This document shows positions 1 through 64,000 of a DNA stretch of 64,000 bases, piece by piece. How positions within the stretch are numbered: the stretch's first letter is position 1; each line of letters opens with the position of its first letter. This DNA is from a virus. Lineage: Duplodnaviria; Heunggongvirae; Uroviricota; Caudoviricetes. The DNA lies in the IMG/VR virus record IMGVR_UViG_3300045988_155182; one strand, written 5' to 3'. The notes below the pieces were generated by a model. That model had not been told where the DNA came from. It did no database searches and saw only the letters and a program-made list of their open reading frames with translations. Position numbers and translations under genes: made by a program.

Positions 1-87
1 AGTGACTCTTCGCCGCAATCAAAACCGTTTAGATCATAATCTTTCTCTCCAGAGAAAATCTCTATCGTTGTATTGCTCACGAGTAAA

Positions 88-357
88 CTACTCCATGCTT
101 TTCAGACGATCAGCAGCTCGTTTCAGCTTGTCGTTCGGTGCCGGAGGATTGCTTATAGCGTCCATAACCAGATTCCAGGATTCTTCATTCAGAACTAGTC
201 TACGGTGTTGCTCTATAACTTTCACGGCACGTTCAGATGCACTGCTAACCATAAACTGAGTAATGCTCTGGTTAGACATTGCGGCAGCTTCCTCGATGAT
301 GCTTTTATCGTCATCGGTTAATCTCAAATCGATGCGCTGCTTTTTTAGTGCTGACAT
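88..357 (-). CDS. RHH antitoxin of the DUF1778/TacA type; the cognate GNAT toxin would lie downstream, off the left edge
   Basis: Protein MSALKKQRIDLRLTDDDKSIIEEAAAMSNQSITQF... fits the TacA-like antitoxin pattern; ATG at 355-357 preceded by a GGAGGA RBS; the ORF-track start at 396 is an upstream extension. Confidence 0.6.
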   Translation of the reverse strand: MSALKKQRIDLRLTDDDKSIIEEAAAMSNQSITQFMVSSASERAVKVIEQHRRLVLNEESWNLVMDAISNPPAPNDKLKRAADRLKSME

Positions 358-675
358 GTATTCCTCCTGATGGCCGTGATGTAGGAAGGCCATCAATCTC
401 CTCTGTTCAAACTGAGTTTTCGACTCAAAAATTACTTTAAAAGGCTATAGCCCATTACGTGTGCATTATCAAATTGTGTACGGCATAACACCGTACTTGT
501 AATATAGAGGTCATTGTTACTTTTTTCAACAGACAAATACAAGCTATGATTGCCAATTGTTAATCACAACCTACCATTTAACCTTTACACCGCAGCCGTA
601 GGCATTTAGGCTATATCACATATAAGAAAACAAGTTGTTTCAGACGATAATTATATACGCAAAGGGAACTCTCCA

Positions 676-1344
676 ATGACCAAGATCTTTGTGGTTGGCG
701 GCACAAAGGGCGGGCCTGGCAAATCCACCGTTGCCCAGCAAATTGCCGTTTGCCTGAAAGTCAAAAAGAAGAAGAAGGTTTATATTACCGATATAGATAT
801 TCAGCGCACGACAACGAGCTGGTGTGAAGACCGTCGACAGAACGAAGACCTTGAGCTGATTCCTTTTGCATACGTTCAGGATGACATCATTAAGCACCTA
901 AAATCGCTTCAGGGTAGAGCTGAGTTTGTAGTGGTAGATGCTGGTGGCTTCGACTCCGAAATTCAGCGACAAGCGATGCTGATGGCCGACGTTATCATTA
1001 TCCCGCTTCGTCCTAAGCGTCGTGATTTGAAATCTCTGCGTGATATCGATCCTATTATCGACAATGTTCGTAATGTAAACGATAAAGTGAAGGTCCGCGC
1101 GGTCATGAACCAGTGTCCGGCTTTGCCATCACAAGTGTCTCGCATTCTGGCGGCTAAAGAGATTGTTGAGACGTTTGGCATCGAGTCTGCGCCAGTCAAT
1201 CTATATAACCGCAACGTCTATGATGATGCGGAAGAGTCTGGTCGTTCTATCTTTGAAATGACCGGTAGCGAGCGCGACAAAAAGGCGGAAGCCGAGTTTG
1301 AAGAATTTGTAGATTATCTGTTGAGTCTGGAGGAAAAAGAATAA
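676..1344 (+). CDS. parA: ParA/Soj-family partition ATPase (small type Ib)
   Basis: Deviant Walker A KGGPGKST near the N-terminus (VVGGTKGGPGKSTVAQ); 222 aa; followed by a translationally coupled small gene. Confidence 0.85.
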   Translation: MTKIFVVGGTKGGPGKSTVAQQIAVCLKVKKKKKVYITDIDIQRTTTSWCEDRRQNEDLELIPFAYVQDDIIKHLKSLQGRAEFVVVDAGGFDSEIQRQAMLMADVIIIPLRPKRRDLKSLRDIDPIIDNVRNVNDKVKVRAVMNQCPALPSQVSRILAAKEIVETFGIESAPVNLYNRNVYDDAEESGRSIFEMTGSERDKKAEAEFEEFVDYLLSLEEKE

Positions 1345-1703
1345 TGTCCATGAAAATGGGTGACCTAGCAAAGCGCAAAGAGCCTGATGCACCGGCTAAG
1401 AACACAACTCCTTTGCGCCAACCAGTCAGACCACAGGGACGCCCGACTCGTGGCAAAGAGAAAATTAAAAGCCGCACAATGTCACTGGAGGACGAATACT
1501 TCGAACTGCTGGAGATGATGAAGTTCATCCCTCGCTTCGAGAAGTTCACTCGTTCTGACGTGATTCGTGCTGCTATTTTCCATCTTGCGGAGAAGACACC
1601 GCAGGAAATCGAGGACATCGTGAAACTTAACGAGGCGATCACCGCTGCCGATGTCACGATGCGTACCGATGAAATCAAACGCGAGTTGATGAAGAAAGGT
1701 TAA
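1344..1703 (+). CDS. Small ParG-like RHH DNA-binding partner of ParA (putative centromere-binding protein)
   Basis: Start overlaps the parA stop (TAATG); basic disordered N-terminus and an RHH-like C-terminal segment (FTRSDVIRAAIFHLAEK). Confidence 0.45.
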   Translation: MSMKMGDLAKRKEPDAPAKNTTPLRQPVRPQGRPTRGKEKIKSRTMSLEDEYFELLEMMKFIPRFEKFTRSDVIRAAIFHLAEKTPQEIEDIVKLNEAITAADVTMRTDEIKRELMKKG

Positions 1704-1710
1704 TTTTATT

Positions 1711-1735
1711 GAGGTGCTGCTTGGCACCTCTTTCT
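1711..1735 (+). terminator. Hairpin terminator after the par operon
   Basis: gaggtgctgc/ttggcacctc inverted repeat followed by tttct. Confidence 0.45.
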
Positions 1736-1747
1736 ATAGGTTCCCTA

Positions 1748-2467
1748 ATGCTCTACAAATATATTGGAAGTGAAGATTCGCAAAAAGTGTTACGTAACCT
1801 CAAACGGTTTGTAGAGGACGGCACTATCTCTGCTAGCGCACCTTCTTCATTCAACGACCCATCAGAGTTCAAAGTTTCGATAACGATGGGAGGTACAGAA
1901 GTGGAGCGCCGGAAACACTTTGAAGACAATGGATGTAAGGATTTTTCCTTTGAAGACTGGGATGCTGTAGCTCCTGAAGCTGCAAAATCGTTGGCTGTGG
2001 ATTTGCGGAAAGAATCATTAGGGGCTTTTGGTGTGGTGTGCTTGTCACCAAACGAAGATAACATCTTGATGTGGTCACATTACTCAGTGTCGCATAAAGG
2101 TTTCTGCATAGGCTTTGATGATGATTTTGTTACCTCTATTGAGGGGTATCACAGCTTTGATAATGTGAAATATATACCTTCTGTTCCCGTGTTCGATGAA
2201 GTTACAGATGAGTTTAAGGTACTTTTTGATAAGCTCTTTTTCTACAAGCACGAATGCTGGAAATATGAGGAAGAACAAAGGGTTATTACTAAAAAAATAG
2301 GCGCTCAGGCATTTGATAAGAAATATATTAGAGAGATCATTCTTGGACATAACGTTTCTCCTGAAGTAGAAGAATATGCCCGGACACAGCTAGACACGAG
2401 CATCGAGGTTTACAAAATGAGTACACCTGATGATGGTTATCTTCTTGTCAAAGAAAAGCTGAAGTAG
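1748..2467 (+). CDS. Hypothetical protein, possibly DUF2971-like; AT-rich cargo
   Basis: ATG at 1748 lies after the terminator hairpin (track start 1709 is TTG inside the hairpin); motif LMWSHYSVSHKGFCIGF recalls the DUF2971 signature; visibly lower GC than neighbours. Confidence 0.4.
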   Translation: MLYKYIGSEDSQKVLRNLKRFVEDGTISASAPSSFNDPSEFKVSITMGGTEVERRKHFEDNGCKDFSFEDWDAVAPEAAKSLAVDLRKESLGAFGVVCLSPNEDNILMWSHYSVSHKGFCIGFDDDFVTSIEGYHSFDNVKYIPSVPVFDEVTDEFKVLFDKLFFYKHECWKYEEEQRVITKKIGAQAFDKKYIREIILGHNVSPEVEEYARTQLDTSIEVYKMSTPDDGYLLVKEKLK

Positions 2468-2533
2468 CTCCAGACTTTCCTCAAATGATTATGTTGGGCG
2501 CTTTTCTTATTGAACTGGTTAGTGAGGCTAATA

Positions 2534-3706
2534 ATGGATTTGTTCTCAACCAAAATAGCAAAAAACAAGCTGCACGAATCTTTTAAACAGATTTATCAAG
2601 ATAATACATATGCTCCAGTAAGAGAAGTGATACAGTCGTGGGGGCGTGGGTTACTGGAGCGTAGCGGTGAGCAGACTAAATTCGTTAAAGAGTTTCAGAC
2701 AACCTTCAATTCCGCCTTATGGGAATTGTATCTGAACGAAATGTTTATTCGTCTCGATTATTCTGTCGACTACACAAAAGACAGTCCCGATTTCTGTGTT
2801 ACTACACCGTCAGGCTACCAGTTTAACGTCGAAGCTGTGATATCAGATCGGCCACATAATCCACCTGCAGGTGTTCTTTTTAGCGAATCAAAATTCAAAC
2901 ATCAATCAACGCTAAAATTAATCGGAAAAATCAAAGACAAACATGATCTTTTTACAGGAGTTAATGGCAAAAAATTCCCGTACTCTACGATGTCTCATGT
3001 AGTTAATAAGCCGTTTGTTCTGGCGCTTGCACCCTTTGACTCCGATTTATCATTGTCTCAAAATAACACAATCATCAATCGAGTGTTGTTTGGCATTGAG
3101 GAACCTACCACCAGAAATTTGGTGACTGGCAGCCAAACTAAAGTTACCTCAATCAAAAAGAATGAAGACGTTGAAATTCCATTAGGTATATTTACTAACG
3201 ACTCATATAAAGAAATAAGTGCGGTTATTTTCTCCACCACCGGCACTTTTGGAAAAGCCGTGGTTCAAAGCGGTATCGGTAGATATGTAAGGTCAACACG
3301 ATATCGAGCCATTGATGTGAATGATTTTATCGCCAATGAAGGGATGAAAAACGAGGGAAAGCACACACAAAGGATAGGACCTGATCATTTCATCACTACA
3401 TATCGGCATTTTTTAAATAACGAAGTCACTGGTGCGGATATTGTAGTTTGTCATTCCACTGCTCATGAAGAGACGCACTTTGACGGCCTTCATATTTACT
3501 ACAATCCTTTTGCGACAGTGCCACTGGACAGAAATATTTTCTTCCCCCCAGAGATAACTCATAATTTTTACGATATGGAAAAAGAACAGTCTGTTCAGAA
3601 TCATCCTGATGGAGCGCTGGTATCTAGACAGGTTTTTGAACCAACTAGAGCACATTTTAGGTATATCATGAAACATTGGTTTCCAGGCTTTCTAAAAGAT
3701 GTTTAA
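2534..3706 (+). CDS. Hypothetical protein, AT-rich cargo, no recognised domain
   Basis: ORF track 2510..3706 begins with TTG; ATG at 2534 is preceded by GAGG; 390 aa; same strand and close spacing to the upstream gene. Confidence 0.4.
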   Translation: MDLFSTKIAKNKLHESFKQIYQDNTYAPVREVIQSWGRGLLERSGEQTKFVKEFQTTFNSALWELYLNEMFIRLDYSVDYTKDSPDFCVTTPSGYQFNVEAVISDRPHNPPAGVLFSESKFKHQSTLKLIGKIKDKHDLFTGVNGKKFPYSTMSHVVNKPFVLALAPFDSDLSLSQNNTIINRVLFGIEEPTTRNLVTGSQTKVTSIKKNEDVEIPLGIFTNDSYKEISAVIFSTTGTFGKAVVQSGIGRYVRSTRYRAIDVNDFIANEGMKNEGKHTQRIGPDHFITTYRHFLNNEVTGADIVVCHSTAHEETHFDGLHIYYNPFATVPLDRNIFFPPEITHNFYDMEKEQSVQNHPDGALVSRQVFEPTRAHFRYIMKHWFPGFLKDV

Positions 3707-3729
3707 GCATCCTGCTGGTTGAATTTGGA

Positions 3730-3791
3730 ACCTGCTTCTGTATATAAATACTAAGTTACTTATTATTATTTATACGGAAGCAGGTCTTTTT
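3730..3791 (+). repeat. Conserved long hairpin element, copy 1 (also acts as a terminator after 2534..3706)
   Basis: cctgcttctgtatataaata ... tatacggaagcagg followed by tcttttt; near-identical arms recur at 49346..49408. Confidence 0.6.
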
Positions 3792-3903
3792 CTATGCCAA
3801 CTTCCCAGACACATTCCCTTCCGTTTCCACTTCCAAAAACTGCCACCAGTCGCTATCATCCGCTCATTGCAATAAGTAAGTAACTACCTATCTGGTGAGC
3901 CAC

Positions 3904-4644
3904 ATGAGCCAAATCTTTTTTGATACCATTGACAACGACCAGTACGACTTCATGACAGAGTGGAATACCGCTGTTATGGACAAGTGGGTCGCTGAAAACA
4001 TTGGTTTGTCGCGCTGCAAAGACGAGGCTGAACTCTTCGAGACGAAGTGGTTTGATTACCGCGATATGCATCCTCTCATGGCCACCTGTCTGTTTACGGA
4101 GGCGTACAAACGTCAGTACTCAAATATCATGCTGACGCACGGTCGCGAACACTTTGAAACAGCTCCGTTCACCACCGGGTTAAAACGCCTGCCTTATCAG
4201 GAGTTGTCGACTGCCAATAAAACGTCGCTATGGAAAGCACGCCAGTTTGCTGATCGCTATTGCTGTTCATACGACTACTTTATCTCCACGGTTCTTTCCG
4301 CAGCTGCACGGCGTCTGTGGGACAAGTTGCCGCGCCCACAGCATTTATGGCAGCCAGAACTGATTGAGATATTCGAAGAGAAATTATCCAGACGCGCAAC
4401 AACCCGTCTGGATGACTCTCTGGTTAGCTTTAAGCATATGGGAGACATGCAGTTCAACCCGATTCAGGAAAGCTATTTTGAGTGGATTCTGGAGCGTTTG
4501 CGCACCATCCCTCGCAGCAAGCGCATACGCGCAATTTTCTCCGCTATCTGGCTAATGGAAATCGTTCCAGAGCGCCTTATTTCCGCCCACTTTCCAGAAG
4601 AACTGGAAGAAGCACGGCGGTTTATTGATCCCCTATCTAATTAA
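3904..4644 (+). CDS. Hypothetical protein upstream of the helicase (helicase-loader role is only a guess)
   Basis: Track ORF starts with GTG at 3895; ATG at 3904; 246 aa; no recognisable motif. Confidence 0.4.
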   Translation: MSQIFFDTIDNDQYDFMTEWNTAVMDKWVAENIGLSRCKDEAELFETKWFDYRDMHPLMATCLFTEAYKRQYSNIMLTHGREHFETAPFTTGLKRLPYQELSTANKTSLWKARQFADRYCCSYDYFISTVLSAAARRLWDKLPRPQHLWQPELIEIFEEKLSRRATTRLDDSLVSFKHMGDMQFNPIQESYFEWILERLRTIPRSKRIRAIFSAIWLMEIVPERLISAHFPEELEEARRFIDPLSN

Positions 4645-4687
4645 CTAATACTAGAAAACAATTTGTTTAAAAAACAAAGGAAAGCAC

Positions 4688-6028
4688 ATGACCGAACTTT
4701 GCCATACAGGACGCGGGCTGTCCGAAGAGTTTGATGAAGATTTTCAGAACAGATTGACGGCCTATTTTTGTCGTGATCACGAGTTTCTTACTCGTGCTGG
4801 AGATCTGGTTGTACCTAGCCAATTTGCCAATGCGGCCAATGCCATATTGGTTAATATGGTTTCGGGCTATTACCGTATGTACAAGAGCGCGCCCTCTTCA
4901 TCTGCGATTCTGGATATGCTTAAGCGTGCGAAACGCGATAAGACTATCCGTGAGGAACTATTCGCCGATGTTGTTGCTGCGTTTAAGCGCATCCTTGCAG
5001 AAAAATTGTCTGATACCTCGTACATGGTTGACCAGGTATCAACCTTCGCAAAAAGCGTAGCGTTTGATGATGCTCTGATTAAGGCTGCTGAACTGAAAGA
5101 GAAGGGCGACTTTCAGGGGGCGATGGCAATCATGGCCAAGGTTCAGCAGATTGGATCGAACGAAGCGACCGGAATCTATGACTACTACACCTCCGCAAGT
5201 GAGCGATTGAAAGCGCGTGAATATGAGGCTTCAGAGGAGTATGTGCCAAACAGCATTACAACTGGACTCCCTCTGCTCGATAGGTTGCTGTACCAAAAAG
5301 GCTGGGCGAAGCGTGAAATGGTGCTCTTCATGGGGTTCGCTAAATCCGGTAAATCGACCGCAATGGGTGAGTTTTCCATAAACGCAACGCTTGCTGGCTA
5401 CAATGTTCTGTATCTCTCGCTGGAGGTTCACACCAACATTTTGTCCGACCGCTTTGATGCAAGATTGTCGGAGACGGAAATGTCCAAGCTGGTGGAACGG
5501 CGCGATGAAGTTCATCGTAAGTTGGCAGAGTTGGGAGCCACTAAGGGGATTGGTAGTTTGTGGGTTGTTGAGCGTCCGTCAGGAAGTATGTCACCTGCAG
5601 ATCTGGACCGTATGCTTAACAGTATGAAAGCCAATGGCATGGTGCCTGACATGGTTGTTGTCGACTACGCAGATTTGATGCGTGCCAGTTATGACCTTCG
5701 TGATGATCGCGCCAATATTCGTAGTATCTACACCGATTTACGTGCTCTTTATGACAAGCATAACGTTGCTGGGATCACGGCATCGCAGACAAACCGTGAA
5801 GGTGGCGCGTCAGAAGTTGCCACAATGATGCACGCCGCCGATAACATCGAAAAAGTACGTATTGCTGACCTGGTAATAACGATCAACAAAACCGAAGAAG
5901 AAGAAGCGAAAGGAGAGGCTCGTCTCTACTTTGCTGGTTCACGTAACCAGCAGGGTGGGATCAGCATTCGCGTTAAACAAAACCTCGAACAAATGCGTTT
6001 CATTGAGCGAATCTTAGACGTTACCTAA
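4688..6028 (+). CDS. Replicative DNA helicase, DnaB/gp41 family
   Basis: Walker A GFAKSGKST, RecA-fold C-terminal domain with VVVDYADLM; conserved AGGAAAGCACATG start context. Confidence 0.8.
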   Translation: MTELCHTGRGLSEEFDEDFQNRLTAYFCRDHEFLTRAGDLVVPSQFANAANAILVNMVSGYYRMYKSAPSSSAILDMLKRAKRDKTIREELFADVVAAFKRILAEKLSDTSYMVDQVSTFAKSVAFDDALIKAAELKEKGDFQGAMAIMAKVQQIGSNEATGIYDYYTSASERLKAREYEASEEYVPNSITTGLPLLDRLLYQKGWAKREMVLFMGFAKSGKSTAMGEFSINATLAGYNVLYLSLEVHTNILSDRFDARLSETEMSKLVERRDEVHRKLAELGATKGIGSLWVVERPSGSMSPADLDRMLNSMKANGMVPDMVVVDYADLMRASYDLRDDRANIRSIYTDLRALYDKHNVAGITASQTNREGGASEVATMMHAADNIEKVRIADLVITINKTEEEEAKGEARLYFAGSRNQQGGISIRVKQNLEQMRFIERILDVT

Positions 6029-6034
6029 AAAATA

Positions 6035-6058
6035 AGCGTGGAGAACACCTCCACGCTT
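6035..6058 (+). terminator. Hairpin after the helicase gene (weak T-tract)
   Basis: agcgtggag aacacc tccacgct. Confidence 0.35.
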
Positions 6059-6109
6059 GATTCATTTGTGAAACAACTTTTCTTTTGCCAAACCACAAAA
6101 GAAAAACAC

Positions 6110-7288
6110 ATGAGCCTTTATGTTATATCAACATTTAGGTTGGTCACAATATTGCCTGTTAAAAGTGGAATTATCGTGAGCGAGCTGAAAGAGCTAATTG
6201 CCGAATTAGATTTTGAACAATGGTTGGATACTGAAGGTATCGTTTATCGACGTGGAGGCGTGAGTGCTCGCGGTCGTGAAGTGAATATCAAGGAATGTCC
6301 GGTATGCGGCAGCTCCAACTGGAAGGTATATTTCAATCTGACCAGTGGCGTCGGCAAATGCTTTGCTGGTGATCATCCCGAAGAGATTCAGTTCAATAAG
6401 CTGGTCTTCCTCAAGCACTACAGCGGCAAATCACGACGACAGTTCGAGGAATATGTGCAGAACGCCCTTCTTTCCCAGGGGTGGGCACCAAAGAAAGAAG
6501 AGATAGTGCTTGCAAGCACAGTCGAGTTAGAGGGACCACTTGCACTCCCTCGTCATTACGAACTTCCTATAGATGGCCGTCTTCCAGACTATCTGGTTGA
6601 ACGAAACATATCGCCTGAAATGGCAAAGTATTTTGACCTACGATACTGCGTCGAAGGTAAGCACGCTTATGTAGATCCGTATACAGATCAGGTTAAAGGA
6701 CAGATATTCGATATGCGAATACTGATACCGGTTTACGATCTGGATGGGGTAATGAAGACATTTCAGGGACGAGACATTACCGGTACAGCAGAACGCCGCT
6801 ACCTCTTTCCTATGCAGCTTCCAGCTTCAGGTAAATTTCTCTACAACGGCCATAATGCAGTCGGCAAACAGACTGTAGTTGTCTGTGAGGGTGCGTTCGA
6901 TGTTATGGGGGTCAAACGAGCTATTTTCGACGAAGAAACATTACGTGATTACGTGGAGCCAATAGGAACGTTCGGGATGCATCTATCTGGCAACACCACT
7001 CAGGATGCAGAAGATCAGTTGGGCGCGTTCCTGACGCTCAAAGCGCGTGGATTACGTAATGTGATCATGATGTGGGATAGTGAAAAGCAAGCTATACGTA
7101 ATACGATGGCCGCAGCCAGGCGACTGACCAGTATTGGTCTTAATGTCAAAGTGGCGTGTTTGGGCGAGGAAGGACTCGACCCGGGCGATGCAACGCCAGA
7201 GCAAATCATCAAAGCCTATTATCGGGCAAAACCGTATACCAAGCAGTTGGAGTTACAAAGCAAGGTTTTGGGCATTAAGGCTCTATGA
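6110..7288 (+). CDS. DNA primase (zinc-ribbon plus TOPRIM)
   Basis: CPVCGSSNW...CFAGDH zinc-binding motif and a TOPRIM-like VVVCEGAFDVMG; start set at the ATG at 6110 that carries the conserved aaaaacacATG context (track start 6038 is GTG inside the upstream hairpin). Confidence 0.75.
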   Translation: MSLYVISTFRLVTILPVKSGIIVSELKELIAELDFEQWLDTEGIVYRRGGVSARGREVNIKECPVCGSSNWKVYFNLTSGVGKCFAGDHPEEIQFNKLVFLKHYSGKSRRQFEEYVQNALLSQGWAPKKEEIVLASTVELEGPLALPRHYELPIDGRLPDYLVERNISPEMAKYFDLRYCVEGKHAYVDPYTDQVKGQIFDMRILIPVYDLDGVMKTFQGRDITGTAERRYLFPMQLPASGKFLYNGHNAVGKQTVVVCEGAFDVMGVKRAIFDEETLRDYVEPIGTFGMHLSGNTTQDAEDQLGAFLTLKARGLRNVIMMWDSEKQAIRNTMAAARRLTSIGLNVKVACLGEEGLDPGDATPEQIIKAYYRAKPYTKQLELQSKVLGIKAL

Positions 7289-7366
7289 TAACAATCACCT
7301 TTAAAATAAGTAGATGATTACTTATCTTTCTGTGAGAATACTTTCATCTGTTAGCTAGGAGTTGGT

Positions 7367-8143
7367 ATGAAAGACGAAATTCAGAAATTAGCCTGCGACA
7401 TCATTGATAAAACTGGTTTAGAAATCAGCGAGAGCAATCGGCTAGACATCATTGAAAAAGCCGTAAAAACAGCAATGGATCATATCGCCACTCGTTTGGT
7501 CGAGATCCCGCTACCAGGGCTACCTTATCTGAAAGTTGAGTTACACGTATGGGGTGAACCTTCTTGTTCACGGCGTTCTGCATTAGTTGTTTTTATTAGC
7601 AAAGAAAACCCGCTCAGTCTTAAAGTGCAGGTTGGTGCATGGATGGATGGAAAAGTGATCTACACAAATACCGTTTTTTGTCTTTCAAACGACGAAACTA
7701 TTGAAGCGGCCATTCAAGAAGCAGTTCTAGCAATGCGCAGCAGCGGTTTGATGAAGAATAACTACGAAGAGTACTTGCGTTCGATAAGTGGTGAAAAGAC
7801 ATTATCTCTGAAAGCAGATTTCGTTACCCCGAAAAATCTGTTGGAAGTCTTGCTTAATAAAGGGGCTAATGATGCCGTAAATGTAATCAGAGAGAGTGAG
7901 TATGCGTCTCTTTGCGACATGTGCAAAAGCCAGTTGGATCTGGTGCATATCGTTATTGATGCTGGGAAGGCATGTGATGGCGTAATGGCGGAATTTGCTT
8001 GGAAGGTGGTCAGGATTGCTAACGAATTACCGATGATAGAGCAAGAGGCCAAATCATACGCCACCAATCATGTCACAGAGCTTCTTGTCCCCTATCGCTT
8101 AGAAAGCAATCAGCGCAAGATGGTTAGCTGGGGAAGTTGGTAA
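7367..8143 (+). CDS. Hypothetical protein
   Basis: 258 aa ORF with ATG start and GGAG RBS, in the operon orientation; no recognised motif. Confidence 0.4.
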   Translation: MKDEIQKLACDIIDKTGLEISESNRLDIIEKAVKTAMDHIATRLVEIPLPGLPYLKVELHVWGEPSCSRRSALVVFISKENPLSLKVQVGAWMDGKVIYTNTVFCLSNDETIEAAIQEAVLAMRSSGLMKNNYEEYLRSISGEKTLSLKADFVTPKNLLEVLLNKGANDAVNVIRESEYASLCDMCKSQLDLVHIVIDAGKACDGVMAEFAWKVVRIANELPMIEQEAKSYATNHVTELLVPYRLESNQRKMVSWGSW

Positions 8144-8198
8144 TCTCTCCGCGCGTCGTTTTTTACGCAAATAACGATAGGTAAGTACAAGATTATTT

Positions 8199-8681
8199 AT
8201 GGCGGTAGTTGTGAAAGCTGATTTGTCAAAAATCCCTTCTATTTCAGGAAATAACGGTTATTCACTTCGTTGTGAGGAAGTAAAGATAAACGGTGAGTCG
8301 GCATATTGCAGCTACTCCGTATGCCAGCACACCATTCTTGCCTTCAAAGAAAACCGTCTTCCTCGAACGTCTTTCCAGTCGTGCGCAACCGCTATTAAAG
8401 CAGGCAAATGCAAGGCGTTAAAAATGATGGTTGAAGAGATTCGTAAAGGAGAATCTCTGTATTTCGAAGATATGACCGCACTCATTAAGGAGGTTGAAGA
8501 ACGGAATAAACAAGCCAGAACTATAAAACGAAAACGTGACAGTGTAACGATTAATAGCATGGTTAAGAAGAGCGCCACATCACAAACAGCGATCACTGAC
8601 GTGTATGCGGCGTTGATTGAAGAAACAACAAAAGAAACACATGAGCAAATCGATCAACATATGGAGGCAAAACAACAATGA
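8199..8681 (+). CDS. Hypothetical protein
   Basis: 160 aa ORF; its stop overlaps the start of the ligase gene. Confidence 0.35.
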   Translation: MAVVVKADLSKIPSISGNNGYSLRCEEVKINGESAYCSYSVCQHTILAFKENRLPRTSFQSCATAIKAGKCKALKMMVEEIRKGESLYFEDMTALIKEVEERNKQARTIKRKRDSVTINSMVKKSATSQTAITDVYAALIEETTKETHEQIDQHMEAKQQ

Positions 8682-10000
8682 AAAAGTTGATCGCACTTAA
8701 GCATAAGCTGGACGAAATGAAAGCTATGGGAACCAATGCAAAAAAAGAGGCATTGGCCAACATGGATGACTTCGAGCAAAGCATGGTTTCATTGATGCTC
8801 AACCCTTTCATCCGTTTTGGGGTAAAGAAATACAAAGTGGCAGAGCCGCTTAGTGAGTCCGTCCCAAGTGACGAAAAAGCCATTGATATACTGAATAAGC
8901 TGGCCTCTCGCGAGCTGACGGGGAACGCAGCAATAGCTGCTGTTGAGTCTATCGTGGCGTCAATGTGCGCCGATGGGCAGGACGTGTTCCGTCGTTTCCT
9001 CTTAAAAGATCCGAAAGCTGGCGTTGGGATTAGCCTATGCAACAAGGTTTTTGAAAATCCCATTCCGAAATTTGAGGTGCAGCTGGCGTCACCGTATAAA
9101 GAAAAAGGCGACAAATACCCCTTCAAGCCAAATCCTAAAGCCAAATGGCCGATGATTGGCAGCCTTAAGCTCGATGGTTTGCGAGTAATTTGTGAGGTTA
9201 TTGTTGACGAGGAAGAGGTGAACTTCCTTTCTCGTACTGGTAATCCAATCACGTCTCTCGATCACCTAAAGCCAGCCATGCTCGAATTAGGCAAACTTTC
9301 AGGCCACAAACACATCTTCTTCGATGGTGAAGGAACAGCCGGTTCATTTAACCAGTCCGTATCTGCATTGCGCAAAAAGAACGTGCAGGCAATTGGCGCT
9401 ATTTATCATGTTTTCGACTTCTTCCTACCGGAATGGCGGGCACAGGCTAAATCCAAAGAGTATGCAAAGACAGGTATAAAGCTGAAAGAGCGCCTGGCTA
9501 TGCTCGTGGCGTTGTTCAAAAACGATCGCAGTGAAGGCTACGCACAAGACATTCACCTGCATCCGTTCTACATCATCCATAGCCACGAAGACTTCATCGA
9601 ACGCTTCATGAAACGCCTGGACGATAACGAAGAAGGGGAGATGGGCAAAGATCCGAACTCTGTTTACGAGTTTAAACGTACCCGCAGCTGGTGGAAGTTA
9701 AAAGACGAAGATTCAGAAGATGGTGAAATTATCGATTTTGAGCCTGGCGACCCGGACTCTGGTTTTGCCAACACGCTTGGAAAAATTGTTATTCGTCTTG
9801 AAAACGGCGTCATCGTTCGTGCGAGTGGCATTAAGCATAAATATCTGGACGAGATCTGGAACAACAAAGAGAAGTACCGTGGTCGTATTGTCGAGGTTCA
9901 TTGTCACGAGAAAACACCTGATGGCAGCTTACGCCACCCACGACTGAAATGGCCGCGTTGCTTACGCGATACCGAAGATCGAATCGGAGATAAAGAATGA
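8678..10000 (+). CDS. ATP-dependent DNA ligase
   Basis: Adenylation motif I KLDGLR (GSLKLDGLRVICEV); 440 aa. Confidence 0.7.
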   Translation: MKKLIALKHKLDEMKAMGTNAKKEALANMDDFEQSMVSLMLNPFIRFGVKKYKVAEPLSESVPSDEKAIDILNKLASRELTGNAAIAAVESIVASMCADGQDVFRRFLLKDPKAGVGISLCNKVFENPIPKFEVQLASPYKEKGDKYPFKPNPKAKWPMIGSLKLDGLRVICEVIVDEEEVNFLSRTGNPITSLDHLKPAMLELGKLSGHKHIFFDGEGTAGSFNQSVSALRKKNVQAIGAIYHVFDFFLPEWRAQAKSKEYAKTGIKLKERLAMLVALFKNDRSEGYAQDIHLHPFYIIHSHEDFIERFMKRLDDNEEGEMGKDPNSVYEFKRTRSWWKLKDEDSEDGEIIDFEPGDPDSGFANTLGKIVIRLENGVIVRASGIKHKYLDEIWNNKEKYRGRIVEVHCHEKTPDGSLRHPRLKWPRCLRDTEDRIGDKE

Positions 10001-10212
10001 TCGTATTAAGTAAAAGGGAGAAAGAAACGCTTCATGAAATCAGTAAGTGGCCGGAGTTCCCTGAGTACTGGAAGCCTAAAACGCGAGCTAAGTTAGAGCG
10101 TTTAGGGTTGGTTGCAAACGTTTCTGAAACGTGGTGCTCGGCCAACTACCAGTTAACTGATAAAGGGAAAGTATTGCTACAGCAATTAGTAGAATCAGGA
10201 GTGTTAAAATGA
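9997..10212 (+). CDS. Hypothetical small protein
   Basis: 71 aa; start overlaps the ligase stop (ATGA). Confidence 0.3.
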   Translation: MIVLSKREKETLHEISKWPEFPEYWKPKTRAKLERLGLVANVSETWCSANYQLTDKGKVLLQQLVESGVLK

Positions 10213-10361
10213 TTCCATACATCTCATTAGCTTTTATGGGTGGCTTCCTTGTCGGCTTCGGCATCTGTCGTGATTTAATTAAGCAGGAACTTAAAACCAA
10301 AACACTGTGCATCGGAAAGCGTGTGTATCGGGTAGTTCATGAAACAAAGGTTAGAAAATGA
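10209..10361 (+). CDS. Hypothetical small membrane protein (50 aa, below the ORF-track cutoff)
   Basis: ATGATTCCATAC... encodes MIPYISLAFMGGFLVGFGICRDL...; coupled to neighbours by overlapping start/stop codons. Confidence 0.25.
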   Translation: MIPYISLAFMGGFLVGFGICRDLIKQELKTKTLCIGKRVYRVVHETKVRK

Positions 10362-10648
10362 GCAATTTAACTTCTTGGGACTGGTGGTTGGCCACCTATT
10401 TCTTAGCGGCCGGAGTCGCATTCGCCTTTTACGTAGGTCAGTTAGTCGTAAAACTGCTGCTGATTAAATTTGCCAGTCATAAACGTATCGATGATGGTCT
10501 GTGGCGTCTTGGCACCCTGGTGGAAACTCGCTACGGGCAACTTAAGGAGAACGAAACCATTACTATCCAAGCGAAACGATTCACTGCCACCATCACAAGA
10601 ACACCTAGTCGTAGAGTGGCCTTGATCAAAAAAGTCACAACCGAATAA
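10358..10648 (+). CDS. Hypothetical membrane protein
   Basis: 96 aa with a hydrophobic N-terminal segment (WDWWLATYFLAAGVAFAFYVGQLVV). Confidence 0.3.
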   Translation: MSNLTSWDWWLATYFLAAGVAFAFYVGQLVVKLLLIKFASHKRIDDGLWRLGTLVETRYGQLKENETITIQAKRFTATITRTPSRRVALIKKVTTE

Positions 10649-10649
10649 A

Positions 10650-11426
10650 ATTACAATGATAAGTATTTACTTACTTATCTTTTATGTATAAGATGACTTT
10701 GTTTTCGTTGAGACGCGACTGTTTGAACTTAAATACAAGTGCAAACGAAGAAGTCTATCTGGCAGTAGCCTAATAAGCCAAACACCAGCGAGGTCAGTTT
10801 CCAGCCTCGTTACCGAAATGGGATACACTGAGCGAGTGTGATTACAGAACGCAGGAGGGAACATGAATGTTCCCTCCGATGAAGTAACAGAATGGGCGGT
10901 TGGTATATTTTCAACTCCATATGACTCCCGGATTCTTAGCCACTGACCGCCCATCCTGTTACGTCATTTTGTTCAATTATGTCGTTTATACTGGGTTAAA
11001 AAGCGGCGACGTAGCCCGGCTGGTATGGTTAGCCAGCACACAACGTTGAGGCCATTACATTTTTATCAATTCTAAGGTTCTATTCACAGAGATACCGGCG
11101 AGCGTTGATATGTAACATGTTGGGCAAACATTCAATCGGAGTAGTGGCCTCAACGTTGTGAAGACAGGATTGTTGTGTAGGTTTAACCACTGTTGCCATT
11201 GGTGCCTGTTTTCACAACAAATGATTCCATACATCACATTGTATAAATTACAAAGTAGGTGCTGTCCTCAGAAACATCATCTACTTAAAGAGTTTGCCTT
11301 CTACTATTGAGCGAAGTCGAAAGCGTCTGGCACTAACGAAAAGTGCAAGTAGCGGTGCGTTTCCTGGCAGAAACTAAACCGTCGCGATTGGCACTGTTGA
11401 GTAATGAATACAGGCAGTGCTGAATT
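10650..11426. other. ORF-poor structured region upstream of the tRNA cluster (candidate ncRNA or processing region)
   Basis: No convincing ORF in ~780 bp; several long inverted repeats including a 20-bp pair at 11037-11056 / 11141-11160. Confidence 0.3.
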
Positions 11427-11501
11427 GATGGTGTAGCTCAGCGGTAGAGCAGTTGGCTGTTAACCAACTGGTCGGTGGTTCGAATCCACCCACCATCGCC
11501 A
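11427..11501 (+). tRNA. tRNA-Asn (anticodon GTT)
   Basis: Cloverleaf by eye: acceptor gatggtg/caccatc, D-arm gctc...gagc, anticodon loop ctGTTaa, T-arm ggtggTTCGAATccacc, encoded CCA. Confidence 0.85.
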
Positions 11502-11503
11502 AT

Positions 11504-11579
11504 GCCGGTTTAGCTCAGTTGGTAGAGCGCCTGCCTTGTAAGCAGGATGTCAGCGGTTCGAGTCCGTTAACCGGCACCA
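11504..11579 (+). tRNA. tRNA-Thr (anticodon TGT)
   Basis: Acceptor gccggtt/aaccggc, anticodon stem-loop cctgc-cttGTaa-gcagg (anticodon TGT), T-arm agcggTTCGAGTccgtt, encoded CCA. Confidence 0.85.
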
Positions 11580-11803
11580 ATACAACGATAAGATCATTAC
11601 GGTTAATCGTCGTTCATGTGCACAATGACTGGTCGAAAGGTAGTGATCTTACCGTTGTGGTGGATTCGCAGACTGATGCGATAGCTTTCTTGGATGTTAG
11701 GGAAATGCGGCCGCAAATCTTCCCTTTCGCGAGCGGTGATCGTCCGTAGTCCTAATTGGCTGCACCGTATGCCGGAGATTCAGTACCGGCCACCACAACG
11801 GCC

Positions 11804-11890
11804 GGAGAGTAGGGAGCATGGTGCTCAAGCGGTCTTGAAAACCGTCCCATTGCGCAAGCGATGATGGTTCGATTCCATTACTCTCCGCCA
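11804..11890 (+). tRNA. tRNA-Ser (anticodon TGA), type II with long variable arm
   Basis: Acceptor ggagagt/actctcc, anticodon loop cTTGAaa, long extra arm, T-loop GGTTCGATTCC, encoded CCA. Confidence 0.75.
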
Positions 11891-12045
11891 GACACAGCGT
11901 TGAGCGGTTTGGCCTTTTAATCAACTCGATTAAGACTCCGCTAACATAAACCAGACCGCTCAACGCTGTGATAGACAATTACGGCAGACGTTCTTAACCA
12001 TAGCTTGCTAACATCCTAGCAACACTTTTTTAAGCGCAAAATCCA

Positions 12046-12068
12046 AAGGGGCTTCGGCCCCTTTTTTG
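12046..12068 (+). terminator. Rho-independent terminator after the tRNA cluster
   Basis: aaaggggc ttcg gcccc followed by ttttttg. Confidence 0.6.
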
Positions 12069-12977
12069 TTAATGATTGCCTAGATATGATTTTAGTTCTT
12101 CTTTAATGATTAGTGAGTATTCTAAAATATCACTTAGTAAAAATTTTGCTCTGTTAAAATACCCACCAAAAGAACCTAAAATTTCAGATGGTCTTTCTAA
12201 GAGCATCACAATATCATCTTCTTGCACTTTAGTAATGTAACTTCTAACAGCTCTTTCTCCAATAACTCTTTTCTTACCGTTTATTTCAGATTCATCTAAA
12301 ACCTTATTTATAAATTTTTCTGTATCATTGAATCGTCCACTATTGTGTACTATTGTATGTCTTAGTAGTTCAATTAGCTTGATGTTAAAGCGATAGTTTT
12401 TGCCAATCTTGTTGTTTGTTTCTATCTCTTTGAAGCCAGGTATTTTATTTCTGAAAATTTTAGTTATTTTTTTCGATGGGTTACTTTTTGCTTTTAATAA
12501 TCTGTAATAAACTTCCCTTTTCCCAATTTCATCATCTTCAACCTTACCAAAATCACTTGAGGACCATAAATCATTTCGAACACATACAGTATAGACATAT
12601 ATTGCCTCAATATAGTCTTCCAGTAACTCATAGGCTTCAGTAATAACCCACTGATATTGTTTATTTTTCAAAGTATTACACAATCTTATCTTTTCTTCTA
12701 AATCAATGGCGCTGTTACCTATCTCTAATGTTGAACCTGTATATGGGTTTGAACATAAATGGCGAGCTAACGTTGTGCCACACTTAATCTTAATAGTTTC
12801 ATTAATATTAATAATAGTATCTGGATTCTGTGCATACTCCACTTCTTTAAGAAGACGTTTTATATTTTTCTTTGTTGTATCATTTATCTGATTTAAATAG
12901 TCAAAAAGTAAAGATATTTCTTCTCTAAATTCGTTGTATTTATTTTCAATCAAAGAATCAGACAACTTACCAATCAT
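12069..12977 (-). CDS. Hypothetical AT-rich protein; possible HEPN-type Abi-like protein
   Basis: 302 aa; the only sizeable minus-strand gene in this segment; strongly AT-rich codon usage; Rx4H motif (RHTIVH) near the C-terminal third; AT-rich upstream region at 12978-13150. Confidence 0.4.
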   Translation of the reverse strand: MIGKLSDSLIENKYNEFREEISLLFDYLNQINDTTKKNIKRLLKEVEYAQNPDTIININETIKIKCGTTLARHLCSNPYTGSTLEIGNSAIDLEEKIRLCNTLKNKQYQWVITEAYELLEDYIEAIYVYTVCVRNDLWSSSDFGKVEDDEIGKREVYYRLLKAKSNPSKKITKIFRNKIPGFKEIETNNKIGKNYRFNIKLIELLRHTIVHNSGRFNDTEKFINKVLDESEINGKKRVIGERAVRSYITKVQEDDIVMLLERPSEILGSFGGYFNRAKFLLSDILEYSLIIKEELKSYLGNH

Positions 12978-13150
12978 TAAAACCTCTATAAAATGTACAT
13001 TTCAAGGCAATCCTTACTGTAATCTATTGTCGTAATCACTTCAATTGTTTACTAGTCAATCAATAAGTTACTACATACTTATCAAAAAAATCTGTTTGTA
13101 GTATAGTCTGATATGTTCGAATCAATATTTATAAAGGTATTTGTTAAGTT

Positions 13151-13396
13151 ATGACGATCACTATCTACGGACGAGATAACTGCTCATACTGCAAACGTGC
13201 GGTCGAGCTGGCGAAGCAACTAAAGGGACATGGCTACGGTGATTATGAGTACATCGACATCACCACTGCCGGTATCGACAAGGAAAAACTAAGTGAAATT
13301 GTTGGTAAACCGGTAGAGACTATCCCCCAGGTGCTGATCGATGGCCAGCCGATTGGCGGATACACAGAACTGGCTGCATACGTCAGCACCCTCTGA
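13151..13396 (+). CDS. Glutaredoxin (Grx1/NrdC-like reductant for ribonucleotide reductase)
   Basis: CSYC active site (CxxC), KPVETIPQVLIDGQPIGGYTEL closely resembles E. coli glutaredoxin 1. Confidence 0.85.
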   Translation: MTITIYGRDNCSYCKRAVELAKQLKGHGYGDYEYIDITTAGIDKEKLSEIVGKPVETIPQVLIDGQPIGGYTELAAYVSTL

Positions 13397-13401
13397 TTTT
13401 A

Positions 13402-13427
13402 ACGGCTCACAGGAGCCGTTTTTATTC
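13402..13427 (+). terminator. Rho-independent terminator after the glutaredoxin gene
   Basis: acggctc acag gagccgt followed by ttttatt. Confidence 0.6.
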
Positions 13428-13606
13428 CCACCAAACTCACTCCCATTTCCCTTAAAATTCAAAAAACAACGTCAAAATGATTCCATACCTACTATGTATG
13501 GAATCATTGCTGAAAATGAGTTACTTTTACTCTTGATCCTATAAGAATCTATGCCTAATATACTGTTTACTTATACAGTGCATCGGCGTAACTCGGTGAT
13601 TGTCAT

Positions 13607-14710
13607 ATGAAAAATAGCTTTGACAGAGCACGCGCTGCGGAGAACACCTCAAAAGAGGCGATAGAGTATCTCGAAAGAGCATCTCAAATGCAGGCCGTTA
13701 TGATCTCCCAGGTCAGCAATGACATGAGATTCTCGGACGCATTCATGTTATTCACTCGCTTATCTCTGCTGATAACCAGACGTCGGCCAGAGATCGCTGT
13801 TCATTGTATTTTGATACATGTTTTGCCGCACATTGCCGATGTAAAAGTAAGTGACATTAATAGGTTCATGGTGAACCAACTGGTCAACCCACTAATACTG
13901 GATGGCAAAATTGTTATGGGCCGCCGCGTTTTCTCTCTGATGAAGCAGTTCCTTAGCTGGTGCGCCTTCCAGGGGATGATAGACGTGTCACCGTTGAACG
14001 ATATGTCACTTAACAAAGTTGCCGGTGGCGCAAAGCCCACACCTCGCGAGCGGAAGCTGACCGACGCAGAGGTATGGGTGTTCTGGAATATATGGGACTA
14101 CTTCAATGTGTGTGCTGGTACAAAATGGGCGGCCAGGCTATGTCTTGTATCCGCAAGACGACCTGACGAAGTACTGCGGGCTAAAAAAAGTGAGTTCAAT
14201 CTTAAGCGTGGGGTTTGGAATCAAGGCAAGAGGAACAAATCTGCCCGTGAGCATTCTCTGCCTTTAAGCTCATTAATGCGCACTTGTATTGAAGAGTTGT
14301 TCGAATATGGTAAAGACAGCCAGTGGCTCGTGCCTTCGAATAAAAAAATCGGGAAAGACCTTCCTATGTCTAAAGTGGCAATAGCCCAGGCATTACGTCG
14401 TATTCTGGAACGACCAGAACTGATGGAGCTTGAGCCATTTACACCCCGAGATTTGCGCCGTACTGCGCGTAGTTACTTCCCAGCATTAGGCATAAGCCAG
14501 GAGGTATCACGTAAAATCATGAACCACAGTCTTGAGGGGATAGATCGGGTCTACGACCGGCACGATTATATGGACGAGATGCGAGACGCCTTAGAAAGTT
14601 TCTCGACGTACATCGCATCAATCGTAGAGCAACCGGATTTAGACGAAATTGACCACAAATTTAAGGGAGATCGTCTATCAACAGAGCTTATTCGTGTAAA
14701 TTTTTCATAG
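13607..14710 (+). CDS. Tyrosine recombinase (integrase or Cre-like resolvase family), divergent
   Basis: C-terminal catalytic region with RRPDEV..., TPRDLRRTARSYF (R in place of the usual H of HxxR) and NHSLEGIDRVYDRHDY (box II with the tyrosine); N-terminal third not recognisable. Confidence 0.6.
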   Translation: MKNSFDRARAAENTSKEAIEYLERASQMQAVMISQVSNDMRFSDAFMLFTRLSLLITRRRPEIAVHCILIHVLPHIADVKVSDINRFMVNQLVNPLILDGKIVMGRRVFSLMKQFLSWCAFQGMIDVSPLNDMSLNKVAGGAKPTPRERKLTDAEVWVFWNIWDYFNVCAGTKWAARLCLVSARRPDEVLRAKKSEFNLKRGVWNQGKRNKSAREHSLPLSSLMRTCIEELFEYGKDSQWLVPSNKKIGKDLPMSKVAIAQALRRILERPELMELEPFTPRDLRRTARSYFPALGISQEVSRKIMNHSLEGIDRVYDRHDYMDEMRDALESFSTYIASIVEQPDLDEIDHKFKGDRLSTELIRVNFS

Positions 14711-15091
14711 AGACTTTATGGCCTCAACAACCTTTTGTGATGCGCCTTTCTCTTTACCGAATCGCTCGTTATATGCAGCAAGAACCTGTTTTTCGTCCTC
14801 GTTAAGAGGAGCAGTGCCTTCTTTGTATAAAAATGCTGCGAGTTCGGGTTGGCGTTCTTCCAGCACCATCATCATAAGACGACTTGGCTCAATGCCCAGT
14901 GCCAGCGCCAGCGGACGAACCTTATCGATAGGCAAAGGAATTTTGCCGCTTTTAATTAAAGAAAGGTTGTTGGCGTTTTTATACCCAATTGTTTTGGCTA
15001 TCTGGGCCTGGCTCATAGGTGAGGATTCAATCAACCCTGCGATAAAAGCAGCGTAGCGACTTTCTATAAATTCAATCTTGTTATCAGACAT
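14705..15091 (-). CDS. HTH (XRE/Cro-CI-like) transcriptional regulator
   Basis: N-terminal helix-turn-helix MSQAQIAKTIGYKNANNLSLIKSG; convergent with and overlapping the 3' end of the recombinase gene. Confidence 0.6.
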   Translation of the reverse strand: MSDNKIEFIESRYAAFIAGLIESSPMSQAQIAKTIGYKNANNLSLIKSGKIPLPIDKVRPLALALGIEPSRLMMMVLEERQPELAAFLYKEGTAPLNEDEKQVLAAYNERFGKEKGASQKVVEAIKSL

Positions 15092-15342
15092 GGTTACAAC
15101 CTTTGCGCGTTCAATTCTCTCTGGTAAGTGCTTACCGATATTACATCAAAGGTTAGGGTTGTAAAGCTATTATCATTTTTTTCGATAGGCACTTAAAAGA
15201 CCGGTTAAAGGCCATTGCACGGAGAAAAATTAGCCCAAAACAGGTAAGAAAATCAACTTGCATATGATATGAATGTATTCAGTATTGATACAAATTTTAG
15301 TAGTATTCCTTACCATAGTATAAGTTAGAATGGATTGATTGA

Positions 15343-15555
15343 ATGAACACCACTATTTCCAGCCTAATCGCTCTTGAGATCGGACACGTACAGAAATTAG
15401 CTGATGAGTGTGTAGCTGACATCCTCACCGATCTACCGAATGAGCAGATTCAGGTTGGTGTGAATGACACAACTGGATTTATATTCGAACTTAACAACAA
15501 ACGCTTCACGCTTCTCAATACCGGCTCCGGGTCTTTAGCCGTCAGAATCTGTTAA
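15343..15555 (+). CDS. Hypothetical small protein
   Basis: 70 aa ORF with ATG start between the regulator and the vWA gene. Confidence 0.25.
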   Translation: MNTTISSLIALEIGHVQKLADECVADILTDLPNEQIQVGVNDTTGFIFELNNKRFTLLNTGSGSLAVRIC

Positions 15556-15653
15556 CCCCTCTTCTCCCTGCGCGAATGGCTTAGTTCCCTGTTCGCGCAG
15601 TGCTACATTAAACACACTAGTAAATAATTTGTTTTCATAACAAAGGATTAGCC

Positions 15654-17762
15654 ATGTCTAAAAAACGTTCCATCAAAGAGGTTCAGGACTTCCGTGACAG
15701 TGTAAAACGAGTAGTCGCTCTCCTTTCAGGTAAAAACATCCCTGTTGCAGAACGAGGGGACGACGCTTATGTACGCTATAACGATGATGGAGAGCCAATT
15801 CTCGTAAACATCCCATCAATCCCGGATAACGCAACACCGGCATTGATGAATGCTGTGCGCGGATTTCTCGATCATGAGGTTGCTCACATTTTGTTTACCG
15901 ATATTCGTGTGTCCAACAAAATGAGAGAAAAAGGACGCGTTCCTTCCTGGTCGCTATGGAATGCCTTAGAAGACGTGTTCATCGAGCGAAAAATGGGTCA
16001 GGTCTTTAACGGAACAAGACGTAATCTGATGGCAACTCAGCGCCTTATAATCGAAAAAGTCTTTAAACCAAAGGCTTCAGAGGCTATTGCTTATTGTGGC
16101 AAAGATCAGCGCGCGCTTTTTCTAAACTTCTTTCTCTGTCCGGTTGTAAGAGCCTGGGATGGCCAAGCACCGTTCGTAGACTTCATGGATGAATATTGGC
16201 CTGTCATTGAGAAACCAATTTCATTATTAAAAGAACATGGTATCGATGTGGCCGTGCGTAACATGTCTTGCACCGAGGATTGTGTAAAGGTGGCTGCGAC
16301 CATAGCTAAGATCCTCAAAGACACTGAAAGTGAAAGCAAAGGTAAGGAGTCAGCTCCGGGAAAAACTTCCGATCCTTCAGACGCTGACCAGACGGATGCC
16401 TCTGGAGAAAACAATGAAGACAACGAAGATCATGAGACACCCTCATCGTTAGATAATCACAAATCTATTAAATCAGAGTCACATAGTAAGTACAAACATG
16501 ATAATAACGACAGTGATGACTCAGATAATCCTGAATCATCAGAAACAATATTCGATGATACAGAAAATGATAAAGCGGTATCAGATTCTGATGCTTCTGA
16601 TAACGCGGCGTCAGAATCATTAACCGCTGACCACGAAAAAAGAAAAACGACAGAAGACGGCTCTTCAGACATTCCAACTCCGTCAAAAATGAGTCTGGAA
16701 GAGGCTTTAGAGGAGTTGGATAGCATGGAAGATGAAGTCGGAGGCATGACAGAAGATGCGCTATCCGAAACGATTAAAAGCGAGTTAACAGAAAGCTCGA
16801 AAAGCGAATACAGGCCATACAATCGCTCATACGACTTCATCGGCTCGATTGATCAGGCAGAAGCCCATATCAAACGGCTTATTAAAACATTCTCCGATAT
16901 TGATTTAGGTGGATATCCAATCAGCCGTTATCGCATCGTTCCTGAAGGCAACCAACTCTTCGACAAATATATTGAAAAGCACCTTTCGTCAGGTGTTTCG
17001 TCGACGCTGGCAAAAGACCTGGAACGTGCAATAGCAAGCAGAAACAGAGTTCAGTTTATACCTGGCCAGCGTCGGGGGCGCATTCATGGTTCAAGTATCT
17101 ACAGATTAACAATGAATGATGATCGCGTGTTTCGTAAAAAAGAAGAATCTAAAGCCGTTAACGCCTGTGTTCAACAAGTGATTGATTTATCGGGTTCAAT
17201 GAGTGGCGAAACGATAAAACTAGCTCTTGCAAGTGCATATACCATCGCCGATGCACTTGATCGAATAAATGTTCCCAACATTATCACCGGCTTCACTACA
17301 TTTGGCAGTCATATGGCAGCAGGAGAACTTAAGGCTATCAAATATGAGTTCTCTCGCTTTGAATCTTTAATGCTACCTATCATCAAAAATTGGAATGAAA
17401 AAGCAAATTCTCGCGAAGTTCGCTCACGTATGGGGTGCGTAGGCTACACATTCCCACTTCTTAATAACGTGGATGGTGAAAGCATAGCCAGCCTTGCATC
17501 GTTATTTTCCGGTCGCTTGGAGGACAGGAAGATCATGCTTGTTCTGAGCGATGGCGCGCCGTGGGCTGTTGGGAGAGGTTTTGACGCCCATTTGCGGTCG
17601 GTTACGAAGCAAATTGAAACGCAGACTGACATTGATTTGATGGCAATTGGCATCATGACTGATGCACCGGAGAGATTTTACGCAAATCATGCCCTGGTAA
17701 CTAGTGTTGATAGTCTTGGTTCATCTGTAGTTACTGAACTATCTCGTATCATTTTGAAATAA
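15654..17762 (+). CDS. vWA-domain protein (CobT-like) with a long acidic S/D/E-rich disordered insert
   Basis: MIDAS-type DxSGS motif (VIDLSGSMSG) in the C-terminal half; ~150 aa low-complexity acidic region (DSDDSDNPESSE...); paired with the downstream AAA+ gene. Confidence 0.65.
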   Translation: MSKKRSIKEVQDFRDSVKRVVALLSGKNIPVAERGDDAYVRYNDDGEPILVNIPSIPDNATPALMNAVRGFLDHEVAHILFTDIRVSNKMREKGRVPSWSLWNALEDVFIERKMGQVFNGTRRNLMATQRLIIEKVFKPKASEAIAYCGKDQRALFLNFFLCPVVRAWDGQAPFVDFMDEYWPVIEKPISLLKEHGIDVAVRNMSCTEDCVKVAATIAKILKDTESESKGKESAPGKTSDPSDADQTDASGENNEDNEDHETPSSLDNHKSIKSESHSKYKHDNNDSDDSDNPESSETIFDDTENDKAVSDSDASDNAASESLTADHEKRKTTEDGSSDIPTPSKMSLEEALEELDSMEDEVGGMTEDALSETIKSELTESSKSEYRPYNRSYDFIGSIDQAEAHIKRLIKTFSDIDLGGYPISRYRIVPEGNQLFDKYIEKHLSSGVSSTLAKDLERAIASRNRVQFIPGQRRGRIHGSSIYRLTMNDDRVFRKKEESKAVNACVQQVIDLSGSMSGETIKLALASAYTIADALDRINVPNIITGFTTFGSHMAAGELKAIKYEFSRFESLMLPIIKNWNEKANSREVRSRMGCVGYTFPLLNNVDGESIASLASLFSGRLEDRKIMLVLSDGAPWAVGRGFDAHLRSVTKQIETQTDIDLMAIGIMTDAPERFYANHALVTSVDSLGSSVVTELSRIILK

Positions 17763-17857
17763 TTAAAACAGCCTTAATGATAAGTAACTACTTATCATAG
17801 TTAATGGTATATTTATATAAGAACTTGAACGCTCATTAGAGAACAAAGGAAAAGCGC

Positions 17858-19093
17858 ATGACTACTACTGCACTGCAAAATGATAAAAATCCTTCTGATT
17901 ACCTTGTTTGCAAGTGGTGCGGCAAATCATTTCACTATTTTAAGTCCCATGTAGCCAATGGTAATTGCGAGGGCATTCCTGAGTCAGTAAAAAATGCCGA
18001 TCCTGACACCGTACTGAAAATGTACACAACGCAGTTTCCAGATGAACCAACGCTATCGAAAAAGGCACTTGATGCAATTCAAGCTAAACGTGCCGAGCAA
18101 AAAAGCGAAATGGCGAAATCTTCTGGCTTGACCAGTAGCCCAGGCTACACAGGCACAGTTGAGTACAAGACAGATCTGGTCGCAGCTCACGAACTGCTAA
18201 ACGTAACGGTGGAAGAACTCGGAACAAAACGTGGGACGCCGCTCATGGTTAGCGTCAACGTCAATACGCCGTATCCAGAGTTCGTTCCAGAAGTGAAGAA
18301 GGGCTACGTATATGGCGACTTCGAACTGATCAAAGATATTTTCATGATGCTTGAACTTGGCATACCTGGCTATTTGTGGGGTCATGCAGGAACAGGCAAA
18401 TCGTCATTGCCTACACAGCTATGTGCTTTGCTCAATCGTCCGTTGATCCGTGCCCAACATACAGCATCAATGGAAGAGGCACATGTTACGGGGCAAATTC
18501 TGGCGCGTGATGGCTCTACGTATTTCGAGCCTGGCTTGCTTGCGCTCGCAATGAAGCATGGCTGGGTTTACCTCGCGGATGAATACGACTTTGCGTTTCC
18601 ACAAATTCTTGGCGTGTATCAGCCAGTGCTGGAAGGTGAGGCGTTGGTCATCAAAGAGGCAACTCCAGAATGGCGTCGCATTACTCCGCATGAACGGTTT
18701 GCTTTCATTGGCACTGGCAACACAAACGGTTCTGGTGATGAAACCGGCTTGTACCAGGGTACAAACATCCAGAACGCCGCGAACTTTTCGCGTTTTGGCA
18801 TCGTTTCGAATGTGAAATACATGAGCAAAGAGGCAGAGATCAACATGTTGATAAATGCCGGTATCGTGGATGAATACGCAGAAAAGATGGTTAAGTTTGC
18901 CGGTATCGTTCGCGATGGATACGAAGAACACCTTATCAGTCAGCCAATTGGCCCTCGTGAACTTTTGTTGTCGGCCAAGATTGGAATGATGCGAGGCGAC
19001 TTTGTGACAGGTATTGAGCGTTCTTTCATTAACAAACTCCCTTCAGCTTCTGCACAAGCGGCTCGTGAAGTTGTTCAAAAAATATTTGGTTAA
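17858..19093 (+). CDS. AAA+ ATPase (CobS/MoxR-like)
   Basis: Walker A GHAGTGKSS, Walker B VYLADEYDFA; gene pairing with the vWA protein is typical of CobS/CobT-like phage pairs. Confidence 0.7.
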   Translation: MTTTALQNDKNPSDYLVCKWCGKSFHYFKSHVANGNCEGIPESVKNADPDTVLKMYTTQFPDEPTLSKKALDAIQAKRAEQKSEMAKSSGLTSSPGYTGTVEYKTDLVAAHELLNVTVEELGTKRGTPLMVSVNVNTPYPEFVPEVKKGYVYGDFELIKDIFMMLELGIPGYLWGHAGTGKSSLPTQLCALLNRPLIRAQHTASMEEAHVTGQILARDGSTYFEPGLLALAMKHGWVYLADEYDFAFPQILGVYQPVLEGEALVIKEATPEWRRITPHERFAFIGTGNTNGSGDETGLYQGTNIQNAANFSRFGIVSNVKYMSKEAEINMLINAGIVDEYAEKMVKFAGIVRDGYEEHLISQPIGPRELLLSAKIGMMRGDFVTGIERSFINKLPSASAQAAREVVQKIFG

Positions 19094-19273
19094 TCGTGCG
19101 TAAAGGATGTTTCGGCTCTCTTATCGCTGCTTCTGAAACTGGCAAGGCTTGTCTGGGGTGTCCAGACAAGCCCGATTGTCACCAATCAGCAAAAGAAGTT
19201 GCGATTTCGATGTATGGGAAGTTCGTAGGCTTCCCCAATGACAAAATCAAAAAAACCAGAAAGGTAAAAACAC

Positions 19274-22200
19274 ATGAAGGCACTGATGGTTCGAACTGAC
19301 TTCTCACTTGGGGAGTCGGCTCTAAAAGCAGAAAACGCGGTGAAGATTGCCAGAGAAGCTGGCTACACCGCTGTAATTTCAGCAGATAGCATGAATATTG
19401 CAAGTGTTATTCCACTACAACGTGCCGCTGGTGACGACATGGCGGTTATTTGTGGTGTGAAACTAAACATTGTTGATGATCCCACATACGAGCACCGGGC
19501 TAAACTTGCTAAAGAATCTATGAGATGTATGGAATCATTAGAGCGGGGACGTAACTACTCGTTTACCGCTCTAATTAAAAATGAGCAAGGATATCGCGAC
19601 ATCTGCGAACTAATGACGGCGGCCAACACACGAGAACAGTTCTACTTTGTACCGCGTCTCTCGCTCGAACAGTTGGTTTCTACATATGCCAAAGGCAACA
19701 TCATCCTGCTTACTTCCGACATCGGTAGCGTGTTCCAACGCAACGATTTTGCAAAAATCATAAGCACACTGATTACAGCGGGTGGAAAAGACAACTTCTA
19801 TAGTGTGGTTTATCCGCATCCTACCCCATTCTACGACCAGATTAACGTCCGGGCGATGAAAGTCGCCAGCGCATTGAAAATAGAGCCAGTGGCGTTCTAT
19901 CCCGCTTATTACGAATCGATCGACGATGCAGACATTAAAGACATTGCGCACATGGTTACGAACAACATCAAAATCGACCAGCCGCATCGTCTGCGTATCC
20001 CCCACCAGCGAGATAACGCCGTCAATGGTCGCCGCCATCTCCTTGAGGCGCTTAAAGCCTTCTCCGTTCGCATGGATGTGCCGGTAACAGCTGCAATGGC
20101 CTCAACAACGCAGGATACCATTATCGATGCCTGCACATGGCGCTGGCATGAATTGCCGCCAGCACTGCCAAAGATGGCAGACGACGAGCCTGCAACGCTT
20201 ATGAAACTGGCTGTTGCAGGGCTGCGTAAACGTCTTACCACAAAAGAGTTTGGATACACACCACCTGCTTCAGAGAACAGGGTTTATGTTGAGCGGCTAA
20301 AGTACGAAATGGACACGCTGACTCGCCTGGGATTTTGTGGTTACTTCCTGATGGTACGCGATCTGATGAATCATAGTCGTGAAACTGGCATTCCCGTTGG
20401 GCCTGGTCGTGGTTCCTCTGCCGGTTCTCTGGTGGCGTGGTGCATAGGCATAACCAACGTCGACCCAATCCGTCACGGTCTTCTGTTTGAGCGTTTCATC
20501 AACCCTGAGCGTCTCGACTTGCCGGATGCGGACTTGGACTTCAGCCAGGCACGTCGCCATGAGGTGATCGAGTATCTGAATGAACGCTACGGCGAAGATT
20601 ACGTTGCGGGTATTCCGAACTTCACCTACCTGGGCGCAGCCTCTGCACTACGTGATACCGCTCGTATTTATGGTGTGGAGTCCGCAGATATGGCGGTATC
20701 AAAAGAACTGAAGAACGCTGAGGATGATAGCCTTCCATTGGAAGAACTGCGCGAACAACTGGCAAGTCTCGACAAATACGCAACAAAATATCCTGATGCA
20801 TTCAATGCAGCCTGCAAGTTACAAAGCCTTATGCGTGGCTTTGGTAGACATGCGGCAGGGATGATCGTAGCAGGTGTTCCTCTGACAGAACGTACACCGG
20901 TTGAGCGCCGTGGTGACGCGCGTTGTATCGCATTTGACAAGCGTTACTGCGAGGCTATGGGCCTAATTAAGCTGGACGTGCTTGGCCTGGCAACTCTCGA
21001 TTTGCTCGATAGTGCAAAACGCTACATAAAAGAGAACACAGGTGAAGATATCAATCTTGATGCCATTTCTCTTGAAGATCGCAAGGTGCTGGATGGTTTT
21101 GCTGCTGGGTACACTCAAGGTGTTTTCCAGCTTGAATCAGGCCCAATGCGCAAGCTGCTTAAAGATTTAGGTGGTGGAATTGAGCCAATGAGCTTTAAAA
21201 CGGTCGTCGCTACAACTGCGCTCTTCCGGCCGGGGCCAATTCAATCAGGCATGTTGGATGACTATGTTTCTGTCGCCAAAGGCTTTATGACGCCGGAATC
21301 ATTACACCCCGTTCTTGATGAACTTACCGCGGAAACAAATGGCGTGATTCTCTATCAGGAACAGACGATGAACGCGACTCGATTGCTTGCCGGCTTCACA
21401 ATGGCTGAAGCTGACGCTGTGCGTTCCGCAATCGGTAAGAAGAACATGGAAAAAATGAAGAGCATGGGCGAGAAGTTCATCGTTCAGGCTCAAGCTGGCT
21501 GGATAGACGTTGAGCTGGAAGATGGCACTACACAGCGCATTCACCGTGCGGAACATTTTAAATGCGAAGACGGAACTCTGAAAACTGTCGAAGAGGCACT
21601 TGAGCACGGCGCAAAACTACCTATAAACGCAGTACGCGTTACAGCGTCACATCCAGGGCTATCAGAGATGAAAGCGAAGGAGATCTGGACCGCATTTGAG
21701 AAAAACGGAGCCTATCAGTTCAATAAATCACACTCCGTTGCTTATTCTTTAATCAGTTATCAGTCTATGTGGCTAAAGACGCACTACCCTGCTGAGTTCT
21801 TCGCAGCTGCGCTCACCATTCTGGGCGAGGATAAGCATCAGGGGCTGGTGAAGGATGCGCTGACCTATGGCATTCGCGTATTGCCACCAGACGTTAATGT
21901 GTCATCTAACCGAATTGAGATCCGCACACTCGAAGACGGCAGTCAGGCACTGTATGCGCCATTCTCTGCTGTGAAAGGCTGTTCTGAAAATGGTTGTCAG
22001 GCAATTATGCGTGCGCGTGAGAAAGTTGGTGGCAAATTCGAGTCAGTGGCACAATTCGATGAAGCGGTCGAGAAGCGTGCATGTAACAGTCGTGTACGCG
22101 AGTCGCTTCATAAAGTAGGGGCTTTTGCGTCAATTGAGCCAGGCAGTCTGCCAGCAACTGATCCTGAACGACTGCGCGACCAGGCTGAGCTGATGGGCAA

Positions 22201-22792
22201 TCTCATCATTGACGCTGTTAAAGCATCACGTCCGTTCGAAATGAATCCTAAGCGTTCTGCCGAAATCAACGTACTCATGACACGTATGGCGGCTGAAATG
22301 GGCTTGGGTGAGGAGTTGATACGCCCGACTATTGGTATTAAACCCAAAATCATGATCATTCTGGACAATGCGAACGGCAATGACGCTCGTACCGGCTACT
22401 TCATGGAGAACGGATACGACGACTTTAAGGCAAAACTACTGACAGTTGGAGATCTGCGCATGGGCGATCTTTATGTCACGGGTGTTTGTAAGAAGGTTAA
22501 GGACAAAGAGAAAGACTATACCAAAGACGAGATAGGCCAGTTCACAGACTTTATGCGGGAAGAAATTAATCTTGTACGACCAACCTACATTTTGACGTGT
22601 GGTAGTCGTTCAACCGCACTATTTAACAATAAGAGTAAACCATCAGATCTGATTGGTCGTAAGGAGTACTTCCCAGAGCTTGATGCAACCGTCTTCTACG
22701 GATTTAACCCGAATATCCTGTACTTCCGACCGGAAGAAGGAGAGCGACTGGAGGCCATTCTGGCTGATATCGCGGAGACAATGAATAAGTAA
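19274..22792 (+). CDS. dnaE: DNA polymerase III alpha subunit (DnaE-type, PHP domain plus polymerase core)
   Basis: 1172 aa; GFCGYFLMVRDL...IPVGPGRGSSAGSLVAWCIGIT...LLFERFINPER and YQFNKSHSVAYSLISYQSMWLKTHYPAEF closely parallel E. coli DnaE motifs. Confidence 0.92.
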   Translation: MKALMVRTDFSLGESALKAENAVKIAREAGYTAVISADSMNIASVIPLQRAAGDDMAVICGVKLNIVDDPTYEHRAKLAKESMRCMESLERGRNYSFTALIKNEQGYRDICELMTAANTREQFYFVPRLSLEQLVSTYAKGNIILLTSDIGSVFQRNDFAKIISTLITAGGKDNFYSVVYPHPTPFYDQINVRAMKVASALKIEPVAFYPAYYESIDDADIKDIAHMVTNNIKIDQPHRLRIPHQRDNAVNGRRHLLEALKAFSVRMDVPVTAAMASTTQDTIIDACTWRWHELPPALPKMADDEPATLMKLAVAGLRKRLTTKEFGYTPPASENRVYVERLKYEMDTLTRLGFCGYFLMVRDLMNHSRETGIPVGPGRGSSAGSLVAWCIGITNVDPIRHGLLFERFINPERLDLPDADLDFSQARRHEVIEYLNERYGEDYVAGIPNFTYLGAASALRDTARIYGVESADMAVSKELKNAEDDSLPLEELREQLASLDKYATKYPDAFNAACKLQSLMRGFGRHAAGMIVAGVPLTERTPVERRGDARCIAFDKRYCEAMGLIKLDVLGLATLDLLDSAKRYIKENTGEDINLDAISLEDRKVLDGFAAGYTQGVFQLESGPMRKLLKDLGGGIEPMSFKTVVATTALFRPGPIQSGMLDDYVSVAKGFMTPESLHPVLDELTAETNGVILYQEQTMNATRLLAGFTMAEADAVRSAIGKKNMEKMKSMGEKFIVQAQAGWIDVELEDGTTQRIHRAEHFKCEDGTLKTVEEALEHGAKLPINAVRVTASHPGLSEMKAKEIWTAFEKNGAYQFNKSHSVAYSLISYQSMWLKTHYPAEFFAAALTILGEDKHQGLVKDALTYGIRVLPPDVNVSSNRIEIRTLEDGSQALYAPFSAVKGCSENGCQAIMRAREKVGGKFESVAQFDEAVEKRACNSRVRESLHKVGAFASIEPGSLPATDPERLRDQAELMGNLIIDAVKASRPFEMNPKRSAEINVLMTRMAAEMGLGEELIRPTIGIKPKIMIILDNANGNDARTGYFMENGYDDFKAKLLTVGDLRMGDLYVTGVCKKVKDKEKDYTKDEIGQFTDFMREEINLVRPTYILTCGSRSTALFNNKSKPSDLIGRKEYFPELDATVFYGFNPNILYFRPEEGERLEAILADIAETMNK

Positions 22793-22796
22793 TAAA

Positions 22797-22822
22797 GAAA
22801 ACCCGCCTGTTGGCGGGTTTAT
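22797..22822 (+). terminator. Hairpin terminator after the polymerase gene
   Basis: aaacccgcc tgtt ggcgggttt. Confidence 0.55.
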
Positions 22823-23095
22823 AAAGAATTATGGCGCTTGTTGAGGAAGTCACTCCTCTTACGCACTTTGTTTTGCCATGCCGGCAGTTAGCTTCTGCCT
22901 TTGACTATTCATGCGGCAACCCCGCATTTCGCCACAATGGGCAATTCACTTTTATGGAATAAACTGGCCGTTGTGTCGATTTAATTAGCATGGCCTTACC
23001 ATGCTAATTTATTCAACTTGTACAATCCTACAAATCTATCCACTCAGGCTTACACCGTCTTCGTTATTGTAGAAATGAGGATCATCAGCGTTGAA

Positions 23096-23311
23096 TCAGC
23101 TTAGAGCAACGACATTTGCTGCTGCTGGGCCTTTAGCACCATTCTCGATAGAGAATTCGACCTGCTGGCCTTCTTCCAAAGTGCGGAAATTATTACTCTG
23201 AATTGCCGAAAAATGTACAAAAACATCTTTACTGCCATCAGCAGGAGAAATAAAGCCAAAGCCTTTATCAGAGTTAAACCATTTTACTAAACCAGTCATT
23301 TTATTAGACAT
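23096..23311 (-). CDS. Cold-shock protein, CspA family
   Basis: [38 protein letters not shown]... with RNP motifs; start reassigned to the internal ATG at 23309-23311. Confidence 0.85.
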
Positions 23312-23640
23312 AGATATTACCTTCTTAATTTTGTGAGCCACATAGTGCGGCGAGAATTTGATCTGTATAGATTGGGACTTACTTAGGCACTTAAGGAGGA
23401 GACTCACGAAGAAGGGAAATCAGAAGATAACACTGAACTGAGACTGCTTTACTAAAACTGCTTACATAAGGTCTGTCTTGCAAACCAACGATGCTATTAA
23501 CGCATACCCCTTCTTTTCATGCAACCTTTATTTTTCAAAGATAACTAATTTTTGTCACCATTGGTTTAGTAAACGTTAACGAACCAGACGATGCCAGACA
23601 CCTTTACAGAGAACAGATGCCCGCCAATTGGCGGGCATCA

Positions 23641-24204
23641 TTATGCGCATTTCGCAATATCTTTGCGGCGTTTAATCAGTTTCTCCGCAATTTGCTCTAT
23701 TTCGTTGAAATCTTTCGAGACGCTGTTTCGAAGCGCCAGATTCCATTTACTCAAAGTTCGGGCATTTTGGACAATTTGATCGCCCTCTTTAAGTCGTCCG
23801 TTATTCATGAGCCATTCAGCCACATCAGCCCAATCCCAGAGAGGAGACTGGCCTTTTATGCGTTGTACAGGGCAAGGGAAGTCGCCGCTTCCGCGCTTAC
23901 CGTCTTTGAGCAACGCCACTGCCTGGCGAGACAGGTCTGTCAGTTCCGCGATATCACTTAAGCCCACAAGAGCCGAGTCGACGGATTCAACAATTGCACC
24001 GATACCGGCTGATTCAATATTGTCGACCGCAGATGCGATAGCTGCATCAAGTGATTGTGCTTCGCGGTCAAATTCTACATAGACGGAGTTTCCATATGCG
24101 CAAATTAGCGCATCGTCACAGCCGTTTTGGTACAGCGCGTCTTCCAGTCCTTCCGTCTCATACGATACGCCTGAGAGCGTCAGAGTGAAGTTATAAAGCG
24201 CCAT
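23641..24204 (-). CDS. Hypothetical protein; possible antitoxin partner of the upstream HicA-like gene
   Basis: 187 aa from MALYNFTLTL...; ATG at 24202-24204 preceded by an AGGAAAA RBS; immediately downstream of 24265..24489 on the same strand. Confidence 0.35.
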   Translation of the reverse strand: MALYNFTLTLSGVSYETEGLEDALYQNGCDDALICAYGNSVYVEFDREAQSLDAAIASAVDNIESAGIGAIVESVDSALVGLSDIAELTDLSRQAVALLKDGKRGSGDFPCPVQRIKGQSPLWDWADVAEWLMNNGRLKEGDQIVQNARTLSKWNLALRNSVSKDFNEIEQIAEKLIKRRKDIAKCA

Positions 24205-24264
24205 AGTTTTCCTTTGAAGATAGTTGGACAGTTTCTGCAAAAGGCGGCTAATGCCGCCTTGAAA

Positions 24265-24489
24265 TCATTTACAACGATCAACCATTCGTTTGATCTGTTT
24301 GGCATGGTTTTCGGGATTACCCGGAGTCGACCATACGCTCATTTGGTGAGTTTTGTGTTCACCTTCTGGATTACCGCATCGCAGTCTGCAAAAACAATGT
24401 GCAGCACCACCAGCAGCTACCCAGATCCAGCCTTTACTTAATGCATAGTCAATGGCTGCTTGAATATGCTTATTCGGATGTTGCTTCAT
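24265..24489 (-). CDS. Small HicA-like (YcfA-fold) protein, putative toxin
   Basis: 74 aa; LSKGWIWVAAGGAAH resembles the HicA KxGW...GSHH region. Confidence 0.3.
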   Translation of the reverse strand: MKQHPNKHIQAAIDYALSKGWIWVAAGGAAHCFCRLRCGNPEGEHKTHQMSVWSTPGNPENHAKQIKRMVDRCK

Positions 24490-24770
24490 TCGCCTCCGAT
24501 AATAGTATTCTATTCACAGTGTTGACATCTGTCAACGGCGACTGAATTTCATCCGTTCATGCCACACCCCCATCCATCTCATGTATGTGACCTAAAGATG
24601 GTCAGCACAGCTTACCAAAATAAGACAACTAATTATCTTCGGTGATCTCAATATTTTCCCCTGAACAAAGTTGACATGACGCCATAAACCCGTTCTCTGT
24701 TTGATATAATTGATACAGATTTTATAAGTAGGAACCTATTAGAGTGAACACTGATATTTTTTCTAAAATC

Positions 24771-25175
24771 ATGGCCGATCTGGAGTTCGACCGCGACAAC
24801 CTTGAGGAAGTATGGCGTAAACAGCCACGGCTTTTAATGGAGTATGGGTCAAAACTAGCGCAGGCAGATCGAGATGTCGCAGAGGCAAAACTTAACCTTG
24901 AAGCTGTTGAAGCAAAGCTATACGACACAGAGCGTAAGAACTTGAGTATGAACGGCATTAAGTTCAACGAGTCTGTACTGGACGCTAAGGTTAAAACAAA
25001 CCCACAGTATCTGTCTAAACGGCAGAAGTTGGATGAAGCACGGCACATCGCAGACATATACAAACATGCTGTCGCCGCCTTTTCGCATCGCCGAGACATG
25101 ATCGTTCAGGCGTCAAAGATGGCCATCGTTGAATTAGAGCGATTAGGCTCTGAACGCTTTATTACTCCCCGTTGA
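24771..25175 (+). CDS. Hypothetical coiled-coil protein
   Basis: Track ORF 24744..25175 starts with GTG; first ATG at 24771; start uncertain. Confidence 0.3.
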   Translation: MADLEFDRDNLEEVWRKQPRLLMEYGSKLAQADRDVAEAKLNLEAVEAKLYDTERKNLSMNGIKFNESVLDAKVKTNPQYLSKRQKLDEARHIADIYKHAVAAFSHRRDMIVQASKMAIVELERLGSERFITPR

Positions 25176-25292
25176 TTTTTGATAGATAATAAGTAAGTAC
25201 TGATCTATCATTTAACAGCTCGAAAGAGCCACGAATGAACGAAAGCCCAACGCGCATAGCGCCATCGGCCAAATCACAACAAGGAGAAACAC

Positions 25293-26321
25293 ATGTCTAA
25301 GACATTACTTGATTTGCTTAACAAAACTCGTGAAGACATTGCCGCCAAACGTGGTAACAACGTTGATCTGACTCGCTTAAAAGATGGCGTCAACTATATC
25401 CGTATCTTCCCGAATAAGGACGACCCAAACGGTAAGTTCTTCCAGACTTTCGGTATGCACTACGTTAAGTATCAGAACGAGGACGGTAAAGAAGCCACCA
25501 ACGCTTATATTTGTGAGCAACATACTCACGGTCGCGCTTGTCAGCTATGCGAAATGGTGATGGAAGGTCGCGCTCGTCACAAGGGTAACAAAGCAATGGA
25601 AGAGCGCATCGGCCAAATGCGCGCCACTCCTCGCTACCTGGTCAATGGCATTCTTTCTGCTCGTGAGGATTTCGCAGATGCTGAGAAATGCCAGTTAATC
25701 GAGCTGCCGTCTACTGTATTCGATGATATCTGCAAAGCAATCACCGAAGACATCGCTGATGATATCGGCAATCCACTGAGCAAAGAGGAAGGCTACGCAT
25801 TCCTGATTAAACGTACTGGCTCTGGTCGCGATACCAAATATGACGTCTCGCCTAAGCGTAAAGTCTACAAAGGCGATATCGAAGATAAATTCTGGAACAC
25901 CCAGCATGATCTGATCGCATACGCAAATCAGGCTGATGAAACTCGTCTTCTGTCGACAGTTCGCACTATGGGTCGTCTGATTGGCATCGCTGCACCAACT
26001 GCCGCAGCATCTGCACCAGCAATTTCCTCAACCGCGAAAACATCGGCTGCGGCACTACCTGGATTTGGCTCTGTCACTGGTCATACAGAAGGAGCGACGG
26101 CTGTAGCAACCGCGCACACACCGGCTTCTGAACCAACCAGTCTGGTTGATGAAGAAATCCTCCGTGCCGTTGAAACTGAATTTAAACCAGAGGCAAGTTC
26201 CGCTGCCGTTGCCGTATCAGTCAAAGAGTCTGAAGCAGTCGCAGCGACATCTGTAGCAACCGCATCTGCGACGGAAGATGAAGGTCTGGATGACCTACTG
26301 AGAGAGCTGGACTCTCTGTAA
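25293..26321 (+). CDS. Single-stranded DNA-binding protein, T4 gp32-like
   Basis: N-terminal basic region, Cys/His cluster (CEQHTHGRACQLC) resembling the gp32 zinc subdomain, long A/S/T-rich linker and acidic C-terminal tail (EDEGLDDLLRELDSL). Confidence 0.55.
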   Translation: MSKTLLDLLNKTREDIAAKRGNNVDLTRLKDGVNYIRIFPNKDDPNGKFFQTFGMHYVKYQNEDGKEATNAYICEQHTHGRACQLCEMVMEGRARHKGNKAMEERIGQMRATPRYLVNGILSAREDFADAEKCQLIELPSTVFDDICKAITEDIADDIGNPLSKEEGYAFLIKRTGSGRDTKYDVSPKRKVYKGDIEDKFWNTQHDLIAYANQADETRLLSTVRTMGRLIGIAAPTAAASAPAISSTAKTSAAALPGFGSVTGHTEGATAVATAHTPASEPTSLVDEEILRAVETEFKPEASSAAVAVSVKESEAVAATSVATASATEDEGLDDLLRELDSL

Positions 26322-26337
26322 TCCCATTACGTGACCA

Positions 26338-26367
26338 GTAAGGCGTCTACGGACGCCTTACTTTTTG
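26338..26367 (+). terminator. Hairpin terminator after the SSB gene
   Basis: taaggcgtc tacg gacgcctta followed by ctttttgg. Confidence 0.5.
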
Positions 26368-26381
26368 GAAGGAATGTACCG

Positions 26382-27326
26382 GTGAATTATCTCTTCGTAG
26401 ATGGCAATAGCCTGGGTTATTACCACCAACAATCTGACAAATTGCACAACGGCGAAATGGAAGTACAGGCTGCTTTCGGCTTTGTTAAGAACGTCCGTCG
26501 TTATGCCTCCATCCTCCATGCCCGACCTATGATTCTTTGGGATGGATTTAGTGACAAGCGTCGCGACTTTTACCCGGACTACAAGGCAAATCGCGACGAC
26601 GATCCTGATATGAAAAAGATGAAGGAAGGCTTTGCTATCCAGAAGCCATACATCCTCAAAATGATGACCGCGCTTGGAGTTACCCAACTCATTGCAAAAG
26701 ATGCAGAAGCGGATGATCTGGCCGGGCTGCTGGTATCCCGCATGGCACCGCAGCCAACCGTTGAACACATCTATCTGTTAACAGGCGATAGCGACTGGCT
26801 TCAGTTAGTTCGCGAAAACGTAAGCTGGGTAAGCCTGCGTGAAGAAGCCAAAAACAAGCAGGTTAATTTTGAGCAATTTGCGGAGCTGACAGGATTCGCC
26901 ACGCCTCGCGCATTTTTGGAAGCAAAAGCATTACAAGGCGATAACTCGGACAACATTAGCGGTGTTGGTGGCATTGGTGCTGGCGGTGCGAAAGAGCTGC
27001 TGCATGAATGGGGAAGTGTCGCAACGATGGTACGCGGCATCAACGACGGCTCAATCGTGGTTAATAAAGGGCGTCATAAGACCGCCTTCAACAAACTAGC
27101 GAAGAATGCCTTCAACGAGAAAACAGGCTGTCGAATGCTCGAAGCGTTCAAGAGAAACATCACGCTAATGAACCTGATTGAGACGAAGTTTCCGCCTACC
27201 GAAATCGAAACAATCAAAGGCAATCGTGACGTGAAAGCATTCGAGCAACTGTGCTACGAGCTGAATTTCCGTTCGTTCCTTGAAGACCTTGAAGTGTTTG
27301 TTCTTCCATTCGAAAGGTATTGCTAA
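26382..27326 (+). CDS. Flap endonuclease / 5'-3' exonuclease (T4 RNase H, Pol I 5'-exo family)
   Basis: Motifs YKANRDDDPD, LIAKDAEADDLAG, LLTGDSDWLQL, QGDNSDNISGVGGIGAGGAKEL; start set to the GTG at 26382 after a GGAAGGA RBS because the track start lies inside the upstream terminator. Confidence 0.8.
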   Translation: MNYLFVDGNSLGYYHQQSDKLHNGEMEVQAAFGFVKNVRRYASILHARPMILWDGFSDKRRDFYPDYKANRDDDPDMKKMKEGFAIQKPYILKMMTALGVTQLIAKDAEADDLAGLLVSRMAPQPTVEHIYLLTGDSDWLQLVRENVSWVSLREEAKNKQVNFEQFAELTGFATPRAFLEAKALQGDNSDNISGVGGIGAGGAKELLHEWGSVATMVRGINDGSIVVNKGRHKTAFNKLAKNAFNEKTGCRMLEAFKRNITLMNLIETKFPPTEIETIKGNRDVKAFEQLCYELNFRSFLEDLEVFVLPFERYC

Positions 27327-27592
27327 TGCTTAAATCGATTATCAATGGCGCTACAACCACCCCTGCCCAACTGGCAAAAGAGATTGTCTTTTATCACGGT
27401 GAGTACGCTGTCATCGCACTGCCGTCAATTCTAGGCGCTGCCGGAATGAAAGCGACAGATCGCGAGTTTGGATTAGTCAGCGAGCAGGTCGTAAAAATCC
27501 TCGCTCGTGTATCCAGACTCCTTAACCACGATGCGATTGTATTCGATGAATCCGCCGCTTTAAAACGAATCAACGAAACAAAAGGAGCCTGA
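27326..27592 (+). CDS. Hypothetical protein
   Basis: ATG at 27326 overlapping the upstream stop (TAATG); 88 aa. Confidence 0.3.
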   Translation: MLKSIINGATTTPAQLAKEIVFYHGEYAVIALPSILGAAGMKATDREFGLVSEQVVKILARVSRLLNHDAIVFDESAALKRINETKGA

Positions 27593-27594
27593 TC

Positions 27595-28668
27595 ATGGCA
27601 AAAGGAAAATCCGCACTGGCACTTGCTCTGAAAAAGAAAATCGGTAGCAACGACGAAATTCAGAAAGTAACTCATTGGATTGATACAGGCTTTCCACCGT
27701 TAAACAAAGCTATTTCTGGTCGTTACGATGGCGGCTTCCCATGTGGTCGTATCGTCGAAGTATTCGGTCCTCCAAGTGCAGGGAAAACGTTCCTTGCAAC
27801 AGCAGCGATGATCTCCGCTCAAAAACAAGATGGTCTGGCGGTATTCCTCGATCATGAAAACAGTTTTGACGTTGGCCTGGCTGTCGCCAATGGCCTGAAC
27901 GCAGATGAGGATGACGGTCAGTGGGTATACAAGCAGCCAGATACCTTCGAAGACTCTGTAGAGTTGATCGGCACAATACTTAAATTGGTTCGTGATGAAG
28001 AGCTTATCCCTGAATCAGCACCTATCTGTATCGTGGCTGACTCTCTTGCGTCTATGGTTCCGAACTCCAAAGCCGAGAAGTTCGAAAAGATGGCTGAAGG
28101 CACTGCCAAAGACAAAGATCAGCTAAACATGAACGACAATACGGCACTGGCTCGTGCGACGAGTGCGAACTTCCCTACTCTGGCTTTGTGGGCACGCAAA
28201 TACAACGCCTGCATCATCTTCTTGAATCAGGTTCGCACAAAAATCGGTGTAATGTTTGGCGACCCTACTACGTCGCCAGGTGGAGATTCACCGAAGTTCT
28301 ACGCTTCTGTACGTATCCGTCTTGGTGCATCGGTGATGAAGGATGGTAAAGAGAAGATCGGCCAGGACGTAGGCGCAGAATGCATCAAAAACAAAGTTGC
28401 ACCACCGTATGGCAAATGCACCTGGAAATTCTACTTCGATCCTACTCGTGGCCTCGACGTTATCGAATCGCTCGTCGAGTACATGCTGGAAGAAGGATAC
28501 CTGCCAAAGAACGCCAGCGGGCGAGTTGAAATTGGTGACAAGAAATACACCAAATCGCAGATCGTTGAGATGTATCGGGAGAAGCCACTGGCTGAAATCA
28601 TTGCGGCTTTGCAGGCAATCGACGACCGAAGAGCAAAAGACAACCCCACCGAGTCAGTAGAAGAGTAA
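27595..28668 (+). CDS. RecA-superfamily recombinase (RecA/UvsX-like)
   Basis: Walker A GPPSAGKT in a RecA-like core (EVFGPPSAGKTFLA); 357 aa. Confidence 0.8.
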   Translation: MAKGKSALALALKKKIGSNDEIQKVTHWIDTGFPPLNKAISGRYDGGFPCGRIVEVFGPPSAGKTFLATAAMISAQKQDGLAVFLDHENSFDVGLAVANGLNADEDDGQWVYKQPDTFEDSVELIGTILKLVRDEELIPESAPICIVADSLASMVPNSKAEKFEKMAEGTAKDKDQLNMNDNTALARATSANFPTLALWARKYNACIIFLNQVRTKIGVMFGDPTTSPGGDSPKFYASVRIRLGASVMKDGKEKIGQDVGAECIKNKVAPPYGKCTWKFYFDPTRGLDVIESLVEYMLEEGYLPKNASGRVEIGDKKYTKSQIVEMYREKPLAEIIAALQAIDDRRAKDNPTESVEE

Positions 28669-28675
28669 ACACAAG

Positions 28676-28700
28676 GCGTCCACAGGACGCCTTTTTTATC
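28676..28700 (+). terminator. Rho-independent terminator after the recombinase gene
   Basis: ggcgtcc acag gacgcc followed by ttttttat. Confidence 0.65.
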
Positions 28701-28760
28701 TCTTGAAAATATATAAGTACTTACTTATTATTTTCGCATAACAACCACATAGGAAAACAC

Positions 28761-28961
28761 ATGATCAAAATCTATCTATTGGCAGTAGCCACAGGCCTTT
28801 CAGTGGCTCTCATCTACGGTTTACTGGTTCCGTCGCTGATTTCTACCAAGAGTGATTTAGCCGTCATGTTTGGAGTTATCGTTGGTTTTGGTGCTCCTGT
28901 AATCGGTCTTATTGCTGGTCGTAAGTTTATCAACTCATTAATCAAAGCAAAGGGGAAATAA
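28761..28961 (+). CDS. Small membrane protein
   Basis: 66 aa, two predicted hydrophobic helices; conserved aaaacacATG start context. Confidence 0.35.
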   Translation: MIKIYLLAVATGLSVALIYGLLVPSLISTKSDLAVMFGVIVGFGAPVIGLIAGRKFINSLIKAKGK

Positions 28962-28964
28962 GTA

Positions 28965-29795
28965 ATGAAGAAAGGTTTACTTGCAGTTGCTCTGGCGGCT
29001 ATTTGCACAATGGGTCTTACTGGCTGCGATCGCGTGGAGCCTGGATACGTTGGCATCAAAGTAAACAAATTAGGTGAAGACAAAGGGATTGGTGAAGTGG
29101 TTGGCGTTGGTCGCCAATGGACAGGTCTTAACACCGAACTTTACGTATTCCCGACCTTCAAACAAATGAAGACCTACGACGAGCCGTTCACATTCCAGAT
29201 GAGTGACGGTACTGCTATTGGTCACAAAATTGGCGTTGCGTATCTGGTTAATCGTGACAAGGTAACGACGGTGTTCCAGACCTATCGCAAAGGCGTAGAC
29301 GATATCACCGAATCAGATCTGCGTCAGAAAATTGCCGACTCTCTAAACCGTTTGGCCAGCCGTATGACCACTGACTCATTTATCGACGGTGGTAAGGCAC
29401 AATTGCTGGACAACGCACTGAAAGATATTCAGAAAGAGATGTCTCCGGTTGGTATTGAGGTACTGAGCCTGTCATGGGTTGGAAAGCCTGATTACCCAAA
29501 AACTGTCATTGAATCTATTAACGCCAAAGTAACGGCTAACCAGCGTACTCTGCAACGTCAGCAGGAAGTTGAACAACGTAAAGCTGAGGCGAATATGCTA
29601 CGTGAACAGGCTAATGGTGAAGCTGATGCTATCCGTGCTCGTGCGCAAGCAGAAGCAGACGCCATTCGTCTGCGCGGTGAAGCTCTGCGTCAAAACCCGA
29701 ACGTTATGGAACTGGAAGCCATCAATAAATGGAATGGCCAGTTACCGCAGTACATGACTCAAGGGGCTAACACTCCTTTCATTACAGTGAAATAA
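28965..29795 (+). CDS. SPFH/band-7 (prohibitin-like) lipoprotein
   Basis: Signal peptide with lipobox LTGC; A/E/R-rich coiled region (EADAIRARAQAEADAIRLRGEALRQNP) typical of HflK/C-like SPFH proteins. Confidence 0.55.
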   Translation: MKKGLLAVALAAICTMGLTGCDRVEPGYVGIKVNKLGEDKGIGEVVGVGRQWTGLNTELYVFPTFKQMKTYDEPFTFQMSDGTAIGHKIGVAYLVNRDKVTTVFQTYRKGVDDITESDLRQKIADSLNRLASRMTTDSFIDGGKAQLLDNALKDIQKEMSPVGIEVLSLSWVGKPDYPKTVIESINAKVTANQRTLQRQQEVEQRKAEANMLREQANGEADAIRARAQAEADAIRLRGEALRQNPNVMELEAINKWNGQLPQYMTQGANTPFITVK

Positions 29796-29811
29796 CTCCC
29801 CTTAAAAGTTC

Positions 29812-29838
29812 AGGCGTCCAGTTGGACGCCTTTTTTAT
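29812..29838 (+). terminator. Rho-independent terminator
   Basis: aggcgtcc agtt ggacgcc followed by ttttttat. Confidence 0.65.
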
Positions 29839-29886
29839 CGCAATTATCTTATTAAGAAAACAATTTGTTTAAAGGGTTAAGAAAAT

Positions 29887-30312
29887 ATGACAGCTATTAA
29901 GAAACTCTACGATGCCGCAAACGCGGCTCTGGATGTTATTGATGATGAAGTATCAAAAGGCTTTCCTGAACCTGATTGGGCGCATCAGCTACGAAACGCT
30001 ATCGCCGAAATGAATCCACCAGATCCGACCACCGAGGAGACAGACTGGCAGCGATTCATCCGTATGTACGCTCAGGAAATAGGTCCAACGCCAACGGCAG
30101 AGCAGGCAATGCTGCTGAAATACTTCAAAGAGGCGGGAGAGGATTTACCAATTGATGACTCAGCATATTGGTTCCACTGCGCATGGCGTAAGTATGACGT
30201 GATATTCACACAAGGCATGGGAAGCAAAGATATGGTTGTGTGGCATCTACTCCATATAGACACAGCCGTTGACAGAGTTATTGAACAGTTTTTCCCTAAA
30301 CAAGAAGATTGA
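29887..30312 (+). CDS. Hypothetical protein
   Basis: 141 aa; AAACAATTTGTTTAAA motif about 30 bp upstream. Confidence 0.4.
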   Translation: MTAIKKLYDAANAALDVIDDEVSKGFPEPDWAHQLRNAIAEMNPPDPTTEETDWQRFIRMYAQEIGPTPTAEQAMLLKYFKEAGEDLPIDDSAYWFHCAWRKYDVIFTQGMGSKDMVVWHLLHIDTAVDRVIEQFFPKQED

Positions 30313-30367
30313 TCGCCTATTCATAACTAACAAAATAAGTAAACACTAACCACAAAAGGAAAAACAC

Positions 30368-30643
30368 ATGAGAGTTTTAGTTCGAATCGTTACCAGCACT
30401 GTCTATGACGTGTTTCCGGTTTTTATGGTCAAAGCCGATGGCCTTAACGACGAAGAAACTGACGCGCTGATCCAGCGTATTCTCGTTGAATATACAGGTC
30501 ATGACGCTGATTCAGTGATGGTTGATGATGATGGTGTTTGTTGGCATAACGGCAACTGTTGGTACGTAGAAGAGACTCAACAAATCAGTGATGAAGATGC
30601 CGAACATCTTGAGCGTATTTTAAGCATCAGCACTTTTGAGTGA
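30368..30643 (+). CDS. Hypothetical acidic protein
   Basis: 91 aa; conserved aaaaacacATG start context. Confidence 0.35.
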   Translation: MRVLVRIVTSTVYDVFPVFMVKADGLNDEETDALIQRILVEYTGHDADSVMVDDDGVCWHNGNCWYVEETQQISDEDAEHLERILSISTFE

Positions 30644-30858
30644 GTTTACAGTAAAATTTATATAAGTTAGTATCTACCTATCATGAAGATTTTTATTGAA
30701 TACTTGTTACTCATCGTTTCAATAGCTTTTGTCATCGACTGCATTTTCACTGGTGTCATTCGTAAAGTCTTTTCCCCGGTGCACGACGTAGTCATAAACG
30801 CTTTGGCTATCGTGCTCGTATTTAATTCAGCATTTGATGTAATCAAAGAGGTGGCAGC

Positions 30859-31194
30859 ATGAAGGCCATCCCATTCGCGCTGTTGTTCCTTTCTTCGATC
30901 GTTGTGGCCGACACCACTGTTTATCAGTGTGAAATGTCTGTAGCCGACGTTAAGAATGGCGCTCTTACCGACGTCATAAAAGCACCATATGGAGCGATGG
31001 TCGTAGACAGCGGCGACCAGTTCTATGTTGTGCGTGACGATCGAGTGTTGTCATCCCCATATCTCACAAATCGTAATGGCAAATTAACCGGCGTCGGAGA
31101 AGACCACTTCGTATACAACAAATACAAGGGCTTCTATGGCGTTCACGCTTCTCAGCAAAGCTACCTTTTCGATGACTGCAAGGAGGTTGGATAA
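30859..31194 (+). CDS. Hypothetical secreted protein
   Basis: N-terminal signal-peptide-like segment MKAIPFALLFLSSIVVA. Confidence 0.35.
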   Translation: MKAIPFALLFLSSIVVADTTVYQCEMSVADVKNGALTDVIKAPYGAMVVDSGDQFYVVRDDRVLSSPYLTNRNGKLTGVGEDHFVYNKYKGFYGVHASQQSYLFDDCKEVG

Positions 31195-31406
31195 TGGCAT
31201 TAACACTGGCAGGTCTGGAAATCGAGAAAACAAGCGGCTACTGGCGTGCTAAGGGTTTCAAGCAGCCTGGCATTCTTGAGCGTCTGGAACGTGAAGATGG
31301 GTATATCGTCCACCAGCGGCGTGAATGGCGTATGTACGATCCAGAAACAGGAAAACTGACTACAAAAGCCGGAACACTTTGGGGTCTGTTGAAGAAAATA
31401 CACTAA
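31194..31406 (+). CDS. Hypothetical small protein
   Basis: 70 aa; start overlaps the upstream stop. Confidence 0.3.
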   Translation: MALTLAGLEIEKTSGYWRAKGFKQPGILERLEREDGYIVHQRREWRMYDPETGKLTTKAGTLWGLLKKIH

Positions 31407-31413
31407 TAGCACC

Positions 31414-31895
31414 AACCACTGCGGTGAGTAGTCTGCTCACCGCATTCGTATCCAGCTCATTATCCACTGTAGTCAGTAACAAAACCTTCCTACATATCTG
31501 CTAACCACTGTAGCGAGTAGACAGCCTTTCATTCGCATCAAACAACCACTATGGTGAGTATTGGAGTGAGATGTCCAGCGGGTATCCACTATGGTGAGTA
31601 AGCCTTTGCTGTTTTCAGTGGATATCCACTCGCCACAGTGGATACGCTCAAAGATGAGGGCGACAACAACCACTATAGACAGTAAATTTTCCAAGATACC
31701 CAGTGACCACTAACCTCGCAGCCCTTGTTTCATCAGTGTTAGTGATCACTAACATTTAATTCAGTATTTGCATTCTACTGCCTACAGTGGTTATCAACAG
31801 ATAACGATACTCACTATAGTGGATAGCGAATTACAGATATAAGTAAGGCTCACTACAGTGGATAGTGAGCCTTACTACTAACTACAGTGGTTGGG
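31414..31895. repeat. Iteron array downstream of repA (copy-control/inc-like), about 12 units in mixed orientation
   Basis: Repeated CCACTATAGTG / CACTATAGTGGATA-type units, e.g. aaccactgcggtgagtag, atccactatggtgagta, ctcactatagtggatag. Confidence 0.75.
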
Positions 31896-32951
31896 CTATT
31901 TGCGAGTCTTTGCCTTGCGCAACTCTTCGAGAAGCGCCAGTTCTTCTTTACTCAACATGACCATTTTGCCTTCTTTTTCGTCAGGCACAACGTCGATAAT
32001 GTCATCTTGATTCTCATCTGGGAGGCTATATTCCGTCTCATCATTATCGATTTTTGTTGATATTTGTGCCTGGCGTAACTTTGGCCGCCTATAGTGGATG
32101 ACGAAGTAGACCGAGTTTCCGCGCTTAACTTCCGTGTAATCGAGATATCCTATCTCTCGCAGCTGTTCCATAGCCTTTCTTACCGTCGCATTCTGAGTAA
32201 TAGTGCGACTTGTCAGATTAAGTCTGGCGCGTAAACGGGCTAGTGATATTGGTGCCGGATCAGGCGGCAAACTTTCAATAAAAGTATAAAGCGCCTGAGC
32301 GGATTCTTTTCTTGAGAGTTCGTTTATAGCCCGGAGTTGCAGAAGAACCTTTTTGTCGAACTGGTAGAGTTCGAAAATCTTGGGATCTGCTTTCAGTTCG
32401 ACCGTATCGTGCTTGACACTATATTTTGCCGTTTGCACAAGATGCGTTACGTAAAACTCATCAGAGCCTTTGCTACGGAACGAGATGGTATTTGTGGCAA
32501 TACGGCTTAGCGAACTGTCCAGGCGTTTGCGTAACTTCGCTGATGACCTGGCGGTCGGAATGCCACACAGCCTTACAAACTCAACGAACGGCAACGTGAC
32601 AGTATCGCCAACGACCTTGTGTTTGGCAAACGCGTGGATTATTCCCACCCACGTTTTAAAGTCGTTATCCATATCAAGCCGAAGGCCAGAGATCCTTATG
32701 TCTTCGTACCCTTCGGCTTTTGCCAGAGACAGCTGTTTGAGTTCAGCAGAGGCATCCATAGAGACCATTTGCCCCTTTCTTCCTCTGGATGTCGATTTCA
32801 GCGTCGGAACGAAGAGGCCCAGACGCATCAAAGCAACAGGCTGAACAGTGTTATTAGTGTTAGGAACCAACGTAACAACTTCGCCTGTCTTTTTATCTGT
32901 TTCTGAAAATGCTTCAACGATCGCTATGTTTTTATTGCCGTTTTCGCTCAT
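31896..32951 (-). CDS. repA: Iteron-binding plasmid replication initiator (RepA, P1/IncFIB-like architecture)
   Basis: 351 aa gene flanked on both sides by arrays of 21-22 bp iterons, with DnaA boxes and GATC clusters upstream of its 5' end; protein reads as RepA-like ([18 protein letters not shown]) from memory. Confidence 0.75.
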
Positions 32952-32995
32952 TCCAAATGTCTCTTGTTATTCGACGGCTTTGGTGGCCTTTGCTG

Positions 32996-33115
32996 ATTAC
33001 AGTGGATAGTAGCACTCATCACAGCGGTTATCCTACCGTCTATAGTGGTTTTTCTCCTCTCTATAGTGGTTGCTTTGCTCCCTATAGTGGATTATTCGCT
33101 CTCTATAGTGGATAT
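32996..33115. repeat. Origin iterons: six direct repeats of about 21 bp upstream of repA
   Basis: Units ending in ctatagtggWT spaced 20-22 bp apart (ctctctatagtggttgc, ccctatagtggatta, ctctctatagtggatatc). Confidence 0.8.
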
Positions 33116-33149
33116 CGATCATGTCTGAAGGCAGATGGCACAACGGTTT

Positions 33150-33285
33150 GAGGTGGGCGGGGATCTTATTGGGTCTTTATGGGTCTCTTTGGTTCTCTTT
33201 GTGATCTGAATTACTGGATCGGGCCTGTGGATAAAAATCAGAGGATTTCAAGAACAGGTAACTCTACTCTTCTGTGGATATTTAA
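33150..33285. promoter_or_regulatory. Origin accessory region: GATC sites plus DnaA boxes
   Basis: GATC at 33163, 33204, 33217; perfect DnaA box tgtggataa at 33227-33235 and an 8/9 box at 33274-33282. Confidence 0.65.
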
Positions 33286-33392
33286 GGACATAAGAATCAT
33301 GACTAAGAGTAGAGTTTAAAATATATCTATGTATATCAGTATGTTAATGAAGAATTAAGTCATTAAGTTATCCATAAAAGACAATGTGCTCT

Positions 33393-33610
33393 ACTCTCTA
33401 CAGTGGATATATACAGCTCTCCAGAGTGGTTGTTTTACTCTTCATAGCGGTTATTCAGCTCTCTACAGAGGTTTCTTTGCTCTCCATAGTGGATGGCAAC
33501 ACCCTTTCAGACCAGTAACCGCAACGGCTAGAGGCGATCGGGGATCTCTTTGGATCTTCTATTTGATCTTACTTGGGATCTCTTATTTGGATCTATCCAG
33601 TGGATAACTG
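33393..33610. repeat. Second origin-like module: five iterons, five phased GATC sites and a DnaA-box-like site
   Basis: Iterons at 33393-33496 (ctctctacagtggatat, ctctccatagtggatgg); GATC at 33543, 33553, 33565, 33577, 33590 at 10-13 bp spacing; agtggataa at 33598-33606. Confidence 0.65.
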
Positions 33611-33694
33611 GGATAAGTAAAACAGGCAAATGCAGATTAAGGTATGCCTAATGAGTTATCGTAGCATCGGCCAATAACTACTGAAAAAACGATT

Positions 33695-34339
33695 ATGGAT
33701 CTAAAACGCACGCGCTGGGTTCGTCGTCTTGAGGACGGCTCCTACACTATCGAATCAAATTCCAACCTGAATAAGCAGAAGTTACTTTGTGATATCTGCG
33801 GTATAGCGGCGAAGTGCCCGATCTACGAAACCAGAATTAAACTTGATAAGGCTGGTGTGAACTTTCATTTGAATAGTTGTATCAGGTACGTTCCATTGCT
33901 CGCATTTCGTAAACCGATCATCGGATTGGATGCGCCCTACTTCAACACACTCCGTTCAGGAGTAACGTGGCGAGATCGTTTATCACCAGACAAACTGATT
34001 TGCCTTGTATCCGCAGATACAGGAAAAATCATTCGTTTTGGGAAAGTAGACAAGGTTTACTCAGGCCCAGTTGACGAGATGTTGCGGAAACACAGCCGGT
34101 TTAATCACCTCTGCATGGGTGGTGAGAAAATCGAGAAGGTTGAAGAAGTGATCCGCAAATCCTACGGACACTTCCTGACCAAAGATAGCCTGCTCACTGC
34201 AATCTACATCAGACATGTAAAACGTGAGTTCGACCTTGAATACCATAGCGAAGAAGAACTGAACCTTGTCGATCCACGTCCTAAAGCTGGCGTCATAAGC
34301 ATAAATGCAGCGCGTAAAAAGCCCACTGACGCGCTGTAA
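33695..34339 (+). CDS. Hypothetical protein adjacent to the origin
   Basis: 214 aa ORF with ATG start. Confidence 0.35.
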   Translation: MDLKRTRWVRRLEDGSYTIESNSNLNKQKLLCDICGIAAKCPIYETRIKLDKAGVNFHLNSCIRYVPLLAFRKPIIGLDAPYFNTLRSGVTWRDRLSPDKLICLVSADTGKIIRFGKVDKVYSGPVDEMLRKHSRFNHLCMGGEKIEKVEEVIRKSYGHFLTKDSLLTAIYIRHVKREFDLEYHSEEELNLVDPRPKAGVISINAARKKPTDAL

Positions 34340-34593
34340 CCCTCCAGATCGTATATTGGCGTAGATAGAATCTACGCCCCCTCAAAATAGCTCTCATAGC
34401 GTTCTACAGTGATCCTGTCTTATTTTTAGTCATACAGACAAGCAAAGTTGCGCCACGATAAATAGGTATATACTTACTTATAAATTTTGTATATTAAGGC
34501 GCTCGTTTCATTCCTAACATACCGTTATGCATAGTTGTTTACCTCCTCATTGCTCTTAGAATTTGTATCAAAATAACCACAAAGGAAAAACAC

Positions 34594-35679
34594 ATGACTT
34601 TGCCATACGGCGTCATTTCTGACTGCCACTACCACAAATGGGATGCGTTCTCCACGACGAACGCTGAGGGGCTTAACTCCAGACTTGAAATACAGTTGGA
34701 AGCAACGAAAGAAGCAGCCATCGCCATGAAGAAGGCCGGTTGTAAGTACATGTTGGTTGCCGGTGATACATTTCACGTCCGAGGAACTGTGTCCCCTTCT
34801 GTTTTGCATTACGTAACTGAAACGTACAAGTGGATTATCAACGAGCTTGATCTGACAGTAGTAATGCTGGCCGGTAATCACGATCTTGAAACCAACGATT
34901 CAGTATATAGCGCCAACGCAGCAGCATCGCTGAGTTCTATCGGCGTGGTAATCGTATGTGGCAAGCGCCCACACTCAATAAAAATTGGCGATGTGACTGT
35001 CCACCTGATTAGCTGGCGTAACAATCATGCGGAGCTTATCAGCGATCTGAAAGCATTACGTAAGAGCGTAGAAGGTGATAATCATGACGTTGTTATCCAT
35101 ACATCCATTAACAAAGCCATTCCAACAATGCCTGACGTCGGTATCGATGCGCAGGAGTTAAAGGATATCGGCTTTCGTCTCGTGCTTAGTGGGCATTACC
35201 ACAACCACAAAGAGGTCATTCCTGGAGTTATCAGTGTCGGTGCACTGACTCATCAAAATTGGGGAGATGTTGGATCTCTGGCTGGCTACATGATCGTAAA
35301 CCCGGACGGCAGTTTCAGTCACTACGAAACCAGTGCGCCTAAATTCATTAACCTGGAAGATGATGTTGCTGATGACCAAATTCGCGGCAACTACGTGCGT
35401 TTCCGCGCCGTAATTGAGAACGATGAAGAAGGCATTAAGTACCAGAACATCCTCAAAACAATGGGTGCAAAAGGTGTCGTGTGCAACTTCATCCGTAAGT
35501 CATCAATGATGGAAGGTACAGCCAGCACAACTGAAACCAGCAAAATCGATAGCCTGGGAGAGTCGGTATCTGCTTATTGCAAGATTGTCCACGATACTGA
35601 CGGCGGATTTGATCTGAGCAAATTGGATATTTTGTGTCAGGAAATCCTCACCGAAGCGGAGAGTTCGGAGGCTGTGTGA
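34594..35679 (+). CDS. SbcD/Mre11/T4 gp47-like nuclease (calcineurin-like phosphoesterase)
   Basis: Phosphoesterase motifs DCHYH, GDTFHV, GNHDLE, SGHYHNH; conserved aaaaacacATG start. Confidence 0.75.
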   Translation: MTLPYGVISDCHYHKWDAFSTTNAEGLNSRLEIQLEATKEAAIAMKKAGCKYMLVAGDTFHVRGTVSPSVLHYVTETYKWIINELDLTVVMLAGNHDLETNDSVYSANAAASLSSIGVVIVCGKRPHSIKIGDVTVHLISWRNNHAELISDLKALRKSVEGDNHDVVIHTSINKAIPTMPDVGIDAQELKDIGFRLVLSGHYHNHKEVIPGVISVGALTHQNWGDVGSLAGYMIVNPDGSFSHYETSAPKFINLEDDVADDQIRGNYVRFRAVIENDEEGIKYQNILKTMGAKGVVCNFIRKSSMMEGTASTTETSKIDSLGESVSAYCKIVHDTDGGFDLSKLDILCQEILTEAESSEAV

Positions 35680-35908
35680 AGCAAAGTCGTTATGGGAGCT
35701 TTCGAGACTTTGCCATCACGATGAAAAGACTTGAACGAGGCCAGACGGTGATGTTTCACAAGCCCTACCCGCCACAAGGAAATCCCGTAGCGTTTTATCT
35801 TGGAAGGTTAACAAGAAAAGGCGTATTGAGGCGCAGATCCTTCCCGGCGCATACGGAGTTCAGATTGAAAGAAGGCCAAAAGCTAACACACGGTATCAGA
35901 GGTGTTAT

Positions 35909-37825
35909 ATGAAGTTTTTAAAGCTCCAGGTTGAGAATTTTATGGCTATCGCCAGCGCGGAGGTCGAGTTAGATCAGCGTGGTTTAGTGCTTATTCAGGG
36001 TGTTAATAGTGATGATAGTTCCGCATCAAGTAATGGCTCTGGAAAGTCAACTCTAATGAATAGCCTGATGTGGTGTCTTTATGGCGAAACAGCTCATGGT
36101 GTGAAGGGTGACGATGTGTTGTCTACCGACCATGAAAAGAACTGTCGTGTTGCAGTAACCATCGAGGATGAAGGCAAGAGATACGCAATCATTCGTCACC
36201 GTAAACACAAAGAGTTCAAAAATCGTCTTATCGTTCGTGGTGAAGATGGCGATATGACGAAAGGCAAAGATGCGCTGACGCAGGAGTTCGTCGAGCGTCT
36301 GATCGGTGCATCTAAAGAGGTTTTCATGGCTTCCATCTATGCGAGCCAAGAAGCTATGCCAGATTTACCTGGAATGTCCGACAAAAACCTCAAAACCATC
36401 GTAGAAGAAGCCGCTGGCGTTGACAGACTGACACGCGCCTACGCTATTGCTCGTGAGCGAGCTAATGCAGCTGCCGCACGTATGGATGTGGTTAAAACCA
36501 AATTGGAGTCGACAATCTCGACCATTGAGGCAACACAGTCAGAAATTGAGTCAGCGAAAGCCTCCTCTGAATCATGGGAGCAAGAGCGTTCTAAACGTTA
36601 TGACGATGCCCTGGCTGGGCTGGCCAGTGCCGAAGTTGAGTTAACGGAAGTTGAACTTGAGATCCGCACTCTTCCCGAACAGATACGTGATACCGAGAAG
36701 GCAATCGAAAGTGAGCGCAAAAAGTTAGCCTCAAAAGAAGAACATGACGCCAAGTTGCTCAAAGTTCGTGGTGCGATAACTGATATTCGGGCAAGCATCA
36801 AAGCTACAGAAAATAGTCAGGCTGATGCAATGAACCGCGCGCGTAATTTTAAGACCAAAGCAGAAGAGGTTGGTACTAAAGTGGGATCACCATGCCCTAC
36901 TTGTGGCAAAGCCTACTGCGAAGAAGATCTATCAACGGTGAAGGAGAGTTTCATTGAACAAGCACGTCAGGAAATTGGTCAGGCGAAGACACTTGCAGAG
37001 GCAATGGCTAAACACAAAACGAATCTTGAGAAAGCGTTAAGCATTGAGTCTGCCCTTGTTAAAACGACACCTGATGTAACGGCTATCATTGCCCGGATTG
37101 AAGAGCTTACGAAACAACTCTCATCTTTGCGTCATCGTGAGAAGGAGGTTGTTGCTATTGAGTCTCTTGTGACTCGTGCTCGTACTGAGGTCGATCGTAT
37201 ATCAAAAGAGATTAATCCGTTTATTGCTCTTATCGCCAGACACGAAGATAACTTGGTATCCAGTAAGTCTACCTTCAAGTCCTTAAAAGATGAGTTGAAG
37301 GCTATTCAGGAACAAACGTTGCTATTGGAAAAAGCTCGTCAGGTCTACTCTCCTGCCGGGGTGCGTTCTCATATTTTGACGTCTGTTACGCCTTTCCTGA
37401 ATACACGCACTGCCGAGTATCTCAATACGTTGTCTGACGGGAATATTACTGCTGAGTGGTCGACGATGGATGTCACTAAAAAAGGTGAGTATCGCGACAA
37501 ATTCAACATTAGTGTGCAGAAGAAAGGTTCAAGTAAGTCGTTCCAGACCCTCTCTGGTGGTGAGAAGCGGAAGGTTCGCATTGCGTGTTCTTTGGCATTG
37601 CAGGATCTGGTTAGTAACCGGGCTAGTAAAAACATCGATTTGTTTATCGGCGACGAAATTGACGATGCACTCGATACAGCCGGTCTTGAACGCCTCATGG
37701 GTATTCTGGAGTCCAAAGCTCGCGAGCGAGGTACTGTGCTGATTATCTCCCATAAAGAGATGAAGTCATGGTTCAGGGAAACTATTACGCTGGAAGTTAA
37801 AGAGGGGCGCAGCTATGTCGTTTAA
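35909..37825 (+). CDS. SbcC/Rad50/T4 gp46-like ATPase
   Basis: N-terminal Walker A NGSGKSTLMNSL, central coiled coil with CxxC zinc hook (CPTCGKAYC), C-terminal ABC signature LSGGEKRK and Walker B LFIGDEIDDALD. Confidence 0.8.
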   Translation: MKFLKLQVENFMAIASAEVELDQRGLVLIQGVNSDDSSASSNGSGKSTLMNSLMWCLYGETAHGVKGDDVLSTDHEKNCRVAVTIEDEGKRYAIIRHRKHKEFKNRLIVRGEDGDMTKGKDALTQEFVERLIGASKEVFMASIYASQEAMPDLPGMSDKNLKTIVEEAAGVDRLTRAYAIARERANAAAARMDVVKTKLESTISTIEATQSEIESAKASSESWEQERSKRYDDALAGLASAEVELTEVELEIRTLPEQIRDTEKAIESERKKLASKEEHDAKLLKVRGAITDIRASIKATENSQADAMNRARNFKTKAEEVGTKVGSPCPTCGKAYCEEDLSTVKESFIEQARQEIGQAKTLAEAMAKHKTNLEKALSIESALVKTTPDVTAIIARIEELTKQLSSLRHREKEVVAIESLVTRARTEVDRISKEINPFIALIARHEDNLVSSKSTFKSLKDELKAIQEQTLLLEKARQVYSPAGVRSHILTSVTPFLNTRTAEYLNTLSDGNITAEWSTMDVTKKGEYRDKFNISVQKKGSSKSFQTLSGGEKRKVRIACSLALQDLVSNRASKNIDLFIGDEIDDALDTAGLERLMGILESKARERGTVLIISHKEMKSWFRETITLEVKEGRSYVV

Positions 37826-38558
37826 ATTAAGCCGCTCGCAGTTTTTGCAGGTATTTGCAGTGATGCAGTCGATAAAACTGATCAATGGGCATACTTCCAA
37901 TGGTGCGGCTCCACGTATTCTGTGGGGCAGCAACAATATTGACGGAGTACAATTCGCCGCGTTGCTTGGTCTAATATCCGAGACGCCATTGATGCAAAGT
38001 TTGAAATCACTACCACCTGGATGTATTGCGCCGATCCTGATTAATCCTTTTGTTGAGGGGGGATATCTTCCCAACGTCGGGCCTGGGTTTATTGCATCCC
38101 ATGAAACTGAAGATCTTAACATTAATAGCGAAGGGTTCTTTGGGGGAATGGGTGCGCATCACTGTATGGCTTTCACGAACCTTATTCGACTTGCCAATAA
38201 GCGGGTGGATAGTTTGGCATCGCCAGGTGATGCTTTTACTGGTTTCCTTATCCAAAGGAGGGATAAAAAGTACAGTGCGGACAAACTACAGTTTGTTGGT
38301 AAGTATGGAGAAATGGTAGAAATCGAACTTCAGCTCCCTCATGTTTTAGCAAACGATAGTGCAGACAGTCGGAGGCTATTGGGCATCATGCGTCATTTCA
38401 TAGCAAGTGGTGTTAAACATGCCGCAGATAAACGTGTCACGCAGGAAAATGAGTATTCAGACTTTGCAAACTATCCCCAACCAACGTTGCAAACGGCAAT
38501 AGTAGCCAATTCGTTGGAGGCGAGATTATTGGAAAACCCTATATGGGGAACATGGTAA
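37815..38558 (+). CDS. Hypothetical protein
   Basis: 247 aa; start overlaps the upstream gene's 3' end. Confidence 0.35.
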   Translation: MSFKLSRSQFLQVFAVMQSIKLINGHTSNGAAPRILWGSNNIDGVQFAALLGLISETPLMQSLKSLPPGCIAPILINPFVEGGYLPNVGPGFIASHETEDLNINSEGFFGGMGAHHCMAFTNLIRLANKRVDSLASPGDAFTGFLIQRRDKKYSADKLQFVGKYGEMVEIELQLPHVLANDSADSRRLLGIMRHFIASGVKHAADKRVTQENEYSDFANYPQPTLQTAIVANSLEARLLENPIWGTW

Positions 38559-38567
38559 GGAGACTAT

Positions 38568-39137
38568 ATGAGTAAAAAAATCAGCGTAGTTGGTGTTGAT
38601 CCCTCAATGAGCAACTTTGGGCTTGCTGTGGGCACTTTAGACCTTGAGACGGACGAACTTGAGATTCACGGCCTTACTCTTGTTGAGACTAAAGCGGGGA
38701 GTAACAAAAAGACCGTTCGTGTGAACAGTGACGATCTGCGCCGCGCCAGTGAAATATGGCGTGTTGCGAAGCCAATCATTGATAAGGCAAATATGGTTTT
38801 TTGTGAGCTACCGGTTGGGAGCCAAAACTCTCGTTCGCAGACGTCTTACGGTATTTGTATAGGTGTACTTGCGTGTGTGGATAAGCCATTGATCCAGGTT
38901 ACTCCAAACGAAATCAAGCATTTTGTCGGCAATAAACTTACTACATCGAAAGAAGAGATTATCCAGTGGGCTACGAAAAAACACCCTAAAGCACCGTGGC
39001 TGCGTCGTAAGCAATCTGGACAGGATGTTCTCGTGAACAAAAACGAACATTTGGCTGATGCGGTGGCTGCCATCCATACCGGTATGCAAACAGATCAGTT
39101 CCGCCAGGTGCGCGATGTTCTTAAGTCTCTCATTTGA
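38568..39137 (+). CDS. RuvC-like Holliday-junction resolvase (tentative)
   Basis: N-terminal VVGVDPSMSNFGLAV resembles the RuvC GIDPG start; position after the SbcCD-like genes fits a recombination module. Confidence 0.45.
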   Translation: MSKKISVVGVDPSMSNFGLAVGTLDLETDELEIHGLTLVETKAGSNKKTVRVNSDDLRRASEIWRVAKPIIDKANMVFCELPVGSQNSRSQTSYGICIGVLACVDKPLIQVTPNEIKHFVGNKLTTSKEEIIQWATKKHPKAPWLRRKQSGQDVLVNKNEHLADAVAAIHTGMQTDQFRQVRDVLKSLI

Positions 39138-39171
39138 TTTCATTGATAGGTAAGTGCTTATCTATTAACAT

Positions 39172-39202
39172 GGGCCACTATATTTAGTGGCCCTCTTTAT
39201 TT
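39172..39202 (+). terminator. Hairpin terminator before nrdA
   Basis: gggccacta tattt agtggccc followed by tctttattt. Confidence 0.55.
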
Positions 39203-39210
39203 GGTGATAC

Positions 39211-41526
39211 ATGATAAGCATCGTAAAACGTAACGGCCAAACAGAGCCGTTATCCGAAGAAAAATACAACCGCGTCGTAATGTATGGCGTAGAAGGCATT
39301 CGTGGTGTAAGCGCATCCGCTGTAGCAATGGGAGCTGCGGCCAGCATTTTTGATGGGATTACCACCAGCCAGTTGCATGAGGCTTTGGTTAAATCTGCCG
39401 CTGATTTGATCTCACCAGAAGCACCAAATTACTCACAGGTGGCTGCCCGCCTGAACATTTTTAAAATCCGCAAAGATGCCTTCGGTCGTTACGACTATCC
39501 GAACTTCTACCAACACATTGTCAAGAACGTTAACAAGGGCGTTTATGACAAGGATTTGCTGACACATTATTCGTTTGAAGAGATCGAAGAACTCGGCAAT
39601 TACATTAAGCCGAAACGTGACGATCTTTTTGGCTATGCAGCTACGGTGCAGTTGCAAAGCAAATACCTCGTTCAAAACCGTGTTACTGGTGAGATTCATG
39701 AGGGGCCGCAACATATCTATATGCTGGTAGGCATGTGTCTGTTCCAGAATTGGGAAGACGACTGCGCTGGCAAAACACGTATGGAGATGGTCAAAGGTTT
39801 CTATGACGTTACAAGTACGTTCAAACTGTCTCTGCCCACACCAATCATGGCCGGCGTCCGTACTCCAACCCGTCAGTTCTCCAGTTGTGTGCTGATTGAG
39901 TCTGGCGATAGTCTGAAAGGGATTAGTGCAGCTTCAGCCGCAATTATCGACTACGTTTCACGTCGTGCTGGAATTGGTATTGGTTTTGGCCGTATCCGTG
40001 CGCTGGGCAGCGAGATCCGCAATGGTGAAGCCACCCATACCGGAGTTATTCCATTCCTGAAGCATTTCCAGACGGCTGTTAAATCTTGTTCGCAAGGTGG
40101 TGTTCGTGGTGGCGCAGCAACAGCGTTTTACCCGATCTGGCATCTTGAAGTTGAAAGTCTGCTGGTGGTGAAAAATAACCGTGGTATTGATGAAAACCGC
40201 GTTCGCCATCTTGATTACGGCGTCATGAGTAACCGTCTAATGTACCGTCGACTCGTCAGAAGCGAGAACATCACTCTGTTCAGCCCGCATGATGTGCCTG
40301 ATATGTACGAAGCCTTCTTCACAGACCAGGAGCTGTTTGAAAAGCTGTACCATAAATACGAAGCCGATGATTCAATTCGCAAGAAGTCAGTACCTGCCAT
40401 TGAGCTGTTCTCATCTCTGATGCAGGAACGAGCGTCCACGGGCCGAATTTATATTGCGAACGTCGATCATATTAACGAGCATGGCGCTTTCATTCCTGCT
40501 CTTGCACCTGTTCGCCAGTCAAACCTGTGCATGGAGATCACTCTACCCACTCGTCCACTGGCATTTACCGACGACCCGAACGGTGAGATCGCGCTATGCA
40601 CTTTATCCGCTTTTAACCTCGGAGCCATCCGTTCACTGGAGTCTCTTAAAGAGGTGGCGTTCTATGCCGTTGCTGCACTGGATTCGTTACTGGATTATCA
40701 AGACTATCCGATGGAGGCAGCCGAAGTGCCTGCCAAAGCTCGTCGTAGCTTGGGAATTGGTGTAACCAACTTTGCTTATTACCTGGCAAAGAATGGCGTT
40801 CGTTATTCTGATACCGCTGGCAATAAACTGGTGCATGAAACGTTCGAAGCTATCCAGTATTACCTTCTTGATGCCAGCTGCCGACTTGCTGAAGCAAAAG
40901 GTGAGTGTGACTGGTTTGAGCAGACCAAGTACGCAATTGGTCAGTTGCCGATCGACCATTACCGTTCTTCATTAGACGAAAGTGGCGAAACCAACTTTGA
41001 GTTAAAGATGCCGTGGGAAGAACTGCGTGAACGTATTGCAAAATACGGCCTTCGCAACTCCACACTGACGGCACAAATGCCATGCGAGACTTCCAGCCAG
41101 ATCACTAATTCCACCAACGGCATCGAACCGCCTCGTGGCCCGGTGTCGGTGAAATCTTCTAAGGACGGCATCGTTAAGATGGTCGTGCCTGAGTTTGAAA
41201 AACTGAAGGAACAGTATGAATACCTGTGGGATATGCCGGACAACCGCGGCTATCTGACAAAGGTGGCGATCATCCAGAAGTTCTTTGACCAGGCTATTTC
41301 AGCCAATACCAACTATGACCCTTCTCGCTTTGAAGGCGATAAAGTCCCAATGATGACGCTACTGTCAGATTTGCTTCTCGCCTACAAGATGGGAGTTAAA
41401 ACGCTTTACTACCACAACACCAGAGATGGGGCAGGAAAGCGTGATGACGACGAACCGCAGAATCCACTGACGCAAGCTGTAGCCGTCGAGCCAGAAGATG
41501 AGTGCGACGGAGCCTGCAAAATCTGA
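39211..41526 (+). CDS. nrdA: Ribonucleotide reductase class Ia alpha subunit
   Basis: 771 aa; active-site region NLCMEITLP and C-terminal Cys pair (CDGACKI); adjacent nrdB. Confidence 0.9.
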   Translation: MISIVKRNGQTEPLSEEKYNRVVMYGVEGIRGVSASAVAMGAAASIFDGITTSQLHEALVKSAADLISPEAPNYSQVAARLNIFKIRKDAFGRYDYPNFYQHIVKNVNKGVYDKDLLTHYSFEEIEELGNYIKPKRDDLFGYAATVQLQSKYLVQNRVTGEIHEGPQHIYMLVGMCLFQNWEDDCAGKTRMEMVKGFYDVTSTFKLSLPTPIMAGVRTPTRQFSSCVLIESGDSLKGISAASAAIIDYVSRRAGIGIGFGRIRALGSEIRNGEATHTGVIPFLKHFQTAVKSCSQGGVRGGAATAFYPIWHLEVESLLVVKNNRGIDENRVRHLDYGVMSNRLMYRRLVRSENITLFSPHDVPDMYEAFFTDQELFEKLYHKYEADDSIRKKSVPAIELFSSLMQERASTGRIYIANVDHINEHGAFIPALAPVRQSNLCMEITLPTRPLAFTDDPNGEIALCTLSAFNLGAIRSLESLKEVAFYAVAALDSLLDYQDYPMEAAEVPAKARRSLGIGVTNFAYYLAKNGVRYSDTAGNKLVHETFEAIQYYLLDASCRLAEAKGECDWFEQTKYAIGQLPIDHYRSSLDESGETNFELKMPWEELRERIAKYGLRNSTLTAQMPCETSSQITNSTNGIEPPRGPVSVKSSKDGIVKMVVPEFEKLKEQYEYLWDMPDNRGYLTKVAIIQKFFDQAISANTNYDPSRFEGDKVPMMTLLSDLLLAYKMGVKTLYYHNTRDGAGKRDDDEPQNPLTQAVAVEPEDECDGACKI

Positions 41527-41632
41527 CATATGGTGGGGGATATCCCCACCTTCTCTTTGATTTGTAAGCCTTGTTTAAACACATAAGATAACAACTTGTT
41601 TAAACGCACCAAAAAAGAAAAAGGAAAAACAC

Positions 41633-42775
41633 ATGTCATATTCAACGTTCCGTTTGGGTGCTAATGATGCAACCAAAGAGCCTATGTTCCTCGGACAATC
41701 TGTCAACGTGGCACGTTACGATCAGCAAAAATACCGTGATTTTGAAAAGTTGATTGAACGTCAATTGTCTTTCTTCTGGCGGCCGGAAGAAGTTGATATT
41801 TCGAGCGATCGTATCGACTTCAACACGAAGCTGCGGGACCACGAACGTCACATTTTTCTGAGCAATCTCCGTTATCAAACGTTACTCGATTCAGTTCAGG
41901 GACGTAGTCCAAATGCAACGCTGCTGCCGCTTATCTCTATTCCTGAACTGGAAACGTGGGTTGAAACGTGGTCTTTCTCTGAGACTATCCATAGCCGCAG
42001 CTACACCCACATTATTCGTGGCATGGTGGACGATCCGAGCATTGTTTTTGACGGTATTGTTACGGATGAAGAAATCATCAACCGAGCGATCAGTATCTCT
42101 GCTGAATATGACAGGCTTTATGGGATGACCTGCGAGCGCCAGTCGTTAGGTGAGAAGGAGTTTGAACGTCTGTACGTAAATGAATATGGCTGGGAGCCAT
42201 ACCCTTTGCACCGTCAGCTTTTCCGCACGTTGGTGTCCATTAATGCGCTTGAGGCGATCCGTTTCTATGTAAGTTTTGCATGTACGTTTGCCTTTGGCGA
42301 ACGGAAGTTGCTTGAGGGTAACACCAAAATTATGCGCTTTATTGCCCGTGATGAAGCTCTGCATTGCGAAGGAACTGAACGCATGATCCGCTTCATGCGT
42401 ACCGGTCGCGAAGGTTTATTGTGGAAAGAGATTGCTGCTGATGAAGAAAACGTCATTTACGACACCATGAAATCAGTCGCCGAACAAGAAATGAACTGGG
42501 CAGACTATCTCTTCAAAGACGGTTCGATGATTGGTTTAAACGCGGATATTCTCAAAACCTATGTAAAATACCGCACCAATCTGGCTATGAATCGTCTTGG
42601 CCTGAAGGCTTTATTTCCAGAGGTTACCACCGATCCGCTGGTCTGGATGAACAAGTGGTTGTTAACCGACACACTGCAAATTGCACCACAAGAGGCAGAG
42701 CAAAGCACATATCTGGTAGGTCAGATCGATTCTACCGTGGATAAGGCTTCTCTAAGCCAGTTTGCTGACCTGTAA
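41633..42775 (+). CDS. nrdB: Ribonucleotide reductase class Ia beta subunit
   Basis: 380 aa; near-colinear with E. coli NrdB ([53 protein letters not shown]). Confidence 0.9.
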
Positions 42776-42852
42776 ACCGATACAAAGCATTATGTGGCCT
42801 GGCAACGCTGGGCCACAATGGATCACAAGAATTAAGAAGGAACAAAACTAGC

Positions 42853-43722
42853 ATGAACTTTACCAAACTGACTGACCACCTGAAACTTGCCACCGATCGA
42901 CTCATTGGATTTAAGCCAGAACCATATGAGTTGCATGAAGGTCATGGTGTAGCTACTGAAAGTATTTACAAGATGGTCGATCAGTTTCATGAACTCTTCC
43001 AGCATCCGAGACGCGTTATGCCGACACCAGAGCTGCTTCGTCTCCGTGCAAGCCTGATTCATGAAGAAGCTGTAGTGGAAGGTATTCCAGCCGCAATGAA
43101 TGGGGATATTGAGCAACTGCTGGATGCAATGGCCGACTTTTTATACGTTGGTGTTGGTACGATGGTCGCCATCAAAGGTGGTATTTCTACCGGCATGACC
43201 TATTACACGCAGGAACAGAGCATTGATCGCTTTATGCAGACAATTTTTGTGCCTGGTAACACTGTTTTCGATGATATGGCAATGCCATTTCAGGAAGCTC
43301 GTGAGGCGTCATGTATGCTCGAAGAGCTGGCAGATAAACTTGAGAACAAGACTGTTAAGGATTCTGAGCTGATTCAGGAACTGCGCCGTGTCATGAACAA
43401 AATCTATGTGGCGTGCATGATGACCTATCGACTGGCTGATTTCCTCGGTATCAATGTAGTCGAGCTGGTTGGCGAAATTCATCGGTCTAACATGACAAAA
43501 TTATGGCCTGCTGATGTTGAGGAACGTCGCCAGGCTGTGGCCAACTGCAAATACGACTCTTCAGATCTGGGATTCCGCCATGCTGATGGCACCGATAAGA
43601 TGATCGGTTTTCGAATTTCCGATGGAAAGATTCTGAAGTCTCCAACCTATAGTGATGTCGATTTATCCTCCTTTGTTGAGCAAGCTAAAGCCTCAGCAAT
43701 GTACGGAATGATCAAAAAATAA
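42853..43722 (+). CDS. Hypothetical protein, possibly a MazG-like all-alpha NTP pyrophosphohydrolase
   Basis: EE..VEG.......EQLLDAMADFLYV resembles MazG/HisE helices; weak. Confidence 0.3.
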   Translation: MNFTKLTDHLKLATDRLIGFKPEPYELHEGHGVATESIYKMVDQFHELFQHPRRVMPTPELLRLRASLIHEEAVVEGIPAAMNGDIEQLLDAMADFLYVGVGTMVAIKGGISTGMTYYTQEQSIDRFMQTIFVPGNTVFDDMAMPFQEAREASCMLEELADKLENKTVKDSELIQELRRVMNKIYVACMMTYRLADFLGINVVELVGEIHRSNMTKLWPADVEERRQAVANCKYDSSDLGFRHADGTDKMIGFRISDGKILKSPTYSDVDLSSFVEQAKASAMYGMIKK

Positions 43723-43791
43723 TTGTAGGTAGTTATCTATCTGTGTATATTGCGTTGGCGCGTTAAATTTCTGAAACAACTATTCGTTTTT

Positions 43792-43818
43792 GGTGGCCTA
43801 TGGCCACCATTTTTTTAT
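43792..43818 (+). terminator. Rho-independent terminator
   Basis: ggtggcc tat ggccacc followed by atttttttat. Confidence 0.65.
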
Positions 43819-43893
43819 CTGTCTGGTCTTGTTCTCTCAATAAATGTAAACTCACGCAATGAATAAGTGGTTACTTATCTTTGTGAGGTTTTT

Positions 43894-44997
43894 GTGTCAC
43901 TCCTTTTGAATCGTGAGCATACGAACGGTCAGGTAACAAACGCATCGTATGCAAAAGTTATTGAGACGGTGCTTAAAAGCGGCGTGCAGGCTGATGATCG
44001 CACAGGCACTGGTACTTTAAGCACCTGCTACGTTCCCTCTTACTACATGCTTACTGGTGGGACTGTGCCGCTTATTTCTGGAAAGGCGGTAAATCTTAAG
44101 CCACTGCTTGTCGAACTTGAGTGGTATCTGAAAGGCACGGGCAACATCCAATTTCTCAAGGATAACGGCGTTAAGATTTGGGATGCATGGGCCGATGAGA
44201 ATGGCGATTTGGGGCCGGTTTACGGTAAGCAGTGGCGTCGATGGGAAGATACCCGCATCGTGAGCCATAGTGAATATCTGAGCAAGATCGCTACTTTCCG
44301 TGAACGCGGGTACAAAGTCGAGGGATACCTGGGTATCAGTGAAGATCGCGTAGTGCTGTCCCGTGAAATCGATCAGCTACAGCGTATTGTCGATACACTG
44401 CGCACGAACCCTACCGATCGTCGCATCATGCTTAACGCATGGAACGTAGGCGAGCTTGAGGATATGAAACTGCCACCTTGCCACTTTGTCTTCTCTTTGT
44501 GGAGTCGTGAGCTGGATTTTGAAACCCGTTTAACGATGGCAACTGACATTGGTCTTCAACACAGTCGCCTCGGTTACGAGTCTATCTACACCAAGATGCT
44601 ATACGATCTGGAGATGGACGGCAGTGTTACTGAAGCTGAACTGGATGAACTTGGAATCCCCAAACGCATCCTCAACTCCTGCCTCGTACAGCGTAGCGTA
44701 GACACTTTTGTTGGTATGCCATTCAATATTGCTGGCTATGGCATTCTCACTCATTTTCTCGCGAAGATTACGGGTCACATGGCCGGTGCATTTGTGCATT
44801 TTGGCTTTGACGTGCATTTGTACAACAACCACATGGAAGGTGTGTGTGAGCTAATGAAACGACAGGCTCCAGAGCATTCAGATCCGGTCGTTATTTTCCC
44901 TCATGAATGGTCAGAGTTGGATGATTTCAAATGGGACGAGGTTTTAATTCTTGGCTATGACCCTCTATCGTGGATCAAGGTTCCAGTGGCGGTGTGA
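43894..44997 (+). CDS. Thymidylate synthase (ThyA) family enzyme with two internal insertions
   Basis: DRTGTGT, WADENGDLGPVYGKQWRRW, RRIMLNAWNVGELEDMKLPPCH and QRSVD...GMPFNIAGY match ThyA motifs; about 50-aa inserts interrupt the alignment; start uncertain (GTG at 43894 after GAGG; track start 43867 is also GTG). Confidence 0.8.
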   Translation: MSLLLNREHTNGQVTNASYAKVIETVLKSGVQADDRTGTGTLSTCYVPSYYMLTGGTVPLISGKAVNLKPLLVELEWYLKGTGNIQFLKDNGVKIWDAWADENGDLGPVYGKQWRRWEDTRIVSHSEYLSKIATFRERGYKVEGYLGISEDRVVLSREIDQLQRIVDTLRTNPTDRRIMLNAWNVGELEDMKLPPCHFVFSLWSRELDFETRLTMATDIGLQHSRLGYESIYTKMLYDLEMDGSVTEAELDELGIPKRILNSCLVQRSVDTFVGMPFNIAGYGILTHFLAKITGHMAGAFVHFGFDVHLYNNHMEGVCELMKRQAPEHSDPVVIFPHEWSELDDFKWDEVLILGYDPLSWIKVPVAV

Positions 44998-44998
44998 T

Positions 44999-45412
44999 AT
45001 GGCAAGAGGTATGTATGTCTTATGCGAAATTGAAGGTGTGCTGGCAAATGCCAGCCATCGTAAATCAGTATCTGACGCGGATGCAGGCCAGCTCATTGCC
45101 GGTGATGAACTCATTTTCCCCACCAGCCGTATGTTGCGTGGTTTTGCTCGCTCAGGGGCTGAAGTGGTGCTTATCAGTAGCCGCTCTGAAACTCTTGAAG
45201 CGCCAACTAAACGATGGCTGAAAGATTTTGGCGTTGATTATGACTGGCTTCATCTCGTACCGAATGGCACCAGTTATGAGAAGCATATTAAGCGCACATT
45301 AGCGGAGCATAAAGGCGATCTGCTTATCGCTGCGCTGGTGCACGATCCTCGACTCCGTGCCGCTTTAGCCGACTCTCACCATCGACCGGTCATCTATGAG
45401 GTGAGCAAATGA
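44999..45412 (+). CDS. Hypothetical protein (possible HAD-like nucleotidase; weak)
   Basis: ATG immediately after the ThyA stop; 137 aa. Confidence 0.3.
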   Translation: MARGMYVLCEIEGVLANASHRKSVSDADAGQLIAGDELIFPTSRMLRGFARSGAEVVLISSRSETLEAPTKRWLKDFGVDYDWLHLVPNGTSYEKHIKRTLAEHKGDLLIAALVHDPRLRAALADSHHRPVIYEVSK

Positions 45413-45885
45413 AGATGATCGCTGCTGTTGGCCGTAACTATGAGATCGGCATAGCGAATGAACTCCCCTGGCGTTGTTCTACCGATCTGAAGCTATTTAA
45501 GAGACTCACCAAAAACGCCACTGTCGTTATGGGGCGTAAAACGATGGAAAGTCTCAAACGCCCTCTTCCAGAGCGTCATAACCTCGTTTTGACGCGCTCT
45601 CATGGCTTTGTACCAAATGGATTCTACCCTGCTGGTGTGGATGATGTGTTGCGATTACCAGAGCCTGTGTGGGTGATTGGCGGGGAACAAATTTACTCGC
45701 TATTCATGCCGCATGTTGAAGAGATTTGGCTCTCCCACATCGGCGTTGATGTGCCAAACGCCGATGCATTCTTCCCGGCAAGCATGATGCGTAATTTAGG
45801 CTTTGTGCCTGTTGAAACAGCTTATACCCAACGAGCCAGCGAGGAAGAGCCTGGCTTTTCGCAGATCGTATACAGAAGGTCGTAA
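45409..45885 (+). CDS. Dihydrofolate reductase
   Basis: IAAVGRNYEIGIANELPW...VVMGRKTMESLKRPLPER...VIGGEQIY pattern of FolA/T4 Frd. Confidence 0.8.
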   Translation: MKMIAAVGRNYEIGIANELPWRCSTDLKLFKRLTKNATVVMGRKTMESLKRPLPERHNLVLTRSHGFVPNGFYPAGVDDVLRLPEPVWVIGGEQIYSLFMPHVEEIWLSHIGVDVPNADAFFPASMMRNLGFVPVETAYTQRASEEEPGFSQIVYRRS

Positions 45886-46529
45886 TGGATTACCGGATTG
45901 GGATCACTGGTGCTCAGGGCAGTGGGAAAACAACCCTGGCTAAATATATCGACAAACATTACGGAATCCCTTACGTGGATGCTGGTGTCGGAAGTTTGAT
46001 GAGCCGCCTCGGTGTTCGAGTAGGTGATTCTATGCCTCTATATGAGCGGCTTCAGATTCAAATGGAAATAGCAAAGCATATAGAGCTACTTACGCGTGGT
46101 GTTGAAGGCTTTGTTATCGATCGCACACCTGCTGATGTTATGGCCTACACGTTGGATTTGGTCGGCCATACAAATGAAGATCGGTGTATTGAGTTAGCCC
46201 TCGATATCGAAAAGTTTTGCCACAAAACTGCTATTTCAAACTTTAACGCCATTGCTGGCTTACGCCCGGGAGTCGCTCTCTCAGAGCGAGATTACTTGCG
46301 ATCACAACGAGCATCATTAGACCGTCTGTATGTCGCTCGTATTGATGCGTTGATGTGCGGGGAACTGACAAAAATTCACCTGCATCCGCAAAGGGGAGAT
46401 CTGCAAACCTTCGTCGTTTCCAACCGATATCGCACGGTTGAAGCAAGAGCCAGATCAGTAATGAGAATGCTAGATAACGCTGTAGAAAAGATAGAAAACC
46501 GGTTCTGTGGCCGAGTGACCGTTCATTAG
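45885..46529 (+). CDS. P-loop nucleotide/nucleoside kinase (dNMP-kinase-like)
   Basis: Walker A GITGAQGSGKTT at the N-terminus; sits in the nucleotide-metabolism block. Confidence 0.5.
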   Translation: MDYRIGITGAQGSGKTTLAKYIDKHYGIPYVDAGVGSLMSRLGVRVGDSMPLYERLQIQMEIAKHIELLTRGVEGFVIDRTPADVMAYTLDLVGHTNEDRCIELALDIEKFCHKTAISNFNAIAGLRPGVALSERDYLRSQRASLDRLYVARIDALMCGELTKIHLHPQRGDLQTFVVSNRYRTVEARARSVMRMLDNAVEKIENRFCGRVTVH

Positions 46530-46590
46530 AAATTGTTCGCCTCTTCGACATTGCGACAATAAAACTCTCAAAATGGGTTAAGGATAAAAA

Positions 46591-47010
46591 ATGTTTAGTG
46601 AAATGTTGCTTGAAGATGAACTGGATCGGAAAACAACAGAGGCTTTGATTCGTGTAGCGGACGAACATTCCCGGTCGCTTATGAGCGATCGAGAGGCTCG
46701 TCTGGCTATTCGTGCCATATTCGAAACTGCGCAGGGGCTTGTTGGTACACAAGTGGGTGAAGCCATTAACATCGCCATGTCTCAGTTCAGTGAAGGCAGT
46801 AAAAAGCCTCTGTTTCCTATGCATTTGATGCTGGCTGGTGGCACGGTGCTTTATATCTCTGTTTGTCTGGATAGCAACCAAATCAATATTCTCAACACTG
46901 TGTCAGGTAAGTGGAAAGATCCGATTGTCTGTGAAACCAGTGAAGAAACTTTGAAAAAAGCGGCTCAATTTGTACGTAGCGCACTACTTAAGGGCGCTAA
47001 GAAGTTGTAA
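46591..47010 (+). CDS. Hypothetical protein
   Basis: 139 aa ORF. Confidence 0.35.
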   Translation: MFSEMLLEDELDRKTTEALIRVADEHSRSLMSDREARLAIRAIFETAQGLVGTQVGEAINIAMSQFSEGSKKPLFPMHLMLAGGTVLYISVCLDSNQINILNTVSGKWKDPIVCETSEETLKKAAQFVRSALLKGAKKL

Positions 47011-47019
47011 GGAGTTCTG

Positions 47020-47577
47020 ATGACAACGATTGTTGCAGGCATCGATATCGAGTCTACGGGACTGGATTTCCTTGCTGGTCATAAAATTATTGAAATCGCA
47101 ATTACCCGCTATGAACTGGAGACACAGAGACATATTGATAGTCTGGAGATGCGTTTTAACCCTCGCAGAAACATAGATCCGAAAGCTCAAGCCGTTCATG
47201 GCATTTCATTGGAACAGCTCGCAGCTGAACCTTTGTTGTCAAATCATGCCAGCGAAATTGGCGCTTATATGGGGGCATGTAGTGTGTGGGTTGCTCATAA
47301 CGGCGAAGCATTTGATATACCATTTATTCGACACGAGTTTTCAGGGTATGGAGTAAGACTGCCAGAAGTTCCTGTTATAGATACTATGTTATCGGGATTG
47401 TGGGCCACAGAAGACGGTAAACGTCCCCGCCTTGAAGAGTTGGCCTTCTCTCTTGGCTTTATATACGATCATGCCAAAGCACATAGTGCCTTATATGACA
47501 CAAACTTAATGATGCAATGCTTCTTTAAGGCACGTAATAAGTACGGATTTTTTAAATTACCCTCTGAAATTGTGTAA
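47020..47577 (+). CDS. DnaQ-like 3'-5' proofreading exonuclease (DEDDh)
   Basis: Exo I IDIESTG, GHKIIEIA, Exo II VAHNGEAFDIPF, Exo III HSALYDTNL; closely parallels E. coli Pol III epsilon. Confidence 0.8.
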   Translation: MTTIVAGIDIESTGLDFLAGHKIIEIAITRYELETQRHIDSLEMRFNPRRNIDPKAQAVHGISLEQLAAEPLLSNHASEIGAYMGACSVWVAHNGEAFDIPFIRHEFSGYGVRLPEVPVIDTMLSGLWATEDGKRPRLEELAFSLGFIYDHAKAHSALYDTNLMMQCFFKARNKYGFFKLPSEIV

Positions 47578-47581
47578 AACA

Positions 47582-47620
47582 AAAGCCTACTTTAAAAAGT
47601 TTAAAGTAGGCTTTCTTTTA
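47582..47620 (+). terminator. Rho-independent terminator
   Basis: aaagcctactttaaa aagt ttaaagtaggcttt followed by ctttta. Confidence 0.65.
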
Positions 47621-47735
47621 AAGAACAGTCGCCTTTTAATCATTTCCTGCCTGTATTTAATACTTTTCCGCCTGATAGGTTTAGTCAAAATGTAGCCATC
47701 GAAACGCAAATGTAACCAAACAGAAGGAGACTTAC

Positions 47736-48545
47736 ATGAGTTCGGTTGAAAATGTAATGACAAATGATGATCTGGACGAGCTGACAGCCATGTTGCAATC
47801 ACTTGATGAACCAGTAAAAAAAGCTGCACAGGTTGAAAATACTGATGATATTGACGATCTGCTGCTCGGCCTAGATGCTGGCGTAGCCATGAGTTCTGAT
47901 GATGTTGCCGAAGAACTGTTCAATGAAGAAAAAGCAGGTGATTTCAGCTCTGCTTTAAATGAGTTGGAGTTAGCGCATGAGCCTATAAACGTAATTAACG
48001 CTGAAAGTGTTGAAGCTGCCGAAAACGAGCCAGAACAATTGGGATTTATTGAGGTTGAAGAGTGTGTTGAGGTTAATGATGAATTAAAAGTTCAACAGTC
48101 AAATGATAGCAATACAAATAAAAAAGCTCGTACTGCAAGAGGTCCTCGTTTTACTTTAAGTGATAAAGATGATTCGTTTTTCAATAAAGCGGGCTTAGAA
48201 AAAGATATTTTCTTAGACGCTTACGATAACGCGCCTGTCAAAGCAAAGGATAAGATATTAAACCTTCTTAATTGGTTTAGCGGAGGTCCAGATATTAGTG
48301 TTTACACGGTAATTTCCATGAGACACCTTCTCACAGAAAAGAAGGCTACAAGTAATAGTATTAAGATTGCTTTAATGAGCAATCCAGAAAAACCGTATCC
48401 GCTTAACACTGCGTCAACTCAGGCTGGGCAAATGATGGCTGTATTTCCAGCGACAGGAATTGCCGTTAGAGACGGTGGAAATCTAACATTGAACGAAGAA
48501 TCACCGATCGTTAAGAAGTTTGTCGCGGAGTACACTATTGGATGA
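47736..48545 (+). CDS. Hypothetical acidic protein
   Basis: 269 aa, D/E-rich N-terminal half. Confidence 0.35.
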   Translation: MSSVENVMTNDDLDELTAMLQSLDEPVKKAAQVENTDDIDDLLLGLDAGVAMSSDDVAEELFNEEKAGDFSSALNELELAHEPINVINAESVEAAENEPEQLGFIEVEECVEVNDELKVQQSNDSNTNKKARTARGPRFTLSDKDDSFFNKAGLEKDIFLDAYDNAPVKAKDKILNLLNWFSGGPDISVYTVISMRHLLTEKKATSNSIKIALMSNPEKPYPLNTASTQAGQMMAVFPATGIAVRDGGNLTLNEESPIVKKFVAEYTIG

Positions 48546-48728
48546 CGTTCCCCTACTGAAAATAAAGCCCATAGAGAGCTTTATAGTGCTGGGCAAGCCA
48601 ATCACATACCCAGCACCACAAAAACGCGCCAGAGAGCTTCTCGTTTGCATTTCTGGCGTGTTTTATTTGATTGCCAGACATAAAATCAAATGCAAAAATA
48701 GGTATTTACTTACCTATCGAGAAAGAAG

Positions 48729-49322
48729 ATGATTGCAGCCGAAAAAATCAAACAGCGAAAGCGCGACAACTCTCTTCGTGACCTCTGGAGAACACCTGAC
48801 TGGCTGTTTTCTGCCATTCAACGTTATCTTGGGGTGACATTTGATGTTGACGTTGCCTGCAACAAGGACAATGCAAAGCTGCCTAATTTCATAGGCGTTG
48901 AGCGTGATGCTTTGAAATCTGAATGGGGACAGCCAGGTACAATTGCCTTCCTCAATCCCCCCTACTCCAAAATCTCCCCCTGGATTGATGCGGCTATACG
49001 TGAGCAGGCTCGCGGAGTTACAACAGTGATGCTAATTCCTCAATCCCTAGATACAAAGTGGTATGAGCGTGCAACAGAGTGTGCGAATGAGACGATTATT
49101 CTGTCTGGTGGCCGCGTAGCGTTTGTCGAGCCTGACGTCAATCTGGGTCAGGTAGAAGTAAACATCAACCCAGGTGGCAGTATGCTCGTTGTTTTTCGAG
49201 GATTCTGTCAGGACGCTGGGCACTCTATAAGCAAGATCCCTTTGGACGTCATGAAAAGTCTGGGAGGGTATGATCCTGCGAATGTGATCAGGAAAAAAAG
49301 ACCATCAAAGAAGGCTGCTTAG
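48729..49322 (+). CDS. Phage-type DNA N6-adenine methyltransferase (Dam_N6 family)
   Basis: WRTPDWLF, FDVDVACN and catalytic NPPYS motifs. Confidence 0.7.
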   Translation: MIAAEKIKQRKRDNSLRDLWRTPDWLFSAIQRYLGVTFDVDVACNKDNAKLPNFIGVERDALKSEWGQPGTIAFLNPPYSKISPWIDAAIREQARGVTTVMLIPQSLDTKWYERATECANETIILSGGRVAFVEPDVNLGQVEVNINPGGSMLVVFRGFCQDAGHSISKIPLDVMKSLGGYDPANVIRKKRPSKKAA

Positions 49323-49345
49323 TTTGTTCTGGCGTCTGTAATTAG

Positions 49346-49408
49346 CCTGCTTCTGTATATATAAATAACTACATATTAATTATTAATATACGGAAGCAGG
49401 CTGTTTTG
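49346..49408 (+). repeat. Conserved long hairpin element, copy 2 (terminator-like, after the methyltransferase)
   Basis: cctgcttctgtatatataaata ... tatacggaagcagg followed by ctgtttt; arms match 3730..3791. Confidence 0.6.
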
Positions 49409-49507
49409 TATCAGAGACTCCAGACCTGAACATCACTACAGAATCCACTAGAACCCCTTCCCAGACGCTTTAAAATCGATTTTATGAATCACTTTAAGGA
49501 AACTAAC

Positions 49508-49738
49508 ATGTCATACCCGACTAATGTCGTTGCGCTCGTAGAGAGCGATTTTCTGGCCCAGGCCCGTGAAATGATGAAAGATCGCGAGCAGGCTTTCAAC
49601 TTGTACGAATGGGCAATTAAGTGCTTGCATCTTGGGGAGCATCGCGAACTTGTTGAACAGCTTTTAGGTGAGTTGATCAACGAGGTGTTTGCCTTGAATG
49701 TTCAACTACATGGTCGAGAAAATAATCAATCGAAATGA
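49508..49738 (+). CDS. Hypothetical small protein
   Basis: ATG at 49508 with AAGGA RBS 7 nt upstream. Confidence 0.3.
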   Translation: MSYPTNVVALVESDFLAQAREMMKDREQAFNLYEWAIKCLHLGEHRELVEQLLGELINEVFALNVQLHGRENNQSK

Positions 49739-49744
49739 TAGATA

Positions 49745-50290
49745 AGTACAAACTATTCATAAAGTGAATTGTAAGTGCTAAGATCTGATAGTTTCCAGTC
49801 GTAGACTGGAGACTCGACCTGATGGGTGGGGGTAAGCGTCACTGGCGTCAGGTTTAAAAAAGCTCACTACCAGCGTAGAACCGGTGCCGTTTAGGTGTCG
49901 GGGAAGGGGGAACCAAAGTGAGCGGAGACAAGGGTCACTTTATGATTGTCGAGTCTGGGGTGTTTCGAGAGGTTGAATCCAGTACTCCCCTTCATAAAGT
50001 GTGGGAAGATCTCGGTTCTGGGGTGCTGTCATCCATAACTTCCCAAGTCTAAGCTGGCAGTAGACTTAGGCCATAACTTTTTCAGGTTATGAAACGACCA
50101 GGTTGGTGAGGGATTTTTATACTCACCTCCCTGGGAGAGTATTACCTGAAAAGACAACCTCTCACTTCGTTCGAGGTGAACTTCACTCACTTCGTTCGTT
50201 CAGTTCAGGTTTATAAAAACCTGTTCTGGGAAGTAATTTGTTTATTTTAATAATTATTAACACGCACGCGTGTGCGCACGCGCGAGGAAA
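49745..50290. other. ORF-free, GC-rich structured region with an alternating purine-pyrimidine tract (candidate ncRNA or origin)
   Basis: About 540 bp with no ORF in a gene-dense element; multiple hairpins; cacgcacgcgtgtgcgcacgcgcg at ~50261-50284; short direct repeats ctcacttcgttcg. Confidence 0.3.
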
Positions 50291-50322
50291 AAATCGGCGC
50301 GGCGCTTGATTCAGGAGTTTAT

Positions 50323-50913
50323 ATGACGACGAAGACACCAGCCCGATCGCAAGAAAAAACTCGCAAAAAAGCCAAAAACAAAAATTCTCCCCGCACCAAT
50401 TCCACAACGCCTGTCGTAGAGTTCAATCCCCAGCTTAAAACCGTGAAAATCTTCAGTGATGGCTCTTGCCTTAAAAATCCGGGTGGCCCGGGCGGTTACG
50501 GTATAGTTCTCCAGTATCGTGGTGAGGAACGCGAGTTCTCAGATGGTTTTCATAGCACCACCAATAACCGCATGGAGATGATGGGGGCACTTATCGGGCT
50601 GGAGCGTTTGAAATATCCATGCAACGTTATTTTGCACTCTGATAGCCAGTATCTGAAAAACGGCATGACACAGTGGATGAAATGGTGGAAACGCAATGGA
50701 TGGGTGACTTCTGACAAAAAACCGGTAAAGAATGTTGATCTGTGGAAGCGTCTGGATGAGGCCGCAAGTCGACATAATGTTCGCTGGAAGTGGGTTAAAG
50801 GCCACGCCGGGCATCGTGAAAATGAAATATGTGATCGACTCGCGAAGATCGCAGCTTTTTCCGCAGCAGATATGCCTCACAAGAAAGATATTGGTTTTGT
50901 TTATAACAAATAG
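50323..50913 (+). CDS. rnhA: Ribonuclease HI
   Basis: [18 protein letters not shown]...[10 protein letters not shown]...[21 protein letters not shown]...[13 protein letters not shown]...KGHAGH closely matches E. coli RNase HI; start at the ATG with AGGAG RBS (track start 50272 is GTG). Confidence 0.85.
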
Positions 50914-51061
50914 TAAGTAAGTGTTTACCTATCATTTTAAATCATGTATCTTATCGGCGTCAGGATGACAATGTGTCGGTAAGACACAGTTCCAGGATGG
51001 AACGAGAAAGGCGGCTGGCAATCGCCAGCCGCAACTCTTTCTGACACTGGATGGAGTCCAC

Positions 51062-51556
51062 ATGGCACGTCAAACCTATTTCACTTCTGCAACTAAACGT
51101 CCTCGTTCTTTACGTCAAATTTTGGCCGAATTGTTTAGCGGTCGTGTTATGTCACGTCTTGATGAACTAGAGACTACCGTTCGGTTGCTGAATGAACGTT
51201 TAGATAATCAAGCGTCAGTTGTTGCGAACGTGGGGGCGATTGTTGCCTCTGGTTCTTCACGCGAAGCGAAAAGTACACGGCCTTTAGTGAAGGAGAAAAA
51301 CAACAAGGACAGTTCGAATGGAAAATTTTCAAAGAAAGAGGCTGAAACCAATGGCCTACGTTCTCATTATAGTTTCACTGGCGACGGTAGCCGTTCCAGC
51401 CGGCCAGAGCCTTTTGATGCCGGGTTCATCCATCACCACACCTCCGTCGACGACAATTACCACCACTACAGTAGAGCGTCCTGTCACTCTGGATGGGATG
51501 ACGGTGGATGCGATACCTCAAGTTCATCCAGTTACTCAGGATCATGCTGTGACTAA
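51062..51556 (+). CDS. Hypothetical protein with S/C-rich C-terminus
   Basis: 164 aa ORF. Confidence 0.3.
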   Translation: MARQTYFTSATKRPRSLRQILAELFSGRVMSRLDELETTVRLLNERLDNQASVVANVGAIVASGSSREAKSTRPLVKEKNNKDSSNGKFSKKEAETNGLRSHYSFTGDGSRSSRPEPFDAGFIHHHTSVDDNYHHYSRASCHSGWDDGGCDTSSSSSYSGSCCD

Positions 51557-51565
51557 GGCGGTTGT

Positions 51566-51754
51566 ATGAACTGGTTTTCAAATCACTTTGGAAAAATTTG
51601 GCTGGCAATTCTTGCCCTCATGGCCGCCGGTTGGGTATCGAACATTATAAAACTTGTTTGCTCTGGCGATCTCCAGTTTCAGGCTGGTATGACCTTGGCT
51701 CGTGTTGTTGGGATTTTTGTTTTTCCAGTTGGTTCGGTACTTGGTTATTTCTGA
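51566..51754 (+). CDS. Small membrane protein
   Basis: 62 aa, hydrophobic. Confidence 0.3.
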   Translation: MNWFSNHFGKIWLAILALMAAGWVSNIIKLVCSGDLQFQAGMTLARVVGIFVFPVGSVLGYF

Positions 51755-51847
51755 CGGCTGTTAGTGCATATGCATTGACCATCTCTGCGTAAGCAATTTA
51801 TGTAATTAGAAAACAACTTGTTTTGACAAATAATAAAAGGAAAACAC

Positions 51848-52273
51848 ATGTTAGGTTTCTTCAAAAAGAAAACTCGTAAAGCTGTTATCGAAGTCAAAAA
51901 AATGGAGAACCGTGATGCGGTTGAGGCCACCGTGTGGGGCGCGTACATGATCTCCTATGCCGACGGCACATGTGACGCAAAAGAAATTGCCATTCTTGAG
52001 AAGACAATTGCAGCTCTGCCTGCGTTTTCTCCGTTTGCTGGTGAAATTGCCCAAATGAGCGCCAATATCCGTGCTCGTTACGAAGCGTCCCCTCGTTCTG
52101 CTAATGCACAGGCTATTCGTGAGCTGTCTGATATTGCGGGTACTCCAGAGGCGGTCGATGTTCTGTGTCTGTGCCTTGATATTGCCGATCAGGACGGCAT
52201 TGGTGAACAAGAAGAGCAGGCACTTAAAAAGATCGCCCAGGCGCTTCAGTTGTCACTGGATGCTTATCTCTAA
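51848..52273 (+). CDS. TerB-like domain protein
   Basis: YADGTCDAKEIAILEKTIAALP and later EQEEQALKKIAQALQL resemble the tellurite-resistance TerB fold. Confidence 0.45.
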   Translation: MLGFFKKKTRKAVIEVKKMENRDAVEATVWGAYMISYADGTCDAKEIAILEKTIAALPAFSPFAGEIAQMSANIRARYEASPRSANAQAIRELSDIAGTPEAVDVLCLCLDIADQDGIGEQEEQALKKIAQALQLSLDAYL

Positions 52274-52431
52274 TGCTTGAGAGATTCCGGCTTGTGATCG
52301 TCATTGCTCTTCTGGTGATGGCGGTGTTGGTGGATTTTACGGGAAAGATGATGTCTGTCATTTCTGATGGCGTCCTCATTGGTCTGGCGATCTACTTCGC
52401 TTATCCGCTAGTCCGTAAAGCAACGTGTTAA
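52273..52431 (+). CDS. Small membrane protein (52 aa, below the ORF-track cutoff)
   Basis: ATG overlaps the upstream stop (TAATG); MLERFRLVIVIALLVMAVLV...; terminator follows. Confidence 0.25.
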   Translation: MLERFRLVIVIALLVMAVLVDFTGKMMSVISDGVLIGLAIYFAYPLVRKATC

Positions 52432-52433
52432 TG

Positions 52434-52464
52434 ACAAGGGCCATTTGGCCCTTGTGTTTCGTTG
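52434..52464 (+). terminator. Hairpin terminator
   Basis: acaagggcc attt ggcccttgt followed by gtttcgtt. Confidence 0.5.
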
Positions 52465-52570
52465 ACCGAAATAGAGAGTTTGCACCTTTACGTTTAGCTT
52501 GCTCCCCTTTTATGCCACATCACAATAAAGCCAATAAGAAAACAACTTGTTTAAGCATTAGGAAAAACAC

Positions 52571-53140
52571 ATGTGCAAGAAATGCAAAGCAATAGCTGAT
52601 GAACAAAACGCCTTATTCGAAGAAATGGATGCTAATGAACTGGTCAAAATGTTAGCCATTCTTCGAGGAATAGAAGACGTTTCCATATTTGAGAGAGTGG
52701 TTACAGCACTTAATTTTGAGTCCACCTTTGAAGAGCCAACTCAGGTTGTAGCTTTAGCACATCATTTCGGTGTTCATTATCTTGCTGAAAAAGAGCGCGC
52801 TGATAAGTTGCAGGCGACTTTGGATATGGTGAGCGAGACTCAACGAACTGATGACACTAACAAGAGTGAGGCGATTATTGCCAGCAAAGATCGTGAAATT
52901 GCTGGGCTTAAATCCTCTCTAACGATGTTGATGTCTGCGTTCAATCTTATGTCTTCTCAGGCGGGTTATAAAATGCCATCACTAAACAGCGATGATCCGA
53001 TGGCCGTTCGTCAGCTTTTGGGAGCAATGGCCGACCAACTCGACGACACAAAGAGTCGGCTTGAAGACATGATGCGTGAGTTAAGCCATCGACATAACCT
53101 CGCAACACAGCCACACAAAGCCTTTCAAAGCTCTAATTGA
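52571..53140 (+). CDS. Hypothetical protein
   Basis: 189 aa; AAACAACTTGTTTAA motif and conserved start context upstream. Confidence 0.35.
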   Translation: MCKKCKAIADEQNALFEEMDANELVKMLAILRGIEDVSIFERVVTALNFESTFEEPTQVVALAHHFGVHYLAEKERADKLQATLDMVSETQRTDDTNKSEAIIASKDREIAGLKSSLTMLMSAFNLMSSQAGYKMPSLNSDDPMAVRQLLGAMADQLDDTKSRLEDMMRELSHRHNLATQPHKAFQSSN

Positions 53141-53195
53141 TCTGATATGGCCGCATGATCGGCCATATTGTGTTGATAAAAAACAAGGATGAAAA

Positions 53196-53477
53196 ATGGC
53201 ATACGGTACAGGGATTTACAACAATAAAGGAATTAACGTTACTGGCTTCCTTACTCCTATTTTTTTTCTTGATCGATTTACTGCGTCATCAGGCTCTAAG
53301 ACGTACTCCAATCCGCCACCGGGTAAATCGCTACATGCCGTGTGGTCATTGATGCCTCTTAACAACGACAACTACATTAATTTACCTGTTCCAACAGTTA
53401 CTATTAATGGAAATACGGTTAGTTGGTCAAATTTATATACGGGGCTTGGTTCTTACATATACACATACTGGGGATAA
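53196..53477 (+). CDS. Hypothetical protein (AT-rich cargo)
   Basis: 93 aa, N/T/G/Y-rich. Confidence 0.3.
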   Translation: MAYGTGIYNNKGINVTGFLTPIFFLDRFTASSGSKTYSNPPPGKSLHAVWSLMPLNNDNYINLPVPTVTINGNTVSWSNLYTGLGSYIYTYWG

Positions 53478-53479
53478 TT

Positions 53480-54094
53480 ATGTTCGGGATGTCAATTACT
53501 CAATCAGATGGAAGTTTGTGGATGAGTCCAGAATTTACTCCGCAAAATCTGATTAATAAAGGGACAATGTCTACATCTAAAGGTTCTGTTTTTCAAACAT
53601 CAATCCCATCAAACAAATCATGCTTTTTCTTCATAAAAAGCAGTAATAAGGCGAACATGATGTTTATTCATGAGCATAGTAACGGATACAATGCTCTCAG
53701 ATTGCATCAGGTAAATGGTAGCCCCGGAACAATAACAGTTTATGCTTTTTCTGATATGGTGTTACCACATTCTGGCTATGGCATTGCCATGTATAACAGC
53801 GCAGGCGCAATGGTGTATCACGGTGAGATGATGCCCCTTGATGCGAAACTTATCACTATTTCTGACCCTCAATTTACAATAGATATGGGGTATCCATGTG
53901 CGGTAATGCCTGCTATGGTTGGGGTATATAACTATAGACGAACCGATTACGACAGACCTGTCTATGTAACAATGACAGGTGCAACTGGAAACCAAGTATA
54001 TAACGGTCAATGGTATTCCGGTAATGTCACATGGGATATTAAGAAGATTTATACAAACAAAATTCTGGTGATAAATACCTCCAAGTATGATTAG
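53480..54094 (+). CDS. Hypothetical protein (AT-rich cargo)
   Basis: ATG at 53480 just after the upstream stop; 204 aa. Confidence 0.35.
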   Translation: MFGMSITQSDGSLWMSPEFTPQNLINKGTMSTSKGSVFQTSIPSNKSCFFFIKSSNKANMMFIHEHSNGYNALRLHQVNGSPGTITVYAFSDMVLPHSGYGIAMYNSAGAMVYHGEMMPLDAKLITISDPQFTIDMGYPCAVMPAMVGVYNYRRTDYDRPVYVTMTGATGNQVYNGQWYSGNVTWDIKKIYTNKILVINTSKYD

Positions 54095-54197
54095 CCAATG
54101 CCTTTATTTGAAGGATTGCCTGTTTATTTCTATTTAGTACCTTTTCATTTTTGAAATAATTGCACCATTAAACAAATCACTTCTTAATGGTGCAATT

Positions 54198-55883
54198 ATG
54201 AATACAGCCCTTTCCATCATCGACGATGCCAACTCAAACACTGCTATCGACTATCGGAAGGAAATGAACGTCATCCACGAAATTGTGGCCGAGTGCGAGA
54301 AAGAGATCGCCTTCATGTATCAGGTTCACGACTTCGTTTATGGCGACGAACGCCACAACATGATTAATCGCCTGCTGAGACTAAACCATCGACCAGATGA
54401 AGATCGCTCGCGTTTAAATCGAGGTTGGTTGGATAAAGTCGATCTGGAATGGGTGAAACAGAATATTTGGGCCGAGTACTGGAGGAAGGTCACGGACATG
54501 ACTAACGTTTTGCTGATCATGCCAGCTTCCCGTCGAGATGAGTGGCGCGAGCAGTTTATAGAGGGCAAACAGGAAGTCATCAAAACTGACAGAACCGGCT
54601 ACCAGATGAAGGTTAAAGAGTTCGTTGGTGTACCGGAGTTCAAAGCAGAAACGGTCATACCCACGATGCTTAATTTGCTGAATGACAGGCACAAATATCT
54701 CTCTGAGCGCGTGTATGGCTTGTTTAAGGCGCTGAGTCCTGCGCACAAGACAAATAAGACAAACGGTTTCAGCGAGCGTCTGATAATCGCTGACTGCATT
54801 TCTGATTTCTGGCGGGACAGCGTTAGCGTGAACTATCGCAAAGAGGACTACATCGACGATCTGCGTGTCTTGCTTCATTTCTTCGCGCACAAAGAATTTA
54901 TTACCATCAACCGCACTGCTGAGGTGCTATCAGCTGCGTATCGAGCAAACGACTGCCAGACCGGTGACTGGATGAACGTCGATGGAAATCTGATGCGCGT
55001 GAAGATGTTCAAGAACGGCAACGTTCACTTTGAAATACATCCTGACGTGGCCTGGAAGTTGAATGAGGTGCTGGCTTACAGTATGCCTGCTGCAATCCCC
55101 GCGCCATGCCGAACTGCGCCAAAAACACGGGCACCAAAGCAGTTCGGGTTAATCCAGAAGACGATCTCCGTGCCGGTTCGCACTGCGCTTCGTGACGGGC
55201 GATTGAGCAAAGACAAAGGCGTATGGTACTTCTCTGATTCAGCTCTCCAGAAGTCGCAGGTGGAAGAGCTTGAGCGCACACTGAGCTTCATTGGCGGCGT
55301 GCAGGAGAAAAAGCACTGGCAGTTCCCGTATGACATCGGCCATACGCTAAATACGATTGTGGCTACCGGTTTAATACCGGATACAAAATCACACCAGTTC
55401 TACCCTACCCCACGCTTGATTGCTGAGTACGTTGCCAGAGCCACTGAATTGAAGCCTGGTGAGAAGCTGCTGGAGCCTCAAGCCGGACGTGGGGATCTTC
55501 TGGCCTATATTAACGCCGATCTGGAAGATGTTACCTGCATAGAAATCGCACCTCTCTTCGCTGATATCCTGCGTGGAAAAGGGTATACGAACACGATTTG
55601 CTGCGACTTCATAAAGTGGTCTGAGGACAACGCAGGTTATCAGTTCGACAAAATCGTTATGAACCCGCCGTACTCGCTTGGTCGTCATAGAGAGCACACG
55701 CTGGCTGCGCTGGGGCATCTGAAAGTCGGCGGGCGTCTTGTAGCAGTATTGCCGGGCACTGCGCCAATACTGGACTGGATGACGATGGATAATTACGTTT
55801 ATGCCAGAGGGAAGTCGTTTACCAACGAGTTTGAAGACACAGGGATCACAGTCAGCGTATACGTTTTCAAACGCGTTAAATGA
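54198..55883 (+). CDS. Putative SAM-dependent N6-adenine DNA methyltransferase with a large N-terminal domain
   Basis: C-terminal motif I-like LEPQAGRGDL and catalytic NPPYS; 561 aa. Confidence 0.55.
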   Translation: MNTALSIIDDANSNTAIDYRKEMNVIHEIVAECEKEIAFMYQVHDFVYGDERHNMINRLLRLNHRPDEDRSRLNRGWLDKVDLEWVKQNIWAEYWRKVTDMTNVLLIMPASRRDEWREQFIEGKQEVIKTDRTGYQMKVKEFVGVPEFKAETVIPTMLNLLNDRHKYLSERVYGLFKALSPAHKTNKTNGFSERLIIADCISDFWRDSVSVNYRKEDYIDDLRVLLHFFAHKEFITINRTAEVLSAAYRANDCQTGDWMNVDGNLMRVKMFKNGNVHFEIHPDVAWKLNEVLAYSMPAAIPAPCRTAPKTRAPKQFGLIQKTISVPVRTALRDGRLSKDKGVWYFSDSALQKSQVEELERTLSFIGGVQEKKHWQFPYDIGHTLNTIVATGLIPDTKSHQFYPTPRLIAEYVARATELKPGEKLLEPQAGRGDLLAYINADLEDVTCIEIAPLFADILRGKGYTNTICCDFIKWSEDNAGYQFDKIVMNPPYSLGRHREHTLAALGHLKVGGRLVAVLPGTAPILDWMTMDNYVYARGKSFTNEFEDTGITVSVYVFKRVK

Positions 55884-55944
55884 TAGGTAAATACTTACTT
55901 AATTTGTGTAAGAATGTAATAACTAAACGATAAGAGAAAAACAC

Positions 55945-56649
55945 ATGAACAACCTCCAGTTAGAGCATTTTAACGTCACAGGCCATTCTGATTTTCCTTT
56001 CAAGTTTACATTGAAAGGTTATGCAGAGGATGCGGTAGGCCAGATCATTATTGATAAAGGCATCGTTAAGTTTGAGGGGGATTTTGATGAATCCGCGAAA
56101 ACATTCATAGACTTCGTTGCCAAACGTTGGAGCGAGCAATGGAAAGACCTGGAAAAGCGCGCTAGTGAGTTTGATCGGTTCATGGATGCAATGAATACAG
56201 CAAAAGAGGCTCTTGCTGCCGGGACTCCGTTAGATCTGGAGTCACTTTTCAACGGCGAAGTGGCCTCTGCGATGTTCGCCACCATGTTCGCGGGTGAGTT
56301 CGTCCGCAGCGGTGCCAAAAACTACCTTGAGCTGGATTACAACGTCCCTGCAATTGGCGATTTCGTCGTTACCATCCAACGCAAAGAAGGTAAGACGCCA
56401 GGTGAACGCGTCGCAGAGCTTGAGGCCGTTGTGGATCAGCGTAACGGAGAGTGTGACCGTTTGATCAACGAGCTTCATGCACTTCGGGAAGAAAGAATAT
56501 GCGCGGGTAGCAATACACGTAATGCAGCGGATATCTACTTCCAGTTAGTTGAGGAATGCCAGATTCCACCAGGCGGCTCTCTTGTCGATTACGTCAGACA
56601 TTTAATGACGGAAGTTAACTCCAGCCATAAAGATGGTGAGGTGCGCTGA
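55945..56649 (+). CDS. Hypothetical protein
   Basis: 234 aa; conserved aaaaacacATG start. Confidence 0.35.
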   Translation: MNNLQLEHFNVTGHSDFPFKFTLKGYAEDAVGQIIIDKGIVKFEGDFDESAKTFIDFVAKRWSEQWKDLEKRASEFDRFMDAMNTAKEALAAGTPLDLESLFNGEVASAMFATMFAGEFVRSGAKNYLELDYNVPAIGDFVVTIQRKEGKTPGERVAELEAVVDQRNGECDRLINELHALREERICAGSNTRNAADIYFQLVEECQIPPGGSLVDYVRHLMTEVNSSHKDGEVR

Positions 56650-57029
56650 TGTTTGGCATTGACGCACAGCGTGTAGCCGCTTTTGCAAAAAGCCCTCTTG
56701 ATAATCCCTTGTCTCGTAGTGAGCAAATGGAGCTGGCAAGGCTTTTTCTTCACATTCAAAAACAGGCAGACATTTTCAATAACATGCCTAATCAACCTAT
56801 TCTGGATGGTCACATCCAGATGGTCATTAACAGTCATGAGAAAGGCTGGGCTGCAATCGTCCCCTGCACAATTACATACAAGTTGGCGAAAGAGGTTCAA
56901 GAGTTTCGAAAAGCCAGTGTCGAATCGGAGTCTACCAAAGCCGCAATAAACACTCTTATTCGCATGGGGTTCACATGGACCGGTGGAGCCTACTGGCAAG
57001 CACCTCAACCCATTTTATCCGGCAATTAG
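56649..57029 (+). CDS. Hypothetical protein
   Basis: 126 aa; coupled start. Confidence 0.3.
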   Translation: MFGIDAQRVAAFAKSPLDNPLSRSEQMELARLFLHIQKQADIFNNMPNQPILDGHIQMVINSHEKGWAAIVPCTITYKLAKEVQEFRKASVESESTKAAINTLIRMGFTWTGGAYWQAPQPILSGN

Positions 57030-57167
57030 GCGCTACAAATCCTTCTGCATGAATAAATAAAGGCCATAACTTATGGCCTTAAATAAATTGTTTTCTACCT
57101 TTTCTTATTTGTGAAAATAAACCAGCACTTGGTAGTGCTTATGTAACAGCAAAGAAGAGAAAAACAC

Positions 57168-57668
57168 ATGAGTAACAAAATCGAAAATCCCGTAGTTCTC
57201 ATTCACAAGCGCGAGAACCACGACTCCTATGCGGTGGCGATCACCAATGGGAGTCACGATTTTTACGATGGCCTGCTAATGGCCTCAGTGTCGCCTGATG
57301 AGGCAGATAACTCTTTTGCCGTCTTCGCTATGGTTGGTTACTACATGGCTGCCGAAATTGAGAAGTTGCTGGCGCAAAGAGACGCATTAGCGGCGGAGAA
57401 TGCAGCCCTGAAAGAATCTGAGCGAGCATTCGATGCGATGTGTGCCGAGGAACACGGAGATAATTGGGTTAGCGAATTGACGGAGACTCCAGCCACCGAT
57501 GCTTTTCTGGCTGAAGTACGTGCGCAGGGCGTGGATATGGCTCGTAACGCGATGATTGATTTTGTTGATGGTGAAGTTGGGCCAAACAAGAACGTTCCGG
57601 GGCTGATTAGAGGCGCAGAGATATGCGTAAGTATTGCTGAACAGCTTCGTAAAGGAGTCATCCAGTGA
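57168..57668 (+). CDS. Hypothetical protein
   Basis: 166 aa; conserved aaaaacacATG start. Confidence 0.35.
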   Translation: MSNKIENPVVLIHKRENHDSYAVAITNGSHDFYDGLLMASVSPDEADNSFAVFAMVGYYMAAEIEKLLAQRDALAAENAALKESERAFDAMCAEEHGDNWVSELTETPATDAFLAEVRAQGVDMARNAMIDFVDGEVGPNKNVPGLIRGAEICVSIAEQLRKGVIQ

Positions 57669-58066
57669 GCAAGATTGACTATCAGGCACTGCGTGAGGCG
57701 GCAGAGCGTGCAATTCCGGCAATGGAACGCCTGTTAATGTTGCCAGTTGATGATGATCTGATATGCGAACAGGAACTTAAAGATAGCGGTGTTGATATTG
57801 ATGCCCTCAACGCCTTCAAATTTCTGGCCGGACCAGAAACCGTGCTGGCACTACTGGATGAGATCAACGCATTAGAGGAAACGCGTATCAACGATGTTTG
57901 CCGTATTGCGGAACTAACAAAACAACTGGAGTTGGCAAAATCAAAACTCAACGAGCAGCGTGAGTATTACGAGGGCGTTATCTCGGATGGAAGTAAGCGC
58001 ATAGCCGCTCTTCTTCGCAAGGACAATCTTGCCAGCGCCACGAACATTGAAGGTGAAAGAAAATGA
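57665..58066 (+). CDS. Hypothetical protein
   Basis: GTG start overlapping the upstream stop (GTGA); 133 aa. Confidence 0.3.
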
Positions 58067-58386
58067 CCACATCGCACTCTGCTATTACCCAAGAAAAAGT
58101 CTTCAACATACTCGAACGACTAGAGACGCTCGCTACGGAGGAGGATATATCCCCGGAGAAACTGGTTGAGTTCAGCCGTGTGATATTGCGTCGCAAGAAC
58201 GATATGGAGCGGCTGACATCTGGCGCTCCATCCTTATCAGTCAGGCGAACACTTTGTTGCAGCTTCTGCAACAAATCCCAGTACGCCGTCAAAAAGTTAA
58301 TTGCTGGGGACGCCGTTTTCATCTGCGACGAGTGTGTGGATGTGTGCAACAGAATTATCCGGGGAGAGAAAGAGGGATCAGCATGA
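58063..58386 (+). CDS. Small protein with a C-terminal ClpX-type zinc-binding domain
   Basis: C-terminal 45 aa [39 protein letters not shown] are nearly colinear with the E. coli ClpX N-terminal ZBD ([36 protein letters not shown]). Confidence 0.6.
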
Positions 58387-58913
58387 AATTTTCCAAATTT
58401 TCTGAGTTGGTGAATCGTATTTTGTCCAACAACCACAGCCATCGTCGCGATATGGATGTAACGATCGTTGTTCATTCGCCTGGTCGCATCGGTTCAACAC
58501 CATCAGTTGAGGTTCAGTCAATTCAGGCGGGTTTTGATTGGGATGCCGGGCAAGTGATGATTTTTCCAGCACAGCCACTGACCACGCTAACACCAGAGCA
58601 GGTTGCTGATATCACTGATAGTGTGCGCAAAGGTCAGTCTTGGCACGCGTATCAGGAATACAAGAAGCATAAAGAGCAGTTGGAAAAATTGTCGATGGAG
58701 TTGGAAGGCGCTAAACAGCGGGAAAAAGATCTGTTTATGGAAAATGTTCGACTTAAGTCAGGTATAGCCGGTCTGATACACCTCGGTATTCGATATGCGG
58801 ATGTTGAGGTCATGAAAATTGCTGGAGATGCCCAGCTTTCTACTCCATGCACTGACAGCATCATAAACAGCATTGCAGCAGGCATTTTCACCAAAGAGGG
58901 GGCAGCACGATGA
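58383..58913 (+). CDS. Hypothetical protein
   Basis: ATG overlapping the upstream stop (ATGA); the track ORF 58254..58913 extends upstream in the same frame. Confidence 0.3.
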
Positions 58914-59095
58914 GAACACTAGAGGTTCGCGCTGAAGACGTAATCCCTGGTGATGTGCTCATAACATCTAAAGGTCAACAATGTGCGGTTAAATCTTTTT
59001 GGATGGAAAATGACAAAGTGACTCTGTTCGGTACGGATGGTTCCGAAACTGATTATGACTACGACGAATTGCTTGTTGTTGAGAGAGCTGCCTAA
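58910..59095 (+). CDS. Hypothetical small protein
   Basis: 61 aa, coupled. Confidence 0.3.
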   Translation: MRTLEVRAEDVIPGDVLITSKGQQCAVKSFWMENDKVTLFGTDGSETDYDYDELLVVERAA

Positions 59096-59748
59096 TGACC
59101 ACCGTTAACAATAAGAAATGCTACCCAAGCGAGAAATATCTTAATGAGCTGATCACCAACATTGAGTTTGCTGCAAGAGCACCAGTTGAAGTCGTGAGAG
59201 CGATTGCAGCAGAGCTACAGAAGCACCGTAAGGCCTATGCCAATACAGCCGCATCTAAGGATGGTTGGATAAGCTGTAGTGAGCGAATGCCTGTAATTGG
59301 CGAGCTAAATTGGAGAACTAGTTTTCCTTTACTGGTTACGTGTGAGATCGGCGTTATACCTGCTTATTACGGCTTTGTGAGCGTTAATGGTGATAGGCAT
59401 TATGGCTTTATGGAGAGTCTTAAATACGGAGACGCTAACGGCAACCATCCTCAAACTAATGAATATGGTCTGATTAGCAATGTCACACACTGGATGTCAC
59501 TACCAGAACGCCGCAGGAGTCGAACAGTGAATAATGCAGAGTTATTTCAGAAAATATCGGCTCTCGCGACTGAATGCCACGCTATAGCATCTGAGCTTGA
59601 TGTTGGCGATGAACGAACCGAGATGTTCGAAATATACAGTGTGCTGCGCAATCTCTGTCGGCGTGGCTACGCCACTCAAGTAGGGCGAATGACTAACCCA
59701 CTACTCTCATCCTGTGATGAGGATGACTCGGATGAGGATGACGAATGA
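59095..59748 (+). CDS. Hypothetical protein with acidic C-terminal tail
   Basis: 217 aa ending DEDDSDEDDE. Confidence 0.35.
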   Translation: MTTVNNKKCYPSEKYLNELITNIEFAARAPVEVVRAIAAELQKHRKAYANTAASKDGWISCSERMPVIGELNWRTSFPLLVTCEIGVIPAYYGFVSVNGDRHYGFMESLKYGDANGNHPQTNEYGLISNVTHWMSLPERRRSRTVNNAELFQKISALATECHAIASELDVGDERTEMFEIYSVLRNLCRRGYATQVGRMTNPLLSSCDEDDSDEDDE

Positions 59749-60128
59749 TGCATAAATCAGTAGCCGGTGAGTTTCAGAAGGAAGTCGATAATACTACCGT
59801 TCTATTGGACGATATTTTAAGCATTCTCGCGCTGCTTGAGGCTGGCGATTGGTCAGAACATTGCACTAAAACAGAGCTAGGCGGTCGGCTTGAAAGAGAG
59901 ATTACACGACTGATTAGCGATGCCCAAAATGATTTGTCACCTGAGCATCTCCCCTGCGATGTAGTTCTTGTGCCAGGGATGAGGATACACGAAGGCGTCA
60001 GAACGAAAACATTATTAACCGCATTACAGAGAAGAGCCGAACTAAGCTCGCGGATAAAGTTGATGCCATCCAAAATATTTGATGTCGTCAAATTTACGCC
60101 ATCGCAACATACTGAGAGAGATAAATGA
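59745..60128 (+). CDS. Hypothetical protein
   Basis: 127 aa, coupled. Confidence 0.3.
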   Translation: MMHKSVAGEFQKEVDNTTVLLDDILSILALLEAGDWSEHCTKTELGGRLEREITRLISDAQNDLSPEHLPCDVVLVPGMRIHEGVRTKTLLTALQRRAELSSRIKLMPSKIFDVVKFTPSQHTERDK

Positions 60129-60751
60129 GCACGGTAGCGAAAGATCTCACAGAAGATATTCTCAATGAAATTATTGCTGGTGCAAATACCTCGCTTGAGC
60201 AACTTCTTGCGTTAGCACTGATAGCCGAACGTCGAGACAGAAATCGTTTTTATGAGCGATTACCAGGGAAGCGACCAGATAGATCGGATGAAGAAGGTTG
60301 CGATATAGACTACATGGAGCCTTCAGAGATTTATCAACTTGGTAAAGATGACGGCTGGAACGCTTATCACGATGCTGTGATGAAGTTGGATGAAAAAGTT
60401 AAACCTCTTTCTCGACCGGTAGATCACGGTTTCCGCGATAACTGCGAATGCTCTAGTTGCCAGACCACGGCCCGTATTTGTTCCGAATTGACAGATAAGT
60501 CCAGCCTAATCTACGAAGTTAATGTAGGCGGTAATACATGGGTCGAATGCACAAGAGCTGCATACGTAAGAGCAAAAGACAAGGGTGAATTAACCAGAGT
60601 TGTTGCCCATCACCCAAATAATGAGCTTAAAGATCACCAGATTAGAGAACTGGTGAACGAGTTGCGGGATATTGCGGTTCAGTACCACGGAACGCAGCAA
60701 TTGCGGGAGAAAATTGCCAGAGCAGTGAACAACTCAGTCCGTAAAAAATAA
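60125..60751 (+). CDS. Hypothetical protein
   Basis: 208 aa; last gene of the long plus-strand block. Confidence 0.35.
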   Translation: MSTVAKDLTEDILNEIIAGANTSLEQLLALALIAERRDRNRFYERLPGKRPDRSDEEGCDIDYMEPSEIYQLGKDDGWNAYHDAVMKLDEKVKPLSRPVDHGFRDNCECSSCQTTARICSELTDKSSLIYEVNVGGNTWVECTRAAYVRAKDKGELTRVVAHHPNNELKDHQIRELVNELRDIAVQYHGTQQLREKIARAVNNSVRKK

Positions 60752-60964
60752 GCAATAGTACGATAAAGAGGCCCCATGCTCTTGATGGGGCCTGTAGCAA
60801 CTAGCGTTATGGACGCTGGTTTACGTACTCAATGATCGCTTTGATAATCGCGAACATCGGCGGCACGATTTTGAACAGTAAGTTAACCATAACAGGCCTC
60901 ACTTAGTTTTATCGCGCCTAGCTGCAAATACCTTTGGGCTTGCCTTTGCAGTTGCAATATCTGT

Positions 60965-61153
60965 AGTCGCCAGATACTTACGGCACGATTTCGAGTTAAG
61001 GTAAGGTTTTAGAGTCACCAAAAACCTGGACTTAAATCTTCTTTGAGAACAACGATGTTTAGTAAATGGTCATTATTACCTGGTATGACCACTCAACCTT
61101 TCTTGATGAATCCAGTACATTCGGTTAATCTTAATTCAGTCGCCAGATACTTA
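60965..61153. repeat. Pair of 16-bp direct repeats (AGTCGCCAGATACTTA) 173 bp apart in the ORF-free junction region
   Basis: Exact copies at 60965-60980 and 61138-61153; the second is followed by two tandem hairpin plus T-tract terminators (61161-61190, 61192-61222). Confidence 0.5.
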
Positions 61154-61516
61154 TGGCTCAGGAACAGAGCCGCAAACTCTGTTTCCTTTTAAAAAGCCCA
61201 GCCTAGTCAACTGGGCTTTTTAATGTCTATTTTTAACCCAACATACCCTCAATACTGCAACATCAGTGTCTTGCGAATTAAGATAGTGTGAATAGATTTT
61301 TCATGCAAGTGCATAAGCCTGTGGATAACTCAGGAAGGAAAAAGTGACTTCTGCGCACTTTAGACCGGACAAGGCGTTCGAAAAAGTCAATGGGAAGAAA
61401 AAATTTGTTAAAAATAACGTTTGTTTGAATTGTATATATTTATGCCTTTCAATAGTTAGCATCTTATTAACATCTTTTTTAAGAGATAGAGTTCAAAAAT
61501 ATATAGCTTCAATATA

Positions 61517-61536
61517 TACTGTATGTGTATACAGTA
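61517..61536 (+). promoter_or_regulatory. LexA (SOS) box upstream of the UmuD'-like gene
   Basis: tactgtatgtgtatacagta = CTGT-N8-ACAG palindrome, 16 bp upstream of the ATG, with AAGAGG RBS between. Confidence 0.65.
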
Positions 61537-61552
61537 TTAAGAGGCGAGTATT

Positions 61553-61942
61553 ATGGGCTTCCCTTCTCCTGCGGCGGATTATGCTGAGAGCCGTATTTCT
61601 CTTGATCAGCAGATAATTAGACATCCTTCAGCGACCTACTTCATGAGGGCAGCTGATAGTCATCATCGTGAGGGAATATTACAGGGTGCATTGCTGGTGG
61701 TCGATTCCTCACTTACCCCGGTTGATGGTTCTCTGCTTGTATGCGCTCTGGATGGGGAATATCGCGTAAAAAGATACCGGAAGTACCCACGTCAGCATCT
61801 GGAGGATTTAAGAACCGGTAAGAAGGAAGCATTGCCAAAGGATGACGATGGATGCACGGGCAGCAATGCCGTGTTTGGTGTGATCACTCACATTATCAAC
61901 GACGCAAGAAGTGGCGAGTTTGATGATTGTCCCGTGATGTAG
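61553..61942 (+). CDS. UmuD'-like protein (S24 peptidase fold, HumD-type, encoded already in the processed form)
   Basis: Begins MGFPSPAADYAE, which corresponds to UmuD immediately after its Cys-Gly self-cleavage site; conserved Ser (ADSHH) and Lys (GEYRVKRYR) positions present; no umuC follows. Confidence 0.8.
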   Translation: MGFPSPAADYAESRISLDQQIIRHPSATYFMRAADSHHREGILQGALLVVDSSLTPVDGSLLVCALDGEYRVKRYRKYPRQHLEDLRTGKKEALPKDDDGCTGSNAVFGVITHIINDARSGEFDDCPVM

Positions 61943-61953
61943 GAGAACTGATT

Positions 61954-61979
61954 AGGCGGTGCAATGCACCGCCTTTTTA
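61954..61979. terminator. Hairpin terminator between the UmuD'-like gene and the convergent mrp gene
   Basis: aggcggtgc aa tgcaccgcct followed by ttttat; abuts the mrp stop codon. Confidence 0.6.
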
Positions 61980-63080
61980 TCACACTGCGCGGAATGCGAT
62001 TTCGCTAGGTATTACTTCACCTTGCCAATACATTTGGGCAGCAACGCGATCTGCGAGGTCACGATAAATAGCTGTAAATTCGCTATCTGGACGACTAATA
62101 ACGGTTGGTGTTCCGTTATCCAGATCTTCACGAAGAGAGATATGAAGTGGCATTTGGCCTAACAACTGCGTGTTGTATTTCTCGGCCAGTTTCTGTGCGC
62201 CACCGGTGCCAAAAATTGGCTCGTGATGACCGCAGTTACTGCAAATATGCACACTCATGTTTTCGACGATACCCAGTACCGGCACTTCGACTTTTTCGAA
62301 CATCACAATGCCTTTCTTCGCATCGATCAGCGCGATGTCTTGCGGCGTAGTTACCACAACCGCACCAGTTACAGGAATGTTCTGCGCCAGCGTCAACTGA
62401 ATATCACCAGTGCCCGGCGGCATATCGAGAACGAGATAGTCCAGATCAGGCCATAGAGTTTCCTGCAACATCTGCATCAGCGCCTTGCTGGCCATCGGTC
62501 CACGCCACACCATTGCATTGTCGTCGGTGACCAGATAACCAATAGAGTTGGTTGCCAGGCCATGAGACATGATAGGTGCCATGTGAGTACCGTCAGGTGA
62601 GGTTGGACGTTGGTTTTCCGCGCCCAGCATGGTTGGAATTGATGGCCCATAGATATCGGCATCCAAAATACCAACTTTCGCACCTTCAGCAGCCAACGCC
62701 AGTGCCAGGTTTACCGCCGTTGAGGATTTACCCACGCCGCCCTTGCCTGAGCTGACGGCGATAATGTTCTTAACGCCATTAATGCCTGGTTGGTTTTTGA
62801 CGCGCTTAAGCGTGGCAATGTTGTACGACAGCTTCCAGTCAATAGCCTTTGCGCCAGTGATACGGAGCAGATCACCACTACATTGCTCTTTCAGGTCTTC
62901 AAAAGGCTTATTCCACACGAAAGGCATGATTAGTTCGACATGCAGTGTGTCATCCATCAACGCAACATGGTGTAACGCTTTAAGCGTAGTCAGGTTGTGT
63001 TTCAGGGTTTGGTGCTGAAAATTAGCCAGCGTACCGGCTACCATTGCTCTCAGGGCATCCGGCGATTTGGACTCGCTCAT
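61980..63080 (-). CDS. apbC: Fe-S cluster carrier ATPase Mrp/ApbC (chromosomal housekeeping gene)
   Basis: 366 aa; deviant Walker A SGKGGVGKSST, C-terminal CSNCGH motif; typical divergent arrangement with metG. Confidence 0.9.
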   Translation of the reverse strand: MSESKSPDALRAMVAGTLANFQHQTLKHNLTTLKALHHVALMDDTLHVELIMPFVWNKPFEDLKEQCSGDLLRITGAKAIDWKLSYNIATLKRVKNQPGINGVKNIIAVSSGKGGVGKSSTAVNLALALAAEGAKVGILDADIYGPSIPTMLGAENQRPTSPDGTHMAPIMSHGLATNSIGYLVTDDNAMVWRGPMASKALMQMLQETLWPDLDYLVLDMPPGTGDIQLTLAQNIPVTGAVVVTTPQDIALIDAKKGIVMFEKVEVPVLGIVENMSVHICSNCGHHEPIFGTGGAQKLAEKYNTQLLGQMPLHISLREDLDNGTPTVISRPDSEFTAIYRDLADRVAAQMYWQGEVIPSEIAFRAV

Positions 63081-63237
63081 CCCGTCTCCTTTATTTTAAT
63101 TTGCGCAATTGTCGCCTTGTAGTGTACTCCAGCTACGACATTTAATCATTTATGAGAAATGCTGTTATCACATGGCAGACATAAGGCCATTTTGTTACTA
63201 TCAAGCCCCTTTTCACTACAAAGAAGTAATGCCTACT

Positions 63238-64000
63238 ATGACCCAAGTCGCGAAGAAAATTCTGGTGACGTGCGCGCTGCCGTACGCTAACGGCTCAATC
63301 CACCTCGGCCATATGCTGGAGCACATCCAGGCTGATGTCTGGGTTCGTTACCAGCGAATGCGCGGCCACGAGGTTAATTTCATCTGTGCCGACGATGCCC
63401 ACGGTACGCCGATCATGCTGAAAGCGCAGCAGCTTGGTATCACACCGGAGCAGATGATTGGCGAAATGAGTCAGGAACACCAGACTGATTTCGCAGGCTT
63501 TAACATCAGCTATGACAACTATCACTCGACGCACAGCGAAGAGAACCGTCAGTTGTCTGAGCTTATCTATACTCGCCTGAAAGAGAACGGTTTTATTAAA
63601 AACCGCACTATCTCTCAGTTGTACGACCCGGAAAAAGGCATGTTCCTGCCGGATCGTTTTGTAAAAGGCACCTGCCCGAAATGTAAAGCGCCAGATCAAT
63701 ACGGCGATAACTGTGAAGTCTGCGGCGCGACCTACAGCCCGACTGAACTGATCGAGCCGAAATCGGTGGTTTCTGGCGCTACCCCGGTAATGCGTGATTC
63801 CGAACACTTCTTCTTTGATCTGCCTTCTTTCAGCGAAATGTTGCAGGCATGGACCCGCAGCGGCGCGTTGCAGGAGCAGGTGGCGAACAAAATGCAGGAA
63901 TGGTTTGAATCCGGCCTGCAACAGTGGGATATCTCCCGAGATGCGCCTTACTTCGGTTTTGAAATTCCGAACGCGCCGGGCAAATATTTCTACGTCTGGC
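63238..64000 (+). CDS. metG: Methionyl-tRNA synthetase, 5' portion (gene continues beyond the window)
   Basis: [46 protein letters not shown]... with HIGH-type motif (SIHLGH) and zinc knuckle CPKC...C..CG; no stop before the window end. Confidence 0.9.

What the first reader, a model, noticed from the sequence alone, without database searches (positions are those of the whole stretch)
13607..15091. Divergent tyrosine recombinase with a convergent HTH regulator, role ambiguous
The recombinase has the C-terminal catalytic signature including the tyrosine, but shows R in place of the first His of the HxxR box, and its N-terminal third is unrecognisable. A Cro/CI-type HTH gene converges on and overlaps its 3' end. 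Given the plasmid-type replicon this may be a multimer-resolution or inversion system rather than the integrase responsible for chromosomal insertion.
Basis: partly seen in the sequence, partly recalled or inferred. Interest (0 to 1): 0.45.

Follow-up and report, generated by a model that had tools for sequence, protein, structure and literature searches.

The report
Phage-plasmid recombinase with lox-like site
This gene encodes the conserved tyrosine recombinase of a widespread family of plasmid-borne prophages (the family that includes the plague plasmid pMT1), and it sits next to a previously unnoticed lox-like target site and a DNA-damage-responsive promoter, so it most likely untangles plasmid copies, as Cre does for phage P1, rather than inserting the element into the chromosome.

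Summary
ORF 13607-14710 (+) is an intact tyrosine recombinase, and Arg replaces the first His of the HxxR box. ORF 14705-15091 (-) is an HTH gene that converges on it with a 6-nt overlap.

The window is an SSU5/pHCM2/pMT1-type phage-plasmid. About 100 nt upstream of int lies a perfect 13-7-13 palindrome (13476-13508):
- Its arms are invariant in all close relatives.
- The arms change symmetrically (TGATTCCATAC to TGACTCCAGAC) in orthologues of 44-50% identity.
- The 7-bp spacer varies freely and sometimes flips.
- There is one such site per replicon, and it always sits next to int.

In 5,426 complete E. coli genomes, int and the site occur in the same 252 genomes, always on plasmids. Homologues with the same site also occur on non-phage Pantoea and Rahnella plasmids.

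The protein descends from P4-type integrases but has lost the arm-binding domain. In this lineage a LexA box overlaps the int promoter.

Best reading: a Cre/loxP-like, self-contained module that resolves plasmid multimers and is tuned by the SOS response. The HTH is most likely the prophage repressor, not an int regulator. No function was tested directly. Three solitary copies of the arm (one inside dnaE) remain unexplained.

The parts
13476..13508 (.). Candidate recombination core site: AATGATTCCATAC-CTACTAT-GTATGGAATCATT. Left arm 13476-13488, 7-bp spacer 13489-13495, right arm 13496-13508.
   Evidence: Perfect 13-7-13 inverted repeat, unique in the window, with 0 matches in 100 shuffles. 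The 11-nt arms are invariant and the spacer varies in 8 aligned relatives, in 7 species genomes and in the roughly 70 of 80 IMG/VR loci that reach far enough upstream. Both arm changes in distant orthologues are mirrored in the other arm. The site is always 20-130 nt upstream of int.
13533..13561 (+). Sigma-70-like int promoter: TTGATC (13533-13538), 17-nt spacer, TAATAT (13556-13561).
   Evidence: Read directly from the sequence. It matches 8 of 12 consensus positions, so the consensus scan did not list it. Both hexamers fall in conserved columns of the alignment of relatives. Promoter function is inferred.
13561..13580 (.). LexA (SOS) box TACTGTTTACTTATACAGTG, overlapping the -10 and start region of the int promoter.
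   Evidence: CTGT-N8-ACAG occurs only twice in 64 kb. The other copy sits in front of a umuD-like S24 peptidase gene. It is conserved 42-46 nt upstream of the int ATG in nearly all type-A relatives. It is absent in the Chimaeribacter, Pantoea, Providencia and Xenorhabdus orthologue loci.
13607..14710 (+). int: 367-aa tyrosine recombinase with a core-binding domain and a catalytic domain but no arm-binding domain. Catalytic residues R185, K211, R281 (in place of His-I), R284, H307 and Y316.
14705..15091 (-). 128-aa HTH protein, convergent with int and overlapping it by 6 nt. Probably the prophage repressor.
   Evidence: The convergent pairing with int is conserved down to 39% identity in phage-plasmid contexts. 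It is annotated as putative repressor CYRAN_45, expressed in lysogens. It has no Peptidase_S24 domain.
15123..15136 (.). Palindrome GGTAAGTGCTTACC just downstream of the -10 of the promoter-like site for the HTH gene (minus strand, -35 at 15165-15160, -10 at 15143-15138). Candidate operator for the HTH protein.
   Evidence: Promoter-like site. The block is invariant in 6 relatives whose HTH proteins are 56-97% identical. Related sites lie in front of other operons. Binding is inferred.
13401..13420 (+). Intrinsic terminator of the upstream glutaredoxin gene. It isolates the site and int promoter from upstream transcription.
   Evidence: sequence.
10209..10223 (+). Solitary copy 1 of the arm (ATGATTCCATACATC), equal to the first five codons (MIPYI) of a small membrane-protein ORF.
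   Evidence: Its relation to int is unproven.
11221..11235 (+). Solitary copy 2 of the arm, intergenic, about 200 nt upstream of the tRNA cluster.
   Evidence: Its relation to int is unproven.
19524..19538 (-). Solitary copy 3 of the arm, antisense inside dnaE (codons for C-M-E-S).
   Evidence: The 12-mer is exact in all 80 IMG/VR loci, and the following three bases are A(T/C)C, although the flanking codons differ in more than 25 haplotypes. Its relation to int is unproven.

Best explanation
The int gene and the 33-bp palindrome about 100 bp upstream of it form a self-contained, Cre/loxP-like site-specific recombination module. It belongs to the backbone of a circular phage-plasmid of the SSU5/pHCM2/pMT1 type.

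Proposed mechanism (inferred, not shown):
- Two Int monomers bind the inverted 11-13-bp arms.
- Two sites synapse.
- Strands are exchanged across the 7-bp spacer by the R-K-R-R-H-Y active site.

Each replicon carries only one site. The only productive substrates are therefore two copies of the same plasmid: head-to-tail multimers made by homologous recombination or rolling-circle replication, or possibly the redundant ends of injected DNA. The outcome is resolution to monomers, which a low-copy plasmid prophage needs for stable inheritance.

In the E. coli, Klebsiella, Salmonella and Yersinia lineage, int transcription is additionally held down by host LexA and released by DNA damage.

The convergent HTH gene is a separate function. 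It is most likely the autoregulated prophage repressor that heads the divergent early (cobT-cobS-dnaE) operon.

Shown here: gene integrity, conservation of the catalytic residues, the site, its co-variation with the protein, its single-copy state, plasmid-only distribution, and LexA-box conservation. Inferred: binding, cleavage positions, the resolution role, LexA control and the repressor role.
For: (1) Site and gene are strictly linked.
- In E. coli the site occurs in the same 252 of 5,426 genomes as int.
- A scan of 185,579 species genomes found the full site 7 times, each 47-130 nt upstream of an int orthologue.
- Every one of the 80 IMG/VR loci that holds int has one site 126-130 nt before the ATG.

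(2) The conservation pattern is that of a recombinase core site.
- The arms are invariant while Int falls to 57% identity.
- The spacer takes at least 12 forms.
- Orthologues of 44-50% identity (Pantoea, Rahnella, Xenorhabdus, Providencia) carry TGACTCCAGAC-N7-GTCTGGAGTCA. These are two substitutions, each mirrored in the other arm. Photorhabdus has an intermediate form.

(3) There is one site per replicon.
- Apart from the one main site of each replicon, 1.8 Mb of relatives hold no copy with <=5 of 22 mismatches.
- A complete 110-kb relative has a single full site, and int is its only annotated site-specific recombinase.

(4) The element is never chromosomal: 0 of 255 places, and no chromosomal site at E<=10.

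(5) The same int-plus-site cassette, without the HTH, sits on non-phage plasmids.
- It is on a 143-kb Pantoea metabolic plasmid and in a Rahnella contig.
- It lies next to a parA-like gene on a 34-kb Photorhabdus plasmid, there with the convergent HTH gene.

(6) The protein has a simple two-domain architecture without the arm-binding domain of its nearest relatives.

(7) The LexA box is one of only two promoter-placed boxes in the genome. The other precedes a umuD-like gene. Cyrano, a 98.7%-identical phage-plasmid, is induced 39-fold by ciprofloxacin and has about 5.5 copies per cell.
Against: - No experiment or direct sequence trace (such as a resolved dimer junction) shows recombination at the site.
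- Multimer resolution does not obviously need SOS control, so the LexA box hints at an additional or different role.
- The DNA immediately distal to the site is a cargo hot-spot. That could mean the site also captures DNA.
- Three solitary copies of the arm exist elsewhere in the genome, which a pure resolution system does not need.
- Natural derivatives that lack site, int and HTH exist (phage SSU5 and IMG/VR contig L091). The module is therefore dispensable at least for lytic growth.
- pMT1 also carries a serine recombinase.
- Host XerCD could in principle resolve multimers instead.
Confidence: 0.6

Rival explanations
1. Cargo-capture platform (integron-like). Under SOS, Int recombines the plasmid site with sites on other circular DNAs and inserts accessory genes next to int. 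This would create the variable region on the distal side of the site.
For: - Homology between relatives ends 0-22 bp outside the distal arm.
- Beyond that point lie unrelated cargoes: the caf1 F1-capsule operon in Y. pestis pMT1; a 5.9-kb block with four ORFs, one annotated as gadW-like, in PhiR41; YafO toxin and colicin immunity in Klebsiella and Enterobacter; colicin and ParE-Phd in Xenorhabdus; and a low-GC 302-aa ORF in the window.
- int lies upstream-adjacent to its site and has a LexA box, which is the layout and control of integron integrases (own knowledge: Guerin et al. 2009).
- A solitary arm lies at the far end of the PhiR41 cargo.
Against: - No second full or degenerate site flanks any cargo in 1.8 Mb of relatives.
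- No attC-like repeats were noticed, but they were not searched for.
- Cargo genes lie in either orientation and often with IS remnants, as expected for ordinary illegitimate or IS-mediated insertion at a permissive spot.
- Breakpoints scatter over 22 bp instead of falling in the spacer.
Confidence: 0.1
2. Classical integrase. The palindrome is the core of an attP, and Int inserts the phage-plasmid into a chromosomal attB under some conditions.
For: - The protein's nearest sequence relatives are P4/CP4-57-type chromosomal integrases, and database records call it 'integrase'.
- From memory only: chromosomal integration of pMT1/pFra in Y. pestis has been reported (Protsenko et al. 1991). The mechanism is unknown to me.
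Against: - 0 of 255 E. coli copies are chromosomal.
- No chromosomal copy of the site was found in E. coli or in 185,579 species genomes.
- There is no arm-binding domain and no Xis-like gene nearby.
- The overlap or spacer region, which must match a conserved attB, is the most variable part and even flips.
Confidence: 0.05
3. Induction device. The main role of the LexA-controlled int promoter is to drive SOS-induced transcription through int into the convergent repressor gene. Antisense or collision interference would then lower the repressor and trigger the lytic cycle. Recombination would be secondary.
For: - The repressor candidate has no S24 self-cleavage domain, yet Cyrano is SOS-inducible.
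- Only two promoter-placed LexA boxes exist in the whole genome, and one faces the repressor gene through int.
- The tail-to-tail overlap of int and HTH, with no terminator between them, is conserved from 100% down to 39% HTH identity.
- The first terminator-like hairpin on the int strand lies inside the HTH gene (14931-14947).
Against: - The Providencia and Xenorhabdus phage-plasmids keep the convergent pair but have no LexA box at int.
- There are no transcript data.
- An antirepressor elsewhere has not been excluded.
- This reading does not exclude the resolution role.
Confidence: 0.12
4. The palindrome is only a transcriptional operator (for Int autoregulation or for another dimeric protein) and not a recombination site.
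For: - It lies just upstream of, or overlapping, the int promoter region. In Chimaeribacter and Pantoea it is 20-47 nt from the ATG.
- Solitary arms elsewhere suggest a DNA-binding function beyond recombination.
Against: - Arms of 11-13 bp separated by exactly 7 bp, with arm centres 18-20 bp apart, match the geometry of tyrosine-recombinase core sites, not of HTH operators.
- The co-variation tracks Int even on plasmids that lack the HTH.
- An intact catalytic set kept under selection in hundreds of plasmids needs a DNA substrate, and no other candidate site exists.
Confidence: 0.08
5. DNA inversion switch between two inverted sites.
For: The site's spacer is found flipped relative to int in PhiR41 compared with the window, and in Buttiauxella compared with Salmonella and Yersinia.
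Against: - There is only one full site per replicon.
- Site-specific inversion does not flip a spacer relative to its flanks.
- Small loop inversions in hairpin-forming repeats arise without a recombinase.
Confidence: 0.02

Closest known systems
Cre/loxP of phage-plasmid P1
   Same: Both are single tyrosine recombinases on a circular plasmid prophage. Both have a core-binding domain plus a catalytic domain and no arm-binding domain. In both, one palindromic core site (13-8-13 in P1, 13-7-13 here) sits close to the gene. The expected role is resolving plasmid multimers, and possibly cyclising incoming DNA (own knowledge; also stated in PMC7969092).
   Different: There is no detectable sequence relationship. 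Foldseek to Cre gives only E 7e-3 and TM 0.46, whereas lambda Int gives E 1.7e-6. The spacer is 7 bp, not 8. Arg replaces His-I (Cre has H289) and His replaces Cre's Trp315. A LexA box lies at the promoter. Activity is untested.
P4 / CP4-57 / CPS-53-type integrases (NCBIfam PRK09692; Pfam PF13356 + PF22022 + PF00589)
   Same: These are the nearest sequence relatives (about 30-35% identity). They share the core-binding domain type (2kj5, 2kj8) and the (H/R)DLRRT and VYDRHDY motifs.
   Different: The N-terminal arm-type DNA-binding domain is replaced by about 40 residues of short helices. His-I is Arg. The PRK09692 score is 33.9 bits against a cut-off of 434. The element is plasmid-only with no tRNA-linked attachment.
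Plasmid multimer-resolution tyrosine recombinases (F plasmid ResD/rfsF, pSDL2 Rsd/crs) and host XerCD at cer/psi/dif (own knowledge)
   Same: The role on large low-copy plasmids is the same, the site lies next to the gene, and there is a single site per replicon. The Photorhabdus homologue lies beside a parA-like gene.
   Different: NCBIfam returned no match to any family other than PRK09692, so none to a XerC/XerD model. No accessory-sequence architecture was recognised. Relatedness to ResD/Rsd was not tested.
Integron integrase IntI / attI
   Same: Both have a LexA-repressed promoter, a site immediately upstream of the gene, and variable genes beyond the site (own knowledge: Guerin et al. 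2009).
   Different: Foldseek to IntI is weaker than to lambda Int (2a3v, E 5e-4). No attC-like sites or cassette array were noticed (not searched for). The site is a plain double-stranded palindrome.
Type IB topoisomerases and telomere resolvases (active-site comparison only, own knowledge)
   Same: They show that the His-I position of the RKHRH/Y active site tolerates another residue (Lys220 in vaccinia topoisomerase) while catalysis is kept.
   Different: They are different enzymes. This is cited only to argue that R281 is compatible with activity.

Membership tests
Tyrosine recombinase superfamily (Pfam PF00589) | Catalytic-domain profile match above the curated threshold | tested here: met
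   40.6 bits against a cut-off of 27.1. phrog_1 'integrase' 4.8e-47.
Tyrosine recombinase superfamily (Pfam PF00589) | Active-site residues Arg-I, Lys, His-I, Arg-II, His/Trp-III and the Tyr nucleophile | tested here: inconclusive
   Five of six are present: R185, K211, R284, H307 and Y316. His-I is Arg (R281), aligned to lambda H308. The change is fixed in the clade, so it is probably functional, but activity was not tested.
Tyrosine recombinase superfamily (Pfam PF00589) | Two-domain C-clamp fold (core-binding plus catalytic) | tested here: met
   AF2 model pLDDT 84.8, pTM 0.75. Foldseek top hits are lambda Int and Tn1549 Int, prob 1.00, TM 0.55-0.74.
P4/CP4-57-type integrases | N-terminal arm-type DNA-binding domain (PF13356/DUF4102) | tested here: not met
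   There is no hit. The alignment shows the domain present in the outgroup proteins P0114-P0120 and absent in the clade. Outgroup matches start at their residue ~110-140.
P4/CP4-57-type integrases | Phage_int_M / SAM-like core-binding domain | tested here: met
   Sub-threshold for the single sequence (22.8 bits against 27). The family profile matches 2kj5, 2kkv and 2kj8 at E 1.8e-14 to 6.6e-5.
P4/CP4-57-type integrases | Curated family score (NCBIfam PRK09692) | tested here: not met
   33.9 bits against a cut-off of 434.
P4/CP4-57-type integrases | Integration of the element into a chromosomal (usually tRNA/tmRNA) attB | tested here: not met
   0 of 255 E. coli copies are chromosomal. The site is absent from chromosomes.
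Cre/loxP-like simple recombination systems (functional class) | A single recombinase without an arm-binding domain, and a minimal site of two inverted 11-14-bp arms around a 6-8-bp spacer | tested here: met
   13-7-13 site. The arms are conserved and co-vary symmetrically. The protein is arm-less.
Cre/loxP-like simple recombination systems (functional class) | Recombination between two sites without accessory proteins | not testable with these tools
   Needs an in vivo or in vitro assay.
Cre family (sequence) | Sequence or close structural similarity to Cre | tested here: not met
   There is no sequence hit in the PDB. Foldseek to Cre gives E 7e-3 to 0.09, weaker than to lambda Int.
XerC/XerD | Match to a curated XerC/XerD model | tested here: not met
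   NCBIfam returned only PRK09692. The profile hit to XerD 1a0p is weak (E 6.5e-6) and ranks below lambda Int.
Integron (IntI/attI/attC) | attC-type folded single-strand sites and a cassette array next to attI | not tested
   No search for attC-like repeats or folded single-strand sites was run. No second copy of the palindromic int site exists in the flanks (<=5 of 22 mismatches), but that scan does not detect attC sites. The cargo genes seen in relatives are heterogeneous in orientation.
Integron (IntI/attI/attC) | LexA box in the integrase promoter | tested here: met
   CTGT-N8-ACAG at 13563-13578, conserved in the lineage. LexA binding itself was not tested.
CI/Cro-type (XRE) HTH repressors (for ORF 14705-15091) | HTH_3/HTH_19-type domain above threshold | tested here: inconclusive
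   HTH_19 scores 19.7 bits against a cut-off of 30.2. phrog_8 transcriptional regulator 1.3e-11. There is no NCBIfam hit.
CI/Cro-type (XRE) HTH repressors (for ORF 14705-15091) | RecA-dependent self-cleavage domain (Peptidase_S24) as in lambda CI | tested here: not met
   There is no S24 hit. The protein is only 128 aa.

The most novel reading that the evidence does not exclude
The int/site pair is an SOS-inducible gene-capture platform of the pHCM2/pMT1/SSU5 phage-plasmids. On this reading, Int-mediated recombination at the 13-7-13 site would have placed unrelated accessory operons immediately beside it, including the Yersinia pestis F1 capsule (caf1) locus. The solitary arm copies would be Int-binding relics or regulators of that process.
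Probability: 0.1. Interest if true: 0.75.

Novelty: new variant of a known kind. Interest (0 to 1): 0.5.

Why it matters
- This phage-plasmid family is common. It occurs in 4.6% of complete E. coli genomes (252 of 5,426). PLSDB holds about 790 plasmids with an Int at least 80% identical to this one, and the matching records come mainly from Klebsiella, Escherichia, Enterobacter, Yersinia and Salmonella. The family includes Y. pestis pMT1. Databases label its only site-specific recombinase 'integrase' although the element is never found integrated.
- Identifying the cognate 33-bp site makes the function directly testable.
- It explains how these low-copy prophage plasmids could stay monomeric.
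- It offers a compact candidate Cre-like recombinase/site pair in two natural specificities (TGATTCCATAC and TGACTCCAGAC arms) with an unusual Arg at the His-I position.
- It links the recombinase to the SOS response.
- It flags the adjacent DNA as the place where virulence and defence cargo accumulates.

Tried and rejected
- Single-sequence search of the PDB: no hit. The question was settled with a family profile and a predicted structure instead.
- Search for a partner site (attL/attR, inverted partner, or degenerate second site): none with <=5 of 22 mismatches in 1.8 Mb of relatives, apart from the one main site of each replicon. None in the complete 110-kb relative. None on chromosomes. 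Inversion and integration were rejected on this basis.
- Deletion between solitary copies 1 and 2: loci with a single copy simply do not reach copy 1, and the flanks are those of copy 2. Rejected.
- RNA-RNA pairing between copy 1 and dnaE mRNA. The 20-nt complementarity seen in the window is not kept in relatives. Only the 15-mer is conserved, and the flanks do not co-vary. Not supported.
- Co-variation test for the solitary arms. Type-B phage-plasmids (Providencia, Xenorhabdus) have no solitary arms of either type, and their DnaE lacks the CMES segment. A Pantoea plasmid has none within 25 kb either side of int. The test was therefore uninformative.
- PhiR41's different left flank as an inversion product: it is foreign DNA with no match in the window. 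Rejected.
- Rfam scan of 9.8-20 kb: only tRNAs.
- PADLOC: no hits for int, the HTH or the 302-aa cargo ORF.
- Literature. Nothing in the held library describes the site or the recombinase's function. Gilcrease & Casjens 2018 is not held.
Full report
**Observation**

They lie tail-to-tail with a 6-nt overlap. The first scores above Pfam's threshold for the tyrosine-recombinase catalytic domain. The second gives only a sub-threshold HTH_19 hit, plus a clear PHROG 'transcriptional regulator' match.

**Context**

The window is part of an SSU5/pHCM2/pMT1-type phage-plasmid.
- The 4 kb around the finding is 98.5% identical to Escherichia phage CMS-2020a and 98.7% identical to Cyrano (pLF82).
- A Rep3-type initiator (31896-32951) and a ParA-like ATPase (676-1344) are present.
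- The neighbours are a tRNA cluster, glutaredoxin, CobT/CobS-like genes and DnaE.
- The recombinase is a backbone gene. About 790 PLSDB plasmids carry it at >=80% identity. Of the 1,081 matching records, 989 are typed non-mobilizable. The listed examples are about 100-140 kb IncFIB replicons and include Y. pestis pMT1 (86%).
- It is present in 252 of 5,426 complete E. coli genomes.

**The protein**

Homologues form a tight Enterobacterales clade (44-100% identity). At 50% clustering this clade is represented by only two other full-length clusters among 1.84 billion representatives. Scores then drop sharply (324 to <=145 bits) to ordinary P4/CP4-57-type integrases of about 400 aa.

Those relatives carry the PF13356 arm-binding domain. 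The clade does not: its first ~40 residues are short helices instead.

A family profile matches solved core-binding domains of P4/CPS-53-type integrases over aa 41-148 (E 1.8e-14). It aligns the catalytic domain to lambda Int with R185=R212, R281=H308, R284=R311, H307=H333 and Y316=Y342. The AlphaFold model (pLDDT 84.8) superposes best on lambda Int 75-356 and Tn1549 Int.

It is a fixed trait of the clade. It occurs in 105 of 107 members in which the motif was found, against one full-length protein (plus one clade fragment) in about 150 outgroup proteins. The 'unrecognisable' N-terminus is a normal core-binding domain.

**The site**

Ninety-nine nucleotides upstream of the ATG lies AATGATTCCATAC-CTACTAT-GTATGGAATCATT (13476-13508). 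It is a perfect 13-7-13 palindrome, unique in the window and absent from all shuffles.

- In an alignment of eight relatives (Int 59-99% identical) the 11-nt arms are invariant and the 7-bp spacer differs. Everything to the left of the site is unalignable.
- A scan of one genome from each of 185,579 species for the two arms found seven loci, each 47-130 nt upstream of an int orthologue.
- All IMG/VR loci that contain int have one such site 126-130 nt before the ATG.
- Orthologues of 44-50% identity in Pantoea, Rahnella, Xenorhabdus and Providencia have TGACTCCAGAC-N7-GTCTGGAGTCA at the same place. These are two base changes, each mirrored in the other arm. Photorhabdus has an intermediate form.
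- This symmetric co-variation with the protein, together with the geometry (11-13-bp arms, 7-bp spacer), is what a tyrosine-recombinase core site should look like.

**Copy number and location**

A complete 110-kb relative has one full site, and int is its only annotated site-specific recombinase. Apart from the one main site of each replicon, 1.8 Mb of relatives hold no copy with <=5 of 22 mismatches. In E. coli the site is found in exactly the genomes that have int and never on a chromosome.

The spacer is the part that would have to match a chromosomal attB. Here it is the least conserved part and is even found flipped relative to int. The window has CTACTAT and PhiR41 has ATAGTAG. Salmonella and Yersinia have CTATTAA and Buttiauxella has TTAATAG.

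All this fits recombination between copies of the same plasmid. It argues against integration and against inversion.

The same int-plus-site cassette, without the HTH, also occurs on a 143-kb non-phage Pantoea plasmid and in a Rahnella contig. On a 34-kb Photorhabdus plasmid it lies beside a parA-like gene, there with the convergent HTH gene. These are settings in which multimer resolution is the expected job.

**Regulation**

Between the site and the ATG are a conserved promoter-like TTGATC-N17-TAATAT and, overlapping its -10, a LexA box TACTGT-N8-ACAGT (13561-13580).

CTGT-N8-ACAG occurs only twice in the 64 kb. The other copy precedes a umuD-like S24 peptidase gene (61519-61534, ORF 61553-61942). 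In the complete relative these are the only two promoter-placed boxes.

The box is conserved in the E. coli, Klebsiella, Salmonella, Yersinia and Enterobacter lineage. It is absent in the Chimaeribacter, Pantoea, Providencia and Xenorhabdus orthologue loci. It is therefore an add-on to an older int/site module. LexA binding is inferred. Cyrano is induced 39-fold by ciprofloxacin (PMC9928086).

**The HTH gene**

Its convergent pairing with int is conserved down to 39% identity in phage-plasmid contexts. It is also paired on the Photorhabdus plasmid but is missing in Pantoea, Rahnella and Chimaeribacter.

Upstream of it, just after a promoter-like -10, is an invariant palindrome GGTAAGTGCTTACC (15123-15136). 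This palindrome is unrelated to the int site. Similar sequences lie just upstream of four other + strand ORFs (6 found against 1.5 expected).

The gene diverges from a 70-aa ORF and the cobT-cobS-dnaE operon. In Cyrano it is listed as the putative master repressor expressed in lysogens. It has no S24 domain. Phage SSU5 and one IMG/VR contig have lost the site, int and the HTH together.

I conclude that it is most likely the prophage repressor and not a dedicated int regulator. An SOS-driven int transcript running into it is a possible, untested induction route.

**Mechanism and rivals**

Best explanation (0.6): a Cre/loxP-like module that resolves plasmid multimers, and perhaps cyclises incoming DNA, and that is tuned by LexA.

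Rivals:
- an integron-like cargo-capture role (0.1);
- an SOS induction device acting by convergent transcription (0.12, not exclusive);
- an operator-only role for the palindrome (0.08);
- chromosomal integration (0.05);
- inversion (0.02).

**Unexplained**

The 15-mer ATGATTCCATACATC (the arm plus ATC) occurs at three further places. It forms the first five codons of a small membrane-protein ORF (10209). It lies in the intergenic region before the tRNAs (11221). It lies antisense inside dnaE (19524-19538).
- These are exact 12-mer matches where about 0.01 would be expected.
- They are conserved at synonymous sites in all 80 IMG/VR loci although the flanking codons vary.
- In the window they lie within about 6 kb of int, and in the Klebsiella plasmid within about 6.2 kb. 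None occur elsewhere in 110 kb.
- They persist in SSU5, which has no int. They are absent in the type-B phage-plasmids.
- Whether Int binds them is unknown.

**Comparison and verdict**

In function the module resembles Cre/loxP and plasmid ResD-type systems. In descent it is an arm-less offshoot of the P4-type integrases. It fails the membership tests for P4-type integrases (domain, curated score, integration) and for the Cre and XerC/D families.

I found no description of the site or of the enzyme's role in the literature available here.

Novelty: a new variant of a known kind. Interest 0.5. The system is ordinary in principle. The site, its two natural specificities, the Arg active-site variant, the SOS link and the solitary arms are new and directly testable.

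Noticed in passing
window 10209-10223 (+), 11221-11235 (+), 19524-19538 (-): There are three solitary copies of the int-site arm extended by ATC (ATGATTCCATACATC). One forms the start codon and first codons (MIPYI) of a small membrane-protein ORF. One lies upstream of the tRNA cluster. One is antisense inside dnaE (codons C-M-E-S). They are invariant at synonymous positions across relatives. In the window they lie within about 6 kb of int and point towards the main site from both sides. They are absent from type-B (TGACTCCAGAC) phage-plasmids. Function unknown.
   Followed up: partly
window 61519-61534 and ORF 61553-61942 (+): A second, near-consensus LexA box (TACTGTATGTGTATACAGTA) lies directly upstream of a 129-aa Peptidase_S24 (UmuD-like) gene. 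Together with the int box it appears to make up the whole plasmid-borne SOS regulon.
   Followed up: partly
window 15123-15136; also 39149-39162, 48701-48714, 50916-50929, 55886-55899: The palindrome GGTAAGTGCTTACC lies at the HTH gene's promoter. Related sequences (1-2 mismatches) lie just upstream of four other + strand ORFs (6 found against 1.5 expected). In a complete relative the related copies are often embedded in a longer motif that ends in TATC. This may be the operator set of the prophage repressor or a phage promoter element.
   Followed up: partly
window ~11900-13475; L004/L100 (pMT1), L099 (PhiR41), L005, L006, L110: The DNA just outside the distal arm of the site is a cargo hot-spot, and homology between relatives ends 0-22 bp from the arm. 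The cargoes are: a low-GC 302-aa ORF of unknown function in the window (12069-12977, 36% GC region); the caf1 F1-capsule operon in Y. pestis pMT1; a 5.9-kb foreign block with four ORFs (one annotated as gadW-like), an IS remnant and a solitary arm at its far end in PhiR41; YafO toxin and colicin immunity in Klebsiella and Enterobacter; and colicin/pyocin and ParE-Phd in Xenorhabdus.
   Followed up: partly
window 13489-13495 vs L002 5883-5889; L013 vs L003/L004: The same 7-bp spacer is found in opposite orientation relative to int in closely related plasmids (CTACTAT/ATAGTAG and CTATTAA/TTAATAG). Most spacers read CT(A/T)NNNN from one arm, so the site has a polarity that is not fixed with respect to int.
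   Followed up: partly
L098 (Salmonella phage SSU5, NC_018843 42525-42761) and L091 (IMG/VR 106-kb contig, junction at 5603/5604): Two natural derivatives lack the site, int and the HTH together. In SSU5 everything between tRNA-Asn and cobT is missing. L091 has a 2.2-kb deletion whose ends are not at the site. Both losses would remove the candidate repressor.
   Followed up: partly
window 14213-14224 (-); L016 18801; L100 30912: The codons for the conserved V-W-N-Q of Int itself read GT(A/T)TGGAATCAA. This is a near copy of the site's right arm (1 mismatch in Klebsiella and Yersinia, 2 in the window). It is probably coincidence.
   Followed up: no
window 11580-11803: The window has about 220 nt between tRNA-Thr and tRNA-Ser that Cyrano lacks. 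A 99.9% relative (for the int region) instead carries a fourth tRNA (Tyr) in the cluster. The tRNA cluster is therefore variable between near-identical plasmids.
   Followed up: no

Follow-up and report, generated by a model that had tools for sequence, protein, structure and literature searches.

HicAB toxin–antitoxin systems are the closest described relatives, by arrangement, of the locus reported here. In these systems, which occur on phages and plasmids, the toxin gene comes first and the promoter carries a palindromic operator. HicA toxins are small single-domain proteins with an alpha-beta-beta-beta-alpha (dsRBD-like) topology (PMC10865869), and their catalytic histidine is located in the beta1–beta2 loop after a glycine or another small residue (G22/H24 in the B. 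pseudomallei protein, H28 in that of Y. pestis and H23 in that of E. coli; PMC11594946). HicB antitoxins, known with or without a DNA-binding domain (PMC10865869), combine a partner N-domain of partial RNase H fold with, when present, a C-terminal Xre-type HTH or RHH domain. The systems used here for comparison were E. coli HicAB (6HPB), B. pseudomallei HicAB (6G26), S. pneumoniae HicAB (5YRZ) and Y. pestis HicA3B3 (4P78).

Two other entries are closer to this locus by sequence. The first is PDC-M06, a two-gene candidate of PADLOC-DB v2 and the family in which this locus falls, which is itself an unpublished catalogue entry without described mechanism, structure or phenotype. The second is the gene pair SSU5_055/SSU5_054 of Salmonella phage SSU5, orthologous pairs being found in pHCM2/pMT1-like plasmids at the same backbone site, between the DNA polymerase III alpha gene and the uvsY-like and gp32 genes. 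Labels in the records are inconsistent, ranging from 'HicA/HicB', 'hypothetical protein' and 'excisionase' to 'RuBisCO small subunit'; in SSU5, the pair is annotated as a 'hypothetical protein' and an 'excisionase and transcriptional regulator'. A literature search on PDC-M06, the RefSeq accessions and phrog_5923 returned nothing beyond PMC9928086 and no mention of PDC-M06.

In the window, that is, the whole 64,000-nucleotide stretch of viral DNA analyzed here, the region is 99.8% identical to the Cyrano/pLF82 phage-plasmid and matches 435 PLSDB plasmids. The window is not Cyrano itself, as its recA has no intein whereas that of Cyrano is 2340 nt long. The three minus-strand ORFs described in the first-pass annotation are all present: gene A (24265–24489, 74 aa), gene B (23641–24204, 187 aa) and csp (23096–23308, 71 aa). 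They are not chance ORFs, since csp scores strongly against the Pfam cold-shock domain, A and B each have hundreds of homologs, and A and B are transcribed in an LF82 lysogen. Gene A is preceded by a GGAGG Shine-Dalgarno sequence (24493–24497). Gene B starts with ATG (MALYNF...); a longer version from a TTG at 24240 is possible, with no support from homologs. The csp gene likewise starts with ATG (MSNKMTG...), while its mechanical ORF begins farther upstream, at a GTG (23407). The island had been placed between the polymerase terminator and the SSB gene. The dnaE terminator (22799–22820) is indeed its boundary on one side, but its immediate plus-strand neighbor on the other is a UvsY-like ORF (24744/24771–25175), the gp32-type SSB gene (25293–26321) coming next.

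The Cyrano record labels gene A 'HicA toxin protein', and PMC9928086 uses the same HicA/HicB names, so that the idea of a HicA-like protein with its antitoxin, which the first-pass annotation derived from a KGW...GGAAH string (present as SKGWIWVAAGGAAH), is not new. The predicted fold of A is consistent with it. The AlphaFold2 model (pLDDT 86) contains helices at residues 7–18 and 59–72 and strands at 21–25, 32–38 and 49–53, and thus A is predicted to be a small single-domain protein with the HicA-like alpha-beta-beta-beta-alpha (dsRBD-like) topology. In this model, H31 is located between the strands 21–25 and 32–38, in the beta1–beta2 loop, which may correspond to the place of the HicA catalytic histidine. 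Of 86 family members, 82 retain H31, and in 82 the residue before this position is G, A or S. Comparison by hhalign aligned H31 with H28 of TTHA1913 or one residue off, in low-probability alignments.

The sequence of A gives a different picture of its family. Unlike HicA, it shows no similarity to PF07927 that could be detected by sequence or by profile: no match was obtained for A in Pfam or NCBIfam, and none at a Pfam E-value of up to 10 in 33 and 86 family members. Searches for HicA or HicB in the three island proteins with Pfam, NCBIfam, PHROGs and PADLOC were likewise negative, as were Pfam searches at E ≤ 10 on sets of 33, 28 and 86 aligned relatives. PDB searches, whether queried with individual sequences or with two profiles of the A family, did not recover HicA and returned only noise (lectins, RuBisCO small chain, thioredoxin-glutathione reductase). 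When the A family was aligned by hhalign with a HicA alignment, in which 1WHZ and 6HPB (verified PDB sequences) were combined with fragments and Thermus/Meiothermus homologs, probabilities were only 0.6% and 4.4%, a weak negative because the HicA alignment is shallow (Neff ~2.8). The profile checks were thus negative for A and 119 family members, and the family-level likeness to HicA was not borne out. By contrast, A matches the PDC-M06A model of PADLOC (PDLC04383, 1.2e-19) and belongs to phrog_5923.

Gene A also carries features for which HicA has no equivalent. It is rich in histidine and cysteine, with an invariant N-terminal H-P-N-K motif whose H4 is the most conserved residue of the protein, and a Cys/His pattern (C38, C/H48 and C73) which suggests a probable zinc site. 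As neither H4 nor the cysteine pattern has a HicA counterpart, the chemistry of A may differ from that of HicA.

Gene B matches the partner model PDC-M06B (PDLC04388, 1.3e-32) and belongs to phrog_2620. It is composed of a ferredoxin-like N-domain (residues ~1–78), an AlpA/Xis-type winged HTH (~79–140) and a C-terminal helical hairpin (143–186). The predicted topology of the N-domain, beta-alpha-beta-beta-alpha-beta, differs from the partial RNase H fold that HicB has, and for DNA binding B has a winged helix of the AlpA/MerR type instead of an Xre-HTH or RHH. Assignment of B to HicB is contradicted by both its sequence and its predicted fold. A ferredoxin-like fold is also found in the antitoxin of GhoS/GhoT, a type V toxin–antitoxin system. 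The architecture of B varies among taxa: in Enterobacterales it contains the N-domain, the HTH and the helices; in Pasteurellaceae and Neisseria the N-domain and HTH (146–154 aa); and in distant phyla the N-domain only (80–100 aa), which is the universal part of the protein. Since the partner in distant phyla has no DNA-binding domain, DNA binding is not the conserved core of the pair. This modularity parallels that of HicB. The possibility that A and B form a canonical HicAB system, A being a HicA-family mRNA interferase and B a HicB antitoxin, thus has in its favor the deposited Cyrano annotation, repeated in PMC9928086, the toxin-first gene order and the histidine of A in the equivalent loop; given the profile and fold results for both proteins, it appears quite improbable.

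The operon structure of A–B can be read in some detail. On the minus strand, a consensus scan (11/12) and reading of the sequence identify a promoter with putative operator at 24507–24536: the -35 box TTGACA lies within a perfect palindrome, GTTGACA-GA-TGTCAAC (24521–24536), and is followed, after a 17-nt spacer, by the -10 box TAGAAT (24507–24512). All Enterobacterales loci examined keep the palindrome arms upstream of A. In Pasteurellaceae, both arms co-vary, to give GTTTACA-NN-TGTWAAC. The two central nucleotides vary freely, and the flanks vary too. Such a pattern would fit an operator for A–B autoregulation, HicAB systems having palindromic operators as well. A consensus -35 box overlapped by the palindrome may by itself account for part of this conservation.

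Unlike HicAB, the pair has a conserved hairpin between its two genes. This GC-rich element (24241–24260, minus strand) lies between the stop of A and the start of B, reads AAGGCGGC-ATTA-GCCGCCTT followed by TTGC, and has a folding energy of -16.1 kcal/mol. A strong hairpin of differing sequence is found at the same place in almost all enterobacterial A–B loci and may serve in attenuation or in RNA stability. In the LF82 lysogen, transcription of A and B was 30 and 14 times the prophage background, respectively (PMC9928086). The hairpin and this 2:1 transcript ratio would favor the toxin over the antitoxin, which is awkward for a simple toxin–antitoxin model. Downstream of B, a terminator-like hairpin (GATGCCCGCCAATTGGCGGGCATC, 23616–23639, minus strand) would close the operon and forms part of a direct repeat (D1).

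A locus search based on a 33-sequence alignment of A showed that the pair is conserved far beyond phages of enterobacteria. In 63 of 64 genome loci and all 54 viral contigs (117 of 118 loci), the gene after A lies on the same strand and codes for the B N-domain, at spacings ranging from an overlap to ~120 nt. The taxonomic range runs from Enterobacterales as far as Planctomycetota, Verrucomicrobia, Nitrospinota and Rhodothermales; these loci were sampled by the presence of the N-terminal peptide of A, so that loci from which A is wholly lost are left out. The Histophilus and Planctomycetota homologs also match the PDC-M06 models. Small neighboring genes that share an orientation and stay paired in different taxa and on different mobile elements are what is generically expected of type II toxin–antitoxin systems, and A–B, with A as candidate toxin and B as candidate antitoxin and autorepressor, fits a type II-like module in this respect. 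To this extent, the earlier reading of the two genes as a putative toxin–antitoxin pair agrees with the present data, while its assignment to HicA/HicB does not.

The genomic contexts of the pair bear on another explanation, in which A–B would be a regulatory pair of the phage-plasmid, B acting as an AlpA/excisionase-like factor for replication/recombination genes or for the lysis–lysogeny decision and A as a small co-regulator or anti-repressor. SSU5-like phage-plasmids, SSU5_055/054 included, carry the pair at the same site, within the replication/recombination block and divergent from uvsY/gp32; B has an AlpA-like winged HTH, and the name 'excisionase and transcriptional regulator' is given both to its family in PHROGs and to the SSU5 gene in its record. 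However, A–B is also found in a P2-like prophage, adjoining Phd/YoeB, in an integrative island, adjoining a RelE pair, and, in Providencia, outside phages as an islet of just these two genes amid housekeeping genes. The partner in distant phyla is devoid of any DNA-binding domain, and the palindrome lies on the promoter of A–B itself. The decay of the pair is also unexpected for a co-regulator. Nine independent lesions (stops, frameshifts and deletions) destroy A while leaving B intact, whereas a single locus shows the reverse and another one has lost both genes; A decays more often even though B is a ~2.5 times larger mutational target. In the reverse case, on a metagenomic contig (L097), A is intact and B is devoid of its start and first 15 codons, which counts against a toxin–antitoxin module. 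With a decay asymmetry of 9:1, together with the contexts described above, a purely regulatory role for the pair is improbable.

Alternatively, A–B may serve chiefly as an anti-phage abortive infection system corresponding to PDC-M06, by which the prophage would keep out competing phages and in which A would be an effector freed when an infecting phage perturbs B. Both genes match the PDC-M06 models; the pair adjoins other toxin–antitoxin pairs, rides mobile elements and, as a moron, is transcribed in the lysogen, and in one Providencia locus a restriction–modification system is located within 8 kb. A defense role has also been proposed for HicA-type toxins (PMC10865869). Nevertheless, the PDC systems are unpublished candidates (PMC11811056), and a single backbone site on low-copy phage-plasmids fits plasmid addiction equally well. 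We regard defense as the chief function as possible, if on balance unlikely. This scenario overlaps with the explanation that we favor, the sole difference being the selected function.

The third gene of the island stands apart. Among cold-shock genes, the comparators were E. coli cspA/cspG/cspB/cspI and prophage copies (e.g., Tritos CspB/CspI). The csp product is a full CspA-type cold-shock protein, as had been noted: the ~70-aa cold-shock domain is recognized by Pfam (CSD, 1.4e-33, residues 5–69), both RNP1 (KGFGFI) and RNP2 (VFVHF) motifs are readable in its translation, and it is of the CspG/B/I type, with NCBIfam scores of 146.6 bits for CspG (cut-off 144) and 140.2 bits for CspA (cut-off 130). 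The identical gene is labeled cspG in RefSeq plasmids and is not annotated in the Cyrano record; nucleotide identity to chromosomal cspG is ~79%. Retron-Se72 effector and TOTE CSD families were considered for this protein and rejected, their scores being below the cut-offs.

Like E. coli cspA-type genes, csp carries a thermoregulator 5'UTR. The cspA-type mRNA element of Rfam (RF01766), which comprises this 5'UTR and the coding region, matches at 23071–23489 on the minus strand (187.6 bits, gathering score 78, E-value 3.8e-51). The match spans model positions 1–428, the terminal hairpin alone being missing; this stem is absent from its usual place because ~275 nt separate the csp stop codon from the terminator hairpin. 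Immediately upstream of the RNA start at 23489 is a putative promoter (23496–23524, minus strand), read from the sequence and absent from the consensus-scan list, with a -35 box TTGCAT (23519–23524), a 17-nt spacer, an extended -10 TGcGTTAAT (23496–23501) and an AT-rich tract upstream. We take this promoter to resemble that of E. coli cspA. On the other side of the gene, the bidirectional hairpin after dnaE (AAACCCGCCTGTTGGCGGGTTT, 22799–22820), terminator-like on the minus strand, is probably the csp terminator.

Unlike chromosomal cspA-type genes, csp is part of an 818-bp cassette on a phage-plasmid. The cassette is bracketed by two copies of a 16-nt terminator palindrome (repeat D1), 818 nt apart, the left copy being the hairpin at 22799–22820 and the right copy that at 23616–23639. 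In the csp-less relative pXH988_2, a single palindrome copy is found between dnaE and B. The cassette is missing from this site in SSU5, and a 98.6%-identical plasmid that keeps A–B likewise lacks csp.

These boundaries argue against the proposal, made from the sequence at first reading, that A, B and csp form one RNA-metabolism or addiction module. The csp gene does lie ~330 bp beyond B as described (332 bp separate its start from the stop of B), and within the Escherichia clade 63 PLSDB plasmids and 13 viral contigs have the three genes side by side in one orientation; in one unrelated Alteromonadaceae genome, csp is also found just downstream of A–B. Apart from this genome, the adjacency is confined to an Escherichia clade of at least 96% identity. 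Among viral contigs with a more divergent A, csp is missing from the 4-kb flank in 39 of 40 and lies 2.4 kb beyond B in the remaining one; among other genome loci, csp is absent from the flank in 62 of 63, about the chance level. In Klebsiella relatives, csp is located elsewhere on the plasmid. A link between csp and A–B was thus rejected after a check across 118 loci. With a terminator following B, a promoter and complete cspA thermosensor UTR belonging to csp, and a separate cassette between duplicated palindromes, the three-gene module is largely refuted and very improbable as an explanation. The csp gene is ordinary, being one more phage-borne cold-shock moron.

The explanation that we favor, and consider fairly probable, is that the island consists of two independent units. 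The first (23616–24536) would be a bicistronic, self-repressed, type II toxin–antitoxin-like module, A–B, a pair that belongs to the backbone of SSU5/pLF82/pMT1-type phage-plasmids. A strong sigma-70 promoter, with its -35 box inside the 7-2-7 palindrome, would drive expression of A and then B. The harmful component would be A, most likely an RNase acting on mRNA; the 9:1 decay asymmetry is an indirect indication of harm. B would neutralize A through binding of its ferredoxin-like N-domain, while its AlpA-type winged HTH, assisted by the C-terminal helical hairpin as a dimerization element, would bind the palindrome and repress the operon. For a low-copy phage-plasmid, the benefit may be plasmid retention, abortion of superinfecting phage, or both.

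The second unit (~22799–23615) would be a separately acquired 818-bp moron encoding a cspA-family RNA chaperone. This unit carries a cspA-like promoter, a cold-sensing 5'UTR and a terminator of its own, and csp would be induced on temperature downshift independently of A–B.

A broader proposal, which we advance tentatively and rate as slightly less than evenly balanced, is that A–B represents an uncharacterized toxin–antitoxin/abortive-infection family spread across several phyla. In this family, a HicA-fold protein stapled by zinc and having its own catalytic set (H4, K7, H31 and H62) would act as toxin and be neutralized by an 80-aa ferredoxin-like domain that gained an AlpA-type DNA-binding domain in Gammaproteobacteria, and the pair would act as a backbone maintenance/exclusion module of SSU5/pHCM2/pMT1-type phage-plasmids.

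SSU5-like phage-plasmids occur widely among clinical Escherichia, Klebsiella, Enterobacter, Salmonella and Yersinia, and both their stability and their benefit to the host are poorly known. A–B has a fixed position in their backbone, is expressed during lysogeny and bears the genomic signatures of toxin–antitoxin systems, yet is included in no curated family. If the broader proposal is true, the public label HicAB would be wrong at the family level, and the module would also be one carried by phage-plasmids of Yersinia pestis and clinical Enterobacteriaceae. If A–B is a distinct toxin–antitoxin or defense family, its annotations would be corrected and a new combination of toxin and antitoxin domains would be added to HicA-like fold space, providing a handle on how phage-plasmids are maintained and exclude others.

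The three minus-strand genes between the dnaE terminator hairpin (22799-22820) and a plus-strand UvsY-like ORF, itself followed by a gp32-type SSB gene, are present where the first-pass annotation had placed them. They encode a 74-aa candidate toxin, A (24265-24489), a 187-aa candidate antitoxin, B (23641-24204, counted from its ATG), and a CspA-family protein of 71 aa (csp, 23096-23308, starting MSNKMTG from its ATG; the mechanical ORF extends upstream to a GTG at 23407). Over 22800-24750, the window shares 99.8% identity with pLF82, the phage-plasmid of AIEC strain LF82 (Escherichia phage Cyrano, OV696614), and at least 99% with 63 PLSDB plasmids. As the recA gene of the window (27595-28668, plus strand) encodes an intein-less protein of 357 aa and that of Cyrano spans 2340 nt (12795-15134 of the Cyrano locus, L001), the window represents a close relative of Cyrano and not Cyrano itself. 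In Enterobacter hormaechei relatives, a 780-aa RecA (L003 548-2890) contains Intein_splicing and LAGLIDADG domains, the intein being thus a presence/absence polymorphism among close relatives. In SSU5-like plasmids of the same species, dnaE (L003 8053-12225) is split into 787-aa and 389-aa parts by a NUMOD4/HNH homing-endonuclease gene, and in the window it is a single 1172-aa ORF (19274-22792).

Protein A had been regarded as HicA-like, a resemblance which its predicted fold suggests but which does not extend to family membership. Pfam, NCBIfam and PDB searches with A returned no HicA match, and PF07927 was matched by none of the 33 close and 86 diverse members of the A family, even at E <= 10. 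Aligned by hhalign with a HicA alignment that combined homologues with the verified sequences of 1WHZ and 6HPB, the family reached probabilities of 0.6% and 4.4%. The sole stretch aligned placed H31 of A on or beside the catalytic-loop histidine of TTHA1913. Of the 86 diverse members, 82 retain this histidine with a G, A or S before it, an arrangement resembling the G-x-H feature of HicA (PMC11594946). In contrast, HicA has no counterpart of the invariant H4 of A (86/86, within an H-P-N-K motif), nor of C38, C or H at position 48, and C73 (often followed by His), whose conservation pattern resembles that of metal ligands. The AlphaFold2 model (pLDDT 86) comprises alpha(7-18)-beta(21-25)-beta(32-38)-beta(49-53)-alpha(59-72), and a Foldseek search with it gave no significant neighbour. 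By sequence, A is not a HicA, and its modeled fold is suggestive of one; given this likeness without a sequence match and the features absent from HicA, we term A "HicA-fold-like" and keep it out of the HicA family. That the candidate toxin is an RNase can be proposed only tentatively.

Its partner had been thought to be a possible antitoxin of the HicB type. However, the model of B (pLDDT 91) is predicted to have three parts, namely a beta-alpha-beta-beta-alpha-beta N-domain (residues 2-75), a winged HTH (82-134) and two long helices (143-186), and on this predicted fold B is not a HicB. The association of the two genes resembles that of a toxin-antitoxin pair: among 64 genome loci and 54 viral contigs scored with local HMMs, a B-type gene follows A on the same strand in 117 of 118. 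The A family comprises 672 clusters (50% identity, E <= 1e-3) and has no Pfam family. The N-domain is the only part of B common to all partners. It stands alone (80-100 aa) in Planctomycetota, Verrucomicrobia, Nitrospinota, Rhodothermales and Achromatium. Joined to the HTH, it makes up partners of 146-154 aa in Pasteurellaceae and Neisseria, with frequent overlap of the two genes; Enterobacterales partners reach 180-190 aa. Mannheimia indoligenes has a further, incomplete B-like ORF (L041 7388-7735, profile positions 35-152) ~1.7 kb downstream of the pair. A-B occupies one backbone site in SSU5 itself and in SSU5-like phage-plasmids of Escherichia, Enterobacter, Klebsiella, Cronobacter and Yersinia pestis. 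It is also found in a P2-like prophage of Histophilus beside Phd/YoeB, in an integrative island beside a RelE pair and, in Providencia, as a lone islet amid housekeeping genes.

In the Cyrano record, A and B are labeled "HicA toxin protein" and "putative antitoxin HicB", whereas csp (L001 8297-8608, minus strand) carries no annotation and is for that reason missing from the published table of morons and transcript levels. Both have been classed as morons, transcribed in LB-grown lysogens at 30 and 14 times the prophage background, respectively, and called "HicA-HicB" by name only (Misson et al., 2023; PMC9928086). In RefSeq, the identical genes are each a "hypothetical protein" and the third is cspG, while the SSU5 orthologues are a "hypothetical protein" (A) and an "excisionase and transcriptional regulator" (B). 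One NCBI record calls its A-family member (P0039, Shewanella sp.) "ribulose bisphosphate carboxylase small subunit"; sub-threshold matches to RuBisCO_small (PF00101) occur in 26 of the 33 close members (best E 1e-4), and this label is probably spurious. A and B each match one of the two components of PADLOC PDC-M06, the "PDC" systems being untested candidates (PMC11811056). This unpublished PADLOC candidate is the sole catalogue entry for the pair, which one public record mislabels.

The third gene is a genuine CspA-family member (Pfam CSD 1.4e-33; NCBIfam CspG and CspA cut-offs both passed), but its proposed inclusion in one module with A-B did not hold. A match to the Rfam cspA thermoregulator (23071-23489, minus strand; 187.6 bits, gathering score 78) indicates that csp has its own long, cold-sensing 5'UTR. 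Directly upstream of this match lies TTGCAT-17-TGcGTTAAT, which we take to be cspA-promoter-like, and a terminator hairpin separates B from csp. In viral contigs, csp adjoins A-B in 13 of 14 whose A is at least 96% identical and in 0 of 40 with a more divergent A. Among the 64 genome loci, the only other case, about chance expectation, is an unrelated A-B locus in an Alteromonadaceae MAG, where csp lies ~300 nt beyond B and is co-oriented with it (L034 6081-6293). In Klebsiella relatives, csp lies elsewhere on the plasmid. From its restriction to the close clade and this other location, csp is an independent, recently acquired moron. Its cassette is bounded by two 16-nt palindromes, CCCGCC-NNNN-GGCGGG (22802-22817 and 23620-23635; 818 nt apart, 88% identical). 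In pXH988_2 (98.6% identity over A-B), csp is absent, dnaE is directly followed by B, and a single hairpin, CCCGCC-AACT-GGCGGG, occupies the gap. Since the Rfam cspA consensus terminator shares the core of this palindrome, recombination at the terminator probably brought the cassette in. The site downstream of B behaves as a cargo hotspot. In Enterobacter relatives, the csp slot holds a 214-aa ORF (L003 6930-7574, plus strand; L097 4850-5494) with no Pfam or PADLOC match. The csp 3' region (22975-23017) contains a 19-nt imperfect inverted repeat (TTAATTAGCATGG...CCATGCTAATT), for which a sub-threshold Rfam match to mir-2187 is meaningless. The csp gene itself is ordinary.

Upstream of A lies a near-consensus promoter (TTGACA-17-TAGAAT) whose -35 element falls inside a perfect palindrome, GTTGACA-GA-TGTCAAC (24521-24536). 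All Enterobacterales loci keep the arms of this palindrome, with variable central dinucleotide and flanks, and in Pasteurellaceae the arms co-vary (GTTTACA-NN-TGTWAAC), as would be expected of an autoregulatory operator under a dimeric HTH protein. A GC-rich hairpin (24241-24260, minus strand) between the stop codon of A and the start of B recurs in nearly all enterobacterial loci (L003-L073), keeping position and structure and differing in sequence; a terminator-like short T-run follows some copies and not others. A role in setting the A:B ratio, or in stabilizing the A transcript, is possible. The hairpin fits the ~2:1 A:B transcript ratio, which is awkward for a simple toxin-antitoxin model of A-B.

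As the computational proxy for harm by A, gene decay favors a toxin-antitoxin reading, in a sample drawn by a search anchored on the N-terminal peptide of A. Nine loci have a lesioned A and an intact B, with independent and all different lesions (W53stop, C38stop, five frameshifts and two internal deletions); one (L054) has lost both genes. In the sole counter-example, the metagenomic viral contig L097 (IMG/VR 3300013741_000046), A is intact and B has lost its ribosome-binding site and first 15 codons to an 80-bp deletion at 4266-4272; this may reflect a faulty assembly, or B supplied in trans may protect the variant. In most decayed loci, B is a ~2.5 times larger mutational target, and nine of ten single lesions falling in A is unlikely under a simple binomial (about 1e-4), although some lesions may be assembly errors. 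This asymmetry, read from sequence, fits A as a toxin that can be lost and B as an antitoxin that cannot. Outside the HicA/HicB family, A-B would be a type II toxin-antitoxin-like module repressing its own promoter, a reading we moderately favor, and would serve phage-plasmid maintenance, phage exclusion, or both.

Follow-up and report, generated by a model that had tools for sequence, protein, structure and literature searches.

When a plasmid replicon carries one initiator gene and two origin-like modules, which module is the origin, and what does the other one do? This question is raised by a locus in the window analyzed here, a stretch of 64,000 nucleotides from a tailed-phage record (Caudoviricetes; IMGVR_UViG_3300045988_155182), in which a single repA gene is followed outward by a proximal module (A) and a distal module (B). 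The theory of iteron-plasmid control has been built on replicons whose one iteron array is both origin and operator. P1/RepFIB-type replicons have one origin module each, but here we found two that are paralogous. The locus is the plasmid-maintenance (plasmid-prophage) replicon of an SSU5-like phage-plasmid: in DNA comparison, a stretch of 2401 bp was 100% identical to phage Cyrano (pLF82), SSU5 was 83% identical, and the flanking genes also match. The host of Cyrano/pLF82 is E. coli. Replicons of this type maintain the Y. pestis virulence plasmid pMT1, S. Typhi pHCM2, and the SSU5-like phage-plasmids, some of which have been reported to carry resistance genes, and they also occur in many Pantoea, Erwinia, and Rahnella plasmids. 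Plasmids pMT1 (plague) and pHCM2 (typhoid) have the two-module arrangement as well. In PLSDB, MOB-suite assigns pMT1, pHCM2, an Enterobacter plasmid, and the CT29 relative to IncFIB; this typing is the relatives' own, and the window is 83% identical to them in DNA and 91 to 92% in RepA. SSU5-like phage-plasmids account for hundreds of PLSDB plasmids and are present in 91 of 5426 complete E. coli genomes. By sequence comparison, the locus belongs to the P1/RepFIB type of iteron replicon, and its origin module is present as two tandem copies.

The repA gene (31896-32951, minus strand) starts with ATG and encodes a 351-amino-acid initiator of the Rep_3 family, with Pfam matches to Rep3_N (1.3e-10) and Rep3_C (1.3e-4). 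This WH1+WH2 protein is homologous to the initiators of P1 and RepFIB, with identities of 100% to Cyrano RepA, 60% to F RepFIB RepB, and 47.5% to P1 RepA. Self-comparison, suggested by a first-pass annotation as the way to define the iteron consensus and copy number, revealed paralogous repeat families. The iteron core YAYAGYGGWT, for which 1.68 occurrences are expected, is found 22 times in the 64-kb window, a count reached in 0 of 100 shuffles; 20 of the 22 cores fall in 31462-33494. A lone consensus iteron lies within the repA coding sequence (core 32090-32099, plus strand); it had been missed in the first pass and was present in 6/6 lineages compared. Downstream of repA, the approximately 12 iterons in mixed orientation that had been annotated there were confirmed as a field at 31409-31895, in which, with one mismatch allowed, six cores lie on the minus strand (31414, 31462, 31503, 31544, 31584, and 31668) and six on the plus strand (31614, a weak one, 31634, 31783, 31815, 31854, and 31883). 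The field also contains a conserved non-iteron block at about 31700-31760, and its iteron copy number varies from 12 to 16 among relatives. Its iterons averaged 26 bits versus 20 in arrays A and B, in a scoring matrix that was trained on the downstream iterons. The field is the counterpart of P1 incA and of RepFIB iterons E-K (PMC11983097), and its control role, assigned by analogy, is putative; in RepFIB experiments, the E-J block alone displaces the replicon (PMC11983097).

In module A (32988-33234), iterons are followed by a G+C-rich linker, then by phased GATC repeats, and finally by a DnaA box. Its array (32988-33115, plus strand) contains the six direct iterons of 21- to 22-bp phase that the first-pass annotation had placed upstream of repA, with cores at 32998, 33020, 33041, 33062, 33083, and 33104; they keep a two-helical-turn phase and lie 37 to 165 bp from the ATG. 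The junction of iterons A2 and A3 holds the minus-strand hexamer TAGGAT (33030-33035), which equals the annotated -10 element of P1 PrepA, at the matching iteron junction and a similar distance to the start codon. Other genera carry TAGAAT, TAGATT, or TAGTCT at this position, all TAGnnT hexamers. A consensus promoter scan found no conserved sigma-70 site for repA, and it misses the TAGGAT site because no convincing -35 accompanies it. Array A is probably the repA operator. The linker (33116-33158, plus strand) is relatively G+C-rich (44% A+T) and leads into a core of 10- to 11-bp repeats, TGGRTCTnTT (33159-33222, plus strand). The three GATC sites first reported for this module hold for the repeats (33162, 33203, and 33217), while the middle repeats read GGGTCT or GGTTCT; an additional GATC, uncounted before, abuts the last A iteron at 33117. 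At the outer end is a perfect DnaA box, TTATCCACA (33226-33234, minus strand), one base away from the originally given 33227-33235; relatives carry TTATACACA at this position. A second box, ATATCCACA, matching at 8/9 bases, follows at 33273-33281.

Module B (33391-33607) repeats this order. Its array (33391-33496, plus strand) holds five iterons, as annotated, with cores at 33399, 33422, 33443, 33464, and 33485, two of which have one core mismatch, and the individual departures of these iterons from the consensus are kept between lineages. After the linker (33497-33533, plus strand; 46% A+T) comes a GATC array (33534-33595, plus strand). It had been described as five sites phased roughly 12 bp apart; the array itself is real, but it consists of six Dam sites (33536, 33543, 33553, 33565, 33577, and 33590) with spacings of 7, 10, 12, 12, and 13 bp. 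With six GATC within 58 bp, it is equaled by no other 60-bp stretch in the window, and the Poisson expectation is about 0.015 such stretches per 64 kb. Homology connects this segment with the five Dam sites annotated in P1 oriR, to which the repeats of module A can be aligned too, and the array is probably the unwinding and SeqA-sequestration region. The module closes with a minus-strand box region (33599-33616), in which the box-like site first located at 33598-33606 is an 8/9 DnaA box, TTATCCACT (33599-33607); next to it is a second box that has decayed (33608-33616). P1 has AGTGGATAA and then TGTGGATAA at these positions, and the 8/9 box is identical to the first of them.

That the origin module is duplicated, as first proposed, is borne out by alignment: A and B are paralogous over iterons, linker, repeats, and box, with repeat families at offsets of 373 to 381 bp. 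An old tandem duplication of the origin is the best reading of this pattern. In SSU5, pMT1, pHCM2, Enterobacter, and another E. coli lineage, both modules are 76 to 95% conserved (A iterons, 85 to 89%; A repeats, 86 to 95%; B iterons, 85 to 88%; B GATC region, 76 to 77%), versus a near-neutral baseline of 63% at the four-fold degenerate sites of repA, which indicates that selection maintains both modules. Of all segments of the locus, the A repeat core is conserved best across lineages, and in B all six GATC are invariant in six lineages, with the intervening bases varying. It could be supposed that the second module is a functionless scar of the duplication, or of a cointegrate between related replicons, since SSU5-like backbones do undergo replicon swaps, the breakpoints of which lie within the conserved core or close to it. 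A scar should not, however, hold 76 to 95% identity where the spacer and synonymous sites have fallen to 59 to 64% (Escherichia, Salmonella, Yersinia, and Enterobacter lineages), nor should the two-module layout recur, as it does, across a whole Rep clade and many genera. Moreover, 90 of the 91 E. coli genomes with the locus have the full region, the remaining one being split by the start of its record, and no natural variant lacking one module was found among the 91. We thus regard a scar as highly improbable.

The P1-type oriR grammar noted in the first pass proved to be one of homology. P1 and this locus share the order of DnaA boxes, GATC repeats, a G+C-rich linker of ~40 bp, iterons, repA, and a downstream field; both have five or six iterons at 21-bp phase and a TAGGAT -10 hexamer at an iteron junction, and both are phage-plasmids. 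The module B segment TTGGATCTATCCAGTGGATAA is a 21-base exact match to annotated P1 oriR, at the end that carries the DnaA boxes. The differences are also clear. P1 has one origin module, whereas this locus has two in tandem; the P1 iterons read ...CAGCACACAT... and those here ...CTAYAGTGGWT; the downstream field has nine iterons in P1 and about 12 in two opposed blocks here; and the DnaA boxes that P1 has between its iterons and repA are absent. The closest characterized initiator is that of RepFIB (F, P307, and pO157; IncFIB), whose layout is alike, with origin iterons B, C, D, D', and D'' upstream, then repA, and E-K downstream (PMC11983097). The five GATC and the DnaA boxes of the F origin can be aligned with both modules, but that origin is a single module with the iteron core ACAGYTTAT, and RepFIB uses a CTG start codon (PMC11983097) instead of ATG.

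Within the SSU5-like group, the single-origin plasmids of Klebsiella, E. coli, and Cronobacter (e.g., p23-2, pEC881_2, and pCS1) have the same phage backbone and synteny. Their GATC and DnaA segment is 70 to 79% identical to module B, and their outer flank is held in common: the divergent gene that forms the outer boundary of the replicon here (33695-34339, plus strand), annotated in Cyrano as encoding an ASCH-domain protein, has an ASCH-like counterpart abutting the single origin of Klebsiella-type SSU5-like plasmids. Module B occupies the sole-origin position of these siblings. Their one module, however, lies directly upstream of rep, their iterons (ACCGCTGACAGCATAC) are unrelated, and their Rep is 53% identical. 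Systems in which one initiator serves several site clusters are familiar, such as the extra iterons of RK2 oriV and the alpha, beta, and gamma origins of R6K, where copy number is tuned. In V. cholerae, ori2-min and ori2-inc are likewise served by one initiator, and the extra sites tune copy number through titration or pairing (PMC6090056). The extra clusters of these systems are bare sites or depend on a shared enhancer, whereas here each module has its own linker, GATC repeats, and DnaA box. In the accessible literature we found neither a description of the two-module arrangement nor an experiment on such a replicon, and an earlier description is possible.

To compare origins more widely, we examined 80 loci from other species. 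Regular-expression detection of iteron arrays was too brittle, and the non-iteron core was found by an nhmmer profile instead. The loci with two cores, or with the distal core only, form one Rep clade, throughout which the two-module layout recurs; only one core is present in the P1, F, Klebsiella-type, and Pantoea megaplasmid replicons. Of the 41 two-core loci, the distal core scored higher against the profile in 38 and was richer in GATC, with the full array, in 35. About 13 loci retain only the distal core, 380 to 870 bp from rep, with bare iterons adjoining rep and no recognizable proximal core. The reverse decay was seen in one locus, L061, where the proximal core is complete and the distal one degenerate. 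B cores are 65 to 69% identical to the single-copy cores of P1, Klebsiella, and Kosakonia plasmids, and A cores 50 to 56%, although the closeness of B may come in part from recombination within the core during replicon swaps. Being short and saturated, the cores did not sort into proximal and distal orthologs across genera by their identities between groups (proximal-proximal, 56.7; distal-distal, 61.1; proximal-distal, 56.8); the Rep neighbor-joining tree is the one line of evidence that points to a single duplication event.

The first-pass annotation had taken the module next to repA for the origin and seen B as an extra, but the comparative data favor B, or both. B is the better candidate because of its greater identity to single-copy origins, its higher profile scores, and the loci that keep it alone. 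We consider it about an even chance that, of the two copies, B is the complete, Dam-site-rich origin and A carries the repA operator along with a derived core. Several observations count against taking B as the origin: the perfect DnaA box belongs to A and the 8/9 box to B; iteron quality does not tell the modules apart (20.5 bits for A and 20.4 for B by position weight matrix); L061, by keeping its proximal core complete, indicates that the proximal copy can be a working origin; and a core that is the most conserved segment in the lineage of the window fits poorly with A as a mere operator.

Alternatively, in line with the second option of the first-pass annotation, A could be the sole working origin, and B could serve in negative control or incompatibility by titrating RepA, DnaA, and SeqA or by pairing with A. 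The origin abuts rep in every characterized relative (P1 and RepFIB; PMC11983097), module A combines its perfect box with an A+T-rich stretch beyond it, L061 retains the proximal core only, and auxiliary iteron clusters with control roles are known, e.g., V. cholerae ori2-inc (PMC6090056). Known control arrays, however, lack GATC arrays and DnaA boxes, and B, with its six invariant GATC and its box kept across lineages, is not a bare iteron locus of the kind represented by P1 incA, F incC, or the extra iterons of RK2. Titrating and incompatibility loci such as P1 incA and F incC need only iterons, and the earlier suggestion that B is purely an iteron-titrating locus is unlikely. The approximately 13 related loci with a complete distal module and no recognizable proximal core, and the closer likeness of B to working single origins, also speak against A alone, and we judge this explanation improbable.

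A somewhat stronger, still doubtful alternative is that both modules are active origins under one RepA, either redundantly or depending on conditions, for example with B used on fully Dam-methylated DNA and A under limiting methylation or SeqA control. Iterons, linker, phased repeats, and DnaA box retain their full geometry in both modules, purifying selection acts on both, and even the GATC-poor repeats of A are themselves strongly conserved. If either copy can serve, decay should be reciprocal, as it is across lineages: in most cases the proximal core has decayed, and in L061 the distal one. On the other hand, erosion or loss of the proximal core in many related lineages implies that a second origin is dispensable there, and the central repeats of A lack GATC, the bases of which are reportedly critical for origin function in P1.

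Returning to the reading in which B fires and A mainly regulates, we infer the following steps from sequence. RepA monomers would load on the iterons and host DnaA on the outer box, and the phased repeats between them would melt, as in P1 oriR. The distal module B would be the complete origin; with six Dam sites, it should depend on methylation and, once fired, be sequestered by SeqA. Because the repA promoter would lie among the A iterons, RepA binding there would autorepress repA. The A core has lost half its GATC yet is strongly conserved and is probably still functional, perhaps as a start site, auxiliary or less dependent on Dam, or as a partner in pairing; handcuffing between arrays A and B is possible. 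The approximately 12 downstream iterons would exert negative control by titration or handcuffing, like P1 incA and RepFIB E-K. Therefore, the duplication would have separated initiator autoregulation (A) from origin firing (B), two functions that are coupled in the single array of P1.

A bolder proposal, which we advance tentatively, is that one RepA drives two origins, with B Dam dense and sequestered and A GATC poor and escaping, or that A and B handcuff in cis, autoregulation being uncoupled from firing. If true, the copy-number logic of the clade would be unlike that of P1. The P1 plasmid is kept at about one copy per chromosome. Cyrano is maintained at ~5.5 copies per chromosome (PMC9928086). 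The lineages would span a range from two full origins to an operator with a distant origin, and such natural separation of origin and operator would let autoregulation, titration, pairing, and Dam/SeqA sequestration be tested apart. It could also improve the design of cassettes meant to cure these plasmids or to exert incompatibility against them; the success of RepFIB curing depends on the iteron block chosen (PMC11983097).

The spacer between the modules (33236-33390) is 71% A+T and diverges nearly neutrally, with 59 to 64% identity to relatives versus 63% at four-fold degenerate sites. A strong-looking promoter match (33347-33320) was dropped because it is not conserved in relatives, and a candidate structured RNA was rejected, its hairpin being lineage specific and not significant (z = -0.77); no Rfam match was found in 31000-34000. 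The spacer does contain small conserved islands, among them a DnaA-like box in inverted orientation, TTATCCATA (33368-33376), and a match resembling an IHF site (33334-33346).

The origin module beside repA is present twice, and sequence conservation points to selection on both copies. The minus-strand ORF 31896-32951 encodes a Rep_3 initiator (Pfam Rep3_N plus Rep3_C) whose identity to the RepB protein of F RepFIB is 60% and to P1 RepA 47.5%. Against an expectation of 1.7, the 64 kb contain 22 copies of the iteron core YAYAGYGGWT, 20 of which fall within 31462-33494. Tolerating one mismatch to this core, we counted about 12 iterons downstream of repA (31409-31895, six per strand), six in 21- to 22-bp phase upstream of it (module A, 32988-33115), five further away from the gene (module B, 33391-33496), and one inside repA. 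Beyond the B iterons lie six GATC sites in 58 bp (array 33534-33595), the sole such cluster in the window, followed by the DnaA box TTATCCACT (33599-33607). Beyond the A iterons, three GATC sites stand among degenerate repeats (GGGTCT, GGTTCT), and the outer box is a perfect TTATCCACA at 33226-33234. The two modules are paralogous over their whole length, with repeat families offset by 373 to 381 bp and a clean alignment. The first-pass annotation had described both modules, including the second copy, in these terms, which the site scans and the A/B alignment bear out; its box in A lay one base off, and it missed one of the GATC sites in B, counting five.

Some further elements accompany these parts. 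The iteron inside repA, a consensus core CCGCCTATAGTGGATGA at 32090-32099 close to the 3' end of the coding sequence, is kept in 6/6 lineages compared. An inverted DnaA-like box, TTATCCATA at 33368-33376, lies about 20 bp ahead of the first distal iteron, so that the distal array has DnaA boxes on both sides, as does the iteron array of P1 oriR; such an inverted box also stands at equivalent places in three compared loci (L047, L033 and L056), with a perfect TTATCCACA in other genera. The spacer between the modules carries a 12-bp inverted repeat (AACTCTACTCTT 33259-33270 / AAGAGTAGAGTT 33306-33317), which is found only in the window's lineage and whose fold is not significant.

According to its GenBank annotation, P1 has a single module: the nine iterons of incA come first, followed by repA, the five iterons of incC, among which lies the PrepA promoter, five Dam sites and DnaA boxes. 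The F RepFIB region is likewise arranged as one such module, with five GATC sites and DnaA boxes. Both window modules align to these two origins, and the outer end of module B, TTGGATCTATCCAGTGGATAA, is identical to P1 oriR. Because of these alignments, the P1-type grammar recognized in the first pass is to be regarded as inherited rather than convergent, and initiator and modules alike as homologous, at the sequence level, to those of P1 and RepFIB. The locus agrees with P1 oriR/incA and the RepFIB family in every sequence feature compared except the single origin module, and by analogy it presumably works as they do. No description of a double module appeared in the literature searched; the original pMT1, pHCM2 and P307 papers lie outside that literature and may mention it.

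Over its 2.4 kb, the region matches Escherichia phage Cyrano (the phage-plasmid pLF82 of E. coli LF82) at 100% identity and Salmonella phage SSU5 at 83%. In PLSDB it has 461 matching plasmids, about 100 to 125 kb in size, which come from Escherichia, Enterobacter, Yersinia (pMT1), Salmonella (pHCM2) and Citrobacter. It was found in 91 of 5426 complete E. coli genomes, plasmid-borne every time, and was full-length in 90, the remaining one being split by the start of the record. Both modules recur, with equal site counts and positions, in SSU5, pMT1, pHCM2, an Enterobacter plasmid and a second E. coli lineage (CT29). Compared with these five, the window shows identities of 85 to 89% in the A iterons, 86 to 95% in the A repeat core, 85 to 88% in the B iterons, 76 to 89% in the B linker and 76 to 77% in the B GATC region, where every GATC is invariant. 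These values exceed those of the inter-module spacer (59 to 64%) and the four-fold degenerate sites of repA (63%), which indicates purifying selection on both modules and not on the spacer. The kind of selection differs between the copies: what is fixed in module B is the GATC tetranucleotides, with drift at the bases in between, and in module A it is the entire repeat sequence, though GATC has been lost from its central repeats.

A scan with the Rep alignment, taking one genome per species, gave 80 loci, and a profile of the non-iteron core (linker to DnaA box) was run on the 1.5 kb upstream of each rep. The 25 loci on Pantoea megaplasmids have the classical layout, one core 147 to 259 bp from rep with 5 to 7 GATC. 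The others come from Kluyvera, Buttiauxella, Yersinia, Rahnella, Erwinia, Pantoea, Phytobacter, Franconibacter, Scandinavium, Cedecea, Xenorhabdus and a Tolumonas MAG; about 40 of them have two cores (proximal at about 145 to 285 bp, distal at about 430 to 670 bp), and about 13 have a distal core only (380 to 870 bp), in which inspection showed iterons adjoining rep and no recognizable core there. A neighbour-joining tree built from Rep unites the two-core and distal-only loci without exception in one clade and places the single-core replicons (P1, Klebsiella-type, F, Kosakonia and Pantoea megaplasmid) outside it. The distal core has more GATC sites than the proximal one in 35 of the 41 two-core loci (the same number in 5, fewer in 1) and the higher profile score in 38. 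Throughout the clade it is the proximal core that tends to erode and the distal copy that tends to remain complete. The one clear exception is a Buttiauxella MAG (L061), the only locus with a complete proximal and a decayed distal module: within 1-460 bp upstream of its rep, the former has five iterons, four GATC and a perfect DnaA box, and the latter one iteron and three GATC without a box. This reciprocal decay speaks for both copies having been competent as origins once the duplication had taken place. Two modules are likewise present on a 180-kb plasmid of Pantoea agglomerans, which is no phage-plasmid, so the arrangement is tied to the replicon and not to the phage lifestyle.

Identity to the cores that P1, Klebsiella and Kosakonia plasmids have in single copy is 65 to 69% for the B cores and only 50 to 56% for the A cores, which lie on a long branch; across genera, identity to single-copy cores is 56.8 for distal versus 52.9 for proximal cores. 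A different Rep, 53% identical, and unrelated iterons set apart the sibling SSU5-like plasmids of Klebsiella, E. coli and Cronobacter, whose single origin adjoins the same ASCH-like gene, with a GATC/DnaA segment and outer flank 70 to 79% identical to module B (L007 2860-3130, L008 2880-3130 and L012 2340-2600 among the compared loci). At least two different Rep/iteron cassettes occur among SSU5-like backbones that have this segment and the ASCH-side flank in common, which suggests replicon swapping by recombination inside the conserved origin core.

We infer that module B is the main firing origin: RepA would bind its five iterons and DnaA its outer box, and melting would take place within the GATC repeats; as in P1, firing would require Dam, and SeqA would then sequester the origin. 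The A iterons would form the operator for repression of repA by its own product. The hexamer TAGGAT on the repA strand at 33030-33035, at the junction of iterons 2 and 3 counting from repA, matches the annotated -10 of P1 PrepA in sequence, in lying at such a junction and, roughly, in its distance from the start codon. It is invariant across the six close lineages; in other genera TAGAAT, TAGATT or TAGTCT stands in its place. Since the site has no good -35 and is not called by a consensus promoter scan, TAGGAT is only a candidate -10 of the repA promoter. As for the A core, highly conserved in this lineage, it may be a second, less Dam-dependent start site, or a pairing partner for B; it may also be a strand-specific RepA binding site in melted DNA, as TrfA and RepE are known to bind origin repeats in this way (PMC4980987). 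The double module, shared by pMT1, pHCM2 and phage-plasmids of a widespread group, would naturally separate autoregulation from origin firing and is of moderate interest to plasmid biologists.

The downstream field is probably a negative control element, by analogy with RepFIB, in which the E-J block alone displaces the replicon whereas the origin iterons do not (PMC11983097). Its iteron number varies by gain or loss of about 40-bp units (window 31409-31895 and compared loci L002-L006), with 12 in the window, 13 in pHCM2, 14 in pMT1 and 16 in SSU5. In its middle, a non-iteron block (31700-31760) separates oppositely oriented iteron sets and holds a repeated ACCACTAAC-like motif, whose second copy in the window is a perfect 16-bp palindrome, GTTAGTGATCACTAAC (31738-31753), with GATC at its centre. 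The block is conserved in SSU5, pMT1, pHCM2, Enterobacter and CT29, and Klebsiella p23-2 (L007 1340-1400) has a similar motif downstream of rep despite its unrelated iterons.

The replicon is flanked by SSU5-like backbone genes, a P1 Cra-like gene and small ORFs on one side and ASCH-domain and SbcCD-like genes on the other. The RecA-like gene upstream of it is unusually long, with a 2340-nt CDS in Cyrano (L001 1-368), and the matching ORF in the CT29 relative (L006 1-657) bears the annotation LAGLIDADG homing endonuclease, a sign that the gene may contain an intein.

Follow-up and report, generated by a model that had tools for sequence, protein, structure and literature searches.

Does a thymidylate synthase (TS) homolog that carries two sizeable internal inserts still make dTMP? 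The question is raised by a gene on the plus strand of a 64,000-nt stretch of DNA, referred to here as the window, from a virus of the class Caudoviricetes (IMG/VR record IMGVR_UViG_3300045988_155182). The initial annotation suggested that its product might be a variant with altered chemistry, of the kind found in the hydroxymethylases used for DNA hypermodification, or with altered regulation. From the analysis described here, the gene very probably encodes a canonical folate-dependent ThyA (EC 2.1.1.45) of an SSU5-like phage-plasmid, acting together with a phage-encoded dihydrofolate reductase (DHFR), with inserts that would leave the chemistry unchanged but may act in regulation or in docking to other proteins.

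The thyA coding sequence (43894..44997; 1,104 nt, 367 aa) has a GTG start and a stop codon at 44995-44997, and the same coding sequence is annotated in Escherichia phage Cyrano and Salmonella phage SSU5, both of which belong to the SSU5 group of phage-plasmids. DNA identity over the thyA region is 99.6% with Cyrano and 77.7% with SSU5, in which the start codon is TTG rather than GTG. A GAGG ribosome-binding site, seen in the sequence itself, lies 5 nt before the GTG (43885..43888, plus strand). Between a mazG-like gene and thyA there is a terminator-like element on the same strand (43791..43816), a consensus match only, in which a hairpin (43791-43809; 8-bp stem with 6 GC pairs) is followed by a run of seven T residues. 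Three genes of nucleotide metabolism lie upstream, all on the plus strand: nrdA (39211-41526), nrdB (41633-42775), and the mazG-like pyrophosphohydrolase gene (42853-43722). Downstream, again on the plus strand, a gene for a HAD/PNKP-phosphatase-like protein of 137 aa (44999..45412) begins 1 nt past the thyA stop codon and separates thyA from frd (45409..45885), and a P-loop AAA_28/nucleotide-kinase-like gene (45885..46529) overlaps the frd stop codon, so that neighbors in the string of thyA, HAD, frd, and kinase-like genes are separated by 1-nt gaps or overlap. As the initial annotation had noted, the gene two positions downstream of thyA encodes a DHFR (PF00186, E = 1.6e-34); it is of the DfrA51 type (NF047324, 338 bits; cut-off, 322).

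The order nrdAB-mazG-thyA-HAD-frd-kinase is kept in a Photobacterium element whose ThyA is 53% identical to the window protein; a counterpart of the HAD-like gene is likewise placed there between thyA and frd, and gene order is the same from sbcCD to an exonuclease. The gene at 43894-44997 is carried by an SSU5-like phage-plasmid, and by annotation it has been known as a thymidylate synthase gene since the SSU5 genome was deposited. The mazG-like, HAD phosphatase-like, and kinase-like neighbors superficially resemble the dTTPase/dTMPase/hmdUMP-kinase set of 5-hmdU phages, a resemblance that speaks against a plain thymidylate synthase. Expression in E. coli of the DfrA51 from SSU5 conferred resistance to trimethoprim, and this protein is hence an active DHFR (PMC12217456).

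Profile and structure comparisons agreed on the family of the window protein. PF00303 matched it with an E value of 6.8e-78 (262 bits; threshold, 24.3), and so did the thymidylate synthase equivalog TIGR03284 (217 bits; cut-off, 108); the more specific PRK01827 equivalogs scored under their thresholds, presumably an effect of the inserts, which break the alignment into several pieces. A phmmer search of PDB sequences identified E. coli ThyA (E = 4e-59), and the phrog_160 profile ("thymidylate synthase") covered residues 2-367 in one stretch (E = 5e-94); the protein is a member of the insert-bearing phage ThyA clade, PHROG 160. With NF010393 (PRK13821), which represents the 323-aa Burkholderia/Pseudomonas type, the score was 138 bits against a cut-off of 576, short of membership in that type. 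An AlphaFold2 monomer model, obtained with a 59-sequence alignment, had a mean pLDDT of 93.8 and a pTM of 0.92, and Foldseek aligned it to E. coli TS with a TMt of 0.94. In the Cyrano record (OV696614) the protein is labeled ThyX (PF02511); only PF00303 matches, and the fold is that of ThyA, which makes the label a misannotation.

The protein shares its fold, and ∼45% identity over the aligned core, with E. coli ThyA (264 aa; PDB 2TSC, 1TJS, and others), and the two align in three blocks: residues 18-118, 156-203, and 261-367 of the window protein correspond to E. coli residues 3-102, 106-153, and 160-264. The family motifs listed in the initial annotation, DRTGTGT, PPCH, QRSVD, and PFNIAGY, are all found, and its estimate of about 100 additional residues in two internal inserts was close, the excess being 103 aa: 15 at the N terminus, 34 in insert 1, 51 in insert 2, and 3 elsewhere. 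E. coli ThyA lacks all three of the named segments. The N-terminal extension (residues 1-17; 43894..43944, plus strand) has no E. coli counterpart and is poorly conserved, with a pLDDT below 50 for residues 1-5. Insert 1 (residues 119-155; 44248..44358, plus strand) follows the equivalent of Trp101/Pro102 and replaces E. coli residues 103-105, and the NF010393 profile aligns straight through it. The string first proposed for this insert extends slightly too far: a few of its residues belong to a conserved helix (REIDQLQ, equivalent to RHIDQIT in E. coli). Insert 2 (residues 204-260; 44503..44673, plus strand) replaces E. coli residues 154-159 and is set into the corresponding β-hairpin. By alignment, the catalytic cysteine is Cys196 (E. 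coli Cys146), in the PPCH motif, with its codon at 44479..44481 on the plus strand. The C-terminal tail, IKVPVAV (IKAPVAI in E. coli; 44974..44994, plus strand), ends in register with that of E. coli ThyA, where it serves as a seal of the folate site (PMC6400193).

Published comparisons indicate where a change in chemistry should be visible. The positions that best discriminate TS from its cytosine-modifying homologs are 177 and 147 (E. coli numbering), and a role for N177 has been described (PMC8670742). Closure of the folate site by W83, L143, and the C-terminal tail (I258-A263) leads to hydride transfer rather than hydration, and the tail is absent from dCH; moreover, TS makes dihydrofolate and needs DHFR, whereas dCH and the hydroxymethylases do not (PMC6400193). 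In the window protein, all catalytic, dUMP-binding, and folate-binding residues of E. coli ThyA are conserved. R21, E58, W80, W83, Y94, R126, R127, L143, C146, and H147 are present as R36, E74, W96, W99, Y110, R176, R177, L193, C196, and H197, and Q165, R166, S167, D169, N177, D205, H207, and Y209 are present as Q266, R267, S268, D270, N278, D306, H308, and Y310. The catalytic cysteine and the Glu58/Tyr94/His147 proton-transfer network (C196, E74, Y110, and H197) are invariant in the 59-sequence alignment, and the phosphate-binding arginines R21, R166, R126', and R127' are kept as R36, R267, R176, and R177, as is the uracil-specificity residue Asn177 as N278. The features of a sealed folate site (W96, W99, L193, D270, and the tail IKVPVAV-COOH) are all in place. 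W83 is not strictly invariant among true TSs, being Asn in human TS and in Burkholderia TS; the window protein has Trp at this position.

Two phage hydroxymethylases of experimentally established function were used as references, T4 gp42 (with a sequence identical to that of PDB 1B49) and SPO1 gp29 (from NC_011421). The dCMP hydroxymethylase gp42 (PDB 1B49, 1B5E, and 6A9A) carries the changes N177D and H147T and has no tail, whereas the window protein has Asn278, His197, and a full tail; gp42 also lacks inserts and yields THF as the cofactor product. By these features, the window protein does not fit a dCMP hydroxymethylase of the gp42 type. The dUMP hydroxymethylase gp29 (383 aa) is a phage ThyA homolog of similar length that keeps Asn177, Cys146, and Tyr94, but W80 is missing, the changes H147N, R127Q, Q165N, and F176A are present, and there is no PVAI-type tail, and its extra length is an unrelated 100-residue C terminus rather than internal inserts. 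With the equivalents of Trp80 and His147 and the C-terminal seal all retained in the window protein, a dUMP hydroxymethylase of the gp29 type is likewise rejected. Pairwise BLASTP of the window protein gave E values of 0.023 against gp29 and 5e-5 against gp42. The annotation of 100 of the 108 kb of the Cyrano genome contains no 5-HMUDK/5-hmdU kinase, aGPT-Pplase, glycosyltransferase, or second ThyA homolog.

Taken at the level of sequence, these comparisons indicate that the enzyme is an ordinary thymidylate synthase that converts dUMP to dTMP, and nothing points to new chemistry. In silico, its active-site residues are identical to those of canonical ThyA, one part of what the initial annotation itself had named as counting against altered chemistry. 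The notion that the inserts mark a hydroxymethylase-like enzyme finds no support in the TS-type identity of every discriminating residue, in the presence of insert 1 in a solved cellular TS, or in the frequency of insert 2 in phage ThyAs (see below), and no hypermodification genes are listed in the annotation of 100 of the 108 kb of the near-identical Cyrano genome. Catalysis would begin with attack of Cys196 on C6 of dUMP, and 5,10-CH2-THF would donate the methylene group; within the sealed, Trp-lined folate pocket closed by the C-terminal tail, hydride transfer would then yield dTMP and dihydrofolate. The latter would be re-reduced by the DfrA51-type DHFR encoded in the same tightly packed thyA-HAD-frd-kinase string, and together with NrdAB the two enzymes would raise the dTTP supply of the element during replication. 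Both the catalytic activity and its coupling to DHFR are what we infer for the enzyme; the functional DHFR encoded downstream speaks indirectly for dTMP formation.

Both inserts are predicted with confidence (pLDDT mostly above 90; means of 10-residue blocks, 86-98), and neither matches any Pfam domain. Insert 1 forms a predicted α/β subdomain, consisting of a strand (residues 117-124), two helices (125-130 and 132-137), and two further strands (141-146 and 152-159). It is homologous to residues 109-169 of the Burkholderia thailandensis TS 3V8H (E = 6e-5), so that it belongs to the known architecture of one subfamily of cellular ThyAs, the Burkholderia/Pseudomonas type. The B. thailandensis enzyme (323 aa, NF010393/PRK13821 type) shares insert 1 with the window protein but lacks insert 2, and overall identity is 28%; the gene that encodes it is putatively essential (PMC3561365). 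Insert 1 occurs as two divergent alleles within proteins that are otherwise 91-95% identical.

Insert 2 is predicted to form three helices (residues 209-225, 231-242, and 247-253), and a structure search found no counterpart in solved TS structures. Its base (S-R-E...R212 ... L-D..I-P-K-R-I-L) is conserved, and its tip is hypervariable. In a 43-sequence alignment, 42 sequences bear the insert, and every one of them has R212 and P256, with L260, R258, and D251 conserved at 98%, 90%, and 88%, respectively. A wider set was made up of 131 retrieved ThyAs with an insert of at least 25 aa at this site; an arginine stands 16 residues after the catalytic cysteine (the position of Arg212) in 121 of them and a P-x-R/K motif precedes strand iv in 101, while the middle of the insert ranges from 26 to 84 aa. 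Literature searches for these inserts, or for the biochemistry of the SSU5/pHCM2 ThyA, found nothing specific, nor did they turn up enzymology or DNA-composition data on the window protein or on other ThyAs with insert 2, and the three-helix insert is, as far as those searches reached, undescribed.

The position of insert 2 can be related to that of a residue studied in human TS. Trp203, which immediately precedes the insert, corresponds to Y153 of E. coli ThyA and to Y202 of human TS, and the human arginines R175 and R176, which are given to the dUMP site of the partner subunit, correspond to R176 and R177 of the window protein. Human Y202 lies at the perimeter of the monomer-monomer interface, beside R175; in crystal structures of the Y202C variant, the modified Cys202 contacts K47', T55', and D254', and the Y202 pocket takes up F59' of the partner (PMC9831607). 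Given the location of Y202, we place insert 2 at the edge of the dimer, where it most likely projects near the phosphate-binding loop of the partner. Judging from their positions, both inserts would be surface elements.

Both inserts are widely distributed. SSU5-like homologs from Escherichia, Salmonella, Klebsiella, Enterobacter, Raoultella, Morganella, Providencia, and Xenorhabdus, with 46-100% identity and encoded mostly on contigs of about 100 kb, all keep both inserts at a near-constant length. A tblastn search of 50,697 phage records found 409 that cover at least 80% of the query. After the SSU5 group, the next matches were to the jumbo phages SPN3US, Erwinia phages Machina, Huxley, and Wellington, and Cronobacter phage CR5, with 37-40% identity over 95-98% of the query. 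Their ThyAs have the inserts in common with the window protein, although some (457-471 aa) have a further large insertion before Tyr94; the jumbo phages are lytic, whereas the window element is a phage-plasmid, and the thyA of SPN3US lies without a recognizable DHFR gene alongside. Jumbo-phage ThyA models in BFVD aligned with a TMq of 0.82-0.86, versus 0.68 for TSs that have no inserts, and the ThyA of Pseudomonas phage 201phi2-1 (B3FJL1) also bears insert 2.

Insert 2 was also found in more than 100 metagenomic ThyA clusters. Among the best 150 representatives of 50%-identity clusters, drawn from 1.8 billion proteins, an insertion of at least 15 aa is present at site 2 in at least 82, at site 1 in at least 70, and at both sites in at least 35; these counts are lower bounds, given that the motif-spacing regular expressions miss many sequences. 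In some representatives, the insertion at site 1, or one ahead of Tyr94, is far larger, and across ThyAs the two sites are hot spots for insertions, which range in length from 0 to about 270 aa. A protein from Ectothiorhodospira has insert 2 only. A "chromosomal" ThyA match from Photobacterium was considered as a nonphage instance of insert 2, and its locus turned out to be the syntenic SSU5-like element. The wide occurrence of the inserts indicates that the architecture is typical of a very large, mainly phage and metagenomic ThyA clade and is thus not specific to this element.

Selection on the inserts was assessed by comparison of the window gene with that of SSU5, using pN and pS in place of dN/dS because synonymous sites are saturated. 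The pN values were 0.035 for insert 1, 0.125 for insert 2, and 0.009 to 0.082 for the core, with pS at 0.59-0.81. Both inserts are under purifying selection; across the family they evolve faster than the core, yet their length is kept.

What, then, do the inserts do? We favor a role for insert 2 as a structural extension of the dimer interface over a docking or regulatory role: it would enlarge or stabilize the dimer edge next to Arg176 and Arg177, which reach the active site of the partner, although it may instead act as a docking surface. The best surviving alternative, which we hold tentatively and consider less likely, is that the inserts are a regulatory or docking module on a normal TS, altering kinetics or channeling and not the product. 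Arg212 and the P-x-R motif might contact the phosphate-binding loop of the partner or the polyglutamate tail of the folate, or the insert might tether DHFR, NrdAB, or the kinase, in the manner of the dNTP-synthetase complex proposed for T4. The persistence of the arginine and of P-x-R/K despite so variable a middle is consistent with such a module, as are the purifying selection on both inserts and their high pLDDT, the contacts that the human equivalent of Trp203 makes across the interface, and the two alleles of insert 1. Against it, the conserved arginine could be a plain structural salt bridge, Asp251 being its well-conserved potential partner, and insert 1 is present in free-living bacteria that have no phage complex. 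Docking of DHFR through insert 2 drew no support from synteny either: no Pfam-recognizable DHFR gene lies beside thyA in SPN3US or in two metagenomic loci, and SPN3US has both inserts, so that having insert 2 does not depend on a neighboring DHFR gene.

The Td thymidylate synthase of T4 (286 aa), whose gene is likewise accompanied by frd and nrd genes in a phage genome, offers a comparison. Contacts within the dNTP-synthetase complex have been proposed for its surface insertions; they lie elsewhere, after Trp83 and near the C terminus, and Td is not known to have a three-helix hairpin insert. For insert 2 taken by itself, we likewise regard as doubtful a function as a device, found mainly in phage and metagenomic ThyAs, that might supply, for example, a fifth basic contact with the active-site entrance of the partner or with the polyglutamate tail of the folate, or else a surface on which other phage nucleotide enzymes dock. 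If so, these phage TSs would differ in kinetics, cooperativity, or channeling, and the product would still be dTMP.

It is improbable that the inserts are neutral baggage left over from ancient insertions into tolerant loops and free of any selected role. Such an origin would suit the hot-spot character of both sites, the faster evolution of the inserts relative to the core, and the failure of either to match a Pfam domain, but it is at odds with strong purifying selection at a distance where synonymous sites are saturated, with a length maintained in SSU5-like elements even at about 46% identity, with the near-invariant residues within insert 2, and with the confident, compact folds predicted for both.

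Least probable by far is a dUMP or dCMP hydroxymethylase, or other altered chemistry for DNA with modified pyrimidines, in which the inserts would let water into the active site, with dTTP depletion and phosphorylation of the modified nucleotide falling to the MazG, HAD, and kinase neighbors: ThyA-fold hydroxymethylases are known in phages, gp29 is long too, and the neighboring genes do resemble the accessory set of 5-hmdU phages, but Asn278 excludes dCMP specificity, His197, Trp96, Leu193, and the full tail are kept where validated hydroxymethylases have lost them, BLASTP similarity to gp29 and gp42 is slight, a functional DHFR, needed only if dihydrofolate is made, is translationally coupled downstream, the Cyrano annotation offers no 5-HMUDK, aGPT-Pplase, or glycosyltransferase in the 100 kb covered, insert 1 occurs in a bacterial TS from a putative essential gene, and the phage-plasmid also replicates as a plasmid on host nucleotide pools.

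The canonical thymidylate synthase that we favor has consequences for how related proteins are read. Length or inserts alone should not flag phage ThyA homologs as candidate DNA-hypermodification enzymes; the features that decide are N177, H147, W80, and the C-terminal tail, together with linkage to DHFR. A very large, mostly phage-borne ThyA clade bears a conserved three-helix insert, most likely at the dimer edge, that is absent from solved structures. The thyA of the window is genetically coupled to the gene for DfrA51, a trimethoprim-resistant DHFR that is spreading on SSU5-like phage-plasmids, and the TS-DfrA51 pair could affect the antifolate susceptibility of lysogens.

The thyA gene lies in a closely packed cluster on the plus strand. 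A strong terminator-like hairpin, with an 8-bp stem and a T7 run, is located 5′ of the gene (43791-43816), and thyA is followed by an HAD/PNKP-phosphatase-like gene, the dihydrofolate reductase (DHFR) gene frd, and a kinase-like gene, with either 1-nt spacing or overlaps of 1 to 4 nt between neighbors (44995-45888). This tight arrangement suggests that the four genes form one translationally coupled unit. The HAD/PNKP-phosphatase-like gene (44999-45412, plus strand) encodes a protein of 137 aa that belongs to PHROG 5387 and weakly matches Pnkp1 (PDB 4XRP); it could be a nucleotide phosphatase, and its position between thyA and frd is kept in a Photobacterium element (9076-9516 of that locus, L009). 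A gene for a 289-aa MazG-like protein is found at 42853-43722, also on the plus strand. Its PRA-PH/MazG domain covers residues 42 to 106 only, and Pfam gave no match for the remaining ∼180 residues. SPN3US also carries a similar "mazG" gene near thyA (8384-9325 of its locus, L010).

The DHFR, encoded two genes downstream of thyA (45409-45885, plus strand), is of the DfrA51 type, scoring 338 bits against the NCBIfam model NF047324, "trimethoprim-resistant dihydrofolate reductase DfrA51" (cutoff, 322 bits). The DfrA51 resistance gene was described in 2025, with SSU5-type phage-plasmids as its source; the linked thyA goes unmentioned in that paper (PMC12217456).

GenBank annotates the Escherichia phage Cyrano gene at OV696614.1 72630-73733 (6001-7104 of the retrieved locus, L001) as "ThyX Thymidylate synthase." We reject this flavin-dependent label, as the protein is a ThyA (PF00303).

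Comparison of the window protein with two other SSU5-like ThyAs, P0002 and P0005, gave 91 to 95% identity in the core blocks, falling to just 54% in insert 1 (44248-44358; residues 119 to 155). P0002 and P0005 have an alternative insert 1 sequence in common, which suggests either recombination or diversifying selection limited to the insert 1 surface subdomain. Many representatives of metagenomic ThyA clusters (P0136, P0147, P0178, P0183, P0187, P0241, and P0259, among others) carry insertions of 100 to 270 aa at the insert 1 site or of 60 to 230 aa before Tyr94. Possible identities for these insertions are inteins, fusions to homing endonucleases, or additional domains. At least three sites in ThyA are hot spots for insertion.

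The 320-aa ThyA of Ectothiorhodospira shaposhnikovii (P0157) has a 50-aa insert 2 without insert 1; its source is reported as a bacterial genome contig of 295 kb, and the gene may be the cell's own thyA or may belong to a prophage. Both inserts are present in P0040, a metagenomic ThyA of 348 aa (145-1191 of locus L008), whose first core block, as judged by eye, is strikingly similar to that of E. coli. This combination in P0040 hints that ThyA lineages can acquire or lose the inserts or exchange them with one another.
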